Shown: one piece after another, positions 1 to 57,482 of the stretch
How positions within the stretch are numbered: the first letter of the stretch is position 1
How the letters are laid out: every line of letters begins with the position of its first letter
Source: Pseudomonadales bacterium
GTDB lineage: Bacteria; Patescibacteriota; Microgenomatia; UBA1400; PJMF01
DNA length: 57,482 bases
Direction of reading: 5' to 3'
NCBI GenBank assembly: GCA_020632255.1
Contig: JACKFX010000001.1
Coordinates: 124,734 to 182,215 of the forward strand
The notes under the pieces: generated by a model
The model's input: only the letters and a program-made list of their open reading frames with translations
The model's database searches: none
What the model was told of the DNA's origin: nothing
Made by a program: the position numbers and the translations under genes

Positions 1-183
1 TCCAGGAATCAATGTTACTCGTATCCCCATTTTCTCAAGATAGGAAGCAATCAATTTTGATCTGTTCTCTACTTCAATTTCGGAAATATATTGTTGCTCG
101 GTAGGAAAATATTCTCGTAAGACCTCAGAATATAACAGCGCAATATGTTTAGGAAGGTTTTTCATATACTGATGCAGAATCAT
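1..183 (-). CDS. 5' part of a gene running off the window start; possibly an ATP-grasp / D-Ala-D-Ala ligase-like protein
   Basis: Manual translation gives an open frame MILHQYMKNLPKHIALLYSEVLREYFPTEQQYISEIEVENRSKLIASYLEKMGIRVTLIPG. Family guess rests on recalled resemblance to CPR Ddl-like N-termini. Confidence 0.45.
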   Translation of the reverse strand, partial: MILHQYMKNLPKHIALLYSEVLREYFPTEQQYISEIEVENRSKLIASYLEKMGIRVTLIPG

Positions 184-298
184 CTACATCACTGCTATAG
201 TATGCAATAAAATTCTATAAGCACAAGTAGAATAATTGCTTTTTTCTAATGCCGAAGTAATCGACCTGATCAATGCAAGCAATTCTAGGTAAAAAATG

Positions 299-1021
299 TT
301 ATTTGAGGAGTTGCGTGATAGCTTCTTCTGGAAGTTCAATGTATCTTTCTTCATCGAGATCTCCCAGATCAAATGGACCTAGTTTTGTGCGAATAAGTTC
401 GATTGTTTCGTAGCCGACTCTTTCGGTCATTCGGCGAATCTGACGGTTTCTACCCTCTTTGATGGTAATTTCAAGGAGTGTGTTTGGGCCATCGTGTGAT
501 AATACGGAAACCTCGGCAGGTTTGGTGAAACCGTCTTTCAATTTGACCCCGCGACGAAGGTGATTCAGTGCTTTGCCAGTAGGTCTACCCTCAATAAGAA
601 CTTCATAGGTTTTGGGAATCTCAAATTTTGGGTGTGTGAGTTTGTAGGCTAACTCTCCATTATTAGTCAATAACATCAAACCTTCACTTTCTTGGTCCAA
701 GCGGCCAACTGGATACACGCGCTCAGTTAGTTTTGGGATGATATCTAGGACCGTTTTTCGGTGGCTTTCATCTGAGGTGGTTGAAATATATCCAACGGGT
801 TTATTTATTAAAAAATAGCGGTGCATTTGTGGTGCCGCAATTAGAGTATCTTTGACTTTTACTACATCTTTTGTTGGATCAATACGCAACCCAATGGTGG
901 CTTTTTTACCATTTACCAAAACAATACCGCTTTCAATGAGAGTTTCCGACTTTCGTCTTGACGCTACGCCGGCGCGTGCCAGAAAGAGTTGTAGCTTGAT
1001 AGTTTTTTGATTGCTCGTCAT
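299..1021 (-). CDS. rluB: rRNA pseudouridine synthase, RsuA/RluB family, with N-terminal S4 domain
   Basis: S4 motif KLQLFLARAGVASRRKSE and catalytic motif YPVGRLDQESEGL. Start placed at the second Met (MTSNQK). Confidence 0.9.
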   Translation of the reverse strand: MTSNQKTIKLQLFLARAGVASRRKSETLIESGIVLVNGKKATIGLRIDPTKDVVKVKDTLIAAPQMHRYFLINKPVGYISTTSDESHRKTVLDIIPKLTERVYPVGRLDQESEGLMLLTNNGELAYKLTHPKFEIPKTYEVLIEGRPTGKALNHLRRGVKLKDGFTKPAEVSVLSHDGPNTLLEITIKEGRNRQIRRMTERVGYETIELIRTKLGPFDLGDLDEERYIELPEEAITQLLK

Positions 1022-1032
1022 AATACCCTGGT

Positions 1033-1707
1033 ATGAAAACATTGATTATTTCTGACTTACATCTTAACACTTGTTTCGATGAAAGCTTGTACGATTATAT
1101 CGTGAATTTGCTTGATAGAGTGGACCAAGTTATCATCAATGGTGATTTTTGGGATTACTACCTCTGTAGTTTTGAGGAATTTATCAATTCTGAGTGGAGT
1201 GGCATTTTTCCACTTTTAAAAGAAAAAAATGCATTGTATATTTATGGAAATCATGATCGCTCTATGTTTAGTGATGATAGAGTCACTTTGTTTAGTGATC
1301 AGCAGCTTGATGAGTATACACTCCATTCTGGAAGAAAAAAGATTGTTATCGAGCATGGTCACAGAGTCGCTCCAGAGATGGATGATCAGCACCCAACACT
1401 TACCCGGCTATTTAATAGATTTTATCCTCGATTTTATTTTTATATGTTGAAAGACTTGCCGATAACCCGTTTTATTAATCGAAAAATCATGTCGCCACAG
1501 AGAGAGCGAATTGATGAGTCGATGCAAAAGTACGTTGCGGAGAGTAAAACGAGAGAAGTAGATGCATTTGTTTTTGGGCATTCACATGTTTTTGATAATA
1601 TTCACACACCGGGATACTTCAACTCTGGATCATTTTGGGGCGGAATTGCTGAGTATCTCATTGTTGAAGATGGGATTATTTCCCCCATTATTGAACATTA
1701 CTGGTAA
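1033..1707 (+). CDS. Calcineurin-like metallophosphoesterase
   Basis: All five motifs in order: SDLH, NGDFWD, GNHD, EHGH, FGHSH. Confidence 0.9.
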   Translation: MKTLIISDLHLNTCFDESLYDYIVNLLDRVDQVIINGDFWDYYLCSFEEFINSEWSGIFPLLKEKNALYIYGNHDRSMFSDDRVTLFSDQQLDEYTLHSGRKKIVIEHGHRVAPEMDDQHPTLTRLFNRFYPRFYFYMLKDLPITRFINRKIMSPQRERIDESMQKYVAESKTREVDAFVFGHSHVFDNIHTPGYFNSGSFWGGIAEYLIVEDGIISPIIEHYW

Positions 1708-1716
1708 AATACCTGC

Positions 1717-2790
1717 ATGAAACAATGGTTACATCTTGCAAAGAATCCCCAAAAACTTGCTACCTACAAAATTCGAGAAAAAGTTATTGATACAATTCGC
1801 TCGCACTTTAAGAGTGAAGGCTTTTTAGAAGTTGAGACTCCCCTGCTCTGTGAAAATCCAGGAACAGAACCATATCTAGAAGTTTTTAAGACTACTCTCA
1901 AGGCACAAAACCACCAAGATAGATCCGGTTACTTAGTTACTAGTCCTGAATTATTTATGAAAAAGTTACTGGCAGCAGGAGTGGGTAGCTGTTTTCAGAT
2001 TTGTAAAAGCTTTCGAAATGATGAAGGTGTGAGTAGCCGGCACAATCATGAGTTCACCATCTTGGAGTGGTATCGTGTTGATGCTGATTACACCAAGGTA
2101 ATGCAAGATTGTGAGGAGTTGCTTCTGGCAATTTTACGAGTGGTAACGGGTGATGAGTCTGCAACAGTGCTTGAGTATCAGGGGAAAAAGTACGATTTAT
2201 CTCTTGGTTGGGAGCGAGTCACAGTGGCAGAAGCCTTTGAAAAGTATGCAGGAGTAACCACCGAGGATATGTTGTCTGAAGATGCGTTGCTACGAATAGG
2301 TAAGGAAAAAGGATACTCACTATCTAATGTGACAGATTGGGAAGAAGTATATAATCAAATTTTTTTAAATGAGATTGAGCCACATTTAGGTGTATCAAAA
2401 CCAACTATTATCTACGATTACCCTGCATCACAGGCAGCACTCTCAAAACGCAAAAAAGAAGATCCTCGTTTTGCTGAACGATTTGAGTTTTACTTGGCTG
2501 GTTTAGAGCTTGGTAATGCTTTTTCTGAACTCACCGATCATGATGAACAACGCGCCCGTATGATTGAAGATTTAGAGCTCCGCAAACAATTTGGTAAGTA
2601 TGAGTACAATGTAGATGAAGACTTTTTTGCTGCGCTCAAAATGGGTTTGCCACGAACAGGAGGTATTGCAGTGGGTGTTGATCGCTTGGTAATGCTTTTT
2701 GCCAATGTAGCAAGCGTTCGAGAGACACTATTTTTCCCAATTAATGATATCTTTGATTTTTCCGCTGATCATAGTGAAAAAGTCGAGTAG
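1717..2790 (+). CDS. epmA: EF-P lysine aminoacylase EpmA (GenX/PoxA)
   Basis: LysRS-like catalytic domain without anticodon-binding domain: FLEVETP, LVTSPELFMKKLLAAG, FRNDE..SRHNHEFTILEWY, GGIAVGVDRL. Directly upstream of efp. Confidence 0.93.
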   Translation: MKQWLHLAKNPQKLATYKIREKVIDTIRSHFKSEGFLEVETPLLCENPGTEPYLEVFKTTLKAQNHQDRSGYLVTSPELFMKKLLAAGVGSCFQICKSFRNDEGVSSRHNHEFTILEWYRVDADYTKVMQDCEELLLAILRVVTGDESATVLEYQGKKYDLSLGWERVTVAEAFEKYAGVTTEDMLSEDALLRIGKEKGYSLSNVTDWEEVYNQIFLNEIEPHLGVSKPTIIYDYPASQAALSKRKKEDPRFAERFEFYLAGLELGNAFSELTDHDEQRARMIEDLELRKQFGKYEYNVDEDFFAALKMGLPRTGGIAVGVDRLVMLFANVASVRETLFFPINDIFDFSADHSEKVE

Positions 2791-2842
2791 CAGTGCTATA
2801 CTACCAGTCTAAATCACTTCACAAAGAAATTGGAGATATGAA

Positions 2843-3409
2843 ATGAGTACACTCAAAGCTGGAAATATTCGAAAAGGTATGTACTTGATCCATAAGGAAC
2901 AACCATACTACGTGACTCATACAGATTTCATGAGTCCAGGAAAAGGCTCTGCATTTATGCGTGTTCGCTACCGCAATGTGATTACTGGTAACACCGAGGA
3001 GTTTACGTATAAATCAAATGAATCTGTCGAGGAGGCAGATGTAGTAAGCAAGCAGATGCAGTTTTTGTATGTTGATGGCTCCGACTACGTATTCATGGAT
3101 AATGGTACCTATGAGCAAGTTGAGATAGCTGCAGATTTGATTGAAGAAAAAGCAGGTTTACTTACTCCTGACATTCAGGTATATGTGCTTTTTTATAATG
3201 GTAAGGCTATTGGTGTGTCATTTCCTCCAAAAGTTCGTCTTAAAGTGACCTATGCTGAAGAAGCTACTGCTGGTAATACACAAGGTCAGGCACGAAAAAT
3301 GGTGACACTCGAAACTGGTATGGAAATCTCCGCTCCTATCTTTGTAAAAGAGGGTGACACATTGGTAATTGATACTGATACTATCAGTTACGTTTCTCGA
3401 GCTAATTAA
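2843..3409 (+). CDS. efp: Translation elongation factor P
   Basis: Loop SPGKGSAF with the modifiable Lys; C-terminal TLETGMEISAPIFVKEGD. Confidence 0.97.
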   Translation: MSTLKAGNIRKGMYLIHKEQPYYVTHTDFMSPGKGSAFMRVRYRNVITGNTEEFTYKSNESVEEADVVSKQMQFLYVDGSDYVFMDNGTYEQVEIAADLIEEKAGLLTPDIQVYVLFYNGKAIGVSFPPKVRLKVTYAEEATAGNTQGQARKMVTLETGMEISAPIFVKEGDTLVIDTDTISYVSRAN

Positions 3410-3411
3410 GG

Positions 3412-4392
3412 TTAAAATACAACCAGTGTTCTGATCACGAAAACCAAATAAATGGCAATTAATCCAAAGCCAACTTTTTTGGCGACATTTCTTCCTTTGT
3501 ACATAAAGAGCATTAGGCTAAAGAAGATGGTAATGATTAATAGTGAGTAGAGTTCCCAGTTCGAGATTGGGCCTTGTTCACCTAGCCATAGTACGATTGC
3601 CGGAAAGAGTGCTAGGTTAAAAATATTACTTCCCACCAACGTACCGATAACTACTTTGTTTTCATTTTTCCTTGATGCTAAAATTGAGAGTAGTAGTTCG
3701 GGCAATGATGTGGAGACAGCCGTGAGTGTAAGTCCAAGCACTGATGTAGCATAGCCCAAGATGTGGGCTAAGTTGTTTACAGCATTTACAGTAACGAGTC
3801 CGCCAACAGCAAGGCCAGATATAGTTGTGGTAAGCATGACTGCGTAAAAGAAATTTGGGTATCTTCTTTTTTTTGTATATAGTTTTTGAAGCTGATCGAG
3901 CAATCGTTTATCCTCATGCAATCTCCCCTCTTTTGCGGATAGGTATTGGTACAGCAGAGCTGCTGAAATGGTGATAACAAAGATAATGACTTGATTAGTT
4001 TTGCTGACACTCGAGAGCAACAAAATGACAAAAAGAACAGTTATTGCTAACAGTAACACTGCATTTTTTTGTGATTTATTAGTACCTATTCGAATGTTAT
4101 TAAAAAGAACTGCAATACCAAATATTAACGTAATGTTGGCAATGCTGCTACCTATTAGATTGGCCATAGCAAGATCGGCATCATGCTGATACAAAGATAC
4201 TCCGGTAACAGTAAGTTCTGGCAGATTTGTGCCTAGTGCAACAATGACGAGCGAGATAAATAATGGAGAAAAACGCCACTTTGCAGCGAGTTCTTGAATG
4301 ACATTGAGGAAGGCCTGCGAAGCGATTAGCATCACGGCAAGACCAACAAAAAAAGCAAGCAAAGTGGACAGGAGCATAAATACAGTATACAA
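3412..4392 (-). CDS. Calcium/sodium antiporter (CaCA, YrbG-like)
   Basis: Two alpha repeats ALGTNLPEL and AVSTSLPEL, with GSSIANI and GSNIFN; multiple TM helices. Confidence 0.9.
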   Translation of the reverse strand: MYTVFMLLSTLLAFFVGLAVMLIASQAFLNVIQELAAKWRFSPLFISLVIVALGTNLPELTVTGVSLYQHDADLAMANLIGSSIANITLIFGIAVLFNNIRIGTNKSQKNAVLLLAITVLFVILLLSSVSKTNQVIIFVITISAALLYQYLSAKEGRLHEDKRLLDQLQKLYTKKRRYPNFFYAVMLTTTISGLAVGGLVTVNAVNNLAHILGYATSVLGLTLTAVSTSLPELLLSILASRKNENKVVIGTLVGSNIFNLALFPAIVLWLGEQGPISNWELYSLLIITIFFSLMLFMYKGRNVAKKVGFGLIAIYLVFVIRTLVVF

Positions 4393-4511
4393 TTTTCTTG
4401 AAGGCGTTGTCTATATCTTGTAGGTGAGTCCACCATTTAAGTAAAGGTTCTCTCTTGATTTTTTTTAAAAAAAACCTATAATATAAGAAGTTTTTTAAAA
4501 TCCAAATAGGT

Positions 4512-4850
4512 TTGAGGAGAAAAATTGAGATGGAAAATTTCCAAATCATTTTTTGGTTTTTTGTTACCCCCATCTTATTAATGGGGGAAGCGCTAAAAAA
4601 AGCATGGGGATGGTGGAATTGGACCATGCTTTTTCAAATTCTTTTATTGGGAATAGCACTAGGATATTCCCTAATAGTTTTGATTGAGAGTTTCGTCATT
4701 GAGTTACTTGTATTATTACTTATACAAGTAGTAGGTATGTTTTTGATGAAATCTTTAATGACCCAAGGATATTTAGATAGAAGAATGCTTGTAATGCTTT
4801 TTTTATCAGGTATCTTTTTGGGAGGAGTTGTACTAATTATTTTGGTGTAG
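4512..4850 (+). CDS. Small hypothetical membrane protein
   Basis: 112-aa ORF of mostly hydrophobic segments, followed by a terminator-like hairpin. Start may be 4530. Confidence 0.6.
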   Translation: MRRKIEMENFQIIFWFFVTPILLMGEALKKAWGWWNWTMLFQILLLGIALGYSLIVLIESFVIELLVLLLIQVVGMFLMKSLMTQGYLDRRMLVMLFLSGIFLGGVVLIILV

Positions 4851-4863
4851 CTCTTAATTTTTT

Positions 4864-4892
4864 TGCCCGGCCTATGCGCCGGGCATTTTTTA
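4864..4892 (+). terminator. Intrinsic terminator-like hairpin
   Basis: TGCCCGGC-CTATGC-GCCGGGCA followed by a T-tract. Confidence 0.7.
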
Positions 4893-4904
4893 TCTTGGAA
4901 AATG

Positions 4905-6140
4905 TTAGTCAAGATCTGCCAACGCCTCTTGTGGCATCATGATTTTTTTTGGAGTGACGAAAAGAAGGAAGATGCTTATACAAAATAAAAGTAATCCTAA
5001 AATAGAAAATGAAACAGGGATACCTACGATGGAAGCCAAGAATGTGCCAAGAATTGGTCCGATTACATAGGCTAAACTACTTGAGGATCCCTGCAGTCCA
5101 ATCATTTCGGAATCATCATTTTTGAGTCGGCTCACATAGTCTTCGAAGGTGGCTTTAATTTCTGGGACTGCTATGCCGAGCAACACTGAAATAATCATTG
5201 TAATTATCAGTAACATTGGCACAGATGGCGTGATGGCGTACAATGCTAGGAATGCCCCCGCAAGAATGCTGGAAATGAGAGCGGTTTTTTTCTTTCCGAA
5301 AGGAAAAGGTAGTGATCCTAAGAAGAGACTTACCACTGCTGCGGGCACGATGTAGGCAGAAAGTAAAAAGGCTCCCAGCGAGTGTTGGTGGCTCAAATCT
5401 TCCATTAAGAGTGCTCCAATTGTCCAAAAACTGGCATCTATGGTATAGACGGCTATTTGTAGGACTAAAAGAGGCCATACTCTTTGTGCTAATACTTTCC
5501 AGATTCTAAATTCTGCCGCCCATGATTTTGTGGGTTTTTCTCTATAAATGTGATGTGCTTGTGTGTTTACAAACGCAACTTTAAAGAATATTGTCAAAAA
5601 AACTGCAATACCGAGAAATGCAAATACCGCATAAAATCCTGGCTCAAACATATCTTTAATCAAAAATGCTGCGATAGGGGGAGCTATGCCGTATGCAGCG
5701 GATTGAAAAGCCTGAAGAATCCCCCATGCTCGAGTATGTTCTTGTACGTGGACGTACTTGTGCACAAATTGAAATGACGAAAACATGTTGAGTTCAAAGT
5801 ACAGTCCCCAAATCGCCATTGCAAAAATGAGGGTCATGACGTGTTGTGGGAAAAACAAAAGTGTTCCAGGAAACAAAATTGCAGATAGCACTGTGACTTT
5901 TAGATAGAAGAAGTGTTGTTTTTGGGAAAAAATCTTAGGAAAAACCATATCGCATATGATCCCAACCACCGATGAAAAGGAAAAAATAATTCCCATTAGA
6001 GTTAGATCATTAACTTGAGACTCAATAAAGACAGGGCTAATGTAGGACATGATTGCATCTGCAAACGAGATCAAAAAAAAGATCACTACAAATGAGATAA
6101 AAACAGAGAGCTTGGGTTGTAAGCCCACTTTTTGATGCAT
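4905..6140 (-). CDS. Major facilitator superfamily transporter
   Basis: About 12 hydrophobic segments in MFS arrangement. Start moved to MHQKVG at 6140 because the upstream 104 codons of the ORF track do not look like MFS sequence. Confidence 0.85.
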   Translation of the reverse strand: MHQKVGLQPKLSVFISFVVIFFLISFADAIMSYISPVFIESQVNDLTLMGIIFSFSSVVGIICDMVFPKIFSQKQHFFYLKVTVLSAILFPGTLLFFPQHVMTLIFAMAIWGLYFELNMFSSFQFVHKYVHVQEHTRAWGILQAFQSAAYGIAPPIAAFLIKDMFEPGFYAVFAFLGIAVFLTIFFKVAFVNTQAHHIYREKPTKSWAAEFRIWKVLAQRVWPLLVLQIAVYTIDASFWTIGALLMEDLSHQHSLGAFLLSAYIVPAAVVSLFLGSLPFPFGKKKTALISSILAGAFLALYAITPSVPMLLIITMIISVLLGIAVPEIKATFEDYVSRLKNDDSEMIGLQGSSSSLAYVIGPILGTFLASIVGIPVSFSILGLLLFCISIFLLFVTPKKIMMPQEALADLD

Positions 6141-6455
6141 AGAGTAAGTATGCGCTATTTTTGAGTAAAAAGGAAGAATATGCAAATCAGCCCGCCCTTG
6201 GGGAGCAGGCCTATGATCAAATGATGAGTAAAAGGTACGGCCGTAAAAAAAGTAAATCTTAAGCACGAACTTTTTCCCTATAGTGAATTGTACTGGGTTT
6301 AGAATGGTGAGTGGTATTGATGTGTCACCATTCAGCACCCATAGCAGTGTGACTGGGATGCTATTGCAAGACGGGTCCACGGTTGTATTCAGCCAGTTGG
6401 AATCGGGGGATGGTTTCTTTACTATAGATGGGTGGGTGCAGGCCGTGTGCACCTA

Positions 6456-7301
6456 CTAGACTAGGTATTTTGTGAGATCTTCAGCAAGTAAAATCGAGTT
6501 GCCAGTTCCAAATGTATGAGTTTTTGAGATCAGTACAATATCGTCTCCTAGAACTTCTTGTAGAGCATGAGCTCCGTCTACTGTCGTACAATGACCAGGA
6601 ATGACAAAGCTTGGATTATACTCTTTGATGTTTTGCGCATGTTGTTTCATTTCTGTCTGTGAGTAATCAGTGAAGTGCATCCCGCCAATAATTCCCCGAA
6701 GTTTTCGATTGCCGGTTACTGCCATAGCTTTTTCAATAAAAGCCTCTACTGTAGGATGTGAGCAACCTACAATAAGAGTAATACCAGCTTCTTTTTGGTC
6801 TATAACGATAGCTTGTTCCATCATCCAGTCACCAATACAACCAGTAGAGAAAATATTCGAATACAGTTCAAATCCATTTTCGTCAACTATTTCTGTTGAT
6901 TGGTATTGGTTGAGCTTGATTGCATCATCTGAACTAATGGCTAAGTCGTATCCGCCATCAGGGTTTGGTTGTAAATAGCGATATTTTTCAGGATGATTTT
7001 TGATATGAGTTTCACCGAGCTGTGGAGTTAGAAAAAGACACTGTTCCTTCAGTTGATGTAGCATTGGTAAAAGTGCTCCAATATGATCAATGTGTCTGTG
7101 AGAGATGACAATATCATCAATTTTTTCAAGAGAGATGCCTATTTGTTTCAGATTATGTAAGACAGCTCCCTCAATCTCACCTACATCAGACAGGAGCTTG
7201 TAACTATTCGTTTCGATTAGAATAGATTGTCCGTGTTGGGCCAAGCAATTGTGTCGATAAGTTGTATTCTCAGCGAGGAGGGTGATCTTGAATTCTTGAA
7301 T
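6456..7301 (-). CDS. MBL-fold metallo-hydrolase
   Basis: ISHRHIDHIG (HxHxDH), GCSHP, GGMH, GHCT. The frame stays open upstream of the TTG at 7244 and encodes KITLLAENT; start codon uncertain. Confidence 0.85.
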   Translation of the reverse strand: MQEFKITLLAENTTYRHNCLAQHGQSILIETNSYKLLSDVGEIEGAVLHNLKQIGISLEKIDDIVISHRHIDHIGALLPMLHQLKEQCLFLTPQLGETHIKNHPEKYRYLQPNPDGGYDLAISSDDAIKLNQYQSTEIVDENGFELYSNIFSTGCIGDWMMEQAIVIDQKEAGITLIVGCSHPTVEAFIEKAMAVTGNRKLRGIIGGMHFTDYSQTEMKQHAQNIKEYNPSFVIPGHCTTVDGAHALQEVLGDDIVLISKTHTFGTGNSILLAEDLTKYLV

Positions 7302-7651
7302 AGAGTTATTCTACTATGAGCTGTGGATGTGGACAATACGTGGACAATGTTGCAAAAACACGACAAAGGGTGGAATGTGGGAGGTTATTAGTACGGGAGA
7401 GTGTTAGAGTCTTGGTCTCTTTTTATTTAAGTGGATTATCTAAAATATATTCAAAATGAATAAGCCAAAAAGAAGCATAATAATAATTACAAAATAAGTG
7501 CCAAATGACGTTCCAACATGTTCCTCGTGCACAAGCTCTCCATAAACAAAACAATCATTGACCCACCCCTGAAGACAAAACCGTTCGAATTGATTGGGAC
7601 AATCAGCTTACGCAATTGATTGCCTCTAGAATCAAGTGATATAATAACAAC

Positions 7652-7861
7652 ATGCTCTCAAAGTTTGGCTTGGGAAATCTCAGGAATAGAAAAAAGCTGT
7701 TTCTGTTTGTACTAATTACACTAGTAGTAGCAGTTTCGTGTCTAATTATTAAAATGACTTATCATAACTATTGCCTAAGGGGTATTAGTTGTGACGGTTA
7801 TTTGGTTAGAAATAAGTGCGTTGGTATATATGGTCGCGCAATGTGTGTCTATGATCCCTGA
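7652..7861 (+). CDS. Small membrane-anchored protein with a Cys-rich C-terminus
   Basis: 69 aa: basic N-terminus, one TM segment, then YCLRGISCDGYLVRNKCVGIYGRAMC. TGATATAAT lies 6 nt before the ATG. Confidence 0.55.
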   Translation: MLSKFGLGNLRNRKKLFLFVLITLVVAVSCLIIKMTYHNYCLRGISCDGYLVRNKCVGIYGRAMCVYDP

Positions 7862-7933
7862 GTGCGTCCGCAGGAGAAGATCACTGCAACTCTTGCAATT
7901 GAATTATGTAATAGTTCATAATTTTGCATCGGA

Positions 7934-8428
7934 TCACCTTTCATCCTGAATAGATATGAATTCTTCATCATGTGTGGGTGGTTGAAACATTTTTAAGTAA
8001 TCATTAAATTCTTTTTCTGTTATGGAGAAGGAATCTATCGGTATGTTTTCACTTCTTTTTATTGTCCGTGTTTTCATAATATCAACAGGAGTATCTATAA
8101 AATAAAGCTTAGCCACTACTCCCATATCTTTTAGGGTCTGGTGGATTTCGTCTCTTTGTTTTCTGTACCAAAAGCCATCATCAATAATTACGTTAGTGCC
8201 AGATTTTAAGCACCTTAGAGCTGTTTCAGTTGTTAGCTCAGTCATTTTTGAGTCATACTCTACAAACTTGTCTTTCGGGGGGGTATTTCCAAATATCTTA
8301 ACCATCCATTCGTCCTTCGTAAATCGTATCGCTCCCGTTTCTTTTTCTAGTTTCCGAGCAAAGGTAGTTTTTCCAGAACCAATAAATCCACAGAGAAGAT
8401 GTGCTACTGGCTTGTTTGTTTCATTCAT
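7934..8428 (-). CDS. P-loop ATPase/kinase (AAA_33-like)
   Basis: Walker A CGFIGSGKTT and NVIIDDGF. Start at MNETNK (8428); the longer ORF overlaps tRNA-His. Confidence 0.85.
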   Translation of the reverse strand: MNETNKPVAHLLCGFIGSGKTTFARKLEKETGAIRFTKDEWMVKIFGNTPPKDKFVEYDSKMTELTTETALRCLKSGTNVIIDDGFWYRKQRDEIHQTLKDMGVVAKLYFIDTPVDIMKTRTIKRSENIPIDSFSITEKEFNDYLKMFQPPTHDEEFISIQDER

Positions 8429-8502
8429 AGGGATAATTTTATCATGAATTGGGTTCAAACGTCTGCTCGTGGGTAAAGAATTTTCTTGAGAAAATTCAAT
8501 AG

Positions 8503-8577
8503 GGTGGCATACCGGATTCGAACCGGCGACCTTCGGTACCACAAACCGACGCTCTAACCAACTGAGCTAATGCCACC
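8503..8577 (-). tRNA. tRNA-His(GTG)
   Basis: Cloverleaf with encoded G-1:C73; anticodon stem TCGGT/ACCGA, loop TTGTGGT; T-loop TTCGAAT; CCA not encoded. Confidence 0.97.
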
Positions 8578-8668
8578 AAATGTGTTATTAAGAACGATAC
8601 GTATTATAGCCTGAAATTATGTTTTAGCCAAGTAACTAACAATCTTGATTATCTGATACAATTCCCTC

Positions 8669-10078
8669 ATGGAAAATAGACTTTGGTTGCTAGTAGCGAT
8701 GGTACTCGGTATAGGTTATGTGGTAACATTTGCTGGTTTCTTTGGATTTGTAGCTACTCCTTTATTGTTTTTAGCTTTTTTTATACTTTTTTTCGTAGGC
8801 AGTTGGACTTTCCTCCCCATCTTCTACCGAGGTCTCACGTTACAGGGTTGGGAAAAAGGTATATTTTATCTGTTGTGTATAGTGTGGTTGTTGCATAGTA
8901 TTCAACTGTTTGTACCGGAAACGGGTTTCGACGCTATTTGGTATCACCTTCCGGTGATTGAGCGGATCATTGCAGATGGGAAGATTACGTATATTCCAGA
9001 GCTCTACCAAACTATGAATCCGTTGTTTGCAGATGTGATATTTATGGTGGGCTACCAGATTTTAGGTGTAGTTGGGGCAAAAATTGTTGCATATTTGTTT
9101 GCTGTGTTGTTGGTAATGTTTAGCTATGTATTGGCAAGAAAGTATTTGAACAGACGCAGAGCGCTCATTGTGATACTCGGTGTTTCTTTACTGCAAGTAG
9201 TCGCTTGGCAGTCGAGTAGTGTCTATGTTGATGTTGCTAAAGCGATGTTTGAGATAGCTGGACTTGCAGCTGTAGTTACTTCTATTAAGAAAAAAGATTA
9301 CCGATTTCTTTTTTTTGCCTCAGTTCTGTTCTCTGCCAGCTTGGCAACAAAAATGTTTTCGTTGTTACTTGTGCCTCTTTTTATCTATGCGTTTGTAGAG
9401 GGTATGTTGGCGCAGCGACAAAATAATCTCTGGATTGTACCATTGATAGCCGGGCTTTTTTCATTGTCGCTCCCCTACTATCTGGGTGCATGGTGGTATA
9501 CAGGTAATCCAATTTTTAGTTTGGTAGTACCATTGGCAATCTTGGGTGAGATTGGAGGAAATGGTTCCCCAATTGGATTTTTGTTTGATAGAGTTCTAAC
9601 TCTCTATCGTGCACCCTTACAACTTTTTATGACACGCGACTATGTAATACATTTATCTCTACTACTAGCTGTGCCAATTGTGTGGAAAATCCGAAAAATT
9701 CTTAGTACTGCAGAAACTAGAATTTTACTTGTATTTTCAGTGTATCAGTTTGGTATATGGTGGTTTTTGCCACCTTTTTCTACAAGATATGCTCTGTCAG
9801 GGTTCATCACGCTTTGGATTGTAGGGGTATTTGTGGTTGAAAGATATGTTTTAACATCTTCAAAAAGAAGAAAAATGTGGTTTGTGGTCTTGGGTTTGCA
9901 GATTTTCTTACTATTTTTACCAAGAGTATATGTGGCACATCGAAGTTTGAAGTATACGTTTTCAGAGCAAACGACAGCACAGTATCTGCAGCAATTCTAT
10001 GATGGGAATATTGATCCAGTGTTAGATGACTGGTATTTTTGCGGAAAAAAGCACACAGAAGGTGTGTTGTTTGAGTAG
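8669..10078 (+). CDS. Polytopic membrane protein, probably a GT-C fold glycosyltransferase (ArnT/PMT-like)
   Basis: More than 10 TM segments; loop PETGFDAIWYHLP; YVD, ATK and TGNP motifs typical of this type. Confidence 0.6.
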   Translation: MENRLWLLVAMVLGIGYVVTFAGFFGFVATPLLFLAFFILFFVGSWTFLPIFYRGLTLQGWEKGIFYLLCIVWLLHSIQLFVPETGFDAIWYHLPVIERIIADGKITYIPELYQTMNPLFADVIFMVGYQILGVVGAKIVAYLFAVLLVMFSYVLARKYLNRRRALIVILGVSLLQVVAWQSSSVYVDVAKAMFEIAGLAAVVTSIKKKDYRFLFFASVLFSASLATKMFSLLLVPLFIYAFVEGMLAQRQNNLWIVPLIAGLFSLSLPYYLGAWWYTGNPIFSLVVPLAILGEIGGNGSPIGFLFDRVLTLYRAPLQLFMTRDYVIHLSLLLAVPIVWKIRKILSTAETRILLVFSVYQFGIWWFLPPFSTRYALSGFITLWIVGVFVVERYVLTSSKRRKMWFVVLGLQIFLLFLPRVYVAHRSLKYTFSEQTTAQYLQQFYDGNIDPVLDDWYFCGKKHTEGVLFE

Positions 10079-10213
10079 TTACCCAGCAGGACGCTACCAC
10101 TCGCTAGTATTAATAACTACTTTAAAAAACTCACGTGTATTATCTGGTTTGTAACAAGTGTTACTCGCCATGTGGTACAACCTTGGAGCTTCGATCTTCA
10201 AAGCTAAGCACAC

Positions 10214-10241
10214 AAAAAAACTTGGTATAAACCAAGTTTTT
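10214..10241. terminator. Bidirectional terminator-like hairpin between the GT-C gene and tRNA-Arg
   Basis: A-tract, CTTGGT-ATAA-ACCAAG, T-tract. Confidence 0.7.
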
Positions 10242-10249
10242 CTCTCGTG

Positions 10250-10323
10250 TGCGCCCAGCAGGACTCGAACCTGCGACCTACTGCTTAGAAGGCAGTTGCT
10301 CTATCCGGCTGAGCTATAGGCGC
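10250..10323 (-). tRNA. tRNA-Arg(TCT)
   Basis: Cloverleaf GCGCCTA...TGGGCGC-A; anticodon stem ACTGC/GCAGT, loop CTTCTAA; CCA not encoded. Confidence 0.97.
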
Positions 10324-10393
10324 ATCTGTAATTCAGGATTTTATTATACCACTTGATGTAAAGCTTGTGCTTGGGAAAGGGCTGTGGGTACAA

Positions 10394-10422
10394 ATGCGCC
10401 GCAGGCACTGCCTGCGGCGCAT
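10394..10422. repeat. REP-like palindrome, variant copy
   Basis: ATGCGCCGCAGGCA-C-TGCCTGCGGCGCAT, 14-bp perfect inverted repeat. Confidence 0.85.
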
Positions 10423-10441
10423 ATATTGTTTCCTTTTTTTG

Positions 10442-10705
10442 TTACTTTGATTGCGCAGCTTTTTTTGCAGCAGCAGTTGCTTTTGTAGCAGCTGTCCTAG
10501 TCTTTTTGACAGTCTTTTTAGCTTTAGCAACTTTTGCCTTCACTGTATTTTTGGCTTTGACTGCAGTCTTCTTTGCTTCTTTTGAAGCAGTTTCTACAGC
10601 ATCCTTAGCTTTCTCACGGTTTTCTTCTTTCGAAAGAAACAAGGCAGCGGCTCCAGCGGCAGCTCCAAGAGCAAAGGCTAACAGTCCGTGTGATTTCTTA
10701 CCCAT
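10442..10705 (-). CDS. YtxH-like membrane-anchored protein with a Lys/Ala/Thr-rich, histone-H1-like tail
   Basis: GLLAFALGAAAGAAALFLS anchor, then AKKTAVKAKNTVKAKVAKAKKTVKK. AGAAGGA upstream of the ATG at 10705; alternative start 10735. Confidence 0.75.
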   Translation of the reverse strand: MGKKSHGLLAFALGAAAGAAALFLSKEENREKAKDAVETASKEAKKTAVKAKNTVKAKVAKAKKTVKKTRTAATKATAAAKKAAQSK

Positions 10706-10770
10706 AGGTTCCTTTCTTCTGTTTGTCTCTGTCATCTATTATACGGCACAATGCAAGTTTTTAGCAAAAC

Positions 10771-12198
10771 TTATTCAATATGGATGATCGACAAGGTATT
10801 AGTAAGCCCTGGTTGTTTCCAGAAAGTACCATGTACGAGCAATACTGTTTCTCCTGTTTTTGCAATGTTTAAATCTCTGATGCGCTCTAAAAGTTTTTCT
10901 GAACTTTCAAGCTTATCTTCATATTCAAGTTTAATGATGTGTGCATCAACTCCGTAGAGTAAAGCCATCTTGCTGTAGGTAGATTCATTACTCGTCAAAG
11001 CATGAACTGGTACGTGAGGACGGAATCGTGAAAGATTTCGTGCAGTTTGTCCAGTTTCAGTCAAACAGACAATTTTATCAATGTGAATATTGTTGCTTTG
11101 AAGTAATGAAACTTCTAGAAGTGATACGGCTGAATGAGTTATGTATGCAGATGCATCGGAGTCTTTTGTTGCAATTGGCACCGGGTAGGCGTGATCTTCG
11201 TTAAATGCTGCGATGCGAGCTTGTGTTGCCACAGCTTTGACTGGATATTCACCAATAGTTGTTTCTTCAGAGAGCATTACTGCATCTGTGCCATCATAGA
11301 TAGCATTAGCAACGTCAGAAACTTCTGCACGTGTTGGACGCGGATTGCTGACCATAGACTTAAGCATTTGTGTAGCAGTGATAACCGGCTTACCCAGTTC
11401 ACGACACTTGTGAATGATTGTTTTCTGCCAGAAAGCTAATTCTTCGAATGGAACCTCAACAGCTAAGTCTCCACGAGCCACCATGATAGCATCTGAGGCT
11501 TCGACGAGTTCATCAATGTTGTCGATAGCGGATTGGTTTTCAATTTTTCCAACTATGTGGCACTCTGCAAGACCTCTTTTATCGAGCTCACTACGAAGAA
11601 TAGCGATATCTTGAGCGTTACGGACAAAAGAAAGAGCCACAAAATCAACATTACCTTTTTTAATTCCGTCTAGTTGAGTAAAGTCAGCTGGAATGAGTGA
11701 TGGAAGTTCTATTGTTACGCCAGGAGTATTAAGGGTTTTTCTGTTTGAAACCGTGAAAGCGCCAAGCGCAGTTGCATGAAGCTCAGTCCCTTCTACAGAT
11801 GAAACTACAAATTCTCCGAGTCCATCATCAATGAGGATACGATCTCCTGTTGAGAGAGTTTCGATAACAATTTGAGGGATAAATGCAGATTTTTTACCAC
11901 TGCCTTTCTCATCAGAAGTGAAGATCATATCCTCTCCTTCTTTGATTTCAAATGGATTTCCATCTGGAATGGTGATCCGAATTTCTGGACCTTGGAGGTC
12001 TAAGAGAACTGCAACTGGTTGATGAAGTTTTTCGGCAACTTTTTTAACACGTTCAATTCTTTCTTGGTGCCAATCGGGGGTACCATGCTTCGTGTTAAAT
12101 CGAGCAACATTCATACCTGCGCGGATGAGTTGTTCAATAACTTCTTCTGTTTCGGTTGCTGGACCAATGGTGGCCACAATTTTGGTAGATTTTTTCAT
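10771..12198 (-). CDS. pyk: Pyruvate kinase
   Basis: TKIVATIGPA, ARFNTKHG, LLDLQGPEIR, GKIEN, MVARGDLAVE, ATQMLKSM, DAVMLSEET. Confidence 0.98.
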   Translation of the reverse strand: MKKSTKIVATIGPATETEEVIEQLIRAGMNVARFNTKHGTPDWHQERIERVKKVAEKLHQPVAVLLDLQGPEIRITIPDGNPFEIKEGEDMIFTSDEKGSGKKSAFIPQIVIETLSTGDRILIDDGLGEFVVSSVEGTELHATALGAFTVSNRKTLNTPGVTIELPSLIPADFTQLDGIKKGNVDFVALSFVRNAQDIAILRSELDKRGLAECHIVGKIENQSAIDNIDELVEASDAIMVARGDLAVEVPFEELAFWQKTIIHKCRELGKPVITATQMLKSMVSNPRPTRAEVSDVANAIYDGTDAVMLSEETTIGEYPVKAVATQARIAAFNEDHAYPVPIATKDSDASAYITHSAVSLLEVSLLQSNNIHIDKIVCLTETGQTARNLSRFRPHVPVHALTSNESTYSKMALLYGVDAHIIKLEYEDKLESSEKLLERIRDLNIAKTGETVLLVHGTFWKQPGLTNTLSIIHIE

Positions 12199-12385
12199 AC
12201 GTTTTCCTATTATCTGCTTTTCAATTAACTACTTCAAGTACATAATGAATTATTAGTGTGCTTGCCTCTTGTTTCTGACGAGTTACTACGTTACAGTGGT
12301 ACTCGATCATTGCTCTTTTTTGATATTTTTAGTCAAGAAACCAAGGAATTTATTGTAACACAGATACATATAAAAGAAAGGAACT

Positions 12386-12934
12386 ATGTCTGACGATGTT
12401 CAACAATTAGATGCTGCTGAAGAGACTACAGCACTTCCAGAAGCTGAGGAAGATTTACAACTTGAAAGTGGAGACGACTTAGCAGCGGCTGCGCTGGCTG
12501 ATGCGAACGATCTTACTATTGATGATGAAACAGCAGCCTCGAATCAGTTGGCAGATACGCTTTCGTCACTTCAAAATGTGATTGAGAGAAATGCGGATCT
12601 ACTTACTCAAATTGGGAGCGATTTAAAACTTAAACGCGAGAGTCTTAAAAATATTTTTGATAACGATACACAGTTATCGGAGGTAACTGAGCAACAAAAA
12701 GAAGTTACCCAGCAAGTTAAAGAACGAAAATCTAAACTACAAACTTCACCCGAAGTTACTCAACTCAAAAACCAAATTGGTGAATTAAATGAACAAAAGA
12801 AGGAAATTGAGGAAGCTTTAAGTAATCACCTATTGAATTACTATCAAATGACAAACTCTACAAGTTTCGATACAAGTGACGGTGATCAGTGGGAGTTTAA
12901 TATTAAAGCAAAAGTTAAGGGACGAAAAAAGTAG
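12386..12934 (+). CDS. Hypothetical protein: acidic N-terminus plus long coiled coil
   Basis: 182 aa, heptad-like pattern, AAGGAA upstream, followed by a palindrome. Confidence 0.75.
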   Translation: MSDDVQQLDAAEETTALPEAEEDLQLESGDDLAAAALADANDLTIDDETAASNQLADTLSSLQNVIERNADLLTQIGSDLKLKRESLKNIFDNDTQLSEVTEQQKEVTQQVKERKSKLQTSPEVTQLKNQIGELNEQKKEIEEALSNHLLNYYQMTNSTSFDTSDGDQWEFNIKAKVKGRKK

Positions 12935-12965
12935 TTTGCTTTCAATGCAATCAAATTTGAAACAG

Positions 12966-12993
12966 AAAGCGCCAGGCAATTGCCTGGCGCTTT
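12966..12993. repeat. REP-like palindrome between convergent genes
   Basis: AAAGCGCCAGGCAATTGCCTGGCGCTTT, 28-nt perfect palindrome. Confidence 0.85.
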
Positions 12994-13021
12994 CCTTTGT
13001 TTAAATCAAAAAAATGAAAAA

Positions 13022-13276
13022 TTAGTTCTTTCCTAATCTTTCTCCAATTCTCTGGAGAACTTGAGGAGCGATATTTTTCATGCGCTTAAGAGCTCGAGAG
13101 CGCTTACGAAGTCTGCGCATTTCAGTCTTCTTGATTGTTCGTTTGAGTGATGGCTTTTGAAAATAACGGCGATCACGTGCTTTAGAAACGATATCTGCTG
13201 CAGAAGTTGCTTTTTTGAACTTCTTGATCACATCAAATGTGCTGTCGTTTCCTTGTGCTTTAACAATAATTGGCAT
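13022..13276 (-). CDS. rpsU: 30S ribosomal protein S21 with C-terminal extension
   Basis: IIVK...DSTFDVIKKFKK...RDRRYFQKPSLKR pattern; strong SD GGAGG upstream. Confidence 0.85.
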   Translation of the reverse strand: MPIIVKAQGNDSTFDVIKKFKKATSAADIVSKARDRRYFQKPSLKRTIKKTEMRRLRKRSRALKRMKNIAPQVLQRIGERLGKN

Positions 13277-13373
13277 GTACTCTCACCTCCTCTCCAAATA
13301 ATTGCAACTTTGTACTTGTGCTTGGTGAAAAGCAGACTGATATTATAACCTGGGTGTTGAAAAAAGTCACGGT

Positions 13374-13748
13374 CTAACTATTTATGAGTTTGGCAGCCTC
13401 ATCTTCGATAGTTTTGATACTTTGTTTTGTGTCCCAGCCGCCTGTAACATGTACATGAATATGGTGAACTTGTTGGACACGTTTGCCGACGTTTAAGAAG
13501 ATTTTGTAGTTTTCTGCAATACCAGCAGCAGCAGCCACTTTTCGTACGGTCTGGAGTAAGTTTGCATGGAATGTTACGTCTTCAAGAGAGACTTCTTCTA
13601 GGGTGGAATATGGTTTTTTAGGAATAACCAAAATATGTACAGGAGCCTTTGGATTGATATCGTCTATGGCAATAAACTCATCATCTTCATACCGAATAGT
13701 TGCTGGAATTTCTCTGGCAATGATTTTTGTAAAAATTGAGGTCGCCAT
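13374..13748 (-). CDS. hinT: HIT family nucleotide hydrolase (HinT-like)
   Basis: SIFTKIIAREIPA, DINPKAPVHILVIPK, histidine triad HHIHVH. Confidence 0.92.
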   Translation of the reverse strand: MATSIFTKIIAREIPATIRYEDDEFIAIDDINPKAPVHILVIPKKPYSTLEEVSLEDVTFHANLLQTVRKVAAAAGIAENYKIFLNVGKRVQQVHHIHVHVTGGWDTKQSIKTIEDEAAKLINS

Positions 13749-13757
13749 ACTTTCTTT

Positions 13758-14636
13758 CTAGTCTGTAAAGGTTTCTTTAATCAGCTCGATTATTTTCTCG
13801 AGGGTGAGTGGAGATGCCTTTTGACCTCGATTTTTGACTGAACCGTTAAGGAGCATTTTCCCACTTGCGTGAATGAACCAATCTCCTACAGAATCGAGTG
13901 AGATAATTTTTTCTGATAGCACAGTCAAATCAATAGCAGCATCTGGACGAGCTTTAATTCGAATGTTTCCAAGTTTAGGATCTTTTTTGACTACCAGCAT
14001 GTACCCCTGTTTTTGGGCAGCTTTGATAGTGTCATCATTTCTTGTTTCAAGTCCAAGACATTTACCTGCTGGCAACTCAAAGCGAATGCCTTTTTGATTG
14101 ATGATTTCATTTGCCTTTACCTGTTGGGTTAAAGTGGCGTAGGCAAAATCCAAGCATTGCATACCAAAATGCATTTGAGATTCATCGTCATGCTGATTGA
14201 TGAACTCATGCCCTCGAATTAATTCGTGGATCATGAAACTATACTTGTATGATCCAGCATCATTCCAATATATTTCACCAAAGTGATCAATCTCAGTAAT
14301 AAATTTTACAATTATGTCGAGAGCCTGGTCGTCTTCTAAGTCTGGGTGCACCTCGAGTAAGTGAGCATGAACGAGTGAGGTTGCACAGATATCCGTGCTA
14401 GCACGCTCTTTTTGATGATGATCGAACTCTCCCAGTCCAGTATCGACGTGAGTGACATCACGGAGATCAACTCCAAGTTCTTCTACCTGATATTCTTCAA
14501 TTCGACTTCCGGGGTTAACAAAGGCAATCTTTGCATCACCATATTTTTGGGTGTGAAATTTTTTGAAAAGCCACACAGAGCCAATGGCATCAAGATCGGG
14601 TGCGTGATGAGTGACGAGGAGTTTTCTTTTCTGCAT
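13758..14636 (-). CDS. DHH/MYG1-like metal-dependent phosphoesterase
   Basis: THHAPDLDAI and VDTGLGEFDHHQ motifs. Confidence 0.7.
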   Translation of the reverse strand: MQKRKLLVTHHAPDLDAIGSVWLFKKFHTQKYGDAKIAFVNPGSRIEEYQVEELGVDLRDVTHVDTGLGEFDHHQKERASTDICATSLVHAHLLEVHPDLEDDQALDIIVKFITEIDHFGEIYWNDAGSYKYSFMIHELIRGHEFINQHDDESQMHFGMQCLDFAYATLTQQVKANEIINQKGIRFELPAGKCLGLETRNDDTIKAAQKQGYMLVVKKDPKLGNIRIKARPDAAIDLTVLSEKIISLDSVGDWFIHASGKMLLNGSVKNRGQKASPLTLEKIIELIKETFTD

Positions 14637-14726
14637 GACTAGTATAGTCTACCAGAGATTACCAAAAATGGGCACAGAAAGTCTGATTTAACTGGTTATT
14701 TCTTTTGTTTGTGTGAGAACTTTGTG

Positions 14727-14776
14727 AAAAAAACCCACCACATTTGCCTTAGTTAGACTAGGAAAAATGTAGTGGG
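14727..14776 (-). terminator. Long intrinsic terminator-like hairpin
   Basis: Minus strand CCCACTACATTT...AAATGTGGTGGG followed by seven T. Confidence 0.7.
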
Positions 14777-14949
14777 CGCATCCTCACCGGGATTAATTAG
14801 TACTATACCTTTTGTTCTAGAAATATGTAGAAGGAAAAAGTCTTTATTTATGGGCGTATAACTACTATTCCAGGCAGAAAAAATAATTTTATAGAGGGTA
14901 TCTTTTTACACACTTACTGTGCAATAATTCCCGCAATTTTTGCTTTCAT

Positions 14950-15294
14950 TTAAAGTTCAGCAATTCTCCGAAAGAAATAGCGGATAAACCTCCATAGTAA
15001 TTTGAATGGCAAGGTGATCAAAGTCCACAGGAGCGGTACTCTATCATCTTCTCCCCTCACCCAGGTTGAGACAACAAGATATTTTTGTTCTTTAGGTAAG
15101 TAGGAAGCAACGGCAAAATGTCGTCTACCGTTTATTGTCTTGATGTATTGGTCGGCGTTTTTTTTCTCATTTTTCACTGTGTCAGGATAGGTGATTGTTT
15201 CCCAAACTGAGTGTCGAGTGATGCTGCGGAGCGCCATGCGCTCCGCAGCATGTTTTGTAAAGATAATATTTTTGTAGGTATCTTGATGAGCCAT
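14950..15294 (-). CDS. DUF4258-like protein with a C-terminal hydrophobic/basic tail
   Basis: IIFTKHAAERMALRSIT...LVVSTW pattern. Confidence 0.7.
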   Translation of the reverse strand: MAHQDTYKNIIFTKHAAERMALRSITRHSVWETITYPDTVKNEKKNADQYIKTINGRRHFAVASYLPKEQKYLVVSTWVRGEDDRVPLLWTLITLPFKLLWRFIRYFFRRIAEL

Positions 15295-15300
15295 ATGTTT

Positions 15301-16746
15301 CTAGTATGCCTGGGCAAACAGCCAACGATGGTTTGCACTCTTACCACAGTGTACACACTTACCCTGCTCTTCTTCAACTGCACCATGAGCAGATGTAAAT
15401 GGTAGACATCGAGTAGTTGCTTTGGTTTCCTCTTTTATTTTGGCTTCGCATACCTCATCTTCACACCAAAATGCTTTAATGAAGCCTCGGTTTGCAGACA
15501 TGATTTGCTTAAACTCATTGAAGGTATTCGCTTCAAACGTTAGGGCATCTTGGCGTTCTTTTGCGGCTCTAAAGAGATTTGTTTGAATAGTCTCAAGCAG
15601 TTCAGGGATACTCTTTTCAAGGTTTGAGATCTCAAGTGATTGTTTTTCATGCGTGTAGCGAACGACTGCGGTTACAGTGTTCTCTGCTAGTTCTCGTGCA
15701 CCAACAATTAATGAAACAGGAATACCTTCAAGCTCTGCATCATTGAGTTTCCACCCCAGTGAGGTTGTGTCATCAATGTTCATTTCAACACGAACACCAG
15801 ACTTTTTAAGTGTATCAACGATTGTTTTCACTACTTCTATGGCTTGAGCATCTTTGCTAGCGTTCATTACAAGAACTTGCGTAGGCGCAACTCTTGGAGG
15901 TAGGACCAAGCCTTCATCATCACCGTGGGTCATGATGAGAGCTCCCAAGATTCTGGTTGAGAGACCCCAACTATTTTGCCACACATACTGAGTAGAATCA
16001 TTTTCATCTTGGAAAGAAATATTGAAAGCATGTATTTTAGAAAAATTTTGTCCTAGATGATGGCTGGTACCAGATTGAAGCGCTTTACCGTCTGGCATTA
16101 ATGCTTCGATAGTTATGGTTACATCTGCTCCAGCAAATTTTTCTGACTCACTCTTTCGACCCTTAATAACAGGAATTGCTAAGTAATCTTCAGCAATTGA
16201 ACGATAGGTCTCAAGCGCCTCGTACATGGTATCGAGAGCTTCTTCTTGGGTAGCGTGGGCACTGTGTGCTTCTTGCCACAAGAATTCTGTGGTACGCAAG
16301 AAGAAGCTAGTACGTTTTTCCCATCTAACCACGTTATTCCATTGGTTAATTTTGATTGGTAAATCTCGATGTGATTGTATCCACTTACTGTACATGTGGT
16401 ACATGATTGTTTCTGAAGTCGGACGCACGACAAGTTTCTCGACAAGCTCTTCTCCTCCAGCGTGAGTGACCACAGCTAACTCAGGTGCGAAACCCTCAAC
16501 GTGATCGGCTTCTTTCTCGAGGAAAGACATCGGAATAAAGATAGGAAAGTACGCATTGCGAACTTTCATCTTATCGAGCATTGGTTGATAGTTCTTTTGA
16601 ATATTCTCCCAAAGACCATAGCCATTTGGACGAATCACCATACACCCTTTGACCGGTGAGTAATCTGCCAGCTTAGCTTGCTGGATGACTTGGGTATACC
16701 ATTTGCTCATGCTTTCAGATTTTGGTGTTAGATCTCGTTTAGCCAT
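15301..16746 (-). CDS. proS: Prolyl-tRNA synthetase, archaeal/eukaryote-like type
   Basis: WYTQVIQQAKLADYSPVKGCMVIRP, RPTSET, FLRTTEFLWQEAH, SWGLSTR; C-terminal Zn motif CVHCGK; no INS editing domain. Confidence 0.97.
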   Translation of the reverse strand: MAKRDLTPKSESMSKWYTQVIQQAKLADYSPVKGCMVIRPNGYGLWENIQKNYQPMLDKMKVRNAYFPIFIPMSFLEKEADHVEGFAPELAVVTHAGGEELVEKLVVRPTSETIMYHMYSKWIQSHRDLPIKINQWNNVVRWEKRTSFFLRTTEFLWQEAHSAHATQEEALDTMYEALETYRSIAEDYLAIPVIKGRKSESEKFAGADVTITIEALMPDGKALQSGTSHHLGQNFSKIHAFNISFQDENDSTQYVWQNSWGLSTRILGALIMTHGDDEGLVLPPRVAPTQVLVMNASKDAQAIEVVKTIVDTLKKSGVRVEMNIDDTTSLGWKLNDAELEGIPVSLIVGARELAENTVTAVVRYTHEKQSLEISNLEKSIPELLETIQTNLFRAAKERQDALTFEANTFNEFKQIMSANRGFIKAFWCEDEVCEAKIKEETKATTRCLPFTSAHGAVEEEQGKCVHCGKSANHRWLFAQAY

Positions 16747-16775
16747 GATTCCTTTCTGTTTCTGGGACTGTACCT

Positions 16776-17036
16776 AAAAAAATAACCCCAGTAAACACAT
16801 ATTTCGTGTTTACAAGGGCTCTCTTGTGAGGGCGGTACCACCTTGTATTTTTCTGGGTATTACTACTCAGAACTTTGTGACTGTCCAAGAGGAGCAGTCT
16901 AGCATATGGTGTCGGGTGCCAGCCGGATATGTTAGCAGTCTTCTCTAAAGAATCCCTGGTTCCACATCGGTTCTCGCAGTGAAGCGACTGTGTGTTAGGA
17001 GCACACAGTATGCGCACCTTGCGCACTAAACCATTA
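16776..17036 (-). promoter_or_regulatory. T-box riboswitch leader of proS
   Basis: Antiterminator UACAAGG-UGGUACC-GCCCUC-ACAA-GAGAGC-CCUUGUA overlaps a terminator hairpin with a U-tract; TATAAT at 17042-17047. Confidence 0.88.
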
Positions 17037-17091
17037 ATGTCATTATACAAAACATTTGGACATCAAACCAGTAGCAATCTTAATAAGACTG

Positions 17092-17991
17092 TTACATCCA
17101 AGCATTTAAGACTTCGGCAAAGAGAGGTGAAGCATCAACAACAGTAACCTTTTCGGGTAAGGATTCATGAGAAATGCTATTGGTGATTACTATGCTGTCT
17201 ATGCTGTCAGTTTGAATACTATCAAGTGCGTTATCAGTGAAAACGCCATGGGTAACTAAAATATGGACTTCGCTGGCTCCTTTTTCTTTAAGGAGCCTAC
17301 TTACTTCAACAACTGTATTGCCAGATAAAATTGAATCGTCAAAAACAACGACTTTTTTACCTTCTACACTTCCACCTTGCATAGAGTTGACACTCACCTC
17401 ACCTGTTGCCAAGTTTCGATGCTTGTCAATATTTACCAGATTAACCCCAAGTGTATCAGCAAACTTACGTGCGCGTTTGAGGCCACCAAAATCAGGACTG
17501 GCTACTACTAGTGATTCAGTTCCAAAGTTGGTTTTGACGTAGTCTGCAAATAGCTCGTTGGCAGAAAGATTTTGCGTTGGAATTGAGAAAAAACCAGGTA
17601 CGCTGCTGTTATGCAAATCAAGTAAAGCAACTCGTTTTACATAGCTATTGGAAACAAGATCTGCCACAACTTTGGCAGCAATTGGTTCTCCAGTTCTAAA
17701 AACTTTGTCTTGAAGGGAGTAGCCCATCCATGGAATGACTGCATTGACATGACGAACTCCGAGTCGTTCAAGTGCATCAGTAATCAGCAAAAACTCCATG
17801 ATGTTTTCATCCGTTGGATGAGAAAAAGACTGAACAAAAACAACGTTCTCACCTGCGAGCTGGTCTTTAATCCAAACTCGTTTTTCCCCATTGGAAAATG
17901 TTGAGATATCAACGGCAACTGACTCTATCCCCAAGTGTTTTTGAAGCGATTGGGCAAATGCGGAGTGTGATGAGCCAGTAATGATTTTCAT
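17092..17991 (-). CDS. prs: Ribose-phosphate pyrophosphokinase
   Basis: FSNGEKRV, IPWMGYSLQDK, LDLHN, VASPDFGG, VFDDSILSGNT, VTHGVF. Confidence 0.97.
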   Translation of the reverse strand: MKIITGSSHSAFAQSLQKHLGIESVAVDISTFSNGEKRVWIKDQLAGENVVFVQSFSHPTDENIMEFLLITDALERLGVRHVNAVIPWMGYSLQDKVFRTGEPIAAKVVADLVSNSYVKRVALLDLHNSSVPGFFSIPTQNLSANELFADYVKTNFGTESLVVASPDFGGLKRARKFADTLGVNLVNIDKHRNLATGEVSVNSMQGGSVEGKKVVVFDDSILSGNTVVEVSRLLKEKGASEVHILVTHGVFTDNALDSIQTDSIDSIVITNSISHESLPEKVTVVDASPLFAEVLNAWM

Positions 17992-18020
17992 ACTGACTAT
18001 TGTACCTCATTACCCTTCTT

Positions 18021-20963
18021 TTAGCCATGATGCTCGGGAGCATCGATCAATCCACATTTTTTGTATTTCAATCCACTCCCGCAAGGACATGGATCATTAC
18101 GCTTAATCTTAGCTTTTTTAACTCCAGGAGTCGCTTTTTTAGTAGCTTTGGCTGAACCCAGTGCAGATGCTAGGTCTCCAAGTGAGCCTTGAGTCGTTTG
18201 AGGGGCTTTCCTTTGTACAGTGGCTTCGACATTTGAGACAGCAGCAGCCAAGTTTGAGCTCGATTCTGCCTTTTGTTCAACAGCTTGCTTTTGAGGTGCA
18301 TTTTCTACTTTTTGTTGGACACCTCTGAGTTGTACTCGGAAAAGTTTGTTAGCAATGGTGCTTTGAATAGAGTTGATTAAGTCTTCAAACATAGCAAATC
18401 CTTCTTTCTTATATTCCGATAAGACCGTCTTTTTGTCACCACGGAGCCAAATACCTTCACGGAGCGAATCCATGGCATCTAAGTGATCCATCCACTTTTC
18501 ATCGATGGTTGAAAGAGTCACGAGTCTTTCAAGTGTAGATAAATGTTCTTCTCCAAGGGCTTTCTCACGGGACTCATATGCATCAAGAGCAATCTTAATG
18601 AGAGTTTCTTCAAGATCATCAGCAGTAGTGAGAGTTTTGACCAACTGTTGCTGTGAAGCATGATCAAATGGAATGAGTTTGGAGAATTCATTTACTAGTT
18701 CGTGGTATTCTTCGTTTTCGCCTTCTGTTGGAGCATGGAGCGCCGCAATACCGCGAACTTCGTCCTCGATGTAACCGAGAATTTGATCGTGAAGACTTTC
18801 TTGGTCTTCTCCAACATTTTTAGTACTTGCCTGTGTAAGCAATCGACGGCGGCGTTCATAAATAATTTCACGCTGTTTGTTCATGACGTCATCAAACTCT
18901 ACTAAGCGTTTGCGTTGGTCAAAGAAGAAGCCCTCAACTTTTACCTGTGCTGACTCAATCGATTTACTAACCATGCCATGCTCGATAGGCTGGTTTTCAT
19001 CAATTTTGAGCATGTCCATGACTTTAGCAATTTGTTCGCCACCGAAAATGCGCATGATTTCATCTTCGAGTGCCACAAAGAATTGTGACGCACCTGGATC
19101 ACCTTGACGACCAGAACGACCACGAAGCTGGTTATCAATACGGCGTGATTCATGACGCTCGGTGCCCAACACGAAAAGTCCACCAAGTTTCTTAACTTCA
19201 TCATGTTCTTGTTTCCAAGTATCTAGGTCTTTCGCATAGGCTGAAAGTTTATAGTTGAGTGGATTGACTGAAGGCGGCACTTGAACGCCAAACTCCTCCA
19301 GGAGTTCTTTGCGTTCTTTTATAGTGGGTTGAGATGTGGCACGAGTTTTTTTGCGATATTCCTTGAGCTCTGGAGCTGCTCCCCCCAGTACGATATCGAC
19401 TCCACGACCGGCAATGTTTGTTGCCACAGTGATGGCACCCTTTTTACCAGCATCAGAAATTATGAATGCTTCTTTCTCATGGTTTTTTGCATTCAAAATT
19501 TGGTGAGGAATATTTTTACGCTTCAAGAAGCTTGAAATAATTTGGTTATGTTCAATCGATTTGGTACCAATCAAAATTGGTTGACCAGTTGCATGAATTC
19601 GAGCGACTTCCGAACTGATCGCAGAGTACTTGGCTGCAGTGGTTTTATAGACAATGTCGGGCTTATCTTCACGAATAACTGGTTTATTTGTTGGTACAAC
19701 CAGCACTTCGATCCCGTAGATTTGCATGAATTCTTCTGCTTCAGTTTGAGCCGTACCAGTCATACCGCTTAGCTTTTTGTAGAGACGGAAGTAGTTCTGG
19801 ATTGAAATAGTGGCTAGAGTGCGAGATTCGTTCTGAATGGTGGCACCCTCTTTTGCTTCGATAGCCTGATGTAAACCATCAGAGTAGCGACGTCCATACA
19901 TCAATCGACCAGTGTGTTCATCAACAATGATAACCTCACCTTCACGGACAATGTAGTCCTTATCGCGCTTGAAAATTGTTTTTGCCTTAAGTGCAGATTC
20001 AATGTGGTGGATAGTATCAAAACTTTCCTCATAAAGGTTTGAAACACCAAGTTTTTTCTCAATTCGTTTAACACCAAGATCTGTTAAGGTAACTGAGCGA
20101 GCTTTTTCGTCAATTGTGTAGTCCACATCTCTGGCAAGGATGGTGACCATTTTAGCGTAATCGTAGTACTGTTTTGTTGGTGTGGCGTCTGGGGCAGAAA
20201 TAATCAATGGGGTACGAGCTTCATCGATCAAAATTGAGTCTGCTTCGTCAACAATGGTGTAGTGATGCGCGTTATCAAAACGTTGAACCATTTGTTCTTC
20301 TTGTTGCACCATGTTGTCGCGAAGGTAATCAAAACCGAACTCATTATTTGTTCCGTAGGTGATGTCCGCTGCGTAGGCTTCTCGGCGGCTGATATTCTGG
20401 AAGTGCTCAAGACGTTCATCACCGCGTTCTTCACTATCAATTTCAGGGTTATAGAGGCGTGAGTGGTCGTGCACAATTACAGCAATTGAAAGGCCGAGGA
20501 AGTGGTAGACTGGTCCCATCCAACCTGTGCCGAGCTCTGCTAGGTAGTCATTGACGGTAATTAAATGAGCACCCTTGCCAAGTAACGCATTAAGATACAA
20601 AGGAGCGGTAACGGTGAGTGTTTTACCTTCACCTGTACGCTGCTCGGTGATCATACCTTTGTGTAGCGCAATTCCTGCAATCAATTGGACGTCATAGTGA
20701 CGCATACCCAGTACACGACGACTGGCTTCACGTACGGTTGCAAATGCTTCTGGTAAAAGCTCATCCAGCACTTCTGCTTCAGTTTTGCCGTTTTGTATGC
20801 TTTCTGCGATGCGTTTTTTGAACTCCTGCGTTTTTTTAGCAAGTTGGTTGTCGGTGAGTTTTTGAAAATCTGGTTCAATTGTATTAATTTTATCAACAAT
20901 TCCTTGAAAAGAATCAAGATTCTTTTTATTATCGTCAAAGAGGTTGGAAATGAATTTAAACAT
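18021..20963 (-). CDS. secA: Preprotein translocase subunit SecA
   Basis: RTGEGKTL, DEADSILIDEARTPLIIS, GMTGTA, ATNIAGRGVDI, RRIDNQLRGRSGRQGDPG; SEC-C motif RNDPCPCGSGLKYKKC. Confidence 0.99.
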   Translation of the reverse strand: MFKFISNLFDDNKKNLDSFQGIVDKINTIEPDFQKLTDNQLAKKTQEFKKRIAESIQNGKTEAEVLDELLPEAFATVREASRRVLGMRHYDVQLIAGIALHKGMITEQRTGEGKTLTVTAPLYLNALLGKGAHLITVNDYLAELGTGWMGPVYHFLGLSIAVIVHDHSRLYNPEIDSEERGDERLEHFQNISRREAYAADITYGTNNEFGFDYLRDNMVQQEEQMVQRFDNAHHYTIVDEADSILIDEARTPLIISAPDATPTKQYYDYAKMVTILARDVDYTIDEKARSVTLTDLGVKRIEKKLGVSNLYEESFDTIHHIESALKAKTIFKRDKDYIVREGEVIIVDEHTGRLMYGRRYSDGLHQAIEAKEGATIQNESRTLATISIQNYFRLYKKLSGMTGTAQTEAEEFMQIYGIEVLVVPTNKPVIREDKPDIVYKTTAAKYSAISSEVARIHATGQPILIGTKSIEHNQIISSFLKRKNIPHQILNAKNHEKEAFIISDAGKKGAITVATNIAGRGVDIVLGGAAPELKEYRKKTRATSQPTIKERKELLEEFGVQVPPSVNPLNYKLSAYAKDLDTWKQEHDEVKKLGGLFVLGTERHESRRIDNQLRGRSGRQGDPGASQFFVALEDEIMRIFGGEQIAKVMDMLKIDENQPIEHGMVSKSIESAQVKVEGFFFDQRKRLVEFDDVMNKQREIIYERRRRLLTQASTKNVGEDQESLHDQILGYIEDEVRGIAALHAPTEGENEEYHELVNEFSKLIPFDHASQQQLVKTLTTADDLEETLIKIALDAYESREKALGEEHLSTLERLVTLSTIDEKWMDHLDAMDSLREGIWLRGDKKTVLSEYKKEGFAMFEDLINSIQSTIANKLFRVQLRGVQQKVENAPQKQAVEQKAESSSNLAAAVSNVEATVQRKAPQTTQGSLGDLASALGSAKATKKATPGVKKAKIKRNDPCPCGSGLKYKKCGLIDAPEHHG

Positions 20964-21070
20964 ACGATTCTTTCTGATTGTGCGGGTGTGTTCGAAGGGT
21001 AATTATACCCCACTCCGCTGTGCATTTATAGCAGAAACTCGAGTTAAAATGAAGGCCCGGTTGCGTTGAC

Positions 21071-21099
21071 TGTGCGCCAGGCAGTATGCCTGGCGCACA
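21071..21099. repeat. REP-like palindrome just downstream of the serS stop
   Basis: TGTGCGCCAGGCA-GTA-TGCCTGGCGCACA, 13-bp perfect inverted repeat. Confidence 0.85.
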
Positions 21100-21111
21100 T
21101 CCTCACCGAGT

Positions 21112-22389
21112 TCATTTTTTAGTTATGCGATCTGTTCCCACAAAGTCCCGCAGGACTTCTGGTACCACAATACTGCCATCAGCTTGCTGATAGTTTTCAA
21201 TTACCGCAGCTAGTAAACGTGGAGTTGCTGCCATAGTGTTATTTAAGGTGTACACGTGTTTTGTTGTACCATCTTTTGCCTGATACTTAATGCCTAGCCG
21301 GCGTGACTGAAAGTCATTAAAGTAACTGGCTGAGTGGGTTTCGCGATACTTATTTTGGCCTGGGAACCAAGTTTCAATGTCATACTTTTTGCGTTGTCCT
21401 GCCCCCATATCTCCTGTACACATTAACAGAACCTGGTATGAAAGACCGAGGTCTTTTAGAAGTTGTTCGGCAAATGCAGTCATTTTTTCGTGCCACTTCT
21501 GAGTTTCTTCTTCGTCAGCCACTGTGTAGACCACTTGCTCAACTTTATTGAACTGGTGGACACGAATGATACCCTGGGTATCTTTTCCATGTGTTCCGAC
21601 TTCGCGGCGGAAACATGGTGAGATACCTACCATCTTGACTGGCAAGTCGGCTTCTGTTAGGGTTTCCCCCATTCGATATGCTGTGAGTGCAACTTCGGCA
21701 GTTCCTGCTAAAATTTGGCCATCTTGAGTTTTGTAATGGTCCTCTACTCCCCAAGGGAAGTAACCGGTTCCTTCCATGGCATCGTGGTTAACTAAAATTG
21801 GAGCGGTGAATGGCGTAAAGCCCTCTTTAGTCAGCAACTTCATGGCATAGGCAAGAATCGCTTGTTCTAGTAAGACGGCTTCATTCTTGAGAAAATAGCT
21901 TCTAAATCCACCAATGCGGACAGCTCGAACAGTATCGACAAGATCTAACGCTTCCATGAGCTCATGGTGTTGTTTTGGTTCAAAATCGAAGGTGGGCACG
22001 TCACCAACAGTGCGAACAACAACATTACCTTCTTCATCTTCACCAACTGGAACTTCTTCTGCAGGAACATTGGGAATGCTGTACATAAGTGTAGTGAAGT
22101 CTTCTTCGGCTATCTTGAGTTCAGGTTCAATTGCTTGTAGCTGTGTTTTGATATCTTTTCCTTTTGCAATTAACTCAACTGAGGGCTTACCTTGCTGCGC
22201 AACCTCCTGTTTGACTGCATCTGCATTTTGATTAGCTCGCTGACGGAGACCATCTACTTCAACCTGAAGTTTACGGCGTCTTTCATCCACAGCCAATAGT
22301 TCAGCCACAACTGAAACATCGAGCTGTTTATTCTTGCAAGCTGTTTCGACTGTTTTTTGGTTATCTCTGATGAATTGAATATCCAACAT
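21112..22389 (-). CDS. serS: Seryl-tRNA synthetase
   Basis: MLDIQFIR start, N-terminal coiled coil, GTAEV, FRREVGTHGKDTQGIIRVHQFNKVEQ, TLNNT, IENYQQADG. Confidence 0.98.
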   Translation of the reverse strand: MLDIQFIRDNQKTVETACKNKQLDVSVVAELLAVDERRRKLQVEVDGLRQRANQNADAVKQEVAQQGKPSVELIAKGKDIKTQLQAIEPELKIAEEDFTTLMYSIPNVPAEEVPVGEDEEGNVVVRTVGDVPTFDFEPKQHHELMEALDLVDTVRAVRIGGFRSYFLKNEAVLLEQAILAYAMKLLTKEGFTPFTAPILVNHDAMEGTGYFPWGVEDHYKTQDGQILAGTAEVALTAYRMGETLTEADLPVKMVGISPCFRREVGTHGKDTQGIIRVHQFNKVEQVVYTVADEEETQKWHEKMTAFAEQLLKDLGLSYQVLLMCTGDMGAGQRKKYDIETWFPGQNKYRETHSASYFNDFQSRRLGIKYQAKDGTTKHVYTLNNTMAATPRLLAAVIENYQQADGSIVVPEVLRDFVGTDRITKK

Positions 22390-22449
22390 AGCACCCTTTC
22401 TGCACATCTTGTGCAAAGATATTTATACTGTGCTTTGTAGTTGAGGTAC

Positions 22450-22620
22450 AAAAAAACTCTTACCCACGGCCACAAAGCTATGAAGTAAGAGGGTTCAAGT
22501 TTGTGACAAGAACGGTGCCACCTCTTTATACTCATTCCAGCTGTGACGGGCATACCCGGCATGGTTTTTGACCCCATGCAGCATTGGCAGGTGCTAGCTA
22601 CCTCAAGTGCTTTTTTTTAA
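22450..22620 (-). promoter_or_regulatory. Compact T-box riboswitch leader of serS
   Basis: Antiterminator AAGAGG-UGGCACC-GUUC...GAAC-CCUCUU; terminator CUCUUAC...GUAAGAG-U7; stem IIA/B-like CGGGUAUGCCCGUCACAGC; TGCTATACT at 22628-22636. Confidence 0.92.
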
Positions 22621-22785
22621 TAGGAGTAGTATAGCAGAAATTAGTTTTTTGTGAAGTTAGTAGGCAGATCCTTTTTTGTGAGTTTTAGGATGGTCACCAT
22701 ACGCCCCTGAATTAAATAGATCTTCACTTGCTTTTTGTGAAAGTTCATCTTGTATCTGACTTGGTGTAGGAGTTCTTGGAAGAGC

Positions 22786-23157
22786 TCATTTTTTTCCTAC
22801 AGCTAAAGCAGCTTCTTGTTCTGCTATTTCAGCTGGGGCAAGGTATCTTTTACCTCGTTGCCATTTTTCCCAGTCTGATATAGCATTGAAAATTGGATCG
22901 AGTTCTGCTCTCACTCTTTCATCAATTTCCATATGGTACGTGTATTCTGTTGCGCCAAGTAACGCATCTTGCATTGCTACACGGAGCTGTTGAGCTGCAG
23001 CCAATTCTCTTGCTTCATGAGTTTGTTCAACTTGAAGGCGTTTACCAATAAGGCGATGGTCACTCTCTCTATGACGTGGTGACTTTTCCCGATGAATCTG
23101 TTTTCTTGGGGTGAGGTGTACGTCTGTTGCTGGAAAATATTCTCTTGGTCTTTGCAC
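22786..23157 (-). CDS. Hypothetical protein
   Basis: ORF of about 123 aa; GTG at 23157 lies 8 nt after TGCTATTCT; no recognised motif. Confidence 0.55.
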   Translation of the reverse strand: MQRPREYFPATDVHLTPRKQIHREKSPRHRESDHRLIGKRLQVEQTHEARELAAAQQLRVAMQDALLGATEYTYHMEIDERVRAELDPIFNAISDWEKWQRGKRYLAPAEIAEQEAALAVGKK

Positions 23158-23215
23158 TTCATTCAAGAATAGCACCTTTTTATGGTGCTATTCTAGAGTA
23201 ATTTCAAATGTAATT

Positions 23216-25303
23216 TTATTTTGAAAAGACTTCAATCAAAAAGGCAAAATGTTCATCAGCAGTCTTGCCAATTAACTCCAACCCTTCAGCAATGTCTTCT
23301 CTACTTACATTGGCTGCAAAGGCTTTAGCCTTGAGTTTCTTCTTGATAGATTTTGGTTTCATACCTTCAAGACCAGTTGGTCGCATCAGTGCGATAGCAT
23401 TGATAAAACCAGAGATTTCGTCACAGGCAAATAAATATCGATCTAAGGTTGTGATTGGTTCGCGTCCTGTTCTACTTGGTGCGTGCGCAGCAATGGCATC
23501 AAGAAGCGGTTGTGGATACTCTTTCAAAATTTCATTGATGGCTCTGTTTGGATGCTCATCGGGATACATCTCCCAGTCTAGGTCATGCAGGAGGCCGGTT
23601 TGGTACCAGAGTTCTACATCTTCACCAAGTTCCTGTGCATACGCTTCCATAGCTTGAGCTACCATGCGGCAATGTTTTCGTAGGGCTTCATCTTTGATAT
23701 ATTTTTCTACCAAAGTTTCGGCTTGCTCACGTGGAGGGATTTCAACTGATTCAGTTTTAGAAGTTTTTGAGGTTCCTGCATTAATTGAAGTGAGCGGGCG
23801 TAAAGTTGGGAAGGCGATAACTTCTTTAATGCTCCAAGTGTTAGTAAGGAACATAACCAGACGATCTATTCCCATACCAATTCCACCAAGTGGTGGCATA
23901 CCATGTTCCATAGCTTCGAGAAAGTCTTCATCAAGTGGGTGAGCTTGGGTGTCTCCATGACGCATATTAGTTTGCTCATTTTCCCAAATCTTGCGTTGGT
24001 CAACGGCGTCAACGATCTCACTCCAACCGTCGGCAAGTTCTTTTCCGCCGATGTAGGCTTCAAAGCGCTCTGCAAACTCAGGGTTGCTACGGTGTTGTTT
24101 TGAAAGTGGAGAAATATCGCGTGGGTAGTCAACAATCCAGATTGGAGCAATTAAGTGTGGGGTGACTAACTCATCAAAAAGTTCAAACAATGCTTTTCCT
24201 CGAGTGTACTCACTTTTGAGTTCAATTTTGTGCTCTGCCATTAAAGCTTTCACCTCAGCATCACTCAAAGATTCAAAGTCGATGTTGGCGTGCTGTTTGA
24301 GGGCTTCATCCATGCGTACTCGAGGCCATTTACCCCCAATGTCGATGGTTTTTTCACCAACGATGATTTCATAGTTCCCATAAAGCTTATGTGCCAGGTG
24401 TTTAACTAATGCTTCAGCAACATTCATTATTCGAGTGTAGTCAGCATAAGATTCGTACCATTCAATCATGGTGAATTCAGGTTGGTGGGTTTGGTCAATT
24501 CCCTCATTTCGAAAGTTACGTGCAATCTCAAAGACTCTATCGTATCCACCCACAATCAGCCGTTTTAGATAAAGCTCTGGGGCGATACGAAGGTAAAAAT
24601 CACTATCAAGCGCATCCATGTGGGTAGTAAATGGTGTTGCATTGGTTCCACCATAAAGTGGTTGGAGAATTGGAGTTTCAACCTCCACAAAGTCATGGCT
24701 ATCCTGCAGGAAACGTCGAATTTCTTTTTCAATCAGCCAACGAGCGTCCAAGACACGTTTGGTTTCTGGATTAATGAGCATATCTAGATACCGTTTTCTG
24801 AAACGAACCTCTTTACTGTCTGCAGCATTAAAGGCAGTTGGAATTGGGCGAAGAGCTTTTGAGAGTAAGGTGATTTCTTTAGCAAGAATAGTAATTTCAC
24901 CAGTCCTTGTGGTGATAACAGTGCCTGTCACCCCGAGGTAATCTCCGCGGTCAGTGAGGTTTTTGAGCCAGTCAAAGCTATTTTCAGTAATTTCTCCTTG
25001 TCTGACCATGACTTGAATGTTGGTGGTTGAGTCTTGGAGATCTGCAAAGATTACTTTTCCATGCGCCCGAACAGACATAATCCGTCCTGCAGTGGTCACT
25101 TCTTGGTCCATCATTTCACGAACTTCAGCAATAGTGTTTTGTTTATCGAAAAAATGAGGGTGAACGTTAATGCCCAGCCCTTCGAGCTGAGCACGTTTTT
25201 CTTTTTTGGCTTGAATTGTTTCGTCCATTCGTGACATACCGGCAGTCCTTCTTGAGTTTCGTACTTGGTCTTTTTGGTTATTTTCTGCGTTTTGATTATA
25301 CAT
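23216..25303 (-). CDS. lysS: Class II lysyl-tRNA synthetase fused to a C-terminal HD-domain hydrolase
   Basis: OB domain (AGRIMSVRAHGK), FVEVETP, YLRIAPELYLKRL, FRNEG..THQPEFT, GIGMGIDRL; then about 170 aa with KHCRMV...GLLHDLD. Start may be 25237. Confidence 0.95.
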   Translation of the reverse strand: MYNQNAENNQKDQVRNSRRTAGMSRMDETIQAKKEKRAQLEGLGINVHPHFFDKQNTIAEVREMMDQEVTTAGRIMSVRAHGKVIFADLQDSTTNIQVMVRQGEITENSFDWLKNLTDRGDYLGVTGTVITTRTGEITILAKEITLLSKALRPIPTAFNAADSKEVRFRKRYLDMLINPETKRVLDARWLIEKEIRRFLQDSHDFVEVETPILQPLYGGTNATPFTTHMDALDSDFYLRIAPELYLKRLIVGGYDRVFEIARNFRNEGIDQTHQPEFTMIEWYESYADYTRIMNVAEALVKHLAHKLYGNYEIIVGEKTIDIGGKWPRVRMDEALKQHANIDFESLSDAEVKALMAEHKIELKSEYTRGKALFELFDELVTPHLIAPIWIVDYPRDISPLSKQHRSNPEFAERFEAYIGGKELADGWSEIVDAVDQRKIWENEQTNMRHGDTQAHPLDEDFLEAMEHGMPPLGGIGMGIDRLVMFLTNTWSIKEVIAFPTLRPLTSINAGTSKTSKTESVEIPPREQAETLVEKYIKDEALRKHCRMVAQAMEAYAQELGEDVELWYQTGLLHDLDWEMYPDEHPNRAINEILKEYPQPLLDAIAAHAPSRTGREPITTLDRYLFACDEISGFINAIALMRPTGLEGMKPKSIKKKLKAKAFAANVSREDIAEGLELIGKTADEHFAFLIEVFSK

Positions 25304-25416
25304 GATTTATTTTTTATCCTCTTGGCCAATTTCAATTTGTGTTGATGTATGTGTGATTTGTGTGGTATTTGGCATTGGTTTTTCTTTTTTTTGGGTCTAA
25401 TCTACTAAATGGCATT

Positions 25417-25443
25417 AAAAAACCCCGCTGTGTGCGGGGTTTT
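25417..25443. terminator. Bidirectional terminator-like hairpin after greA
   Basis: AAAAAA-CCCCGC-TGTGT-GCGGGG-TTTT. Confidence 0.8.
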
Positions 25444-25460
25444 GATTTTATGTTAAGGTA

Positions 25461-25949
25461 TTATTTTATTTCTACAATTCTGTATTCAATCTCACCCGCT
25501 GGAGCATTAAACACAGCCTTATCACCCTTCTTCTTACCAACAAGGGCTTCTCCTAACGGTGATCCGACGGATATTTTACCTTCTGTTGGGTTTGCTTCAA
25601 ACTCACCAACTACATAGAGTGTTTTTTTGTCTTTTGAGCCTTTTTTGCTGACGACAACTGTTGAACCAACTCCAATAGTGCTTTTGCTTCGAGTGTTTTT
25701 GACGACGACTGAGCGGGCAATGATGCCTTCAATCTCTTCTATTCTGGTTTCAATAAACTCTTGCTCTTCTTTTGCGCTGTGGTATTCGGCGTTTTCAGAG
25801 AGATCGCCGTACTCACGAGCTTTTGCTACACGTTTAATAACGGCGACGAGTTTTTGTTCTTTGAGTTCTGACAACTCTTGTGTGAGTTCATCGAGACCCT
25901 CTTTGGTAAGTTCAATTTGGTTTGGTTTGTCATTCTTAGTCATTGACAT
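25461..25949 (-). CDS. greA: Transcription elongation factor GreA
   Basis: AREYGDLSENAEYHSAKEEQ, ISVGSPLGEAL. Confidence 0.96.
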   Translation of the reverse strand: MSMTKNDKPNQIELTKEGLDELTQELSELKEQKLVAVIKRVAKAREYGDLSENAEYHSAKEEQEFIETRIEEIEGIIARSVVVKNTRSKSTIGVGSTVVVSKKGSKDKKTLYVVGEFEANPTEGKISVGSPLGEALVGKKKGDKAVFNAPAGEIEYRIVEIK

Positions 25950-26020
25950 AATGTTCCTAGTATACCTGGTCTTTTTGATGTCGCAAGCGGAAAACGTTTC
26001 TTCTTGATAATGTCGAGGAG

Positions 26021-26440
26021 TTATACTCCTGAGGTACCTCGTTTTTGAGCGACTTTGATTTCGAGCATGGCTCGTTTGAGAGAAGCTTCAGCTAAAATCA
26101 GCTCTCTGCGATCCTCTGAAATCTTCATAGTTTCTTTGGCTGCAGCAATAGCTTCTTCTGCCTGTTTGACACTGATGTCACGAGCGAGAGTAGCGGTATC
26201 AACCATGACAATAACTTCATTGTTAGGATTAACTGTTAAAAAGCCTTCCGAGACAACAATGGAGTGCTCTTTATCGCCTTCCAAATATCTTAGCTCGCCA
26301 GTTTGTAACTGGGTAAACAGTGGAATGTGACGAGCCAAGACAGTTATTTCACCTTGTGTTGTCACAGCAGAAACTGACTCGACTTCAGTTTCGAGTAGTT
26401 TCTTTTCTTGTGAGACAACAGTCAGTTTGAGTTTTTGCAT
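26021..26440 (-). CDS. atpC: ATP synthase F1 epsilon subunit
   Basis: GEITVLARHIPL; operon position. Confidence 0.93.
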   Translation of the reverse strand: MQKLKLTVVSQEKKLLETEVESVSAVTTQGEITVLARHIPLFTQLQTGELRYLEGDKEHSIVVSEGFLTVNPNNEVIVMVDTATLARDISVKQAEEAIAAAKETMKISEDRRELILAEASLKRAMLEIKVAQKRGTSGV

Positions 26441-26443
26441 GTG

Positions 26444-27865
<1,422 letters not shown>

Positions 27866-28750
27866 TTAGTGAGTTGCTTCCTTTTGATCTTGTGCTAATA
27901 GTGCAGTAACTACGTCAAGTAGTTCTGAGGTAATACTTGCCTGACGAGACTTGTTATAGACAAGTCGAAGATCAGACATAAGTTCTCCAGCATTTTCACT
28001 TGCATTTTTCATACTCACCATGCGAGCAGAGTGCTCACTAGCCCTGGCTTCAAGAAATGCTTGATAGACACTGTTTTCGAGGTAATATGGCAGAAGGTTA
28101 TTAAGAATTGCATCAGCATTTGGTTCAAAAATGTATTCTGCCTCGTTGAGTTTATCAACAAGTGCTGCTTCACTCGTTTCAATTTTGGGTAGAGGTAATA
28201 CTTGTTGTACGTGAACCTTTTGAACCAGTGTACTCACGAAATCCATGTAGATAAGTGAGACAGATCTGAATTCTTTGTCAAGAAATCCTTCCTTGATTAA
28301 TGTGCTGATAGAAATTGTGTCAGATGGTGATACTTGGTCAGGTAAGTCTGTAAACTGGGCATAGAGTTCGATTCCTGCAAGCCGTGCAAACGCCACCGCT
28401 TTTTTCCCAACGGCAACAACTTTTCCCTCTTTATGGTGTTTGAGCCAAGCAATCGTTTCTTTAAACAAAGATGGATTTAAACTTCCACAGAGACCTTTGT
28501 CAGTTGAAATGATAACTGCTACATCAAAGCCTTCTTCATGTTGAGTTAAGAGAGGATGCACTGTGATGCTTGATGCTTCTGCGAGTGATTGCAGAGAACT
28601 GTTGAGAGCTTCAGTGTATGGACGGGTGGCCAAAGCTGATGCTTGGGCGCGACGCATTTTACTTGCCGAAACCATCTCCATAGCTTTTGTAATTTTGGAG
28701 ATGTTGCCTGCAGTCTTGATTCGCTGGACGATTTGTCTTGTGTTCGGCAT
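27866..28750 (-). CDS. atpG: ATP synthase F1 gamma subunit
   Basis: ITKAMEMVSASK, DKGLCGSLN, SEHSARMVSMKNASENA, RQASITSEL. Confidence 0.97.
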   Translation of the reverse strand: MPNTRQIVQRIKTAGNISKITKAMEMVSASKMRRAQASALATRPYTEALNSSLQSLAEASSITVHPLLTQHEEGFDVAVIISTDKGLCGSLNPSLFKETIAWLKHHKEGKVVAVGKKAVAFARLAGIELYAQFTDLPDQVSPSDTISISTLIKEGFLDKEFRSVSLIYMDFVSTLVQKVHVQQVLPLPKIETSEAALVDKLNEAEYIFEPNADAILNNLLPYYLENSVYQAFLEARASEHSARMVSMKNASENAGELMSDLRLVYNKSRQASITSELLDVVTALLAQDQKEATH

Positions 28751-28762
28751 GCTCGCGACTTT

Positions 28763-30313
28763 TTATTCCTCTTGGGCTACTGGCACTAAATTGGGGTGAC
28801 TTTCGTTGAAAGAAGTAATGGCAGCTTTTAAGTCATCTTCTGTTTTTTCAACAATCTTGAGTTCTGAAGTAATACTTTCAAAAATATGTGGGTAGGAAGT
28901 ATGCATATATTCAAGATATTCTGCTTCCCACTTTTGGATATCATCGATAGCTACTTTGTCGAGATAACCCTTAACAGCTGCGAAGATGACGACAACTTGC
29001 TCTTCCATCTTGAGCGGGGTATCCCAGCCTTGTTTAAGAATAGCGTTAACATGTTCTCCTCTATCGAGAACAGACTTGGTTTTCTCGTCAAGGTCGGAGC
29101 TAAATTGTGCAAATGCTTGGAGTTCACGGAACTGAGCCAGATCGAGTTTCATGGTACCCGCAACCTGCTTCATAGCTTTTCTCTGAGCTGAAGATCCAAC
29201 ACGAGAGACTGAGAGACCCACATTAATAGCAGGTTTCATACCTGCGTTAAAGAGGTCAGACTCAAGATAAATTTGCCCATCGGTGATCGAAATCACATTG
29301 GTAGGAATGTATGCTGATACGTCATTTGCTTGTGTTTCGATTATTGGAAGAGCGGTGACAGATCCGCCACCATTCTTTTCATTGAGGCGACATGCGCGCT
29401 CTAAGAGACGTGAGTGAAGGTAGAAAACATCACCTGGATATGCTTCACGACCAGAAGGTCGGCGAAGCAAGAGTGAGATTTCACGGTAGGCTTGAGCGTG
29501 TTTGGTTAAGTCGTCAAAGATGATAAGCACGTCTTTGCCTTTTTCTAAGAAATACTCTGCAATAGCTTGGCCGGTATAAGGAGCTAAGAACTGTTCTGCA
29601 GCACTTGATGAAGCGGTGGCAGAGACGATTGTTGTGTAACTCATTGCACCTCTGTCTTCGAGAATTTGAATTGTTTGAGCAAGTGAAGATCGTTTTTGAC
29701 CAATACATACATAGACACATTGGACGTTCTGATCGGCTTGATTCAGAATAGTTCCCAATGCCACTGCAGTTTTACCGGTTGAACGGTCTCCAATAATAAG
29801 TTCACGTTGTCCGCGACCAATTGGAATCATTGCGTCAACAGCTTTAATCCCAGTTTGTAGTGGAACAGACACAGATTGGCGAGGCATGATGCCAGGAGCA
29901 CGCTTTTCGAGGAGCATGTACTTGTCTACAGGCAGATCACCTTTGCCATCAACTTCTCTACCCAACGCATCAACGACACGTCCTAAAATTGCATCTGAAA
30001 CTCCAACTGAGAGAATACGACCCGTTCTTCGAACTGTTTGTCCTGCTGAGAGATGTGAGGCATCACCAAGAACCACGATACCGGTACGTTTCTTTTCAAG
30101 GTTAAGTGCTAATCCATATTGATTTTCACCTAAGTCAATGAGTTCTCCCGATTGGACATCGTCAAGTCCAGTGACTGAGACAACTCCATCTCCAAATGAG
30201 AGCACGGTTCCGACTGCTTCGGACTCAGTGTTCACCTCAAGATTAGAGATAAGTTGTGTAATCGAGGTGGTAAATTCTTGTTGTGTATTCTTTTTCATGT
30301 ATCGAGCTTTCAC
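28763..30313 (-). CDS. atpA: ATP synthase F1 alpha subunit
   Basis: GRGQRELIIGDRSTGKT, PSGREAYPGDVFYLHSRLLERA. Confidence 0.99.
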   Translation of the reverse strand: MKARYMKKNTQQEFTTSITQLISNLEVNTESEAVGTVLSFGDGVVSVTGLDDVQSGELIDLGENQYGLALNLEKKRTGIVVLGDASHLSAGQTVRRTGRILSVGVSDAILGRVVDALGREVDGKGDLPVDKYMLLEKRAPGIMPRQSVSVPLQTGIKAVDAMIPIGRGQRELIIGDRSTGKTAVALGTILNQADQNVQCVYVCIGQKRSSLAQTIQILEDRGAMSYTTIVSATASSSAAEQFLAPYTGQAIAEYFLEKGKDVLIIFDDLTKHAQAYREISLLLRRPSGREAYPGDVFYLHSRLLERACRLNEKNGGGSVTALPIIETQANDVSAYIPTNVISITDGQIYLESDLFNAGMKPAINVGLSVSRVGSSAQRKAMKQVAGTMKLDLAQFRELQAFAQFSSDLDEKTKSVLDRGEHVNAILKQGWDTPLKMEEQVVVIFAAVKGYLDKVAIDDIQKWEAEYLEYMHTSYPHIFESITSELKIVEKTEDDLKAAITSFNESHPNLVPVAQEE

Positions 30314-30316
30314 TTC

Positions 30317-30556
30317 TTATAACTGACTCATAAGTTGTGACTTGAGCTTAGCAAGTTTGCCAGCAACAGTGCCGTCATACTCGACTGAATTAATTGTGAG
30401 CTTAATGCCCCCAATAAGCTTTGGGTCAACAATTTTTTCGATAGTTACAGATGAAACGTTGCGTTTCTCTTTGACAGCTTTTTCGATTGCTTTTTCTTGA
30501 GATGAACTCAATGTAATCGCAGTCGCAACTGTTATGGTAAGGTCTGTACTTTTCAT
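30317..30556 (-). CDS. atpH: ATP synthase delta subunit, C-terminal domain only
   Basis: VDPKLIGGIKLTINSVEYDGTVAGKL; lies between atpF and atpA; 79 aa. Confidence 0.85.
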   Translation of the reverse strand: MKSTDLTITVATAITLSSSQEKAIEKAVKEKRNVSSVTIEKIVDPKLIGGIKLTINSVEYDGTVAGKLAKLKSQLMSQL

Positions 30557-30559
30557 AAT

Positions 30560-31045
30560 TTATAGTGCTTTAATGATGTTTTTTAGTTCGGTGTCAATGA
30601 GTTTACTGGCTTTCTTTTCATCGAGAGCATCACCAATAACTTTTTCTGCAACTGTGATAACTGCAGCAGCCATGTCTTTTTCGGCTTTCTTTAAAAGCAT
30701 TGCTTTTTCGTTTTCCCATTGAGCTCTCATTTCGTCGTGTTCTGCTTTAGCTTTAGCTTTTGCATCAGCAATAATTACTTCTTTGCGCTCTGTAGCTTCT
30801 GCCTGAGCCTCCTTAATAACTTTGTTTCGCTCTTTTTTAAGTTCTGCTTCTACAGATTTTTGTTTCTGTTCGATGTCAGCGTAGGCTTTTTGAGCTTTTG
30901 CTGCGGCCTTCTCCCCTTCTGCGATGCGCTTTGATCGTTCATCAAAGATTTTAATCACCGGCTTGTAGAGAAGGAAGCTGAGAGCACCGACCACTACAGA
31001 AAAGTTGATAATCTGAAAAAGAATCTGTGTAAGTTGAATGTCCAT
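30560..31045 (-). CDS. atpF: ATP synthase F0 b subunit
   Basis: QIINFSVVVGALSFLLYKPV TM segment followed by coiled coil. Confidence 0.93.
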   Translation of the reverse strand: MDIQLTQILFQIINFSVVVGALSFLLYKPVIKIFDERSKRIAEGEKAAAKAQKAYADIEQKQKSVEAELKKERNKVIKEAQAEATERKEVIIADAKAKAKAEHDEMRAQWENEKAMLLKKAEKDMAAAVITVAEKVIGDALDEKKASKLIDTELKNIIKAL

Positions 31046-31082
31046 GATACTTCCTTTGTGTTATTTCTGTTTGTGATCCTTA

Positions 31083-31319
<237 letters not shown>

Positions 31320-31367
31320 TTACGGTGTTTTACCTTTATTCTTTATACTTTTACTTTTTACTACTTT

Positions 31368-32354
31368 TTAGTGTTCATCATGGCTCTGTGTAGCCATATT
31401 AAAGAATACTAGTGACAACATTGCGAATACGAGAGCTTGGATGAATCCAACAAAGAGCTCAAGGCCATAGAATGGCATTGGAGCAATAATTGGTACGAGT
31501 GATGAAATCACAACCAAGAGTACTTCTCCAGCAAAGATGTTTCCAAACAGACGGAATGCAAATGAGATAACTTTTGCGAATTCTGAAATGGTCTCGAGGA
31601 ATCCAACAAATGTCATAATTGGATTTGAGAAGTTAATGTATTTTTTAAAGTAACTAAGTCCCAATGCTTGCACACCAAATACTTGGGTCAAGAAGACAGA
31701 TACTAATGCCAAAGCAATGGTGGTGTTAAGATCTGCAGTACCTGGTCTGAAGATTGGGACAGCTTTAACGTGGTGTTCTTCGGCTCCTTGTTCAAGTTCT
31801 TCATGAACTTCACCTGCCATCACATCCATGTGAGTATCATCTGATTCTTCAAGATGCATTTCACCTTCATCAACGACTAATTCAAGAACTTCTTCATGAG
31901 TAGAGACTGGTTCTTCACCTTCGACAGCATATACTTGTCCTACTACAGAAGAATGCATTTCACCTTCTGTTGCTTTTTCAGCAGATGCTGCTTCGTGAAC
32001 TTCAGTGCTGTTTTCAATCATTCTGATGGTTCCAACACCAGGAAGCAACCCAAGCCAGTTATTAAAAAGAATCCATAAAAGGAAAGTTCCAATAAAGGGC
32101 AAGAAAAGACGGGTCTTTTTCAAGTCGCCCGTTACGCTGTGAACTAAGTTGTGGAGAGATTCTACGATCCATTCTGCAAAGTTTTGAAGCCCTCGTGGAC
32201 TGTTGGTGTCCTTGAGTTGCAGTCGGACTATAATCGCAAATGCGATGATGAGTCCACTGACGACTAAACTGGTAAGCATGGAATTGGTGATAGCAATACC
32301 ACCGACGTTGAGAAGTGTCTCAGCTGAAATGGAGATATGAAGTCCTGCGGCCAT
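31368..32354 (-). CDS. atpB: ATP synthase F0 a subunit with a long acidic/His-rich loop insertion
   Basis: QNFAEW, NNWLGLLPG, TADLNTT, SFAFRLFGNIFAGE, GFIQALVF. Confidence 0.96.
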   Translation of the reverse strand: MAAGLHISISAETLLNVGGIAITNSMLTSLVVSGLIIAFAIIVRLQLKDTNSPRGLQNFAEWIVESLHNLVHSVTGDLKKTRLFLPFIGTFLLWILFNNWLGLLPGVGTIRMIENSTEVHEAASAEKATEGEMHSSVVGQVYAVEGEEPVSTHEEVLELVVDEGEMHLEESDDTHMDVMAGEVHEELEQGAEEHHVKAVPIFRPGTADLNTTIALALVSVFLTQVFGVQALGLSYFKKYINFSNPIMTFVGFLETISEFAKVISFAFRLFGNIFAGEVLLVVISSLVPIIAPMPFYGLELFVGFIQALVFAMLSLVFFNMATQSHDEH

Positions 32355-32502
32355 GATAATTCTTTTCTATGTTTACTACTTGGTCACAAAAAAAGAACAA
32401 CAAACACATCTACACTGTGTGTTATGCAGCTATATGTAATGTGTGTGTCGGTCAGACAATTTGAATTATATCGTGCTTTTTGACAACCACAAGGGACAAA
32501 AG

Positions 32503-34437
32503 CTACTCAGCAAGAACAACCACGAAGTCATAGGCTTCAGCTGCGTCTTCTTGTGATTTGTTTTCTGTGTCAAGCTCAAAGTTTAGATCAGTAGCCTCTT
32601 CGATGAAGGTAAGGAGTCCTGGAATTTCTTCATCTACAAGGATAAAGTTTCCCTCCTCATACTCACCTTTGGCATTTGCAGCATCGACATCCTCGAATTC
32701 TGCTTCAATAAGATCTGATTTTATTGTACCGGCATATCCAGCTTTTGTGGTTGCGTTTACAACCAAGACCGAGTAGTTGCCTGTTGGGTCAAACTCTACA
32801 ACTTCCGGTTTTGGACTTGGAGATGGCTCGGGGGAAGCTTCTACTGTTTCGACAGCTGGAGTGACTGTTTCACCTTGTTGGGTAACTTTGAGAAGTCCCA
32901 AACCGACTCCAACTCCAATGGCTACAGTTGCGAAGAAAACTGCTACGGTAATAAAGATCATCTTCATCATAGATCCTACCCCAGATTGGTTTTTGAGAAT
33001 TTTGTTAGGAGTTGTTTTCTTTTTTGGTTCTTCACTGTCTTCTTCTATTTCCAGTGAACCTTCTTTTGAAAACTGTCGTAGGTCAATGACATCATTATCT
33101 TCGTCTGATGTTTCTTCCACAGTTGTGAGTTCTTCATCCTTGATTGCTGACATATGGTTTTCCTTTTCCTCCTGATTTGTTGATGATACTGGAGATGCAG
33201 TTGTTGGTGCTAGATCGACGGTTGTTTCTTCTGCTTCTGAGGTCTCTTGTTCTGAGACTTCTTGTTTTTCTTCGTCCACTTCTTTTTTTTCAGGTTTCTC
33301 TGTGTCTTTTTCTAGTGTTTCGTCTACAGATGTGATTGGTTCTATGCTAGGTTCCTCTTCAGTATCCTCCTGAGTTTTTGACGTTGCGTCTTCTACTTTA
33401 TCCAAATCAAGTGCTTTTACCTGAGATGTTGCAACTGCAGGAACAGTTGGGGTAGGCAGCTCGTCGACAGTACGAGTAGCTTCTGTTTTTTCTTTTCCTG
33501 TTGCGGTACTGTTATCTAGAGCATCCTCTTCCTCATCACTCTCTTCTGATTCGCTGATTGAGAGGGCTGCGATTGTTTCTTCATCATTTGCAAGCGGTTT
33601 AGAAACTTCGAATGAAGGTGCGAGATAATCAGGGATCGAGAGTGTTTTCATGCCTGCCTCAATGAGTTGTTTGACGTATGATGGGATTTTGGTGTCCTCT
33701 TCTTTAAATGATGCAACTTGTTGGATTGGGACTGTAGCTTTAAGTTCTTCCTTGAGGTTTTCTTCTACGACTTCATTTGAGAGTAAATAGATTGTTTGAA
33801 TACTCGGTTCTCCACCCTTAAGAGTTTTGATCGTTTCAGAAATATTCGAAGTTTCATCGAGTTCTGCAACGGTTGTTTGGTCAATGCCAATATAATGGAG
33901 TGAGGTATAGAGTTTACTTCCTGCTTGGACAATACTAATTGATGGCTCAAGAGAAATAAGAGATTTAATACTCCAGCTCAAAGCAGTAACTCCTTCAAAA
34001 GAAATACCATGTTTTTTAGCACTCACACGAACAGGAGCAAGAACAGATTTTTCTAGAGCACTAATTTGGACACGAGACTCTCCTTTGAATTGAGCAAGTA
34101 CAAAAGTGTTTACGTAGTGAGAATCAGTAGTAATGCCAAGTGAGGGTAAAAGCTCTTCCTTAAGATGGGAAATTACTTTTTTTTCATCTGTTTCTTTGAC
34201 AGATACGATAGTGTCAGTAAACAAGTAGTCAGGGAGAATGAGCGAGGTAAATGAGGTATCTTTTATTTTGCCAAACAGTTTATCGATGTTTTCCACTTCA
34301 AAGGTATTGTCACCCATGAACTCTCCGTTAATTTGACGAAAGTTTTGAATCGCAAACGTAAATTCTTTTTTTGTAGGCAGAAGCTCTGCAAAGTAGGTGA
34401 CGTCCGGAAGTATATATAAAAGAGTGTTATTCTGCAT
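32503..34437 (-). CDS. Bitopic membrane protein: PilM-like N-terminal region, long acidic linker, one TM helix, LytR_C-like C-terminal domain
   Basis: C-terminal SVLVVNATTKAGYAG resembles LytR_C; TM segment IFITVAVFFATVAIGVGVGLG; N-terminal assignment tentative. Confidence 0.55.
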   Translation of the reverse strand: MQNNTLLYILPDVTYFAELLPTKKEFTFAIQNFRQINGEFMGDNTFEVENIDKLFGKIKDTSFTSLILPDYLFTDTIVSVKETDEKKVISHLKEELLPSLGITTDSHYVNTFVLAQFKGESRVQISALEKSVLAPVRVSAKKHGISFEGVTALSWSIKSLISLEPSISIVQAGSKLYTSLHYIGIDQTTVAELDETSNISETIKTLKGGEPSIQTIYLLSNEVVEENLKEELKATVPIQQVASFKEEDTKIPSYVKQLIEAGMKTLSIPDYLAPSFEVSKPLANDEETIAALSISESEESDEEEDALDNSTATGKEKTEATRTVDELPTPTVPAVATSQVKALDLDKVEDATSKTQEDTEEEPSIEPITSVDETLEKDTEKPEKKEVDEEKQEVSEQETSEAEETTVDLAPTTASPVSSTNQEEKENHMSAIKDEELTTVEETSDEDNDVIDLRQFSKEGSLEIEEDSEEPKKKTTPNKILKNQSGVGSMMKMIFITVAVFFATVAIGVGVGLGLLKVTQQGETVTPAVETVEASPEPSPSPKPEVVEFDPTGNYSVLVVNATTKAGYAGTIKSDLIEAEFEDVDAANAKGEYEEGNFILVDEEIPGLLTFIEEATDLNFELDTENKSQEDAAEAYDFVVVLAE

Positions 34438-34632
34438 GATATAAGTAATCCTATACTACTAGTATCTATAATTCACCCATTATTTTCAAGTGGAGTTCTG
34501 ATGTGGTCCTGATGTAGATGTATATACAAGATAGAGTGATTTGAGTATATTCCACGTAGTCTAGTACTTTTCGAACGAGACTTTTTGAGATAAAATACTC
34601 CAGTTCTTTGTAAAAATTTTTATCAAGAAAGT

Positions 34633-34706
34633 GGGTCCGTAGCTCAGTCGGTTAGAGCGACAGCCTTTTAAGCTGTGCGTCCCGGGTTCGAGTCCCGGCG
34701 GACCCA
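34633..34706 (+). tRNA. tRNA-Lys(TTT)
   Basis: GGGTCCG...CGGACCC-A; anticodon stem ACAGC/GCTGT, loop CTTTTAA; CCA not encoded. Confidence 0.97.
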
Positions 34707-34714
34707 CAAATAAG

Positions 34715-34740
34715 AAAATAGCCAATAGGGCTATTTTTTT
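34715..34740 (+). terminator. Terminator after tRNA-Lys
   Basis: AAAATAGCC-AATAG-GGCTATTTT plus T-tract. Confidence 0.7.
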
Positions 34741-34872
34741 ATATCTAGATATGTTGGTAAGATAGTAGGACCCATGGTTCGCCAAATGAGTTCTAATGAT
34801 TTTTCTAGTAGTTATGAGTATCTCGCAGCGCAAAGCTCGAGGTGTCCTGACGGACCATCATTTGGTTGAGCT

Positions 34873-35358
34873 TTAGACAGTAAGCAGCGCAAAAGCTTCA
34901 AATGGTTGGATTTTTGAAATTATTTGAAGTGCAAACTCTCGTGCTTTATCAGGGAGGATATCTAGAGAAACATGTTCAAGATCGTGTCTGAGAACAGCGA
35001 AGATCTCTGAGCTGTACCTATTTTCTGAGTCAGTTGCATCGAGCAAGGCCGCAATAATAAGCGTACGAAGGGCGTAGTTTTCGGCACTCTCTTTTGAGGC
35101 TGAGTTGTATTTGAACCAGCAGTCGTGTTTTACCTGTGCTAACAGGCATTTGGTGGTTTTTTCTCCATCAGAAAGGGCTTTACAAACGGTGAACAGTTGT
35201 GTTTCAGCTTCTTCAGATAAAATCTGATTCCGTAGAGTAATTTCACCGAGCAAAGTATAGGCAGTACGAATAAGTGCATACACTTGTTTTCGGTTCTCAA
35301 CGGGATCTGGTCTCTTTATTTCTTTTGTCATGGCATCGCATTTTACTCCTCGAGGCAT
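34873..35358 (-). CDS. Hypothetical helical protein
   Basis: 161-aa ORF, no recognised motif; start may be at MTKEIK. Confidence 0.6.
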   Translation of the reverse strand: MPRGVKCDAMTKEIKRPDPVENRKQVYALIRTAYTLLGEITLRNQILSEEAETQLFTVCKALSDGEKTTKCLLAQVKHDCWFKYNSASKESAENYALRTLIIAALLDATDSENRYSSEIFAVLRHDLEHVSLDILPDKAREFALQIISKIQPFEAFALLTV

Positions 35359-35399
35359 GTTCTCGCAATGAGAGGTGTCTATGTTAAAATGCGAAGGCT

Positions 35400-36245
35400 A
35401 TGCCAGAACTTCCCGAAGTAGAAACAGTTGTTCGTCGTTTACGATCAGTCTTGCCTGGAAAAGAGGTTTCCGCTATTAAGGTGTATAAGCAAAAATCATT
35501 TATGGGTGACATTTATGAACTGATTGGCACAAGAATTACTCAAGTAAACCGTAAAGCCAAGCTTATTCACATTGAGTTGAAATCTGGAAAAAATGTATTG
35601 GTTCATCTTAAAATGACTGGGCAACTCATCTATGTGGATGAAAGTGTGCGATTGGGAGGTGGGCATCCAACAGCCGATTGGCTTCAAGCATTGCCAAGTA
35701 CACACACCCGTGTGAGCATTACATTTTCAGACGGAAGTAATCTCTATTTTAATGACCAACGTATCTTTGGATGGATTCGACTTCTTTCTCCTTCGGAACT
35801 TGAAAACGAATTTGCTCGTTATGCTCCCGATGTTATTGAAGAAAGTATCTCTGACGAGTATTTTTGGGATAGAGTTCAACGGACATCTCGGGCAATAAAA
35901 GTGGTGATTCTCGACTCAAAAATAATGAGTGGCTTGGGAAACATTTATGCGTGTGATGCCTTGAACATTGCCCAAATTAGTCCCTATCGAAAAGCTAACA
36001 CGTTATCTAAATCAGAAGCTGATCGATTGCTCGATGCTTCAAAAGCAGTACTGCAAAAAGGCATTGAGCTTGGTGGTGCTACAATCGAACATTTTAGACA
36101 CATAGACGGTTTTTCTGGTAACTATCAGAAAGAAGTTGCAGTCTATGGCCGTGAAGGCGAACCATGTTTAAATTGTGGTGGCACAATTATTAAAGAGAAA
36201 ATTGCAGGTCGAGGCACCTACTTCTGTCCAAACTGTCAAATCTAG
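35400..36245 (+). CDS. mutM: Formamidopyrimidine-DNA glycosylase
   Basis: MPELPEVETV, HLKMTG, GLGNIYACD, zinc finger CLNCGG...RGTYFCPNCQ. Confidence 0.98.
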   Translation: MPELPEVETVVRRLRSVLPGKEVSAIKVYKQKSFMGDIYELIGTRITQVNRKAKLIHIELKSGKNVLVHLKMTGQLIYVDESVRLGGGHPTADWLQALPSTHTRVSITFSDGSNLYFNDQRIFGWIRLLSPSELENEFARYAPDVIEESISDEYFWDRVQRTSRAIKVVILDSKIMSGLGNIYACDALNIAQISPYRKANTLSKSEADRLLDASKAVLQKGIELGGATIEHFRHIDGFSGNYQKEVAVYGREGEPCLNCGGTIIKEKIAGRGTYFCPNCQI

Positions 36246-37181
36246 CTAAATTTTTGACAGAGCAAGGTCGACGATGGCATCCGCAGTGAGACCATATTTT
36301 TTGAGTAGTGCATCACTTGGACCTGACTCACCAAACTGATCAAGCATACCAATTCGATGTAGTGGAGGATGTTGTGGCAGTTCGGCTAGCACTTCTGCAA
36401 CCGCAGAACCTAAGCCCCCGGTGATTTGATGTTCTTCGATTGTGACGATAAGTTGTACATGTCCAGCTAGCTCTAGAATACTGAACCGATCTATTGGTTT
36501 AATGGTATGCATGTTAAGAACTTCGGTGCTAACGTTGTGGGTTTCGAGCTGATCTGCCGCTTTAATAGCTTCTGCAACCATGGTGCCACAGGCAATGATG
36601 GCGACGGTATTTCCTTCTCGTAAAATGGTAGCTTTTCCAAGTTTAAACTCAGTATTTTCATCAGAAACTGGTTGTGTGAGATACTTGCCAATTCGTAAGT
36701 ATGCAGGTCCATGGTAATCCAGAATGGCTTGGGTGGCTTTTTTTGCCTCATGATAGTCTGCAGGAACCACTACGATCATATTGGGAAGAGTTCTCATCAT
36801 AGCAATATCCTCGAGTGCCTGATGTGTGGCTCCATCTGGTCCGGTAGAAATTCCTGCATGGCCTCCAATGATTTTTACGTTTGTTTTTGAGTAGCAGACT
36901 GAAGAACGAATTGGCCCCATCGTGTTTTGTGGATTAAAAACTGCATAACTGCATGTCACCGGTGTTTTGCCAGTAAGTGCAAGACCTGCTGCGATACCAA
37001 CCATATTTTCTTCAGCGACTCCGATTTCGAAGAAGCGATTGGGGAACTGCTCGGCAAATCCATCGAGCCTCATTGACTCTCGCAGGTCTGCAGTTAAGGC
37101 TACAATGTGAGGGTCTTTTCGGGCTGCCTCAACGAGTGCTTCACCAAATCCATCTCTCGTAGTGCGTTTTTCTTTTGTCAT
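36246..37181 (-). CDS. Transketolase, C-terminal subunit
   Basis: FFEIGVAEENMVGIAAGLA, GPDGATHQALED, TIKPID, EEHQITGGLGS. Confidence 0.95.
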   Translation of the reverse strand: MTKEKRTTRDGFGEALVEAARKDPHIVALTADLRESMRLDGFAEQFPNRFFEIGVAEENMVGIAAGLALTGKTPVTCSYAVFNPQNTMGPIRSSVCYSKTNVKIIGGHAGISTGPDGATHQALEDIAMMRTLPNMIVVVPADYHEAKKATQAILDYHGPAYLRIGKYLTQPVSDENTEFKLGKATILREGNTVAIIACGTMVAEAIKAADQLETHNVSTEVLNMHTIKPIDRFSILELAGHVQLIVTIEEHQITGGLGSAVAEVLAELPQHPPLHRIGMLDQFGESGPSDALLKKYGLTADAIVDLALSKI

Positions 37182-38014
37182 GATTGTACCCCTAGTTCCT
37201 CAAGAGCGCGTTGAAGTTCTTCTTCTGACGGTGGTTTTCCATGCCACTCAAAATCACTTTCAATGAAGCTTACGCCTTTCCCAGGAGTTGTCTCGCATAT
37301 GATTGCAGTTGGCTGCTCATGTTGTTCTGCTCGATCCATCGCAGAGTGAAGCGCCGAGAATGAGTGGCCATCTATAGTTATGGTTTCCCATCCAAACGAT
37401 CTGATCATTTCTGATAATCTGTTAAGTGGTAGGACGTTGTTTGAGTTACCTCCAATTTGAATGTGGTTACGATCAATGAATGCTGTTAGGTTTGAGAGTG
37501 AGTGGTCACCTGCGTACATGTAAGCCTCCCATGTTTGACCTTCTTGCTGCTCTCCGTCGCTCATGATGCAGTAGACGCGATTATCTTTTTGATCAAGCTG
37601 GAGTCCAAGAGCCATTCCCACTGCTTGTGAGAGTCCTTGTCCCAATGCACCAGACGTTATTTCTATTCCAGGTAATGAATGTAAATGAGGGTGTCCTTGG
37701 AGTCTAGTGTTGATGTCACGAAAGGTATCGAGTTCTTTTTTGTCAAAAAACCCTTTTTCTGCTAGTGTGGCATAGAGAACAGGACAGGTGTGTCCAGCGG
37801 AGAGCAAAATGTAGTCTCGATCAGGCCAACTTGGATTTGAGGGATCAATTTTCGCACGATCGAAGTAAAGAGAGGTAAAGATTTCGACCATGCCCAAAGC
37901 TCCAGCAGTATGACCACTGCCAGCTGCTGTGAGCATAGAAACAATAGAGACCCGTATCTTACGAGCAATCTCTGTTAATTCGGCTTGAGAAAGAAATTGG
38001 CTAGCTGCGTTCAT
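37178..38014 (-). CDS. Transketolase, N-terminal TPP-binding subunit
   Basis: AGSGHTAG, RDYILLSAGH, LQGHP, GALGQG, SDGEQQEG. Start at 38014 (TACAAT 7 nt upstream). Overlaps the next gene by 4 nt. Confidence 0.95.
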   Translation of the reverse strand: MNAASQFLSQAELTEIARKIRVSIVSMLTAAGSGHTAGALGMVEIFTSLYFDRAKIDPSNPSWPDRDYILLSAGHTCPVLYATLAEKGFFDKKELDTFRDINTRLQGHPHLHSLPGIEITSGALGQGLSQAVGMALGLQLDQKDNRVYCIMSDGEQQEGQTWEAYMYAGDHSLSNLTAFIDRNHIQIGGNSNNVLPLNRLSEMIRSFGWETITIDGHSFSALHSAMDRAEQHEQPTAIICETTPGKGVSFIESDFEWHGKPPSEEELQRALEELGVQS

Positions 38015-38079
38015 AGTTTGTATTGTATAGTGTACTGTTTCATGCCAGCTGCTGTCAAAGCTCAATGGTACAATAGGGT

Positions 38080-38823
38080 ATGATTTCTCCAAATTCATAT
38101 TCAGTTGTCATGTCAAAAAAAGCAGGTATGCTCTTGGTGGATAAACCATCTGGAATTTCAAGTCATACGGTGGTGAACTGGGCACGCAAAGCCTTTGGAG
38201 TGAAAAAAATTGGGCATACGGGTACACTAGATCCGTTGGCCTCAGGTTTGCTTGTGTTGTTAGTTAGCCGAGAGTACACAAAACTGCAAGATACTTACTT
38301 GAAGCAAGACAAGGAGTATTTTGTGGTTGCTGAACTTGGAGTGGTTTCGGATACCTTTGATCGGATGGGTAGGGTTGAGCAGACAGCTACTTACGATGAA
38401 CTTGCTCTAGTAACTCAATCACAAATTGATTCAGCTTTACATGCATTTGTTGGTGAGAGCCTACAAACAGTTCCAGCTTTTTCTGCAGTGAAGATCGCGG
38501 GAGAAAAGTTGTACGATTTGGCTCGAAAAGGAAACATTGACACCTTCGATTTGCCTACACGATCAATTACTCTTACAAATATAGTTCTCCACTCTGTGAT
38601 GCGAGATGGCCAACAGAAAAAAGTTTTTGTAACTTTTTCGGTTGGGTGTAGTTCGGGAACGTATGTGCGTTCACTCGTGCAGGATTTTGGTGTTACATTG
38701 GGTTGTGGAGCGCTGGTGAGTGAACTCAGAAGGGAACGAATAGGTACGTTCTGTATTCAAGATGAACAAACTATTTGTCCAGTTGTTCCAAAACGATTTC
38801 ATATTACAAAAAAGAGCCTGTAA
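38080..38823 (+). CDS. truB: tRNA pseudouridine(55) synthase TruB
   Basis: LLVDKPSGISS, KIGHTGTLDPLASG, VPAFSAVKIAG, CSSGTYVRSL. Confidence 0.96.
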   Translation: MISPNSYSVVMSKKAGMLLVDKPSGISSHTVVNWARKAFGVKKIGHTGTLDPLASGLLVLLVSREYTKLQDTYLKQDKEYFVVAELGVVSDTFDRMGRVEQTATYDELALVTQSQIDSALHAFVGESLQTVPAFSAVKIAGEKLYDLARKGNIDTFDLPTRSITLTNIVLHSVMRDGQQKKVFVTFSVGCSSGTYVRSLVQDFGVTLGCGALVSELRRERIGTFCIQDEQTICPVVPKRFHITKKSL

Positions 38824-38922
38824 TTCGATGATTTTTTAGATATCTACCTCTTGATATTGATTGTCGAAAAGTATTACACTGAGGTATGGCTACTGTCGTG
38901 GTCTGTTTTGTCATGGAAAGCT

Positions 38923-40167
38923 ATGAAGAATAACTCAGTATTTATGATCGGTTGGGAATATCCGCCACACAATAGTGGGGGTTTGGGTGTTGCTTGCCAA
39001 GGTTTGACACAGGCATTGGCTTCTGATACTACAATTCAATTTGCTCTCCCCTATCATTACGAATCTACAGTTGACCATATGAGCATGATGTCATGTGTTG
39101 ATCCTCGATGGGAGAAAAAATTGGGTACCAAAGTACTCTACCCTCCCTTTGCAAGTTACAGCTCAGAGGGGATTATTCGGAGCTTTTTGTCAGTTTCCGA
39201 CTCCCTTTCTTCAGAAAAACTCAGAATGTTGCCAAATTCAGAACTAGAACAGCGGGTTCAGGAATATTCCCAGGTGATTGCTTCACGATCGAATAAAATC
39301 ATGCAGAATAGCGATTTAGTACATGCTCACGACTGGATGTCTTTTCCTGCAGCTAGGAAAGTTAAAGAAAAAACAGGAAAACCGTTCATTGCTCATGTGC
39401 ACAGCACAGAGTACGATCGAGCTGGTCTAAACCAAGGAAATCAGTACATTTCTTCTGTAGAATATGAAGGGATGATGGCAGCTGACCGAGTTATTGCAGT
39501 CAGTTACTATACCAAGAGTCTACTTGTGAATACCTATGGTATCGATGCTCACAAAATCGATGTGGTACACAATGGAGCTCTACAACCCGAAGTAGCCCCT
39601 GACCCTGGTAGACATCACTTTGCTCAGAAACGTCCAGTGATTGTCTTTATGGGTCGACTTACTCTGCACAAAGGTGTTCAGTACTTCATTCAACTCGCAA
39701 AACAGGTTGTGGTTCGGGTCCCGAATGCACTCTTTGTGGTGGCGGGATCTGGCGATATGTATCATGAATTACTGCTTACTTCTGCCGAACAAGCGCTTTC
39801 TGCTTCAGTGGTGTTCAGTGGATTCGTGCGAAGTACTCAGCGGGACAAGTTACTCGATCGTGCGGATGTGTTTGTGATGCCATCTATTTCAGAGCCATTT
39901 GGTTTAGTTGCAGTTGAGGCAGCTCAGCGTCATACTCCAGTGATCATCTCAAAAAATGCTGGTGTGAGTGAAGTCATGAAAGGTGCGATTGCACTTGATT
40001 TTTGGGACGTTGATAAAATGGCAGAGTCAATACAAAAATTAATTGAGGACCCAGAATACTCCCAAAAGGTGGTTCAGAATCAATTCACCGATATCCAGCA
40101 GATTACTTGGGATAATGCTGCAACTAAAGTGAAGCAATCCTACATCAAGGCTTTGCTTGGAAGATAG
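38923..40167 (+). CDS. Glycosyltransferase family 4, alpha-glucan synthase-like
   Basis: GWEYPPHNSGGLG, HAHDWMS, HVHSTEYDR, MPSISEPFGL. Confidence 0.92.
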   Translation: MKNNSVFMIGWEYPPHNSGGLGVACQGLTQALASDTTIQFALPYHYESTVDHMSMMSCVDPRWEKKLGTKVLYPPFASYSSEGIIRSFLSVSDSLSSEKLRMLPNSELEQRVQEYSQVIASRSNKIMQNSDLVHAHDWMSFPAARKVKEKTGKPFIAHVHSTEYDRAGLNQGNQYISSVEYEGMMAADRVIAVSYYTKSLLVNTYGIDAHKIDVVHNGALQPEVAPDPGRHHFAQKRPVIVFMGRLTLHKGVQYFIQLAKQVVVRVPNALFVVAGSGDMYHELLLTSAEQALSASVVFSGFVRSTQRDKLLDRADVFVMPSISEPFGLVAVEAAQRHTPVIISKNAGVSEVMKGAIALDFWDVDKMAESIQKLIEDPEYSQKVVQNQFTDIQQITWDNAATKVKQSYIKALLGR

Positions 40168-40172
40168 CAGTT

Positions 40173-41393
40173 ATGCCGAAGCTTTGTTTTTATTTTCAGC
40201 TCCATCAGCCCTATCGTTTAGCAGATGTTTCTGTATTGGATGTGGGTACTGACGCTTTTTCTTACTTTGATTTACAGCAACAGGATGATAATAAAAAAAT
40301 ATTCATGAAGGTTGCAGAAAAGTCATATAGACCGATGCTGAGTTTACTCTTGCAACTCACGAAGCAGTATTGGGATTTTTATTTTACTTTTTCAATCTCT
40401 GGGGTATTTTTAGAACAAGCGTTAGCATATGCACCGGATGTGGTGGATCTTTTGCAGAAGCTTTCAAAGACAGGGCAAGTTGAGTTTTTAGCCGAGACGT
40501 ACTATCACTCACTCGCCAGCCTGTATTCTCCGAAAGAATTTGCGTATCAGGTTCAAGAACACGAGCGTCTCTTGTACAAACATCTGAATATACGACCAAG
40601 TGCTTTTCGGAATACCGAACTCATTTTTAGTAATGAAATTGCTCAGTTAGTTGAAGATATGGGCTATGTTGGGATGTTGACTGAGGGAGTGGATCGTTAT
40701 CTTTGGGGGAGAAAACGAACGGTTCCGTATGCCGCAAAAACAAAGGATCGTCTGCCCGTATTATTAAAGCACGCTCAACTATCTGATGATGTCGCATTCC
40801 GGTTTTCGGAAAAGTCTTGGTCTGCATGGCCACTTACTGTCGAGCAGTACCTAGAATGGATTCAGGTTTACTCTGAGGATGAAATTGTTAACCTGTTTAT
40901 GGACTTTGAAACTTTTGGTGAACATCAGTGGGAGGATACAGGTATCTTTACTTTCTTTGCAGATTTTGTTACTGCTTTTCGAAGTAAAAAATGGAATTCT
41001 TTTATAACACCCACCCAGGTCTTCACACCTGTTTGTGATCGAAAAATCAAAAAAAAGTGCTTAGATAAAGCCAAATTGGATACCTATGATGTGCCCGATC
41101 CAATTTCTTGGGCAGATGTTGATCGAGATATTACTGCTTGGAGAGACAATGCATATCAACTGGATACATTGCGCATTATGTATGAATTAGAAGAAGAGGT
41201 ATTGTCTTCTCATAATACCCAGCTTATTAGCGATTGGCGACGGTTACAAACGAGTGACCATTTTTATTATATGTGTACTAAATGGGCTGCAGATGGTGAC
41301 GTGCATGCCTATTTCAGCCCTTACGAAAATCCTCACGAGGCGTATCGACGGTTTACCATTGCTCTAGCAGATCTAACCGAGCGGTTGCAGTAG
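40173..41393 (+). CDS. Glycoside hydrolase family 57 (alpha-amylase-like)
   Basis: YFQLHQPYRL, ETYYHSL, FRNTEL, LFMDFETFGEH, LQTSDHFYYM. Confidence 0.93.
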   Translation: MPKLCFYFQLHQPYRLADVSVLDVGTDAFSYFDLQQQDDNKKIFMKVAEKSYRPMLSLLLQLTKQYWDFYFTFSISGVFLEQALAYAPDVVDLLQKLSKTGQVEFLAETYYHSLASLYSPKEFAYQVQEHERLLYKHLNIRPSAFRNTELIFSNEIAQLVEDMGYVGMLTEGVDRYLWGRKRTVPYAAKTKDRLPVLLKHAQLSDDVAFRFSEKSWSAWPLTVEQYLEWIQVYSEDEIVNLFMDFETFGEHQWEDTGIFTFFADFVTAFRSKKWNSFITPTQVFTPVCDRKIKKKCLDKAKLDTYDVPDPISWADVDRDITAWRDNAYQLDTLRIMYELEEEVLSSHNTQLISDWRRLQTSDHFYYMCTKWAADGDVHAYFSPYENPHEAYRRFTIALADLTERLQ

Positions 41394-41477
41394 CTACTCG
41401 TTCTTGTGGTAGTCCTACTGGTAATGAGTTATTTTGATATCTTGTTTATTCTTTCTCTGGACTGATATGATAGACGT

Positions 41478-43487
41478 ATGCCCAGAGCTCTTACACTTGG
41501 AAATGGCCAGATGCTTGTGTGTCTCGACGAAAATGGTTTCGTGAGAGATTTCTACTATCCCTATGTAGGATTAGAGAATCATGTTGCCGGACATAAACAT
41601 CGGATTGGTGTTAGAGTGAACGGCGTGTTTTCTTGGCTTGATGATAAATCCTGGGACATCTCCATTGGCTACAAGCCAGAGACGATGGTTGGTTACTTGG
41701 TTTGCAAAAATACTCAACTCAATGTGACTGTGGTGATGGAAGATTCTGTATACAATGAGAAAGATGTTTTTTTGCGTCAGGTAGATATTTATAACCATTC
41801 GGGAGAGTTTGCAGAGATACAGCTTTTTTTCCATCAGGTTTTTCATATCTCAGAATCTAAAAAGCGTAACACTGCTTTTTATGATCCAACCCACAACGCT
41901 GTTGTTCACTATAAGGGTCGTCGTGTGTTTATTGTAAATGGTCAAACAGAATCTGGTTCGAGAATTGATGATTACACTGTTGGTGCTTACCAGTTCGAGG
42001 GCAAGGAAGGATCGTATCGTGATGCAGAGGATGGAGACCTTACCAAAAATGCAGTTGAACATGGTTCTGTAGACTCAGTTATTCGTTTTTCTACATCCTG
42101 TCAAGCTAAGTGCAAATCACGAATTTACTATTGGATTGTTGCAGGTAAGTCACTCGAAGATGCATATGAAATAAATTCGAGCGTGGTGTTAAAGACACCA
42201 AAAGCAATGTTGCACTCAACCGAGAGTTTTTGGAATGCCTGGTTAAATACCAGAGAATTCGAGACAGATGATTTACCTCCTGATCAGAAAAAATTATTTG
42301 ATACATCACTTTTTATTCTACGCAGCCACACTGACAATAGAGGTAGTATTATTGCTAGTGGCGATAGCGAGATGATTGAGTATGGCAAGGATGACTACAG
42401 TTACATGTGGCCTCGCGACGCGGCATTTATTGCTACAACACTCGATAAATCGGGCTTTGATGAAGTTACCAAAAACTTCTTTTTATTTTGCAAAGATGTT
42501 TTACACCCAGATGGCTATCTGCACCATCGCTACCGCAGTGATGAAAGTTTAGGTTCAACTTGGCACTCTACTACTTCACAGGGCGAATGGCTGAAAGATA
42601 AAATTTTGCAGTTGCCAATTCAAGAGGATGAAACTGCAGGTGTTTTATACGCTCTTTGGAACCACTATGAGCAATCTAAAGATCTAGAATTTATAGAATT
42701 ACTGTATAAACCAATGATCGAAAAAATGGCTCGATTTCTCATGAGTTTTCGTGATAAAGACACTGGTTTGCCACTAGCGTCATATGATTTGTGGGAAGAA
42801 AAAATTGGAGTTTCTACCTATACCTGTGCGGCGACATATGGAGGATTAATGGCTGCTGCAAAGTTTTCTGAACTTTTAGATAAGCGAAATCATATGCGTG
42901 AATACAAAAAAGCCGCCAATGAAATTAAAGAGGCAATGATAGAACACTTGTATTCACCTTCATTGCAGGCATTTGTGCGTATTGGTTACTACAGCAAAGA
43001 TGGCTTCGTTAGGGATGAAATTGTTGATTCTAGTTCTCTCTTTGGGCTGTGGTACTTTGGTGTGTTCGATCAGTCGGAAGATCTTTTTCAAAAATCGTAT
43101 CAGGCTACAAAAGAACGACTGTGGAATCAAACAGATGTGGGTGGTTTTATTCGGTATGAAAGAGATAACTATTTCAGATCAACAAATATACCAAACCCCT
43201 GGTTTATTACTACTCTGTGGGAAGCTCAGATGAGGTTAGCAAAAAAAGAAGTGACGCAGGAGGATTTGGTTTTTGCTGAGCAAACATTTGCTTGGGTGGT
43301 AGGTCATGTGTACAGTTCGGGTGTGTTAGCTGAACAGTTAAACCCGTATACCGGTGAGTCACTTTCCTCTACTCCACTAGTTTGGAGTCATGCAGTCTAT
43401 GTTGAAACAGTTCTTCTCTATGTAACTAAAAAGAAGGAAGTCGCGTTGCAGCAGCAGAACATATCTGAGCCAACGCATACACTTTAG
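41478..43487 (+). CDS. Glycoside hydrolase family 15 (glucoamylase-like)
   Basis: YSYMWPRDA, QEDETA, DLWEE, LAEQLNP, PLVWSHA. Confidence 0.92.
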   Translation: MPRALTLGNGQMLVCLDENGFVRDFYYPYVGLENHVAGHKHRIGVRVNGVFSWLDDKSWDISIGYKPETMVGYLVCKNTQLNVTVVMEDSVYNEKDVFLRQVDIYNHSGEFAEIQLFFHQVFHISESKKRNTAFYDPTHNAVVHYKGRRVFIVNGQTESGSRIDDYTVGAYQFEGKEGSYRDAEDGDLTKNAVEHGSVDSVIRFSTSCQAKCKSRIYYWIVAGKSLEDAYEINSSVVLKTPKAMLHSTESFWNAWLNTREFETDDLPPDQKKLFDTSLFILRSHTDNRGSIIASGDSEMIEYGKDDYSYMWPRDAAFIATTLDKSGFDEVTKNFFLFCKDVLHPDGYLHHRYRSDESLGSTWHSTTSQGEWLKDKILQLPIQEDETAGVLYALWNHYEQSKDLEFIELLYKPMIEKMARFLMSFRDKDTGLPLASYDLWEEKIGVSTYTCAATYGGLMAAAKFSELLDKRNHMREYKKAANEIKEAMIEHLYSPSLQAFVRIGYYSKDGFVRDEIVDSSSLFGLWYFGVFDQSEDLFQKSYQATKERLWNQTDVGGFIRYERDNYFRSTNIPNPWFITTLWEAQMRLAKKEVTQEDLVFAEQTFAWVVGHVYSSGVLAEQLNPYTGESLSSTPLVWSHAVYVETVLLYVTKKKEVALQQQNISEPTHTL

Positions 43488-43498
43488 TAAGGATAGCT

Positions 43499-44419
43499 AT
43501 GAGTGAATACTATTTAGCTGTTGATGGTGGAGGCACAAAAACTGATGTCATGTGTGTTGATGAGACCGGTGCGGTTATCGGTACTGGTTCATCTGGACCA
43601 ACGAGCCTGACAGTCAGCGCAATTGGTGCAGCCAGTTTTAATTTGATTGAGGCTGTTCGTGTTGCAATTGAAAGTAAACCGGAGATACGTCAGTTCAAAA
43701 AAGTAGTATTTGGATTGGCAGGTGTAGATACGGTTGAAGAACGTGATCGAGCTGAGGAAATATTTCGAAGAGCTTTATCCCATTATCAGTTTGAGGAGTT
43801 TATTTTACTCAATGACAGTGAGATTGCTTTGGTTAATGGATCTGATAGTCCTAACGCTCTTATTTTAGTGAGTGGTACAGGCAGTATTTGTTATGGGAAA
43901 AACAGTCAAGGTCAAACAGCGCGCGTATCAGGAATGGATTACTTGCTTGCCGACCAGGGCTCAGGTTATAGTATTGGTCGAAAAGTACTGCATGCAGCTG
44001 TAAAAAGTTTTGATGGTAGAGGTCAAAAAACAAGTTTGGAGGGTTTGGTTTGCGAGCATTTTATGGTGCCAAAAGTTTCTTATTTGAAACAGGAAGTGTA
44101 TAACCCTGATCTGACTAAGAGTGAAGTTGCCCGCTTATCTAGATTATGTACAAAAGCCGCTATTGCTGGGGACGAGGTTGCACAAAAAATCTTAGATGAA
44201 GAAATCCAAGAAATGGTACTCTCGGTAGCTACAGTGTTGAATCGCTTGCATAGTCGTGAAGAAGAATTTGATATTGTTTTTGCGGGTGCAATTCTTGAGC
44301 TTGAAACTATTGCCAGTAGAGTTCGAGAGCAGTTGTCGGCACAGTTTAGTCATCTCAACTTTGTGCGTCAAGAAAAAGACCCTGTATGCGGCGCAGTTAA
44401 GTTAGCTCTCCAGAAATGA
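43499..44419 (+). CDS. BadF/BadG/BcrA/BcrD-type (ASKHA) sugar kinase
   Basis: LAVDGGGTKT, LNDSEIAL, LVSGTGSI, DQGSGY. Confidence 0.9.
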   Translation: MSEYYLAVDGGGTKTDVMCVDETGAVIGTGSSGPTSLTVSAIGAASFNLIEAVRVAIESKPEIRQFKKVVFGLAGVDTVEERDRAEEIFRRALSHYQFEEFILLNDSEIALVNGSDSPNALILVSGTGSICYGKNSQGQTARVSGMDYLLADQGSGYSIGRKVLHAAVKSFDGRGQKTSLEGLVCEHFMVPKVSYLKQEVYNPDLTKSEVARLSRLCTKAAIAGDEVAQKILDEEIQEMVLSVATVLNRLHSREEEFDIVFAGAILELETIASRVREQLSAQFSHLNFVRQEKDPVCGAVKLALQK

Positions 44420-44440
44420 AACCTAAGGTATAATATCCTT

Positions 44441-44941
44441 ATGCAGCCTCACACAGGTGCCATTATTACGTTGCTTGCCCAACTGCGTTATGATCTTGGA
44501 AAAAGTTATTACAAAGTTGACAGTGAGTGGAATGGTAAACAATACCAGATAACTTTACATGATGTCTACCGACACCAACTCTTGTTTCGTGTGGGAAACA
44601 TTTATCCTTGTTACACAAAAGTGCATTTAGAAATTGGTGGAGATTTTTCTATTGAGAGTGCTATGGTTGGCAATAGTGAGTTGCAGTTTTTATATATGCG
44701 CAGAGAGTGCTTCTTTAAAATCGAACATTCTCACACAAATGTCGTGGAAGAAAAGTACAAATTTGAGTTTGACCATGATGTGGTTTGGATTCGACGTGGT
44801 GAGTACAACAAAGAAAATGGGTGGCGAGCTAATTTTGAGGGAAAGTATGAGGCTTCATATCGCCGAAGTGAATTTAAGGATATCATTCAAGCAAGCGGCC
44901 GACGGATTGAAGAAATATACCGGTATATGATTCCCGATTAA
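44441..44941 (+). CDS. Hypothetical protein
   Basis: 166-aa beta-rich ORF; TATAAT 6 nt before the ATG. Confidence 0.65.
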   Translation: MQPHTGAIITLLAQLRYDLGKSYYKVDSEWNGKQYQITLHDVYRHQLLFRVGNIYPCYTKVHLEIGGDFSIESAMVGNSELQFLYMRRECFFKIEHSHTNVVEEKYKFEFDHDVVWIRRGEYNKENGWRANFEGKYEASYRRSEFKDIIQASGRRIEEIYRYMIPD

Positions 44942-45241
44942 TTATTCATTTTTGACTTCAAGATCTTGGAACCAGCCTCTGCGATACAAAATACCGATGA
45001 TGGCATAGACGCCGATGTCTGTCCAGGTGTCATCAATTGATTCGTTTTCTGGTTCGCCTGCCTTCATAAGGAGATTTTTGAGGCGCTCCCCTTTTTCACT
45101 GATGCGAAAGGCGATGCCAAGTTCCTTAATAGAAAGCACGTTGCCTTTACCATAATCTTTATGTTTCTTTAGAAAAGTTTGTAAAAACTCTTCTGCAACG
45201 ATTTCAATTGCTTCATTAAGGTTTTGAGGTTTGGAGCTCAT
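44942..45241 (-). CDS. DUF1599 / nucleotide-modification-associated domain protein
   Basis: KKHKDYGKGN...RISEKGERLKNL...ESIDDTWTDIGVYAII pattern. Confidence 0.72.
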   Translation of the reverse strand: MSSKPQNLNEAIEIVAEEFLQTFLKKHKDYGKGNVLSIKELGIAFRISEKGERLKNLLMKAGEPENESIDDTWTDIGVYAIIGILYRRGWFQDLEVKNE

Positions 45242-45406
45242 GACGTCTTTCTGAGATATACGTAGTTACTAACGAATACTAATGATAGTTTTTTATATAC
45301 TATCTGGCTTGGTGTATTCAAGGGTGAATATAGCTTCGGGTGATACTGGAATTTTGCAGGAGTTGTGCTATTTTAGTTGTGTATGCGAAATAACTAGAAG
45401 GAGCAT

Positions 45407-46123
45407 ATGTTACTCGAGAGAGCAGGGATTCTCTCCCAACCTCAAGTAGAAACTAGAGAACGCGGAATCAAGGTGGTTACAGTCCCACCTTTGCTTGATT
45501 ATGTAGAATCAGCGGTTTGGCAGGATCAAGATGGGGTTAGGTTAAGTCAAATGCTCCAAGCATCACACGCATTGGATTCTGCTTTTTTAGCCTGGGAAAT
45601 GAATAGAAAAGGAGTTACTCCAATTGGGCACCACAATACTGGGTTTGAAGGTTACTTAATTGCACGAGTAGGTTCTTTTGAGGAAGCCCATGAGTATTTT
45701 TTAACAATGGGTCAGTCGATTCTTGATTCTATAGCTCGTGCTCATAAAAACTCGTATAAAACACGAGATTTGTTAGAAAAAGCAATTCACGGTGAGAAGG
45801 TTCCTGCTGCGATTATTGAGGAGTGGATGGCAATTTTCGGTGCTCAACTTGCACGGGAACGAGCACATCTGTTGGCAAATCCTAAAGCTTTGCAGTATCG
45901 AGATGAGGTGAGGAGAAGAGCAATTGTGATGCCAAAAATTAGGTACGTGGTAGGTTCAGATGGTCAGCTAGTTCAAGAATACTTTGTTGAAGCGGAGAAA
46001 ATCTCTTCGGTGCCCACTTTTCATATGGATGACAATTTTGAGTTACCTTTCACAATAGTAAAAAACATTGGTATGTTTGGTCATCCACTGCTTCGAAGTG
46101 CTACACGGTGTAAATATAGCTAA
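45407..46123 (+). CDS. Hypothetical protein
   Basis: 238-aa ORF with strong SD AAGGAG; no recognised motif. Confidence 0.7.
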   Translation: MLLERAGILSQPQVETRERGIKVVTVPPLLDYVESAVWQDQDGVRLSQMLQASHALDSAFLAWEMNRKGVTPIGHHNTGFEGYLIARVGSFEEAHEYFLTMGQSILDSIARAHKNSYKTRDLLEKAIHGEKVPAAIIEEWMAIFGAQLARERAHLLANPKALQYRDEVRRRAIVMPKIRYVVGSDGQLVQEYFVEAEKISSVPTFHMDDNFELPFTIVKNIGMFGHPLLRSATRCKYS

Positions 46124-46399
46124 GATTGTATGGTATATTGCGTGTTCTCGAGAAACACCAAAAAACCATGAATAAGACAGATCCCTTCTATTAATGTGCA
46201 ATCAAAAAGCTAGCAATGGCACAGCTACAAAGGGTACAGAAGAGATTCGACTTTCCACAGAAGTTGAGGTAGTGCTCTTCTATGAACTACTGCTTCTTTA
46301 ATCCAGAATATTCACTAGAGTATCCTTCAGAGTTCACTTATCTTTTTGTTTTGGGAGATTTGTGTCTTAGTAACTGCTCTGCTCTGCTACAATAGATTT

Positions 46400-46879
46400 G
46401 TGCATAAGCCAAAGAAAACAATTCCGTTTACTCCAGAAAAGTATGCTGCAATGCAACAAAAAGTTGCTGAACTCCAAAAACTTCGTGAGGAAGTGATGGA
46501 ACGTCTGATAATAGCTCGAGAAATGGGAGACTTATCAGAAAATGGTGCCTACAAATATGCCAAGTTTGAGCTTGGTACTATTGGGCGTCAACTCAAGCAA
46601 CTCAACCATTTGTTAGAAGTAGGATTTCCTCAAGAGCGGTTAGAAACTGCTGCAGAAGTTGTTGATTTTGGTAGTGTGGTGACGATAAAAAAGAATGATG
46701 GCTCAGGAATACAAAAAACATTTACGGTGGTAAGTAAGCACGAGTCTAATCCAGTTGAAGGATTATTGGCATACACAAGTCCGATGGGAAAAGCAGTACT
46801 AAAGAAAAAAACCGGTGCAGTTGTCTCAATTCAAACTCCCAGAGGTATTTCAGAGTACACCATTATTTCTATAGAGTAG
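46400..46879 (+). CDS. Second GreA/GreB-family elongation factor
   Basis: AREMGDLSENGAYKYAK, SPMGKAVL, VSIQTPRG. GTG at 46400 lies 6 nt after TGCTACAAT. Confidence 0.92.
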   Translation: MHKPKKTIPFTPEKYAAMQQKVAELQKLREEVMERLIIAREMGDLSENGAYKYAKFELGTIGRQLKQLNHLLEVGFPQERLETAAEVVDFGSVVTIKKNDGSGIQKTFTVVSKHESNPVEGLLAYTSPMGKAVLKKKTGAVVSIQTPRGISEYTIISIE

Positions 46880-47764
46880 TTAGTAATTTCTAAATAAAAC
46901 AGGCAACAAAATGCTAGCATGAAGTTGTAATTTTCGGTTATGTAATTTAAGTTCCTCAGGGTCAGAAAAAAATTGACTGGTTTCTGCTTCTTCTTGTGCG
47001 ACTACAATAATTGGTAGTTCAGGAAGATCAACGCCCCGTTGTAGACAGGCTTGTGTGAGTAATTTTTTAATTGAGGTAATTGTAGCTCCGGAACTATAGA
47101 CGTCATCAACAATCGCGATTTTCTTACCTTCAGCGAATGCCAAGATAATTTTATCAATCATTGCTTCACTGACACCAAAGAATTTTGATGGTTGGTCTTC
47201 AGCAAGGGTAATTGGTCGACACTCTTGAGTTACTACTTTTTCTCCATTTGCCATCCCCTGCACTTCATTTTCCGTGAAAAGGTGTTTGTCATCACCTCGG
47301 TTTTCTGATCCTCCCAGGAGGATCATTGGGGGTTGAATGGTGGCTTTTACTGTTGCTTCAGTTATCATGGTCTCTGATTTAGATGAGGGTGCGGCTATTA
47401 CAAAATCAATCTCATGGTATTTCAGTTGCTCAGCTAGCAGTGATGATCCATGGTCAGCAATCTCAGGAATACTTGGGTTGAGCATGGCAATAAAAGCTGG
47501 ATTTTCTTCACTTCCAACATTGAGAAGTGGCAGCATGATGGCTTTTCCATCGAGTTCAATTTTGAGCGAGTAGCTCCCATTTTCTTGAAGTCGGACGTCT
47601 TTATATGAATAACTTCTGATTGGTGCAGGTGGAGTTACATCTCCATATGCATCTTTTCGTCTGCTTCTGCCTTCAGCAACTGCAGCTTGCATTCTTCCTT
47701 GGAGAAGTAAGGCTTCTGAGTAGGTGATTTTTTGGTCACCGTGGGTGATGATAAGTTCATGCAT
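46880..47764 (-). CDS. Type I phosphoribosyltransferase-like protein
   Basis: PRPP-binding loop KIAIVDDVYSSGAT. Confidence 0.75.
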   Translation of the reverse strand: MHELIITHGDQKITYSEALLLQGRMQAAVAEGRSRRKDAYGDVTPPAPIRSYSYKDVRLQENGSYSLKIELDGKAIMLPLLNVGSEENPAFIAMLNPSIPEIADHGSSLLAEQLKYHEIDFVIAAPSSKSETMITEATVKATIQPPMILLGGSENRGDDKHLFTENEVQGMANGEKVVTQECRPITLAEDQPSKFFGVSEAMIDKIILAFAEGKKIAIVDDVYSSGATITSIKKLLTQACLQRGVDLPELPIIVVAQEEAETSQFFSDPEELKLHNRKLQLHASILLPVLFRNY

Positions 47765-47888
47765 TTAGTTCTATTATATCATTATCAAATTCATTTAAAA
47801 AACAATTTCTTCAAATGGTTGATTATTTAAAATATTTTGCCTGCTTACTCGAATAGAAATTTCTAAAGCCTGGGTATATACTTTCAAC

Positions 47889-48695
47889 ATGAACAAAAAA
47901 TTTTTCCTCTCTCTAGTGGTACTTCTGTTTGCCATTGTTTTGGTTGGTGGTTGGATGAATTCAATACAAAAAGTCAGCCCTGAAGCGACCAAAAGGATTG
48001 AGTCAGCCTCAAAAAAGGGCGATAATCAATCATTCATGCTCTCTGATTTTCCCAGTGAGATTGAGCTGGCAGGAATGGATGAGATTGAGTCGATGAAGTT
48101 TTTTGTGAATGATGATGTTTCATCCGGGTATCTTTTTGGAGGTCCAGTTAATTACTATAACGTGGTGTATAGCACTTCTTTGCCCCGAGCAGCAGTATTC
48201 GCAGCTTATCGAGATTCAATGAATGTTGACGAAGAAGAAAGCTCTGATTCAAAGATTCTTGGTACCATCGGTGAGTATTTGGTTTCGGTAAGTCAGTATG
48301 AAGAAGATTCTGACACAGTATATGTCCAGGCAGTACTTCCCCTAGAGTCATTTGAAAAAGAAAATCCTTATTTTACAGATTATCCTGAATTGATTGAAGT
48401 AGATCCAACATGGATCGAAAAAGAAAGTAGTTATGGTTTGCTCAACCAAAAAGGTGGTGAGGTTGAATACTGGCAGTACTTTATTTTGAATGAGGATGAG
48501 TTGCCTGCTGAAATGAGTGAACAACAACTTACTGATTTTTACCAGGAATACTCTGAAATGCTTCAAGAAAAGACCGATTTTGTTGCTGATGATGAAACTC
48601 AAAAACTCACATGGACTGATGGGGAGTACTCCGTAACTATGACTTTCTCTAACGATCACGGTAGAGTGTACGTGATGATTCGAAAGTCAATGTAG
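47889..48695 (+). CDS. Membrane-anchored or secreted acidic hypothetical protein
   Basis: N-terminal MNKKFFLSLVVLLFAIVLVGG; acidic body. Confidence 0.75.
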   Translation: MNKKFFLSLVVLLFAIVLVGGWMNSIQKVSPEATKRIESASKKGDNQSFMLSDFPSEIELAGMDEIESMKFFVNDDVSSGYLFGGPVNYYNVVYSTSLPRAAVFAAYRDSMNVDEEESSDSKILGTIGEYLVSVSQYEEDSDTVYVQAVLPLESFEKENPYFTDYPELIEVDPTWIEKESSYGLLNQKGGEVEYWQYFILNEDELPAEMSEQQLTDFYQEYSEMLQEKTDFVADDETQKLTWTDGEYSVTMTFSNDHGRVYVMIRKSM

Positions 48696-49223
48696 TTTCT
48701 CAGATTTAGTGGCAGTTGCAAATTCTTGGTACGTTGAAAAGCCGTATTTGGGAGCGATGGAGCACAGCGTTTCATCAGCTTATACAGTGTGCATCCTTAC
48801 TTTTTCACTTGGTCCAGCAATGCCTAATTCCATATTACTGGGCAGGTCAGGTAGGGCCGGAATAAGCACAAGCGAAAGCTCGCTACTATCGGCGAATCCC
48901 GGAATATTGTTGCTATTGTAGGCAATGTTGCCGGCATTAAGTTCTACAATGCGAGCAACAATCATATCATAGCTGAACGGATATGATGTTTCTTAGGTGA
49001 TCCACTCGGCAATTGCCAGTATATTTTCACCTCTGCGAAGATAATACTCTCGCGATCCATAAAACCGCAAGTTTTCCAGGGTGAAAGCATTGACTTCCGC
49101 GCCTTCTTCGGTATTGGTTTCGTTGGAAACGGCCGTTTCGCTTGTAACAGTGGGCTCTTCTGCCCCACCACAAGCAACGAGCGTTAAAACAAGAAAAATA
49201 ATCAGGATCCAAATGTGCTTCAT
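48687..49223 (-). pseudogene. LysM-domain lipoprotein pseudogene with two in-frame TAA stops, truncated at the 3' end
   Basis: Lipobox LVAC-GG; reading through TAA 48993-48995 and TAA 48780-48782 gives YYLRRGENILAIAEWIT*ETSY... and HTV*ADETLCSIAPKYGFSTYQEFATA; SD AGGAG. Confidence 0.8.
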
Positions 49224-49552
49224 GGGGTTTCTCCTAAGGGAAATAAGTTTGAGATCGTCTGTTAAGGTAGAGGTGCTACAGTTTCGCCAGAGGCAGACAG
49301 TAACACCACATCCCATCAGTATACCTCAAATGACACCGAAAGTAAATAGTTATAGGACTTTTTTGAAAGTGCTGATTGCGTTACCTCTACTTCCTGTTAC
49401 AATAACAAGTACATTTTTGAACATGCATTTTTCTCTGTGTATCTGATTATTTCAAGTATCGTAAAGTAATAGTGTTGTTTCAAAGTGAATAGTAGGCTCA
49501 GGAAGCTGAGCACATACGTTTGCACGTATACGCAAACAAGATTAGGAGGCGC

Positions 49553-49921
49553 ATGGAAGATGCACCACAAGCAGACCCAAAGAAAGTTTTCGTTGGGAAT
49601 TTATCTTTTGAAACAACAAAAGAGACATTAGAAAATATTTTCTCAGAATATGGAGAAATTACCGACCTTCTGTTGGTAACCGACAGAATGACCGGAAGAT
49701 CACGGGGTATTGCCTTTGTGACTTTCGCAACCGAAGAACAAGCCAAAGCAGCTATCGAAGCTATGCACGGAGTTGAACTCGATGGACGTGAACTTATCGT
49801 TAACGTTTCTCGACCAAAAGCTCCTCGTCGTGATGGTTTCCGCGGTGGCTACAATCGTGGTGGAGATCGCCGCGGTGGTGATCGTCGAGGTGGCTACAAT
49901 CGTGGCCCACGTAACGAGTAA
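49553..49921 (+). CDS. RRM RNA-binding protein with an RGG-rich tail
   Basis: RNP2 VFVGNL, RNP1 RGIAFVTF; tail GFRGGYNRGGDRRGGDRRGGYNRG; SD AGGAGG. Confidence 0.95.
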   Translation: MEDAPQADPKKVFVGNLSFETTKETLENIFSEYGEITDLLLVTDRMTGRSRGIAFVTFATEEQAKAAIEAMHGVELDGRELIVNVSRPKAPRRDGFRGGYNRGGDRRGGDRRGGYNRGPRNE

Positions 49922-49942
49922 TTCAATTGTTACTACGAAAAT

Positions 49943-49972
49943 AAAAAAGCATCCCTTCGGGGATGCTTTTTT
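49943..49972 (+). terminator. Intrinsic terminator
   Basis: AAAAAA-GCATCCC-TTCG-GGGATGC-TTTTTT. Confidence 0.9.
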
Positions 49973-50019
49973 ATGAAATACTCACCAAAAGAATAGTTTG
50001 GTGCTATACTCGATGTATT

Positions 50020-50736
50020 ATGAAAAAACTCTTCACATTCCTCGGTTTGACAGTAGTTGTTATTCTTCTGGGTACACTTATTGGACTGGCGTACATTGGT
50101 ATGATACCTGGTGTTTCTTCTTTCTTTGTAAAGCAAGTTGATTTAGGTATAGTGCCAGACCCTCAACAGGTGGTTGAAATCAATGAAACTATTGGTCACG
50201 AGGTAATTACCTCCTCTACTCCAGCTCAATCAGAGCCAGTCTATGAGGGAGAGATCGAGATTGATGGTAGTTATAGTGGTCAGCAGGTTACCTCTGTACT
50301 TGACAGCTGGTCAAAGAATTACGCGATTACTCCATTTTACAATGTTCAAGTCAAGCTTCATGAAGACGGTTCTGCAGAAGCGTCTGGTATGCTCAAGATT
50401 GCCGAAGCCGTTGCACTTGCGAAAAACTTAGGTTACAGCGATGAACAAATTGAAATCGCTTCAAAGTACGCAACTTTTGTAAATGGCGACTTGCCAGTGT
50501 ATGTTGCCGGAGCTGTATCTGTCGTTAACAACCAAGTTTCGGTTGATACATCAACCATCAAAATGGGCAACGTTACGTTACCCAAATATATTGAAAGCCA
50601 AGTCGTTGTTGCTGTAGAAGATGCAGTTGAGCGAAAAATTCGCCAAGTTCCAACAGTACAGATTCAAAACATGGATTTGAGTGGCGGTCAGCTGAATATT
50701 GCTGGAACTGTTCCTCAGCTTGAGCGCGCTGAGTAA
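50020..50736 (+). CDS. Membrane-anchored hypothetical protein
   Basis: MKKLFTFLGLTVVVILLG anchor, beta-rich body; TGCTATACT 9 nt upstream. Confidence 0.75.
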   Translation: MKKLFTFLGLTVVVILLGTLIGLAYIGMIPGVSSFFVKQVDLGIVPDPQQVVEINETIGHEVITSSTPAQSEPVYEGEIEIDGSYSGQQVTSVLDSWSKNYAITPFYNVQVKLHEDGSAEASGMLKIAEAVALAKNLGYSDEQIEIASKYATFVNGDLPVYVAGAVSVVNNQVSVDTSTIKMGNVTLPKYIESQVVVAVEDAVERKIRQVPTVQIQNMDLSGGQLNIAGTVPQLERAE

Positions 50737-51053
50737 GAATATCATCATCACAGCAAAGACTTGACTCATCGATACCTTCCTGTGTGAGTTGATGAAGTTT
50801 TTTACATTCTTGACAGCCAGATCAGAGAGCTCGGACTTTCATTGATATATAACGAGCTTCTTTTGAGGTTTTTCAAGTTCGGTCTGTATAGTGACTCCTA
50901 AAAACGGCGTCTTCTGACCCTGTGGTCGGAAGTTAAAGCATGGAAGGTTAAAATCGGGGTAAAATTTGCAAGGGATGAGACCATCAGAATCAACTTAAGA
51001 AGCTATTGCAAAATTGAAGGTAAGACCCCTATAGTATAGTAAAAGAAAAAACC

Positions 51054-52391
51054 ATGTTTGAAGAATCAGAGCTATCTAAAAGACAAATAGTTGTCGAACA
51101 TCGCAGTAAATCTGTCCCATTGTCATTATTATTATTTGATGACGATATAGAAGAATATCAAAAAGAATTGCAGTTATTTCTAGATCAAGGACCACTTACA
51201 TTTAATTATGTTACTAGCAGACTATCAAGGTTACTGGGTGAAATACCAGAGGAAATATCTCCACAAATTGAACAACATATTAAATCATTGGTTAAAAATT
51301 TTTTTAAAGCATTCATAATCACACATGCACAATTTTTAGATAGTGAGTGGGAAAATCTTCGTTGGGCAGATATTATTTCACTCAACCTTAGTGCTTTAGA
51401 GCAAACAATACAATTAGTCAATGGCAATGTTAATGAACCACTTGTACCAAGTTATGATATTGGGGGAATTGATGCTTTTGCTCTAGAGTTTGCAAATAAG
51501 CCAAACATTCTTTCACTTATACAAATATATACAGAGCAACTACTGGCTGATGCTTTTGTGTATGATAAGTCATACAAAACAGGAAAAACTTCTCACGACT
51601 CCATGGTTTTTTACTCAACAATGGCTGAAACTCTCTATGATACTGCCTCTGAAACAACAGGCGACACAGAAAAACAACTCCAGTTAATAACCAGTACTAT
51701 TTCTTGGCTTGTAGCCACCGGATTATTGCCAAATACCTTTAGATACATGGATGCAGGCTGCGGAAATGGTGAGAGGATATTAAAACCCACCTTAATCCAA
51801 TTAGCTGGAGCACATATTCAACCTAAAAAAACTTATGCTGCTGATCTACATCCACCACAACAAAACGAACATTGGGAGCCTATTTGGCTTGATTTCAGCA
51901 ATCCAAACTTTGCTAATAAAATACTTCGAAATAATCTCGAAAATAAAAAACTCGATCTTATTACATTAATTTGGTCCCCAATTAATGACTTACATATCCG
52001 CGAACAATTATTTGCAATACGAAACTTTGTGGAATTACTAGAAGATAGAGGCTTCCTTATACTTGAGATACCTGTTGGGTATGAAGAAGAGGTTAAACTT
52101 CACTTTAGAGATCAATATCCCAGCAAAACACCACAACCATTTGGAACAATTCAGGTTGCCTTTACCGGTAAAGATAAGAAACAAGTAACTAAAGATTTTA
52201 TGATTAACCCTCTCAAAGACTATATTTTCTTTCAGCAACTAACTGGACTTAAACTACTCAACAGAGAGCAAGATTACCCAACAGATATTTCTACTTTTTA
52301 TACTACACAAGGTGGGAAAAAAAGAGCTTTCTTAGTATTTCAAAAGGTGGAAAAGCAAAGAATATCATTGGCTGAAATGGTTAGAAAATAA
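51054..52391 (+). CDS. Class I SAM-dependent methyltransferase domain protein
   Basis: Motif I YMDAGCGNGE, YAADL, LDLITLIW, GFLILE; helical N-terminal half; visibly AT-rich. Confidence 0.75.
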   Translation: MFEESELSKRQIVVEHRSKSVPLSLLLFDDDIEEYQKELQLFLDQGPLTFNYVTSRLSRLLGEIPEEISPQIEQHIKSLVKNFFKAFIITHAQFLDSEWENLRWADIISLNLSALEQTIQLVNGNVNEPLVPSYDIGGIDAFALEFANKPNILSLIQIYTEQLLADAFVYDKSYKTGKTSHDSMVFYSTMAETLYDTASETTGDTEKQLQLITSTISWLVATGLLPNTFRYMDAGCGNGERILKPTLIQLAGAHIQPKKTYAADLHPPQQNEHWEPIWLDFSNPNFANKILRNNLENKKLDLITLIWSPINDLHIREQLFAIRNFVELLEDRGFLILEIPVGYEEEVKLHFRDQYPSKTPQPFGTIQVAFTGKDKKQVTKDFMINPLKDYIFFQQLTGLKLLNREQDYPTDISTFYTTQGGKKRAFLVFQKVEKQRISLAEMVRK

Positions 52392-52560
52392 AGTATTTTC
52401 TGTTTGTTCGCCGCTTATATTGCCCTCAATATATTGCTTTAAGTGAGTAAGACTTTTCTCTACAAGAGCATTTGCTCTTTCTTTCTGTATTGCTGCAGCA
52501 TCTGCTGGGGCTAACCTGTCAGACTTAGTAATAGCCTTTCTGTTAAATTTTAATACTGAA

Positions 52561-54759
52561 TCAAATAAATCCCAATTTTGTTAACTTTTCCCTAACTCTC
52601 CATGTAGTTAGCATCACTTGATCCTTTCCGATTCCTGATACATCAGCAAAATAAAGATCTAGAGCAAAAAGCAACTCTTCTTGGGAAGAAAACAATTCTA
52701 AAATGCTTTCTCTTGTTTTTTTCACATCTTCTTGTGAAGCTCTCAGATCATCAAAATTTGCTAATATTTTTACGCCTATTTCTTCATCATTATAAATAGA
52801 AGAGAGTATAAGTTGTTTTTCATATAGTGATAATCCTCCAATTCGAGATAAATATTGAGAAGCTACGGCAAGATTATCTTCAGTCTGTGACATCCCAAGA
52901 CCTTTTCCGTCATCATGCAAAAGTGCAGCCAACTTTAATAACTTTTTCATTCTTTCGTTTGCTTGAGTAAAGATTTGTCCTGTATTGTCCATTACCCGTT
53001 GAGTGTGTTCAGCTAAAGTGTCATCTCCATGTCCTGATTTTCTTTGGGAAAGTTCTGCTAATATAGTGTTTTCTTGCAAAAACTCTTCTACAGACAAAAC
53101 AGTATGTTTTTCATTCAAAAGAGTAGTGAATTCTTCAATAGAAAATGTTGGTTGACCATTTTTATCAAAAATATGCATGAACTTTTCTGTGTCAACCATT
53201 ATTTTTTTGAGCTGTTCTATTTGATCATCACTATTCACAATAAAACCAGCTATTTCATCTGTAGCCATACCAATCAATGTAAGCTTATTAATATCATCAC
53301 TATCGAAACCTTTTACTGTTCGATGAGTAGAACGTTGTTTGGTCTCTTGTTTAGGAGAAAAGATAATAATAACTCCGTTTTCACCCGACTGCCTCATATA
53401 TTCACCCAAACTTGCATTTCTTTGAGCAAATTTTATCGTTTCAGACGGAAGTGAATCCATGACTGGAATTGAGTTTAAAAATCCTGGAAGAAAATTTGGT
53501 GTGGGAGGGATATATGGAATACACTCTTGTGCATATGCACCATTGCGAATAATACTTTCTATAGCAGAAAATGAATTTCCTCTAACAAAAAATTCACCCT
53601 TTTCTGCTCGTGCGAATTTTCTTACCGCATCAGACATTCCAGTGTGTTTCAGACTAGTAAAGTAAACATCACCCAACAACCTATCAAGTTCTTCTGAATC
53701 TCTTTTTGTACCAGAATCAAATATTTCATCTCTATCTATGAGTTTCTGAATGTCTTCTTCCAAATTTTGCTCATCAAGTCTTGAGCGCATTTTTCCTAAC
53801 CAACTAGTATTAGCTTGTCTAAGTCTAGAGTTAAGCTTTTCTAGATTCTCTGGATTGATAATTATCAACTTTGTATAGTGACCATAGGGGGATCTTTCTT
53901 TAGCTAATTCCTCAGCAATCAATGGATTAGAAAACATATCATCGATAATTTGAGCATAATACTCACTTCTTTCAAGAAAATCTTCTTGATTTGCAAAACT
54001 AAAAATAATATTGTCATATAGGGAAACAGAAACATCACTGTGTTTTGATAAAACATCAACATATGGTTCCCAATTATGATTAAATGAAATGAGCTGTTGG
54101 CCTTCATTCAATAATCCTGGTAAATTCTTCAAAATATGTCTGTTCATGTTGTGGTCATCTTGTTTACCAACAAGATAGTCTACTGCGAGTTTAGGATCTA
54201 AAAAAATAAAATGTTCAAAATAGAGGGCATCAAATTCTGTCACAGAGAATTTTTTTGTTTTACAAATCTCATCTTTTATCGCATCAAGAACAGGCTCTCT
54301 AGCACAAAGCATAGCCGGAACAGTTGACTCTGGTCCAAAATAAGTAAACGTTTGAACGATACTTTTGATAGTGTCTTCTCCCTCTACAGGATCTAAACAT
54401 CTAGTTAAAGTAGACAAAAAAGTTCCTTTCGAACGAACTATTTTTTCCCACCTTCTAGAATTTAAAAACTCAGAAAGAGGAAGTTGCTTTACTTTAGCAG
54501 AATCATTTTTATCAAAATCACTATTTGTTGTAAGTTTTTGCTGCATTTCTAAGAGGAAATCTGCATCAGGAACAGCTAAAAAACTATTGGGGAGTTCATC
54601 AATAATGTCTTGAGGTGCCTTTTGCGGTGGATGCTCATTGCCTGGCTTCGTTGGAGTTATTTCTTGAACTTGTTGATGAGTAATTTCACTTTGATAAGGC
54701 TGCCTGTTTCCCAAATCTTGAAAAGAGACTTCATAATCTATCCCAACGGGATCTTGCAA
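52561..54759 (-). CDS. Large protein with a C-terminal HD domain
   Basis: HGDDTLAEHT...AALLHDDGKG near the C-terminus; remainder unassigned; TTG start uncertain. Confidence 0.7.
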   Translation of the reverse strand: MQDPVGIDYEVSFQDLGNRQPYQSEITHQQVQEITPTKPGNEHPPQKAPQDIIDELPNSFLAVPDADFLLEMQQKLTTNSDFDKNDSAKVKQLPLSEFLNSRRWEKIVRSKGTFLSTLTRCLDPVEGEDTIKSIVQTFTYFGPESTVPAMLCAREPVLDAIKDEICKTKKFSVTEFDALYFEHFIFLDPKLAVDYLVGKQDDHNMNRHILKNLPGLLNEGQQLISFNHNWEPYVDVLSKHSDVSVSLYDNIIFSFANQEDFLERSEYYAQIIDDMFSNPLIAEELAKERSPYGHYTKLIIINPENLEKLNSRLRQANTSWLGKMRSRLDEQNLEEDIQKLIDRDEIFDSGTKRDSEELDRLLGDVYFTSLKHTGMSDAVRKFARAEKGEFFVRGNSFSAIESIIRNGAYAQECIPYIPPTPNFLPGFLNSIPVMDSLPSETIKFAQRNASLGEYMRQSGENGVIIIFSPKQETKQRSTHRTVKGFDSDDINKLTLIGMATDEIAGFIVNSDDQIEQLKKIMVDTEKFMHIFDKNGQPTFSIEEFTTLLNEKHTVLSVEEFLQENTILAELSQRKSGHGDDTLAEHTQRVMDNTGQIFTQANERMKKLLKLAALLHDDGKGLGMSQTEDNLAVASQYLSRIGGLSLYEKQLILSSIYNDEEIGVKILANFDDLRASQEDVKKTRESILELFSSQEELLFALDLYFADVSGIGKDQVMLTTWRVREKLTKLGFI

Positions 54760-55030
54760 TCAAAAGTGAAGTTGAGCCTGAAGTTTGGATGCTATTGATG
54801 CAGTTAGAATGTAGGCAATATTAAGCTAACATGGAAGAAGACGTTAATGTAATTATTAGTTGAACCAGGTGAAGCAGGTAAACTTATTGAATTATAGAAA
54901 TGCTCATTGAAGAATGGTATGTGAATCGCCACATCAGACAACAAAGATTGGCAAGTGTTGTTGAGATTGTGAAAGACAAGAAAGAAAAGCAAATGGAGCA
55001 AAAAAAAGAAAAACCAGAAGAAGTGGTTGT
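54760..55030 (+). pseudogene. DUF4145-like gene relic
   Basis: Fragments across frames read EVEPEV/DAIDAVR/VGNI/MEEDVNVII/VEPGEAGKLIEL/EMLIEEWYVNRHIRQQRLASVVEI, matching the recalled C-terminus of DUF4145 proteins. Confidence 0.65.
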
Positions 55031-55357
55031 TGAAGAATATTCAACTAACATTTCTATTATCCCATCCCTTCTTGTATTGATAGTGGGTTCATTAGTTTTA
55101 AATGTACCTGGATGGGTTATGCATCTGGGGTGATTCTCATTGTTCAATCAGGTCTGAATATTTTTTGCTTTTAAGCAAGAGTTGTTCTGAAGAGGAAGTT
55201 GAGAGACAAGCAAGTATAATTTGTTCGATTATTTATTAAAATGAAGTTAGACAAACATAGTGAATCCAGTTCGGAAGCTAAAAGAAGCCTTTGAGCAGGT
55301 TGCTAAATGAAAAAAGATGACTAACGCAGACTGGTTTATAGTCTATAATGGTCTTTG

Positions 55358-56916
55358 ATGAAAAGTCGTGCTGTTCTCTATTTAAGGTATTCAGACAAAA
55401 AACAAGATGGTGGTACTAGTATTCCTGTGCAAAGAAAAGCTGTCTGAGATGTCAAAGGTAATTCATGGAAAGAAGTTGACGAACTCAAATACGAAGCCGT
55501 CAGTGCAGACCACAACAAAGAAGGCAAAACCAATAGAGAGTTGCCACCCTCAATTATTGTAGAAAGAACAAAAGGTAAGTTTGATGTTTTAGTTGTGTAT
55601 AACATCAGTCTTCCTGCTCGGTCTGTTGAACATCAGCAACTTCGTAATTCTCTGTTAGAGAAACAACAATTTTAAGAAGTGCTATTGAAAAGATTGATGA
55701 AATTCCCTGGAAGATTCATTGAAGTTGTTTTACCTTGGTCAAGCAGAATTTATTAACTCAGTTAAGAAAATAGCTAGTCGCGATGCAATGTATGAAAGAG
55801 TTGATGAGGACTTTGGCCATGGCAAGGACCACTAGGATATTACAGCACAAGAAAAAGGATGAAAAGTTAAAACCACATGCTATCTATAAGCCAATTAGAA
55901 TCAACAATAAGACAAGTTTTTGAGGAATACTCAATCTAACAGTTGAACAAACACAACTTGCAAAGAGGTTCTCAAAAAGAAAAATTGGTTAATCGCTAAT
56001 GGAAAAGCCATTAAGTTTTCGAAGCAAACAGTTGAGGGAATGTTGAAGAATATTTACTACACTGGTTATTTGTTAAACAAAACAAAGTGGCGAAATAGTT
56101 AAGGGAAAACATAAGGCAATTTATTAGCCTTGGAGTTGTGGAAGAAGTGCCAAAGCATTAAGACTGGTAAGTCAAAAAACAGAGGTAAGCCACGAAGAGT
56201 TCATAATAACCCAGACTTCCTTTGTTGAAGTTTGTTACTAGAACACTGTGGTGTTCCACTACGTGCATGCTAAGCAAAACAGCAGTATCCCTTTGTACAC
56301 TTAGTAGAACTAAAGGCTGTGAACTGGAGTAAACACTTCAAAAAACAAATTGGCAAGCAAAGTATCTCGAGTTCAAAGTTTAATAAACGAGTTTGCAGAA
56401 TATTTAAGGATGTTAAACCTGATGAGAGACTTGTGAAAAATTATGGATGTCTTTGTGGATGAATATGAGGCTATGAGCGATGAAATTCAGGGTGATTACC
56501 TAAGACAGCTTGAACGGGTCAAAGAACTTGAACAAGATAAGAAATTTGTGATGAAACAGGGCAAAAAGGGAAACATCACAGAAGAAGACTTCAAGGAAGA
56601 GATGGCTGAAATTAACCAAAACCTTCTTTTAGCAAAGAATGACCTTAATGAATTATATAAAGAAGAACTCAGTATTGATTCAATGTTAGCTGAGGCTAAA
56701 GATTTTTTGCGAACTGTTGAAAATACTTGGTATAACGCAAATCCTTACTACAAGGTTCAATTACAAAGCTTTATTTTCCCTGAAGGCGTAATATATGGAA
56801 AAAATGGGTTTGCGAACTCAAAAATAAACCCATTGTTCAGTATAATTTCAGACACTATGCCTGAACAGTCAATGAATGTGACCCCACGGGGAATCGAACC
56901 CCGCTCTACAGGATGA
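55358..56916 (+). pseudogene. Large serine recombinase pseudogene
   Basis: MKSRAVLYLRYSDKKQ (catalytic YxRxS), FDVLVVY, WPWQGPLGY, LKNIYYTGYL, KGKHKAI, NPDF and CG.PL fragments separated by many frameshifts and stops; intact coiled-coil C-terminus 56443-56916. Confidence 0.85.
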
Positions 56917-56950
56917 AAACCTGTTATCCTAGCCGATAGACGATGGGGCC
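56879..56950 (-). tRNA. tRNA-Glu(TTC)
   Basis: GGCCCCA...TGGGGTC-A; anticodon stem ACAGG/CCTGT, loop TTTTCAT; CCA not encoded. Confidence 0.97.
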
Positions 56951-56984
56951 ACTTAGTGTTGCCAGCGCGGATGCGGTGGAAAAG

Positions 56985-57401
56985 TTAAGTGAGCCAAGTT
57001 ATGTTTTTAAAATGCTCAATGTTTGTACCTACGAGGGATATGATATCAAAGCGGAGATCGAAGTGGTAGCCATGGTTTTGGCAATACGTTAGTGCCACTC
57101 GGCAGAGCGAGCGCATTTTTTTGTAGCCAACGCTGTGGGTGGGATGCCCAAAGGCGGATGTGCGGCGGCGTTTAACTTCGACAAAGACCAATTCATGTTG
57201 CTTGGTATCAAGAGCTATGATATCGACTTCGTAGTTGTTAAGGCGCGTATTTCTCTCGAGAATTGTGTAACCACGTTCAGTGAGAAATAGACAAGCTAAT
57301 TCTTCTCCTCTGTTTCCGTAGGAGATGCGGGCGTTTTTACGCTGCTTTGGTGTTAGTTGCCTTTTCTTTAATACGGGTAGCTGCTTTTCCGATTCTTTCA
57401 C
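56985..57401 (-). CDS. YraN family (UPF0102) nuclease-like protein
   Basis: [12 protein letters not shown]...GYTILERN...EVDIIA...VFVEVKRR...RFDII. Confidence 0.9.
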
Positions 57402-57480
57402 GGAGGAAGTATAACTTACTTCTTCTGACAGAACCCTTACGTTTAACTTCGATTTGTTTGATTGAAGGTAAGCTTACTGG
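57337..57480 (-). CDS. rplS: 3' end of 50S ribosomal protein L19 (begins outside the window)
   Basis: Manual translation [40 protein letters not shown] matches the L19 C-terminus; not in the ORF track. Confidence 0.9.
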
Positions 57481-57482
57481 GT

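Follow-up and report, generated by a model that had tools for sequence, protein, structure and literature searches.

We identified a leader of ~260 nt on the minus strand, within the 345-nt gap between prs and proS, that very probably functions as a tRNA(Pro)-responsive T-box controlling proS by transcription attenuation. This reading is drawn from sequence comparison. The leader contains an antiterminator with a T-box bulge, a terminator that excludes it, and a short hairpin whose terminal loop displays a proline codon. Its membership of the T-box superfamily rests on the discriminator; the defining Stem I feature of class I is absent.

The window analysed, meaning the whole stretch of DNA, is 57,482 nucleotides long. 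The proS gene (15301-16746, minus strand, ATG at 16746) was located from the list of open reading frames and from Pfam. It encodes an archaeal-type prolyl-tRNA synthetase (ProRS) of 481 aa with the Pfam domains ProRS-C_1, tRNA-synt_2b and HGTP_anticodon. Its Shine-Dalgarno (SD) sequence AAGGA occupies 16754-16750; SD and gene together are placed at 15301..16755. The PRPP synthetase gene prs (17092-17991) lies 5′ of the leader, and SecA is encoded upstream in the same neighbourhood. In a collection of species-representative genomes, the ProRS proteins nearest to it, at 80% and 76% identity, come from Candidatus Pacebacteria and further Patescibacteria, and we therefore assign the host to the Patescibacteria (CPR), near Candidatus Pacebacteria. 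With Rfam 15 at gathering scores, only four tRNAs were found in the whole window.

Genomes, metagenomes and assemblies supplied further proS leaders of the window type (L001, identical to L051; L002, L049, L132, L133, L135 and L139), together with the more divergent L140/L141 and L055. A hand-derived structure was scored on an alignment of eight leaders (A2), in which mean column identity is 76%. In this alignment, 96% of cells are paired and 30/62 pairs show compensatory change. None of 500 column shuffles reached the observed pairing values, and a control in which the 3′ partners were slid by 1-3 columns gave only 32-43% of cells paired. Totals for the terminator-state structure are similar to those for the antiterminator state. 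RNAalifold recovered the same helices when run without the hand structure. Where measured, the ProRS proteins of leader-bearing homologues are 75-84% identical. The compensatory counts given below refer to these eight leaders.

The antiterminator, or discriminator, spans 16811..16847 and consists of helix A1, a 7-nt bulge and helix A2. A1 pairs ACAAGG (16846-16841) with CCUUGU (16817-16812) and is extended to 7 bp in RNAfold (UACAAGG/CCUUGUA). The bulge UGGUACC (16840-16834) separates A1 from A2 (16833-16818). The T-box sequence AAGGUGGUACCGCC is present and is invariant in homologues, as is the antiterminator sequence CAAGGUGGUACCGCCCU. The intrinsic terminator (16776..16818) has a 13-bp stem with one U-U mismatch, CCCUUGUAAACAC...GUGUUUACUGGGG (16818-16786), followed by the U tract UUAUUUUUUU (16785-16776). 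The segment CCCUUGU is common to both structures, which are thus mutually exclusive. RNAfold assigns -18.6 kcal/mol to the terminator and -10.3 kcal/mol to the antiterminator alone, an asymmetry that is usual for T-boxes. A simple promoter and terminator scan flagged nothing in the leader; its rules disallow a stem mismatch such as this U-U, so the miss is not evidence against the terminator.

This terminator also bears on whether the T-box might act mainly, or additionally, on translation or mRNA stability instead of termination. All known ultrashort T-boxes are translational (PMC7583486; bioRxiv 10.1101/2023.02.28.530422), the start codon directly follows the U tract in several CPR relatives (L053, L179, L166 and L226), and L070 buries its SD in an alternative helix. 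The proS leader, however, has a classical intrinsic terminator whose stem and 7-8 U tract are kept in 8/8 leaders (85.6% paired), and its own SD lies ~20 nt downstream of the terminator, in neither helix. We consider such a mode, whether main or additional, unlikely here, and attenuation of transcription remains our preferred reading.

The region 5′ of the antiterminator follows the canonical order of elements. The Stem III hairpin (16851..16872) is 92.9% paired, with compensatory change in 5/7 pairs. It is preceded by the linker ACAAAG (16873..16878), which ends in an invariant AAG (16875-16873); a conserved 'RAG' motif has been described before Stem III (PMC11297988). Next upstream is a variable hairpin, GACUG..CAGUC (16879..16899), which is 100% paired with 4/5 compensatory pairs and varies in loop and length. 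The initial annotation, which had named proS as the controlled gene and had described the bulge UGGUACC within a 7-bp A1, the mutually exclusive terminator and a stem III-like hairpin, is borne out on each of these points. It had also read 16873-16899 as a Stem IIA/B-like element; the GACUG hairpin in that interval is real, but the interval holds the variable hairpin and the AAG linker, and the true IIA/B lies at 16925-16901.

Covariation and the consensus of the Rfam T-box model RF00230 define this Stem IIA/B pseudoknot (16901..16925). IIA pairs CGG (16925-16923) with CCG (16915-16913) and is invariant, giving a hairpin CGG-CUGGCAC-CCG over 16925-16913. IIB is formed between the loop sequence GGCA (16920-16917) and UGCU (16904-16901). 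The first IIB pair varies among GC, AU and GU in homologues, and the variants GGCA/UGCU, GGCAU/AUGCC and AGCAC/GUGCU were found, as well as GGCGG/CCGCU in L055. The element matches the RF00230 consensus CGg..cCGU.UA and includes an F-box-like CCCGACA (16916-16910), the canonical F-box being CCGUUA. It also matches the linker-loop pseudoknot of Mycobacterium tuberculosis (Mtb) ileS (PMC11297988). An AUAU/AUAU helix drawn across 16905-16935 was dropped, the covarying pairs being those of IIA/B.

Stem II (16926..16968) lies where the RF00230 consensus places it and comprises a base helix, a 4x4 internal loop, a middle helix and an apical hairpin (16952-16941). The base helix pairs GAUGUG (16968-16963) with CAUAUC (16931-16926) and is 97.9% paired with three compensatory pairs; the apical hairpin has 3/4 compensatory pairs, and the middle helix was added by RNAalifold. 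The conserved internal loop, GAAC/CUAA, differs from the canonical S-turn (GAA/AGUA), and no such S-turn could be assigned in Stem II of the proS leader. The 3′ half of the leader, running from Stem II through IIA/B with its F-box-like segment, a purine linker and Stem III to the T-box, has the order of the RF00230 consensus and of published descriptions (PMC7583486; PMC11297988).

The 5′ part of the leader is organized differently. In place of Stem I, covariation and RNAalifold support a four-way junction (16969..17032) that is closed by helix P1 and carries three hairpins. P1 pairs GGUUU (17032-17028) with GAACC (16973-16969), is 92.5% paired with two compensatory pairs, and was also predicted independently by RNAalifold. 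Hairpin P0 (17011..17025; UGCGC-AAGGU-GCGCA) is 100% paired, with compensatory change in 3/5 pairs and a loop of variable sequence. Hairpin P2 (16974..16987; UCGC-UUCACU-GCGA) is likewise 100% paired, with two compensatory pairs. As the loops of P0 and P2 are not conserved, these hairpins are unlikely to form a sequence-specific platform. No K-turn could be assigned at the junction, and no GA/GA motif adjoins the specifier hairpin. A likely promoter with an extended -10 box, TGTATAAT (17042..17049), was read from the sequence, and TATAAT or TATACT occurs at an equal distance in homologues. Transcription would then start near 17035, a few bases 5′ of P1.

The middle hairpin of the junction (16987..17009; 17008-16988 as a junction arm) has a stem of 7-8 bp and a 7-nt loop, CUCCUAA (17001-16995), within the sequence ACUGUGUG-CUCCUAA-CACACAGU (17009-16987). 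The proline codon CCU occupies 16999-16997 and is followed by A16996. Six of the seven stem pairs show compensatory change while the loop GCUCCUAAC is invariant. An 8-bp hairpin displaying CCU in this loop had been noted at the outset, and both the invariant loop and the covarying stem agree with that observation. The accompanying proposal of an atypical terminal-loop specifier is corroborated by the serS and other CPR leaders described below; its novelty is reduced by the ultrashort Stem I of Actinobacterial ileS, from which the design is already known (bioRxiv 10.1101/2023.02.28.530422).

The most stringent check on CCU as the specifier comes from another T-box within the window, which precedes serS (Pfam Seryl_tRNA_N). 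Its loop CUAGCAC (22597-22591) presents AGC in the same N-U-codon-A-N register as CCU in the proS leader, and it has a bulge UGGCACC (22520-22514) and a terminator U tract (22456-22450). The serS leaders of L133, L135, L136, L142 and L159 retain AGC while their stems covary. The serS leader of the window also has a K-turn, GCA-CUU-GA-GGUAG...CUGCC-AA-UGC, and the motif recurs in the CPR leaders L053, L063, L160 and L236.

Further CPR leaders were found with a pattern scan for IIA/B plus T-box, and their downstream genes were confirmed by NCBIfam. Their terminal loops present GAC before aspS (L164, L165 and L166), AUC before ileS (L160, L168, L179 and L191), GUC before valS (L236 and L245) and GCC before alaS (L226). 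In distant CPR leaders that precede proS or operons ending in proS, short hairpins are capped by the loops UUCCUAC, UUCCCAG, UACCCCG, UUUCCCG and UAUCCCG. Three of these distant leaders lie before a gene for a CsaA-like tRNA-binding protein followed by proS, and one T-box with a CCC loop lies before a gene whose C-terminal domains are ArgZ-like, again followed by proS. The ArgZ-like gene is presumably ornithine-cyclodeaminase-like and so possibly a proline-synthesis gene.

The cognate codon and a following purine are present in 19/19 distinct loops. When gene labels were permuted, the mean number of matches was 4.6, and 0/200,000 permutations reached 19. No specifier could be assigned in the L059 and L203 leaders, and L243, upstream of a Chloroflexia serS, has no Ser codon in the obvious loop. 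The serS leaders and the CPR aspS, ileS, valS and alaS leaders support CCU in the terminal loop as the probable specifier of the proS leader.

A parallel pattern is seen in the T-box bulge. The variable base is U in Pro, Val and Ala leaders and C in Ser and Asp leaders. It is also U in every ileS leader for which the bulge was read except L191, whose UGGC does not fit A73. The bulge bases, L191 excepted, agree with the textbook discriminator bases A73 and G73. Neither a tRNA(Pro) nor a tRNA(Ser) gene was found in the window or among the CPR loci examined.

The codon matches bear on whether the CUCCUAA hairpin might have another role, either as a protein operator (autoregulation by ProRS through tRNA mimicry, as for E. 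coli thrS) or as an anti-Shine-Dalgarno element, with a T-box-like motif present but no codon being read. The loop does have the shape of an anticodon loop, being seven nucleotides long with U at position 2 and a purine at position 6, and its CUCCU is similar to the 3′ terminus of 16S rRNA. The loop nevertheless holds a proline codon and not an anticodon. Moreover, the serS, aspS, ileS, valS and alaS loops each hold the codon for their own gene and do not resemble an anti-SD, and other proS leaders, such as those with UUCCCAG and UAUCCCG, lack CUCCU. An operator or anti-SD role is thus very unlikely, and a codon-reading T-box remains the favoured interpretation.

The proS leader is patchily distributed. 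It is missing from L052, L136, L137, L138 and L142, relatives with 71-75% identical ProRS proteins in which prs and proS are 10-50 nt apart. The serS T-box is still present in L136 and L142. A search of genome contigs with the mid-domain pattern TGCTAAC..YCGGC..GCAYCCGA returned only two genomes that were already known, the nine other matches being chance occurrences in coding DNA. A metagenome scan with the loop plus T-box pattern yielded one new leader, L049; L050, another candidate from the metagenome scan, was rejected as a chance match. Being absent from close relatives, the leader is dispensable in the clade. Such losses might indicate that the copy studied here is a decaying, non-functional remnant, but the eight leaders differ in about a quarter of columns, compensatory changes preserve every helix, and the functional single-stranded motifs are invariant. 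This pattern makes decay highly improbable and is instead consistent with a functional T-box.

The RF00230 covariance model gave no match at E ≤ 10 in either 601 nt or 271 nt of the proS leader region, nor any at gathering score, and at gathering score it matched 0/11 CPR loci with T-box motifs. As a positive control, a canonical-looking T-box in L114 scored 51.3 bits (E 2e-10). The AGAGA/AGUA specifier-loop motif, the AG bulge and the distal T-loop motif are all absent from the leader, and short covarying helices occupy the whole of its 5′ region, so that no canonical Stem I is present. The initial annotation had likewise failed to find a canonical long stem I and had proposed the Rfam search, the outcome of which agrees with it. 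Weak Rfam matches to gltS, NsiR1 and DapZ in the leader merely reflect the shape of the terminator. We also considered a long Stem I built from the two copies of GACUG and CAGUC, with a second CCU (16891-16889) in its 3′ internal loop, and this arrangement is contradicted by the covarying helices. The canonical order of the 3′ half, from Stem II to the terminator, would suit an ordinary class I T-box in which a long Stem I, complete with K-turn, specifier in an internal loop, AG bulge and distal loop, was overlooked, but with the model silent where its control is recognized, the specifier-loop and distal motifs missing and four short covarying helices leaving no space, that reading is largely refuted and has almost no remaining plausibility.

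We propose the following mechanism for attenuation by the proS leader. Transcription would begin just upstream of 17032, and the anticodon of tRNA(Pro) would pair with CCU (16999-16997) in the 7-nt loop, whose N-U-codon-A-N arrangement resembles an anticodon loop. The specifier hairpin would be held in the four-way junction, which itself abuts Stem II and the IIA/B pseudoknot, the two elements that make up the groove for the anticodon in known T-boxes. The 3′ ACCA of an uncharged tRNA could pair with UGGU of the bulge (16840-16837), and Stem III and the AAG linker would stack on the complex. Uncharged tRNA would in this way stabilise the weak antiterminator and allow RNA polymerase to read into proS. 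With charged tRNA, or with none, the stronger terminator (16818-16786 plus the U tract) would form, and transcription would stop ~20 nt before the ribosome-binding site.

The codon and gene associations suggest a broader pattern. We tentatively propose, as a plausible rather than a favoured hypothesis, that minimal T-boxes form a broad family of their own in Patescibacteria. The codon would sit in an anticodon-loop-like terminal loop, the family would serve six or more amino acids (Pro, Ser, Asp, Ile, Val and Ala among them), and control would be mostly by intrinsic terminators. In the proS clade, the K-turn would have been replaced by the four-way junction, and P0 and P2 may add contacts or pre-organisation that speeds co-transcriptional capture of tRNA. 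If this is correct, a transcriptional T-box needs no Stem I platform for the tRNA elbow, and the 'ultrashort' design is specific neither to ileS nor to Actinobacteria.

The placement of the host near Candidatus Pacebacteria accords with the initial remark that the lineage is not one usually associated with T-boxes. Our literature search, which was incomplete in coverage, found no link between T-boxes and Patescibacteria or CPR and no description of regulation at the riboswitch level in Patescibacteria; an earlier description elsewhere is possible. Because the standard Rfam model misses these leaders, the annotation of CPR genomes under-reports T-boxes. The leaders are of further interest as candidate compact tRNA sensors, the serS type spanning ~180 nt between its likely promoter and the last base of its terminator, and as natural swaps of specifier and discriminator over six amino acids. 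In Patescibacteria, for which inducible systems are sought (PMC11665869), they may also serve as a native element of regulation.

The closest known systems are the ultrashort (US) Stem I T-boxes, as defined in a 2023 preprint (bioRxiv 10.1101/2023.02.28.530422) and a 2020 review (PMC7583486). These are reported to occur in Actinobacteria, to control ileS alone, and to act on translation via a sequestrator (PMC7583486; PMC7778990; bioRxiv 10.1101/2023.02.28.530422); TBDB restricted its class II search to Actinobacteria (PMC7778990). The proS leader shares with them (Actinobacterial ileS, including M. smegmatis and M. tuberculosis; TBDB class II) a terminal-loop specifier on a short Stem I and the lack of a distal platform, as well as Stem II, the IIA/B pseudoknot, the linker, Stem III and the UGGN bulge. 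It differs in reading CCU for proline, whereas the US class precedes ileS and reads tRNA(Ile), in having an intrinsic terminator and U tract instead of a translational sequestrator, in coming from Patescibacteria and not Actinobacteria, and in having a four-way junction (P1, P0, specifier hairpin and P2) in place of the US K-turn. The leader thus lacks three defining features of the US class, namely ileS, the translational platform and the K-turn.

Other CPR leaders are closer to the US form. Mycobacterium ileS leaders have the Stem I sequence GC-GUC-GA-UCCGG-[CCAUCA]-CCGGG-GA-GC and no U tract, and Stem I of the CPR ileS leaders L160 and L237 is almost identical to it. The serS leader of the window likewise has a K-turn, a short helix and a loop of this form. 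The Stem II S-turn signature of Mycobacterium leaders (AAGAA/AGUAGAA) is absent from the internal loop of the proS leader. An intrinsic terminator in place of the sequestrator is common to the proS leader and most of its CPR relatives.

Transcriptional T-boxes generally need a long Stem I that contacts the tRNA elbow (PMC7583486). This contact is absent in the proS leader, which counts against reading it as a transcriptional T-box. If that reading nonetheless holds, the leader and its relatives would be counter-examples to the view that a long Stem I is needed for transcription control and fast tRNA capture (PMC7583486), and to the view that the terminal-loop design is confined to translational Actinobacterial ileS leaders (bioRxiv 10.1101/2023.02.28.530422; PMC7778990).

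With canonical T-boxes (RF00230; B. subtilis tyrS type), the proS leader shares the T-box bulge, the competing terminator with its U tract, Stem III, the AAG linker, IIA/B with an F-box-like CCG, and Stem II, together with an aminoacyl-tRNA synthetase target whose codon matches. It differs in having no long Stem I, with its K-turn, S-turn specifier loop, AG bulge and distal loop, and in giving no RF00230 match. Relative to the glyQS type, both designs are reduced and, on our reading of the proS leader, both are transcriptional, but the reductions are opposite: glyQS keeps the long Stem I and dispenses with Stem II and IIA/B (PMC7583486), whereas the proS leader keeps Stem II and IIA/B and dispenses with the long Stem I.

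We identified a second T-box in the window, 5′ of serS on the minus strand (22450-22640). The leader has a likely −10 box, TATACT (22633-22628), and precedes a probable ATG start codon for serS at 22389. Its base is K-turn-like (GCA-CUU-GA...AA-UGC), and the specifier hairpin GGUAG-CUAGCAC-CUGCC presents the serine codon AGC (22595-22593) in its terminal loop (22597-22591). A short Stem II hairpin lies 3′ of the specifier hairpin and is followed by a IIA/B element, CGGGUAUGCCCGUCA; Stem III is absent. The T-box bulge reads UGGCACC (22520-22514), and the U tract of the terminator occupies 22456-22450. An Rfam search of the window returned no match to this T-box. The third synthetase gene of the window (23216-25303, minus strand) encodes a class IIb enzyme (tRNA-synt_2 and OB fold) with a C-terminal HD domain fusion. 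This gene lacks a T-box leader, and the fusion is conserved in the related loci L135, L136, and L137.

The proS leader is patchily distributed. It is wholly missing from the prs-proS junction of five close relatives (L052, L136, L137, L138, and L142), in which the two genes are separated by 10-50 nt and ProRS is 71-75% identical to that of the window. Two of these relatives, L136 and L142, retain the serS T-box. This pattern indicates that the riboswitch was recently gained or lost inside one clade. The leader is also spanned in its entirety by a 103-aa ORF with a TTG start (16739-17050, minus strand). Because the leader RNA structure covaries, this ORF is almost certainly an artefact, one that gene callers could annotate wrongly. 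Immediately 3′ of proS is a small DUF4258 gene (14950-15294, minus strand), a gene order common to all close relatives examined (L133 and L135-L142).

A Candidatus Amesbacteria genome (L075:880-2489) has a T-box with terminal loop UUUCCCG 5′ of a gene fusing DUF1893 to ArgZ-like C-terminal domains, which we take to be ornithine-cyclodeaminase-like, and proS follows. These genes may thus form an operon for proline supply that a Pro T-box controls. In three further loci (L035:2440-2962, L059:1900-2464, and L070:1990-2491), the gene between the T-box and proS, directly 5′ of the latter, encodes a small CsaA-like protein with a tRNA-binding domain (confirmed by Pfam tRNA_bind in L035 and assigned by sequence similarity in L059 and L070). 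No specifier was recognised in the L059 leader. The L070 T-box looks translational, as its alternative helix overlaps part of the GGAGG Shine-Dalgarno sequence and a U tract is absent.

CPR-like T-box leaders are also present in ten contigs titled ‘uncultured Gammaproteobacteria’ or ‘Pseudomonadales’ (L035, L055, L058, L059, L063, L162, L165, L184, L230, and L245) and in one titled ‘Vitreimonas sp.’ (L159). ProRS from the first five is 54-57% identical to the window protein, the same range as in loci labelled Patescibacteria. These MAGs seem to be taxonomically mislabelled.

The homologous proS leader of L133 (7660-7680) carries UGGUAUC rather than UGGUACC, a change within the normally invariant ACC. 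An ileS leader (L191:2000-2240) combines terminal loop CUAUCA (codon AUC) with bulge UGGC, which would need G73 and does not fit tRNA(Ile), usually A73.

Follow-up and report, generated by a model that had tools for sequence, protein, structure and literature searches.

The window (the whole stretch of DNA analysed, 57,482 nucleotides) encodes on its minus strand a seryl-tRNA synthetase whose 425-amino-acid product is identical in four public assemblies. Its gene, serS, is preceded at a distance of ~60 nt by a leader, running from 22655 to 22450, that has the parts of a T-box (Table 1). An earlier note, made from the letters of the window, had described a very compact T-box here with ~100 nt between transcription start and bulge. 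Sequence inspection located all the motifs listed in that note on the minus strand, and the compact T-box was borne out by these motifs, by covariation and by homologues. The serS promoter is the top promoter-like match across positions 16600-22800, and its -10 element is kept in L001, L004, L011, L015 and L040. Transcription likely starts at ~22621, ~100 nt ahead of the bulge, and the base of Stem I and the end of the antiterminator are ~125 nt apart. The sequence GGTGGNACC occurs 4 times, against 0.6 expected. Directly upstream of the promoter lies a 129-codon open reading frame, found at the same position in four independent assemblies, for which neither NCBIfam nor Pfam gave a match. Two genes upstream of serS, after greA, is a lysyl-tRNA synthetase gene without a T-box of its own; its 695-amino-acid product carries a C-terminal HD/HDIG phosphohydrolase domain.

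Table 1. Coordinates of the serS and proS leaders and of neighbouring genes in the window.
Feature	Position	Strand	Description	Basis
serS promoter	22628..22655	-	-35 TTCACA (22655-22650), 16-nt spacer, extended -10 TGcTATACT (22636-22628)	10/12 match, TG present
Stem I	22580..22611	-	32 nt: base AGCA/UGCU, K-turn-like loop, 5-bp GGUAG/CUGCC, 7-nt apical loop CUAGCAC	MFE fold, covariation, homologues
Stem I base	22611-22608 with 22583-22580	-	4 bp, AGCA with UGCU	
K-turn-like loop of Stem I		-	bulge CUU, then G22604•A22584 and A22603•A22585	
Stem I specifier hairpin	22602-22598, 22597-22591, 22590-22586	-	GGUAG, loop CUAGCAC, CUGCC	
Specifier codon	22593..22595	-	AGC (Ser), loop positions 3-5, then purine A22592	serS-leader codon counts
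Short Stem II	22559..22579	-	6-bp hairpin GCAUGG/CCAUGC, loop GGUCAAAAA, no S-turn	covariation, top mutual-information pairs
Stem IIA/B	22540..22558	-	CGGGUAUGCCCGUCACAGC: CGGG-UAUG-CCCG, F-box CCCGUCA, AGC linker	alignment to RF00230 columns
IIA/B with F-box	22558-22544	-	CGGGUAUGCCCGUCA	
Linker	22527..22539	-	UGGAAUGAGUAUA, 13 nt, purine-rich; RRRxG…AA strings kept, Stem III down to ~3 nt	sequence
Antiterminator	22487..22526	-	A1 AAGAGG/CCUCUU, 7-nt bulge UGGCACC, A2 GUUC/GAAC	-7.5 kcal/mol
A1 helix	22526-22521 with 22492-22487	-	AAGAGG with CCUCUU	
T-box bulge	22520-22514	-	UGGCACC	
Intrinsic terminator	22450..22491	-	hairpin 22491-22457 (-14.9 kcal/mol), U7 22456-22450	folding
serS	21112..22400	-	SD GAAAGGG 22400-22394, ATG at 22389, CDS 425 aa	NCBIfam serS 6.9e-135
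Open reading frame, 129 aa	22786-23175	-		
Lysyl-tRNA synthetase gene	23216-25303	-	695 aa	
proS leader	16776..17047	-	second T-box leader; terminator and U-run ending at 16776	motif search; loop comparison with L200, L201
proS -10	17047-17042	-	TATAAT	
proS specifier hairpin	17008-16988	-	CUGUGUG-[CUCCUAA]-CACACAG	
proS specifier codon	16999-16997	-	CCU	
proS T-box bulge	16840-16834	-	UGGUACC	
ProRS gene	15301-16746	-		

Stem I of the serS leader presents a Ser codon AGC in a hairpin loop, as the earlier note had proposed, but the register AGGU-[AGCUAGC]-ACCU drawn there is off by 1-3 nt. It is ruled out in favour of GGUAG/CUGCC by the closest homologue (L001, GAUAG-[UUAGCAG]-CUAUC), by all the other homologues and by the MFE fold of 22614-22531, which reproduces Stem I. 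In this register the specifier is therefore the second AGC, and the layout of its loop (pyrimidine, U, codon, purine, N) resembles that of an anticodon loop. The base of Stem I is K-turn-like, a feature that had been overlooked. The K-turn is imperfect: the window sequence AGCA-CUU-GA…AA-UGCU gives G•A followed by A•A at 2b•2n, whereas L001 has the canonical tandem GA/GA, and many relatives have A at 1b (AA on the bulged strand). We rejected a closing junction helix between GCUG (22582-22579) and CAGC (22544-22541), since GCU is taken up by the 5' AGC in the Stem I base, the arrangement of canonical T-boxes, and this base covaries. Nine other serS leaders (L003, L004, L011, L017, L040, L170, L177, L180 and L181) carry a further hairpin, inserted after the specifier hairpin and ahead of the 3' strand of the Stem I base, so that a three-way junction results. 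This hairpin is absent from the window leader and from L001.

Three modules familiar from other T-boxes are missing downstream of, or within, this Stem I. The stem ends at the specifier loop, without an internal specifier loop, AG bulge or distal loop, so that there is no IDTM. The hairpin GCAUGG..CCAUGC, recognized in the earlier note, was confirmed as a Stem II of 6 bp closed by the loop GGUCAAAAA, and it lacks the S-turn that supplies the 5-purine string in Class I and Class III. Among the matches listed, the S-turn motif GAAGAA…AGUAGA was found in 37/40 ileS leaders, in 3 of 21 bacterial-type aspS leaders and in none of 29 serS leaders; the Stem II loop, of 8-9 nt, fits NGU(N2-4)AA in 31/44. 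Stem III is absent as well, with just 13 nt and no helix between the IIA/B element and A1, and 68 of the 115 relatives among the matches listed have ≤20 nt at this site, which leaves no room for a Stem III. The purines that flank the Stem III site are nevertheless kept, as GAAUG…AA in the window and as GGAA followed by RAG in 43/44. The IDTM and the S-turn, singly or together, are stated to strengthen tRNA binding in T-boxes. In current models, transcriptional T-boxes rely on the elbow-binding IDTM to capture tRNA fast, and Stem III is needed to sense the 3' end. According to a 2020 review, Stem III is 'indispensable' and transcriptional T-boxes cannot do without the IDTM (PMC7583486), and the modules described as necessary comprise the IDTM for transcriptional T-boxes, the S-turn where Stem I is short, and Stem III (PMC7583486, PMC10482949). 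Because the serS leader lacks all three, tRNA capture within the time window of transcription remains unproven for it.

Beyond the missing modules, the 3' half of the leader looks like that of a transcriptional T-box. The IIA/B criterion, including the F-box, is met by CGGGUAUGCCCGUCA, and the IIA/B plus F-box element together with the T-box bulge ties the leader to the T-box family. The antiterminator AAGAGG/CCUCUU and the overlapping terminator with U7 were both confirmed; A1 and A2 of the window were evaluated by hand because the automatic finder chose a wrong, long alternative there. The 5' arm of the terminator takes five of the six nucleotides of the A1 3' strand, CCUCUU, and the antiterminator and terminator are thus mutually exclusive. 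As the two folds share this strand and the terminator is predicted to be the more stable (-14.9 versus -7.5 kcal/mol), the default state of the leader would be OFF. The SD of serS lies ~50 nt downstream of U7 and is unpaired with any leader segment.

SerRS-based retrieval placed the window in Patescibacteria/CPR, the closest record being a Candidatus Pacebacteria MAG with 86% SerRS identity. The same leader was found at 8 of the closest ~17 serS loci and at 0 of ~60 serS loci of Parcubacteria or Saccharibacteria type. Further relatives were gathered from genome contigs with the IIA/B plus F-box pattern, which gave at least 119 stretches and, among the matches listed, ~120 non-redundant leaders. 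Patescibacteria MAGs account for nearly all the relatives listed, and one genome often has several; two of the leaders are canonical T-boxes of Clostridia. Among the matches listed, the downstream gene encodes IleRS in 40 leaders, SerRS in 29, bacterial-type AspRS in 21, ValRS in 6, archaeal-type non-discriminating AspRS in 5, and TrpRS, AlaRS, PheS and PEP carboxylase in one each. CPR-type serS genes with leaders, 66-72% identical to the window, are also carried by L003-L005, L009, L010, L040, L082, L104, L117 and many others, and the labels on such records ('uncultured Pseudomonadales', 'Gammaproteobacteria', 'Limisphaerales', 'Vitreimonas', 'Methylococcaceae', or bins of these names) look wrong.

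Some of the downstream genes are unusual in themselves. The PEP carboxylase gene (L140, 5627-7414 (+)) is of archaeal type and a non-synthetase target; it follows a T-box with an S-turn Stem II, the specifier of which is probably GAC (Asp). A CPR IleRS of 1166 amino acids (L153, 3787-7284 (+)) has a histidine-phosphatase/phosphoglycerate-mutase-like domain inserted at residues ~515-693, and an AspRS (L183, 3595-5430 (-)) ends in a C-terminal YbaK/EbsC deacylase domain.

The comparison suggested in the earlier note, whether the loop codon tracks the downstream gene, was run on the listed leaders with a matrix of codons in hairpin loops, each codon being counted together with a following purine, and it was passed. 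Among the matches listed, AUC was present in 34/40 ileS leaders, GAC in 17/20 aspS leaders and GUC in 3/5 valS leaders, and 28/29 serS leaders carried AGC (17) or UCC (11) with the purine. Non-cognate codons mostly stayed at ≤15%, reaching ~28% for AAG in ileS leaders (again among the matches listed). Two aspS leaders, L155 (~5993-6101 (-)) and L173, have the Asn codon AAC in place of GAC in the specifier loop, and L155 is otherwise nearly identical to L101. Their specifiers seem to have switched to tRNA-Asn, to suit a non-discriminating AspRS.

A second match to the tRNA is found at the bulge. Among the matches listed, the last base of UGGN was C in most Ser (24/29) and Asp (18/21) leaders and U in most Ile (30/38) and Val (5/6) ones. 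Three CPR tRNA-Ser genes (CGA, UGA and GCU) end in G73-CCA, and one CPR tRNA-Val has A73. The claim that the bulge C of the window, in UGGC, fits G73 of tRNA-Ser thus agrees with these CPR genes; the tRNA-Ser genes of this genome itself lie outside the window.

The secondary structure was assessed with a covariance model built from 15 leaders, to which 50 short-hairpin leaders were aligned. Two homologous leaders not used in building the model, L013 and L015, scored E=4e-18 and 6e-16. Over the 50 leaders, 97.1% of cells were paired against 73.3% in shuffles, the covariation score was 0.523 against 0.135 (with 0/500 shuffles as high), and sliding the partners cut pairing to 20-46%. Double changes were seen at 14/14 variable pairs; the base and upper helix of Stem I and all six pairs of Stem II covary. 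In an independent scan, the top nine mutual-information pairs were those of Stem II and the Stem I base, and no extra tertiary pairs, such as between the Stem II loop and other regions, were found. Pair counts come from a model-fitted alignment, in ~10 rows of which the 'upper helix' was set on the inserted second hairpin. The IIA/B columns are invariant by construction, because the comparative set was collected with the IIA/B pattern. The fold of the whole leader was no more stable than shuffles (z = -1.04), as expected for a bistable switch, yet this lends no support.

Terminators are widespread in the family. Among the matches listed, 92/115 leaders (at least 80%) have a hairpin plus U-run that begins inside the antiterminator, by a criterion (hairpin ≤-8 kcal/mol ending within 2 nt of a U-run) that misses obvious cases such as L001; a stricter one (A1 3' strand only, first U-run) under-counted them, at 40/115. 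These hairpins have a median of -17.8 kcal/mol and end in a U-run a median of 34.5 nt from the start codon, and the A1-bulge-A2 layout, with covarying pairs, is common to 94/111 relatives among the matches listed. The earlier reading of a minimal variant coupled to a terminator is upheld for the window leader, which is more reduced than that reading had it.

The window contains a second T-box leader, before proS. A generic T-box scan of the window returned none besides that of serS; it missed the proS leader because of a mismatch in the A2 helix, and this leader was found by motif search. Its 7-nt loop CUCCUAA stays the same in the window, L200 and L201, on three stems that differ entirely. 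The proS leader has the 7-nt apical specifier loop and the terminator in common with the serS leader, but its ~190 nt include a Stem III and a middle domain of another kind. The wider leader family serves Ile, Val, Asp/Asn, Ser, Trp and Pro, so the idea of use for at least two amino acids is upheld several times over, although not with the proS leader as an example of the same compact architecture. A candidate second bulge in the proS leader (GCUGGCACC near 16917; CCGGCUGGCACCCGA at ~16909-16925 (-)) was discarded, its UGG being AAG or AGG in L200/L201; the site at ~16909-16925 is more likely an IIA-like hairpin (CGG…CCG plus AAA/ACA). ProRS itself is of the archaeal/eukaryote-like type (TIGR00408), and, leaving aside six CPR loci, the closest relatives within the genome collection come from DPANN archaea (Woesearchaeota and Nanoarchaeota), at 41-48% identity (L204-L236).

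The element before serS is T-box-like in its working and of common ancestry with the T-box family, with function inferred. We consider it very probable that the leader is a minimal tRNA-Ser(GCU)-sensing T-box transcription attenuator, for which tRNA binding and antitermination are inferred and experimental data are lacking. Transcription would start near 22621, and the apical 7-nt loop of the short Stem I would then present AGC and the following purine to the tRNA anticodon, while the K-turn-like bend, the 6-bp hairpin and the IIA/B element would orient the 3' half of the leader. The bulge UGGC could pair with the free GCCA-3' end of uncharged tRNA-Ser, stabilizing the weak antiterminator and allowing RNA polymerase to read into serS; if the tRNA is charged or absent, the stronger terminator and its U7 would form and transcription would stop. 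Beside the anatomy, the mutual exclusion of the two predicted folds, the covariation, the matching of codon to gene and of UGGN to discriminator, and the absence of IDTM, S-turn and Stem III, all of which are observed at the level of sequence, the read-out as termination with aminoacylation-sensitive read-through is an inference. Likewise inferred is that the A-rich loop conserved in the short hairpin (NGU..AA) takes the place of the S-turn purines in their groove-binding or stabilizing role; to read U-N-N-N-A in the Stem II loop as T-loop-like is no more than an idea.

Having lost three modules reported as essential, and giving no RF00230 match at E≤10, the leader might instead be a decayed T-box remnant, working as a constitutive attenuator or one regulated otherwise (by NTP levels or a protein, for instance) and binding no tRNA. 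Such decay is hard to reconcile with a gene-matched specifier kept over two Ser codons (AGC and UCC) among SerRS proteins that are only 60-86% identical, with the UGGN-discriminator match, the purine after the codon and the retained RRRxG…AA strings, or with compensatory changes in every variable helix, and we hold it to be unlikely. Still less credence is due to a class III-type T-box acting on translation, the 3' hairpin of which would be a sequestrator and not a terminator. Class III, which is mostly translational, is recognized by its short Stem I and apical specifier (PMC10482949), and in a minority of the listed relatives the U-run falls within a few nucleotides of the start codon (-18 to +7.5 nt at the 5th to 25th percentiles). 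In the window, however, the hairpin is followed by U7 and the SD is ~50 nt further downstream and unpaired with the leader, and the 92/115 listed relatives with hairpin and U-run have their start codon at the median distance of 34.5 nt given above.

A chance likeness to T-box motifs, arising in an AT-rich stretch between genes, for which the unremarkable whole-leader stability (z = -1.04) could be cited, is refuted in practice by conservation in many genomes with covariation, by the codon-gene matrix and by a motif count above expectation.

The leader had been called possibly undescribed, and it does appear to be uncatalogued. RF00230 gave no match on the serS leader at the gathering threshold (93 bits) or at E≤10, and Rfam scans at both settings over the serS and proS leaders returned no T-box; weak gltS, DapZ and NsiR1 matches at the proS leader are terminator look-alikes. 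As positive controls, the Clostridia leaders L151 and L116 scored 83 and 56 bits and a CPR valS leader 46 bits, all under the gathering threshold of 93, and five other CPR leaders gave no RF00230 match. In L151 and L116 the IIA/F-box columns of RF00230 align with the IIA/B pattern. The short-Stem-I model of TBDB was run only on Actinobacteria and Rfam hits (PMC7778990). Our literature search, in which subscription literature was outside the scope, found no paper combining T-box with CPR or Patescibacteria names. Such leaders are missed by standard annotation (Rfam and TBDB).

Whether these leaders make up a fifth architectural class of T-box is, in our judgement, evenly balanced. Such a class would be a transcriptional switch of ~115-125 nt, with an anticodon-loop-like apical specifier loop as its only tRNA recognition, a new conserved hairpin-loop motif (NGU..AA) in place of the S-turn and a discriminator without Stem III; together with the S-turn-bearing, terminator-coupled ileS/valS versions, it would constitute a multi-gene aaRS regulon in Patescibacteria. 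If the leaders are functional, co-transcriptional tRNA sensing can do without each of the IDTM, S-turn and Stem III, and this is the smallest natural T-box scaffold. A conserved, covarying, terminator-coupled family without all three modules makes the claims of their necessity directly testable, and would offer structural studies and the engineering of tRNA sensors a natural scaffold of very small size. With function inferred, it would also mean that genome-reduced CPR bacteria, usually deemed regulation-poor, keep tRNA-charging feedback on several synthetase genes.

By the class definitions of PMC7583486 and PMC10482949, the serS leader is outside all four published T-box classes, and its nearest neighbour is class III, that of actinobacterial ileS (N. 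farcinica, PDB 6UFM; M. tuberculosis, PDB 6UFG). Both have a short Stem I without IDTM and an apical specifier, set above a K-turn in class III and above an imperfect, K-turn-like loop in the window, the IIA/B element (its pseudoknot in the window being inferred) with a near-identical F-box (CCGUCA in N. farcinica, PMC7583486) and a UGGN bulge with A1 and A2. The 'ileS-type sensor' of the earlier note is therefore half right: the IIA/B element is like that of the actinobacterial ileS type, but the S-turn that defines this sensor is absent, and Stem III with it. Where class III requires the S-turn, the window has a 6-bp hairpin with an 8-9-nt loop; unlike class III it has no Stem III, and its apical loop has 7 nt where that of class III has 5-6. 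For an expression platform it has an intrinsic terminator in place of an SD sequestrator, and the SD sequestration criterion of class III is not met, the U7 terminator lying ~50 nt upstream of a free SD. Gene and host differ as well (serS in Patescibacteria versus ileS in Actinobacteria). CPR ileS/valS relatives (such as L086, L096 and L081) keep the S-turn and are class III-like, yet terminator-coupled.

With Class I (the B. subtilis tyrS type; RF00230), the window leader has in common the inferred attenuation logic, a K-turn (only K-turn-like in the window), IIA/B and F-box, the T-box sequence and a terminator overlapping the antiterminator, and the specifiers (AGC/UCC for Ser, CCU for Pro, GAC for Asp, AUC for Ile) are typical of that class. 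Its departures from Class I are the lack of the internal specifier loop and of the AG bulge and distal loop (IDTM), of the S-turn and of Stem III, and a length of ~125 nt, where RF00230 has 219 consensus positions. For scale, the ileS construct of M. tuberculosis is 166 nt long (PMC11297988). Class II (glyQS) resembles the window in its reduced build and transcriptional action, the Stem II domain being dispensable in glyQS. The two reductions are opposite, however: the glycine-specific glyQS keeps a long Stem I with IDTM and a Stem III and drops IIA/B, whereas the serS leader does without the IDTM and Stem III and retains IIA/B.

Follow-up and report, generated by a model that had tools for sequence, protein, structure and literature searches.

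A Patescibacteria (CPR) bacterium from wastewater encodes one polypeptide that is composed of a complete, selected class II lysyl-tRNA synthetase (LysRS), a flexible linker of ~19 aa, and a complete dinuclear-type HD module. The HD module is a member of a family of ~176 aa that is strongly conserved and occurs mostly as standalone proteins, and the gene of this family is linked to LysRS of class I no less tightly than to class II. The chances seem evenly balanced that this HD family is a previously unrecognised partner of LysRS of both classes, being either a new family of dinucleoside-polyphosphate hydrolases or a new tRNA(Lys)/Lys-tRNA phosphoesterase. A hydrolase that is repeatedly fused to LysRS, and that follows even its non-homologous class I replacement, is a promising lead to a LysRS-coupled activity.

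Domain architecture of the fusion protein

The window, which is the whole analysed stretch of 57,482 nucleotides, carries a stop-free open reading frame (ORF) for LysRS, linker, and HD domain on its reverse strand (23216..25303 (-)). The ORF comprises 695 aa, of which the N-terminal 22 are probably not translated, and ends with a TAA stop codon at 23216-23218 (-). Codons 1 to 22 show a neutral dN/dS of 0.92, versus 0.04 for LysRS, and residue 1 of the homologues aligns with residue 23 of the query; the real start is therefore probably the ATG at 25237 (M23; 25235..25237 (-)), which has an AAGGA upstream and results in a protein of 673 aa. The promoter and terminator scan gave nothing over background of relevance to the fusion.

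The LysRS half is a bona fide class II LysRS (LysS) with an OB-fold anticodon-binding domain (residues 69 to 147; 24863..25099 (-); PF01336, 61.4 bits) and a class II aminoacyl-tRNA synthetase catalytic core (residues 164 to 501; 23801..24814 (-); PF00152, 292 bits), and it scores above the cut-offs of NF001756 (593.1 bits, cut-off 468) and TIGR00499 (523.4 bits, cut-off 427.6). An identity as LysX, the LysRS-MprF fusion (NF002821), was rejected: at 513.5 bits the protein falls short of the cut-off (742), the match covers the LysRS half only (model positions 598-1100), and the protein has no MprF domain.

The C-terminal LysRS motif EVIAFPTLRP (residues 494 to 503) runs without a stop into the linker LTSINAGTSKTSKTESVEI (residues 504 to 522; 23738..23794 (-)), which is of low complexity and predicted to be disordered (pLDDT <50), and from there into the HD(IG) metallo-hydrolase module (residues 523 to 695; 23219..23737 (-)). 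The first-pass annotation, made from the letters alone, had described this in-frame fusion behind the same motif, and the matches of LysRS and HD models above their cut-offs bear it out; the interval 23216-23780 takes in the HD module with its stop codon, as well as the greater part of the linker. The module has 173 aa and is predicted to be all-helical with high confidence (AF2 pLDDT 95.4, pTM 0.91), while the full-length model folds into two confident modules joined by the disordered linker (pTM 0.68).

Recurrence of the fusion

The first-pass annotation had named absence from reads or relatives as a reason to give up the fusion, and the fusion was found in both. Its sequence is present in runs of many independent wastewater and activated-sludge studies, and contigs assembled separately in four studies span positions 23100-24300 with 0 substitutions and 0 gaps. 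The same in-frame LysRS-HD fusion is encoded in eight other genomes, where the linkers are unrelated. Among the nearest 150 LysRS cluster representatives, 29 have the HD domain. One of these (P0129) has it at the N-terminus, which implies at least two independent fusion events; the genomic context of this N-terminal-HD fusion was uninformative. The linkers of the relatives range from 18 to 43 aa and are unrelated, with neither length nor sequence being conserved; compared with one relative (L002), the linker has 53% identity and contains indels.

The close homologues of the HD domain are mostly standalone proteins, which would be compatible with an error in assembly or sequencing, or with a stop codon that was lost recently and without function. 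The junction is, however, identical across the independent assemblies of four studies, the further in-frame fusions have diverged linkers, and the dN/dS of the HD part is 0.07, so that we regard an artefact or a trivial stop-codon loss as practically ruled out. The dN/dS of 0.074 for the HD module versus 0.041 for LysRS places purifying selection on the HD module on par with that on LysRS.

Conservation of the HD module and its predicted metal site

HMM classification, which had been proposed as a check, assigns the module, well beyond what chance would give, to the HD superfamily (PF01966; cut-off 22, 35.7 to 38.8 bits reached; E values 1e-8 to 1e-9) and to HDIG (TIGR00277; 29.9 to 32.6 bits versus a cut-off of 27.6), the latter being matched by 37/37 family members. 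The Pfam models HD_4 (RelA/SpoT, PF13328), HD_3 (YfbR-type), HD-GYP, and 7TM-HD gave no match at E <= 1, and with these subfamily models unmatched and the fold similarity being generic, membership of the small alarmone hydrolase/RelA-SpoT, YfbR-type, HD-GYP, and PgpH groups was rejected.

Alignment with the ligands of YqeK predicts six ligands of a dinuclear metal site, spanning 23420..23674 (-): H544 in KHCRMV (23672-23674 (-)), the dyad H573-D574 in LLHDLD (23582-23587 (-)), H584 in EHPN (23552-23554 (-)), H607 in AHAP (23483-23485 (-)), and D628 in ACDE (23420-23422 (-)). KHCRMV, LLHDLD, AHAP, and ACDE are present as the first-pass annotation had described them, EHPN having been missed. In the sequence all catalytic residues are intact, and the six ligands are invariant in both family alignments, the narrower A1 and the broader A2. 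The extended six-residue motif H...HD...H...H...D is diagnostic of a dinuclear HD site (PMC8177086), and the module carries this motif, so a dinuclear metal site is predicted. All ligands are kept in 48 of the 49 fused modules; a seeming loss of the H584 equivalent in 9 divergent fusions was traced to a hmmalign loop artefact.

The family alignments also reveal an invariant basic motif, KPKSIKKKLKAKAFAANVSR (residues 651 to 668; 23300..23353 (-)). One fused homologue (P0155) has lost the HD dyad and kept the basic motif, with F662, A663, and R668 being invariant even there, a hint that the motif may serve binding apart from catalysis.

Relation to YqeK and other HD proteins

The closest characterised proteins by profile and fold are the YqeK Ap4A hydrolases, the resemblance being weak and found mainly in the metal-binding core. 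In a profile search of the PDB with A2, the leading hits are five structures of YqeK (8jja, E = 1.9e-5), with PgpH reaching E = 0.023; the same search with the single sequence or a narrow profile gave nothing significant, YqeK being reached only with A2. Foldseek against the PDB confirms the HD fold and lists YqeK at ranks 1-4, 8, 12, and 13, with E values of 6e-3 or worse and TM-scores of ~0.5; no match has an E value of <1e-3. Similar TM-scores are found for PgpH (0.58), small alarmone hydrolases (0.55), and YpgQ (0.53) (E >0.1). Since TM-scores of ~0.5 extend across several HD subfamilies, the fold does not assign a substrate.

The HMMER pairing with 8jja, 2ogi, and 8wmy aligns H22, H51, D52, H62, H85, and D106 of the domain with the six YqeK ligands, which are H29, H58, D59, H91, H117, and D135 in Streptococcus pyogenes YqeK (PMC11857287). 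Three residues past the HD dyad, YqeK has the essential Lys62 (HDxxK); in the S. pyogenes enzyme, Ap4A cleavage drops strongly when this Lys is mutated (PMC11857287). The corresponding position here is W577 (HDLDW), and the 49 fused modules have W (34), Y (7), F (4), R (2), or T (1). No profile match extends the alignment with YqeK into the C-terminal ~65 residues of the module; the C-terminal nucleotide-binding residues of YqeK are Leu172, Phe180, and Thr183 (PMC11857287). The YqeK equivalog model TIGR00488 does not match the fusion protein at E <= 1 and is touched by 2/37 HD family members (E = 0.002). With the equivalog model failing, Trp in place of Lys62, and a different C-terminal half, we rejected membership of YqeK (COG1713, TIGR00488), which the first-pass annotation had rightly refrained from claiming.

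Weak NCBIfam matches to PRK07152 and DVU_1551 involve the HD halves of nucleotidyltransferase-HD fusions, and the HD region of RNase Y is weakly matched by 15/37 HD family members. Like the matches to PRK12703 (tRNA Cm56 methyltransferase-HD) and TIGR00295, they cover the generic HDIG core only and were discarded as functional clues.

Gene linkage to LysRS

In 22 of the 23 Patescibacteria loci, the HD domain is fused to class II LysRS or encoded directly downstream of LysRS. The LysRS beside an unfused HD gene is often the non-homologous class I enzyme: the HD domain is fused if LysRS is class II, and its gene lies directly downstream or overlaps if LysRS is class I or bears a B3_4 domain, with gaps of -8 to +10 nt. 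The shared Patescibacteria block consists of ATP synthase, GreA, LysRS, HD, SerRS, and SecA genes. In the window, greA (25461..25949 (-)) lies upstream of the LysRS gene and serS (seryl-tRNA synthetase; 21112..22416 (-)) lies downstream of the HD gene; both neighbours are conserved at these places in Patescibacteria. This conserved block could in part be inherited synteny. A Metallophos gene between serS and secA in two loci (L084 and L088) was considered as ApaH and rejected, being YfcE-like.

An HD gene near LysRS was found in 0 of the 65 loci from other phyla. The standalone gene is widespread without aminoacyl-tRNA synthetase (aaRS) linkage in Gemmatimonadota, Balneolales, and Ignavibacteria, and it adjoins endonuclease III in 31 Gemmatimonadota loci; its non-CPR neighbours (endonuclease III, TM2-domain protein, TonB receptor, and CarB) show no coherent functional theme. 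That the HD domain is normally standalone, and that it tracks class I LysRS too, are features beyond those in the first-pass annotation.

Other LysRS appendages in the relatives are B3_4 (11+2), tRNA_bind, and LPG_synthase_C (seven among the 150 representatives), and one protein (P0159) has the layout LysRS-tRNA_bind-B3_4-HD. One fusion relative (P0233) contains an inserted NUDIX domain alongside HD; this module, like a NUDIX neighbour, matches generic Nudix models only. LysRS in CPR bacteria thus appears to be a hub for added modules, including HD, B3_4, DUF2000, tRNA_bind, and NUDIX.

Possible functions of the HD module

LysRS is the classic source of Ap4A, its class II form being a major one, and the signalling role of Ap4A is still debated. 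Lysine activation to Lys-AMP by class I LysRS requires bound tRNA, and class I LysRS is not known as an Ap4A producer; a literature search for Ap4A production by class I LysRS found no paper. Ap4A has been reviewed previously (PMC10148737). Many phyla lack the known bacterial Ap4A erasers (ApaH, YqeK, and Nudix) or have none assigned, and a literature search for the LysRS-HD fusion or for Ap4A in Patescibacteria returned nothing relevant.

By analogy with NadD-YqeK, the HD module may be a tethered hydrolase of dinucleoside polyphosphates or other LysRS side-products, the reading that we favour, if tentatively and at somewhat less than even chances. The first-pass annotation had suggested a synthetase with a built-in eraser of dinucleoside polyphosphates, and this idea gains real, if indirect, support from YqeK as the nearest characterised relative in profile and fold, from the six aligned metal ligands, and from the published NadD-YqeK fusion, which cleans up after its partner in just this way (PMC9426524). 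The module would be a YqeK-related phosphoanhydride hydrolase that destroys the adenylyl-transfer side-products of LysRS at their source, with the main targets being Ap4A, Ap3A, and Ap4N, formed by attack of ATP, ADP, or NTP on enzyme-bound Lys-AMP. The nucleophile that attacks a phosphate of the chain would be a water or hydroxide shared by the two metals that H544, H573, D574, H584, H607, and D628 hold. Binding of the nucleotide or polyphosphate would fall to the invariant basic K-x-KK...F-A...R segment, and the tether or translational coupling would keep hydrolase and synthetase equimolar and near each other. This arrangement would parallel the NadD-fused YqeK domain, which clears the erroneous dinucleotides of NadD. 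Against an Ap4A hydrolase stand the weakness of the resemblance to YqeK, with PgpH, small alarmone hydrolases, and YpgQ about equally close in TM-score, the lack of LysRS linkage in the 65 loci outside Patescibacteria, the basic motif kept by the dyad-less P0155, the replacement of YqeK Lys62 by Trp or another aromatic residue, the unaligned adenine-binding C-terminal residues of YqeK, and the other LysRS appendages (B3_4, tRNA_bind, and LPG_synthase_C), which act on tRNA or aminoacyl-tRNA. Reading the module as specific for Ap4A only is further weakened by the equal linkage to class I LysRS, which activates lysine only with tRNA.

The main rival is a module directed at tRNA(Lys), with the HD domain acting on or holding the tRNA substrate of LysRS, either as a 3'-end repair or licensing phosphoesterase that removes a 2',3'-cyclic phosphate or 3'-phosphate, like the HD domain of the CCA-adding enzyme, or as a quality-control partner of the B3_4 editing-type domain. 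The two LysRS classes share tRNA(Lys) and the reaction, not the fold, and the linkage is independent of class. The tRNA-end phosphoesterase option, which the first-pass annotation had also raised, stays alive because the commonest other appendages, including those of the LysX type, handle tRNA or aminoacyl-tRNA, with P0159 combining several of them with HD; the lysine-rich motif persists in P0155 despite the lost dyad, an HD site of the dinuclear kind is typical of a phosphodiesterase or nuclease (PMC8177086), in line with the weak RNase Y matches, and the HD domain of bacterial GlyRS-beta sits at the tRNA acceptor arm (PMC8464048). The profile and fold neighbours are nevertheless small-nucleotide hydrolases (YqeK) and not the HD domains of CCA enzymes or GlyRS-beta, the family is widespread without aaRS linkage, the catalytic site is kept in nearly all fused copies, unlike that of the degenerate GlyRS-beta HD, and docking of the tRNA in a fixed geometry is hard to reconcile with a linker that is flexible and not conserved, which leaves a tRNA(Lys)-directed role rather unlikely. 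Also unlikely, in our estimate, is a hydrolase of another small molecule whose LysRS link reflects proofreading or co-expression instead of Ap4A removal; candidate substrates would be lysyl- or non-cognate aminoacyl-adenylates, 8-oxo-GTP or dNTP in nucleotide-pool sanitising, as reported for the Syn3A YqeK domain, (p)ppGpp, pApA, and cyclic dinucleotides. Small alarmone hydrolases, PgpH, and YpgQ are level with YqeK in TM-score, the pocket residues differ from those of YqeK, so the substrate may differ too, and in non-CPR lineages the gene has a general housekeeping character, lying for example beside endonuclease III. The Syn3A YqeK domain is itself promiscuous, with NaCD, NaUD, and 8-oxo-GTP as substrates (PMC9426524). 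Such a hydrolase finds no match among the HD_4, HD_3, HD-GYP, and 7TM-HD models, and co-expression alone leaves unexplained the repeated fusion in two orders and the 1-10 nt or overlapping spacing with either LysRS class. The six-ligand H..HD..H..H..D motif is common to all known HD oxygenases, and the Arg before the first His that is typical of phosphohydrolases (PMC8177086) is not conserved, domain position 20 being R/K/I/L/V/Q. A diiron HD oxygenase with MIOX/PhnZ/TmpB-like chemistry on lysine or a lysine-derived compound is still very improbable, with none among the best 50 fold matches or the profile matches, a K-rich motif that fits a phosphate-bearing ligand, and no genomic link to lysine metabolism.

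If the module hydrolyses dinucleoside polyphosphates, its family would stand beside ApaH, YqeK, and Nudix, LysRS would be a self-limiting alarmone source in CPR, and the missing Ap4A hydrolase slot would be filled in several other phyla; with Ap4A itself as the substrate, a new hydrolase family would provide metabolite damage control inside a synthetase. A tRNA(Lys)/Lys-tRNA phosphoesterase would instead represent a new translation quality-control step without known counterpart. With ~176 aa, solubility, and a high-confidence structure prediction, the HD family is easy to test.

Comparison with known systems

ApaH and the Nudix Ap4A hydrolases have the role that is proposed here, the clearing of LysRS-derived dinucleoside polyphosphates, but their folds (metallophosphatase and Nudix) are unrelated to the HD module, with no sequence relationship. 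LysX is likewise a class II LysRS fused to an enzyme that uses the product of the LysRS reaction; unlike LysRS-HD, it is membrane-bound and lysinylates phosphatidylglycerol from Lys-tRNA.

An HD fold is also built into tRNA-charging and tRNA-maturing enzymes in GlyRS-beta and the class II CCA-adding enzymes, and the GlyRS-beta structure 7lu4 appears at rank 22 of the fold list. In GlyRS-beta the HD dyad has degenerated to Ser-Lys, and the domain binds the tRNA acceptor arm as a rigid, integral part of the enzyme (PMC8464048), whereas LysRS-HD has an intact dyad and ligands, a disordered tether, and freestanding family members. A degenerate, tRNA-binding HD domain of the GlyRS-beta type was rejected, given the dyad intact in 48/49 fused modules, the disordered linker, and the full-length pTM of 0.68.

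YqeK, the symmetrical Ap4A hydrolase of Firmicutes (PDB 2o08, 2ogi, 3ccg, 8jja, and 8wmy), is alike in size (~175-195 aa) and in its all-helical HD fold, and it likewise occurs fused to or clustered with an adenylyl-transfer enzyme. It has ~15-22% identity to the LysRS-HD module, its partner is NadD where that of the HD family is LysRS, and the K-x-KK...FA...R motif in the C-terminal third of the HD module is unaligned with YqeK Leu172, Phe180, and Thr183. The best functional analogy is NadD-YqeK of mycoplasmas (JCVISYN3A_0380; PMC9426524), where an HD diphosphatase hydrolyses the unwanted dinucleotides of its own partner and where the gene pair is, as with LysRS-HD, fused or tightly clustered depending on the lineage. 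The two systems differ in the partner enzyme and the HD subfamily, and the activity that is demonstrated for NadD-YqeK is predicted for LysRS-HD.

The LysRS-HD fusion gene

The fusion of class II lysyl-tRNA synthetase (LysRS) and HD module is encoded by a 695-codon ORF (23216..25303, minus strand). Past the C-terminal LysRS motif KEVIAFPTLRP, whose last residue is 503, the reading frame stays open across LTSINAGTSKTSKTESVEI and enters an HD domain with KHCRMV, LLHDLD, EHPN, AHAP, and ACDE all present. Pfam places a tRNA_anti-codon domain at residues 69-147, a tRNA-synt_2 domain at 164-501, and an HD domain at 543-631 (35.7 bits, cut-off 22), and the protein exceeds the NCBIfam cut-offs for lysine--tRNA ligase NF001756 (593 bits, cut-off 468), TIGR00499 (523 bits, cut-off 427.6), and HDIG TIGR00277 (29.9 bits, cut-off 27.6). 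The in-frame fusion and coordinates given in the first-pass annotation (an HD hydrolase on LysRS at 23216-23780) are therefore correct. The junction sequence is complete in runs of many separate wastewater and activated-sludge studies, and independently assembled contigs from four studies span 23100-24300 with 0 substitutions and 0 gaps. The junction is real DNA, and an artefact is excluded; the absence from reads or relatives that had been raised as grounds for doubt is not what we find, the junction occurring in many runs and the fusion being recurrent. The stretch 23500-24100 is found again, at a word identity of 100%, in metagenomes of wastewater and activated sludge from many studies between 2015 and 2025, which indicates that the organism belongs to a widespread wastewater-associated Pacebacteria-like lineage.

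A codon-level comparison was made with the closest relative, which comes from a Candidatus Pacebacteria MAG (locus L002). Identity is 86% for LysRS and 85% for the HD module, with dN/dS values of 0.041 and 0.074, respectively, and the linker is rich in indels with only 53% identity. Codons 1-22 (25238-25303, minus strand) have a dN/dS of 0.92, as in neutral evolution, homologues begin at M23, and a Shine-Dalgarno-like AAGGA precedes the M23 ATG; translation therefore probably begins at that ATG (25237), giving a protein of 673 aa. The AlphaFold model of the HD module alone is all-helical (pLDDT 95.4, pTM 0.91). In the full-length model (pTM 0.68), both modules exceed a pLDDT of 90 and the linker falls below 50, confidence scores that suggest two folded modules joined by a flexible tether.

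A hairpin at 25419-25443, between greA and the fusion gene, is a perfect 10-bp GC-rich palindrome (AAAACCCCGC-TGTGT-GCGGGGTTTT) and is terminator-like on both strands. In most relatives serS directly follows the HD gene, whereas in the window a 129-aa ORF with a GTG start (22786-23175, minus strand) intervenes; Pfam gives no match for it, its counterpart in L002 is weak (35% identity across 74 aa), and an inverted repeat at about 23167-23195 overlaps its start.

Recurrence of the fusion

In the genome scan, wherever class II lysS immediately precedes the HD gene, the two form a single stop-free frame, at all loci but one. The fused loci (L001, L002, L004, L006, L008, L009, L010, and L017) have low-complexity linkers of 18-43 aa with unrelated sequences, and in the sole unfused case, in WWE3 (L037), a stop and 294 nt separate the two genes. 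When 1.84 billion cluster representatives were searched by full-length phmmer, the 150 top LysRS relatives included 29 with the HD family, at the C-terminus in most. Representative P0129 has the reverse order, with HD at the N-terminus (2-171) followed by class II LysRS (221-713), and occurs on several contigs from different samples (L082:5116-7263, L083:4327-6474), where neighbouring genes have no Pfam matches. With HD N-terminal in P0129 and C-terminal in most others, at least two independent fusion events occurred, and the annotation of P0137 indicates that several CPR lineages have the architecture. A search with sequence across the junction yielded about 15 more fused proteins, for the most part fragments, with names including “lysyl-tRNA synthetase class 2” and “predicted hydrolase (HD superfamily)”.

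The metal ligands are complete in 48 of 49 fused HD modules. The sole loss is in P0155 (671 aa; HD region 511-664), where GLLHD has become GRASV and the invariant K-x-KK...F-A...R motif is retained despite the lost HD dyad; this protein may be a catalytically dead, binding-only derivative.

Linkage of the HD gene to LysRS of either class

The Patescibacteria loci share with the window the gene block ATP synthase-GreA-LysRS-HD-SerRS-SecA. Immediately upstream of the standalone HD gene is class I LysRS (PF01921, 268 bits), either directly, with gaps of 3-10 nt (L003, L005, L019, L023), or with one or two small genes between (L007, L018). On long contigs, six more standalone HD genes (L084-L089), which overlap LysRS by up to 8 nt or lie up to 9 nt from it, adjoin class I LysRS (L084, L085, L088), class I LysRS-B3_4 (L086, L087), or class II LysRS-B3_4 (L089). 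Counting the window, and assigning CPR-type contigs labelled Vitreimonas or Pseudomonadales to Patescibacteria as inferred from synteny and sequence identity, the HD gene is fused or linked to LysRS in 22 of 23 Patescibacteria loci: 9 class II fusions, 2 class II-adjacent, 9 directly class I-adjacent, and 2 near class I. The sole exception is L011 (Saccharibacteria). At the loci from other phyla, LysRS of either class or SerRS lies within 6 kb of the HD gene in 0 of 65.

Five of the loci, L003 (DASPLQ010000012.1, ‘Vitreimonas sp.’) and L004, L009, L017, and L019 (‘uncultured Pseudomonadales’), have Patescibacteria-type synteny despite proteobacterial labels and share 58-74% identity with the window HD domain; these MAG labels are probably wrong. 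Closely related Patescibacteria carry class I or class II LysRS in the same slot of the GreA-LysRS-HD-SerRS-SecA block (L002-L010, L017-L019, L023, and L084-L089 compared with window 18021-25949), which looks like in-situ displacement of one class by the other. Between serS and secA, two loci encode a 233-aa metallophosphoesterase (L084:5822-6520, L088:5822-6523), for which an ApaH identity was rejected; it is YfcE-like (45.6 bits, under the cut-off of 56.25). In 31 Gemmatimonadota/Longimicrobiales loci (L033-L079), an endonuclease III (nth)-like gene lies about 100 nt upstream of the standalone HD gene on the same strand, and in Balneolaceae a gene for a small TM2-domain protein precedes it.

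Relation to YqeK and other HD families

The HD module as sole query yields 2670 homologues. The best 120 of these (64-79% identity) are nearly all standalone proteins of 173-185 aa from Patescibacteria (Pacebacteria, Woesebacteria, Paceibacterota), named only “HDIG domain-containing protein”, and at 44-61% identity the family includes Balneolales, Gemmatimonadota/Longimicrobiales, Ignavibacteria, Kryptoniota, and other Bacteroidota. Conservation is unusually high, with H22, H51-D52, W55-E56, H62-P63-N64, H85, R89-T90, D106-E107, R119-P120, K133-K134, F140-A141, and R146 among the invariant residues (domain numbering; add 522 for protein numbering).

No close sequence relative was found among solved structures. 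The five best PDB matches of a broadened, 37-sequence family profile are all YqeK-type symmetrical Ap4A hydrolases (8jja, E = 1.9e-5; 2ogi; 8wmy; 2o08; 3ccg), followed by PgpH. Foldseek with the confident HD model also ranks YqeK structures first (8jk9, 8jkp, 8jja, 2o08; later 3ccg, 2ogi), with E-values all 6e-3 or worse and TM about 0.5; TM-scores put PgpH (0.58), small alarmone hydrolases (0.55), and YpgQ (0.53) just as close. HMMER aligns H22, H51, D52, H62, H85, and D106 to H29, H58, D59, H91, H117, and D135, the six residues that bind metal in S. pyogenes YqeK (PMC11857287), and a dinuclear site is diagnosed by the extended H..HD..H..H..D motif (PMC8177086). YqeK membership is nevertheless rejected, because the YqeK model TIGR00488 does not match the window protein (and faintly matches 2 of the 37 family members), the HDxxK lysine needed for Ap4A cleavage in YqeK (Lys62) is replaced by Trp or another aromatic, and no profile hit aligns the C-terminal third, where the invariant basic motif lies, to the YqeK nucleotide-binding residues. 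This bears out the caution of the first-pass annotation, which claimed no membership. The description that fits the family best is that of an uncharacterised YqeK sister in the HDIG group, and it has weak NCBIfam matches to the HD halves of the nucleotidyltransferase-HD fusions PRK07152 and DVU_1551.

Other LysRS modules

In Patescibacteria, LysRS of both classes often carries at its C-terminus a B3_4 domain, which has the fold of the editing domain in PheRS-beta (P0123 and P0131; class I, L003:3586-5976, L086:1600-3999, and L087:1610-3991; class II, L089:1807-3999). The domain is found in 11 of 36 long LysRS representatives without HD, suggesting an unreported editing module for tRNA(Lys). 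Further architectures are LysRS-tRNA_bind-B3_4-HD (P0159, 1072 aa), LysRS-NUDIX-HD (P0233, 935 aa), and LysRS-DUF2000-HD (P0198, 863 aa), besides which DUF2000 is appended to 8 other LysRS representatives. In these lineages, LysRS seems to serve as a hub to which accessory modules attach.

Possible function of the HD module

LysRS and a selected, dinuclear-type HD enzyme, both complete, share one chain, the fusion is repeated in both orders, and linkage to the LysRS gene is near-obligatory in Patescibacteria. We tentatively propose that the HD module hydrolyses a phosphoanhydride in a LysRS side-product, most likely Ap4A, Ap3A, or Ap4N, which would arise through attack on Lys-AMP by ATP, ADP, or NTP. 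Of the earlier suggestion that the synthetase carries its own eraser of dinucleoside polyphosphates, the tethered HD enzyme with all ligands and YqeK as its nearest characterised relative stands, and the substrate is a possible assignment, short of an even chance.

The main rival is that the module acts on tRNA(Lys), as a phosphoesterase or in quality control; it appears unlikely but draws on several observations. The HD gene is linked to class I LysRS no less tightly than to class II; class I LysRS requires tRNA for lysine activation and is not known as an Ap4A source, and no paper on this was found in the literature searched. The other frequent LysRS appendages among the 150 best relatives act on tRNA or aminoacyl-tRNA (B3_4, 11, plus 2 with HD; DUF2000, 8, plus 1 with HD; LPG_synthase_C, 7; tRNA_bind, 2), P0159 combines tRNA_bind and B3_4 with HD, and in P0155 the basic motif persists although the catalytic dyad is lost. 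An HD fold is already known at the tRNA acceptor arm in bacterial GlyRS-beta, a precedent in which the active site is dead (PMC8464048). Hydrolysis of aminoacyl-adenylates or other nucleotides is improbable, and an HD oxygenase highly so.

Neither the LysRS-HD fusion nor the function of this HD family is described in the literature searched, and the names in public records go no further than lysine--tRNA ligase or HD/HDIG protein. What is new, and can be tested directly, is how widely the fusion occurs and that the linkage to LysRS holds for either class. The components come from known superfamilies, and the logic of the proposed side-product hydrolase has a precedent, which is also the strongest analogy, in the mycoplasma NadD-YqeK fusion, where the HD domain hydrolyses erroneous dinucleotides of its adenylyltransferase partner (PMC9426524).
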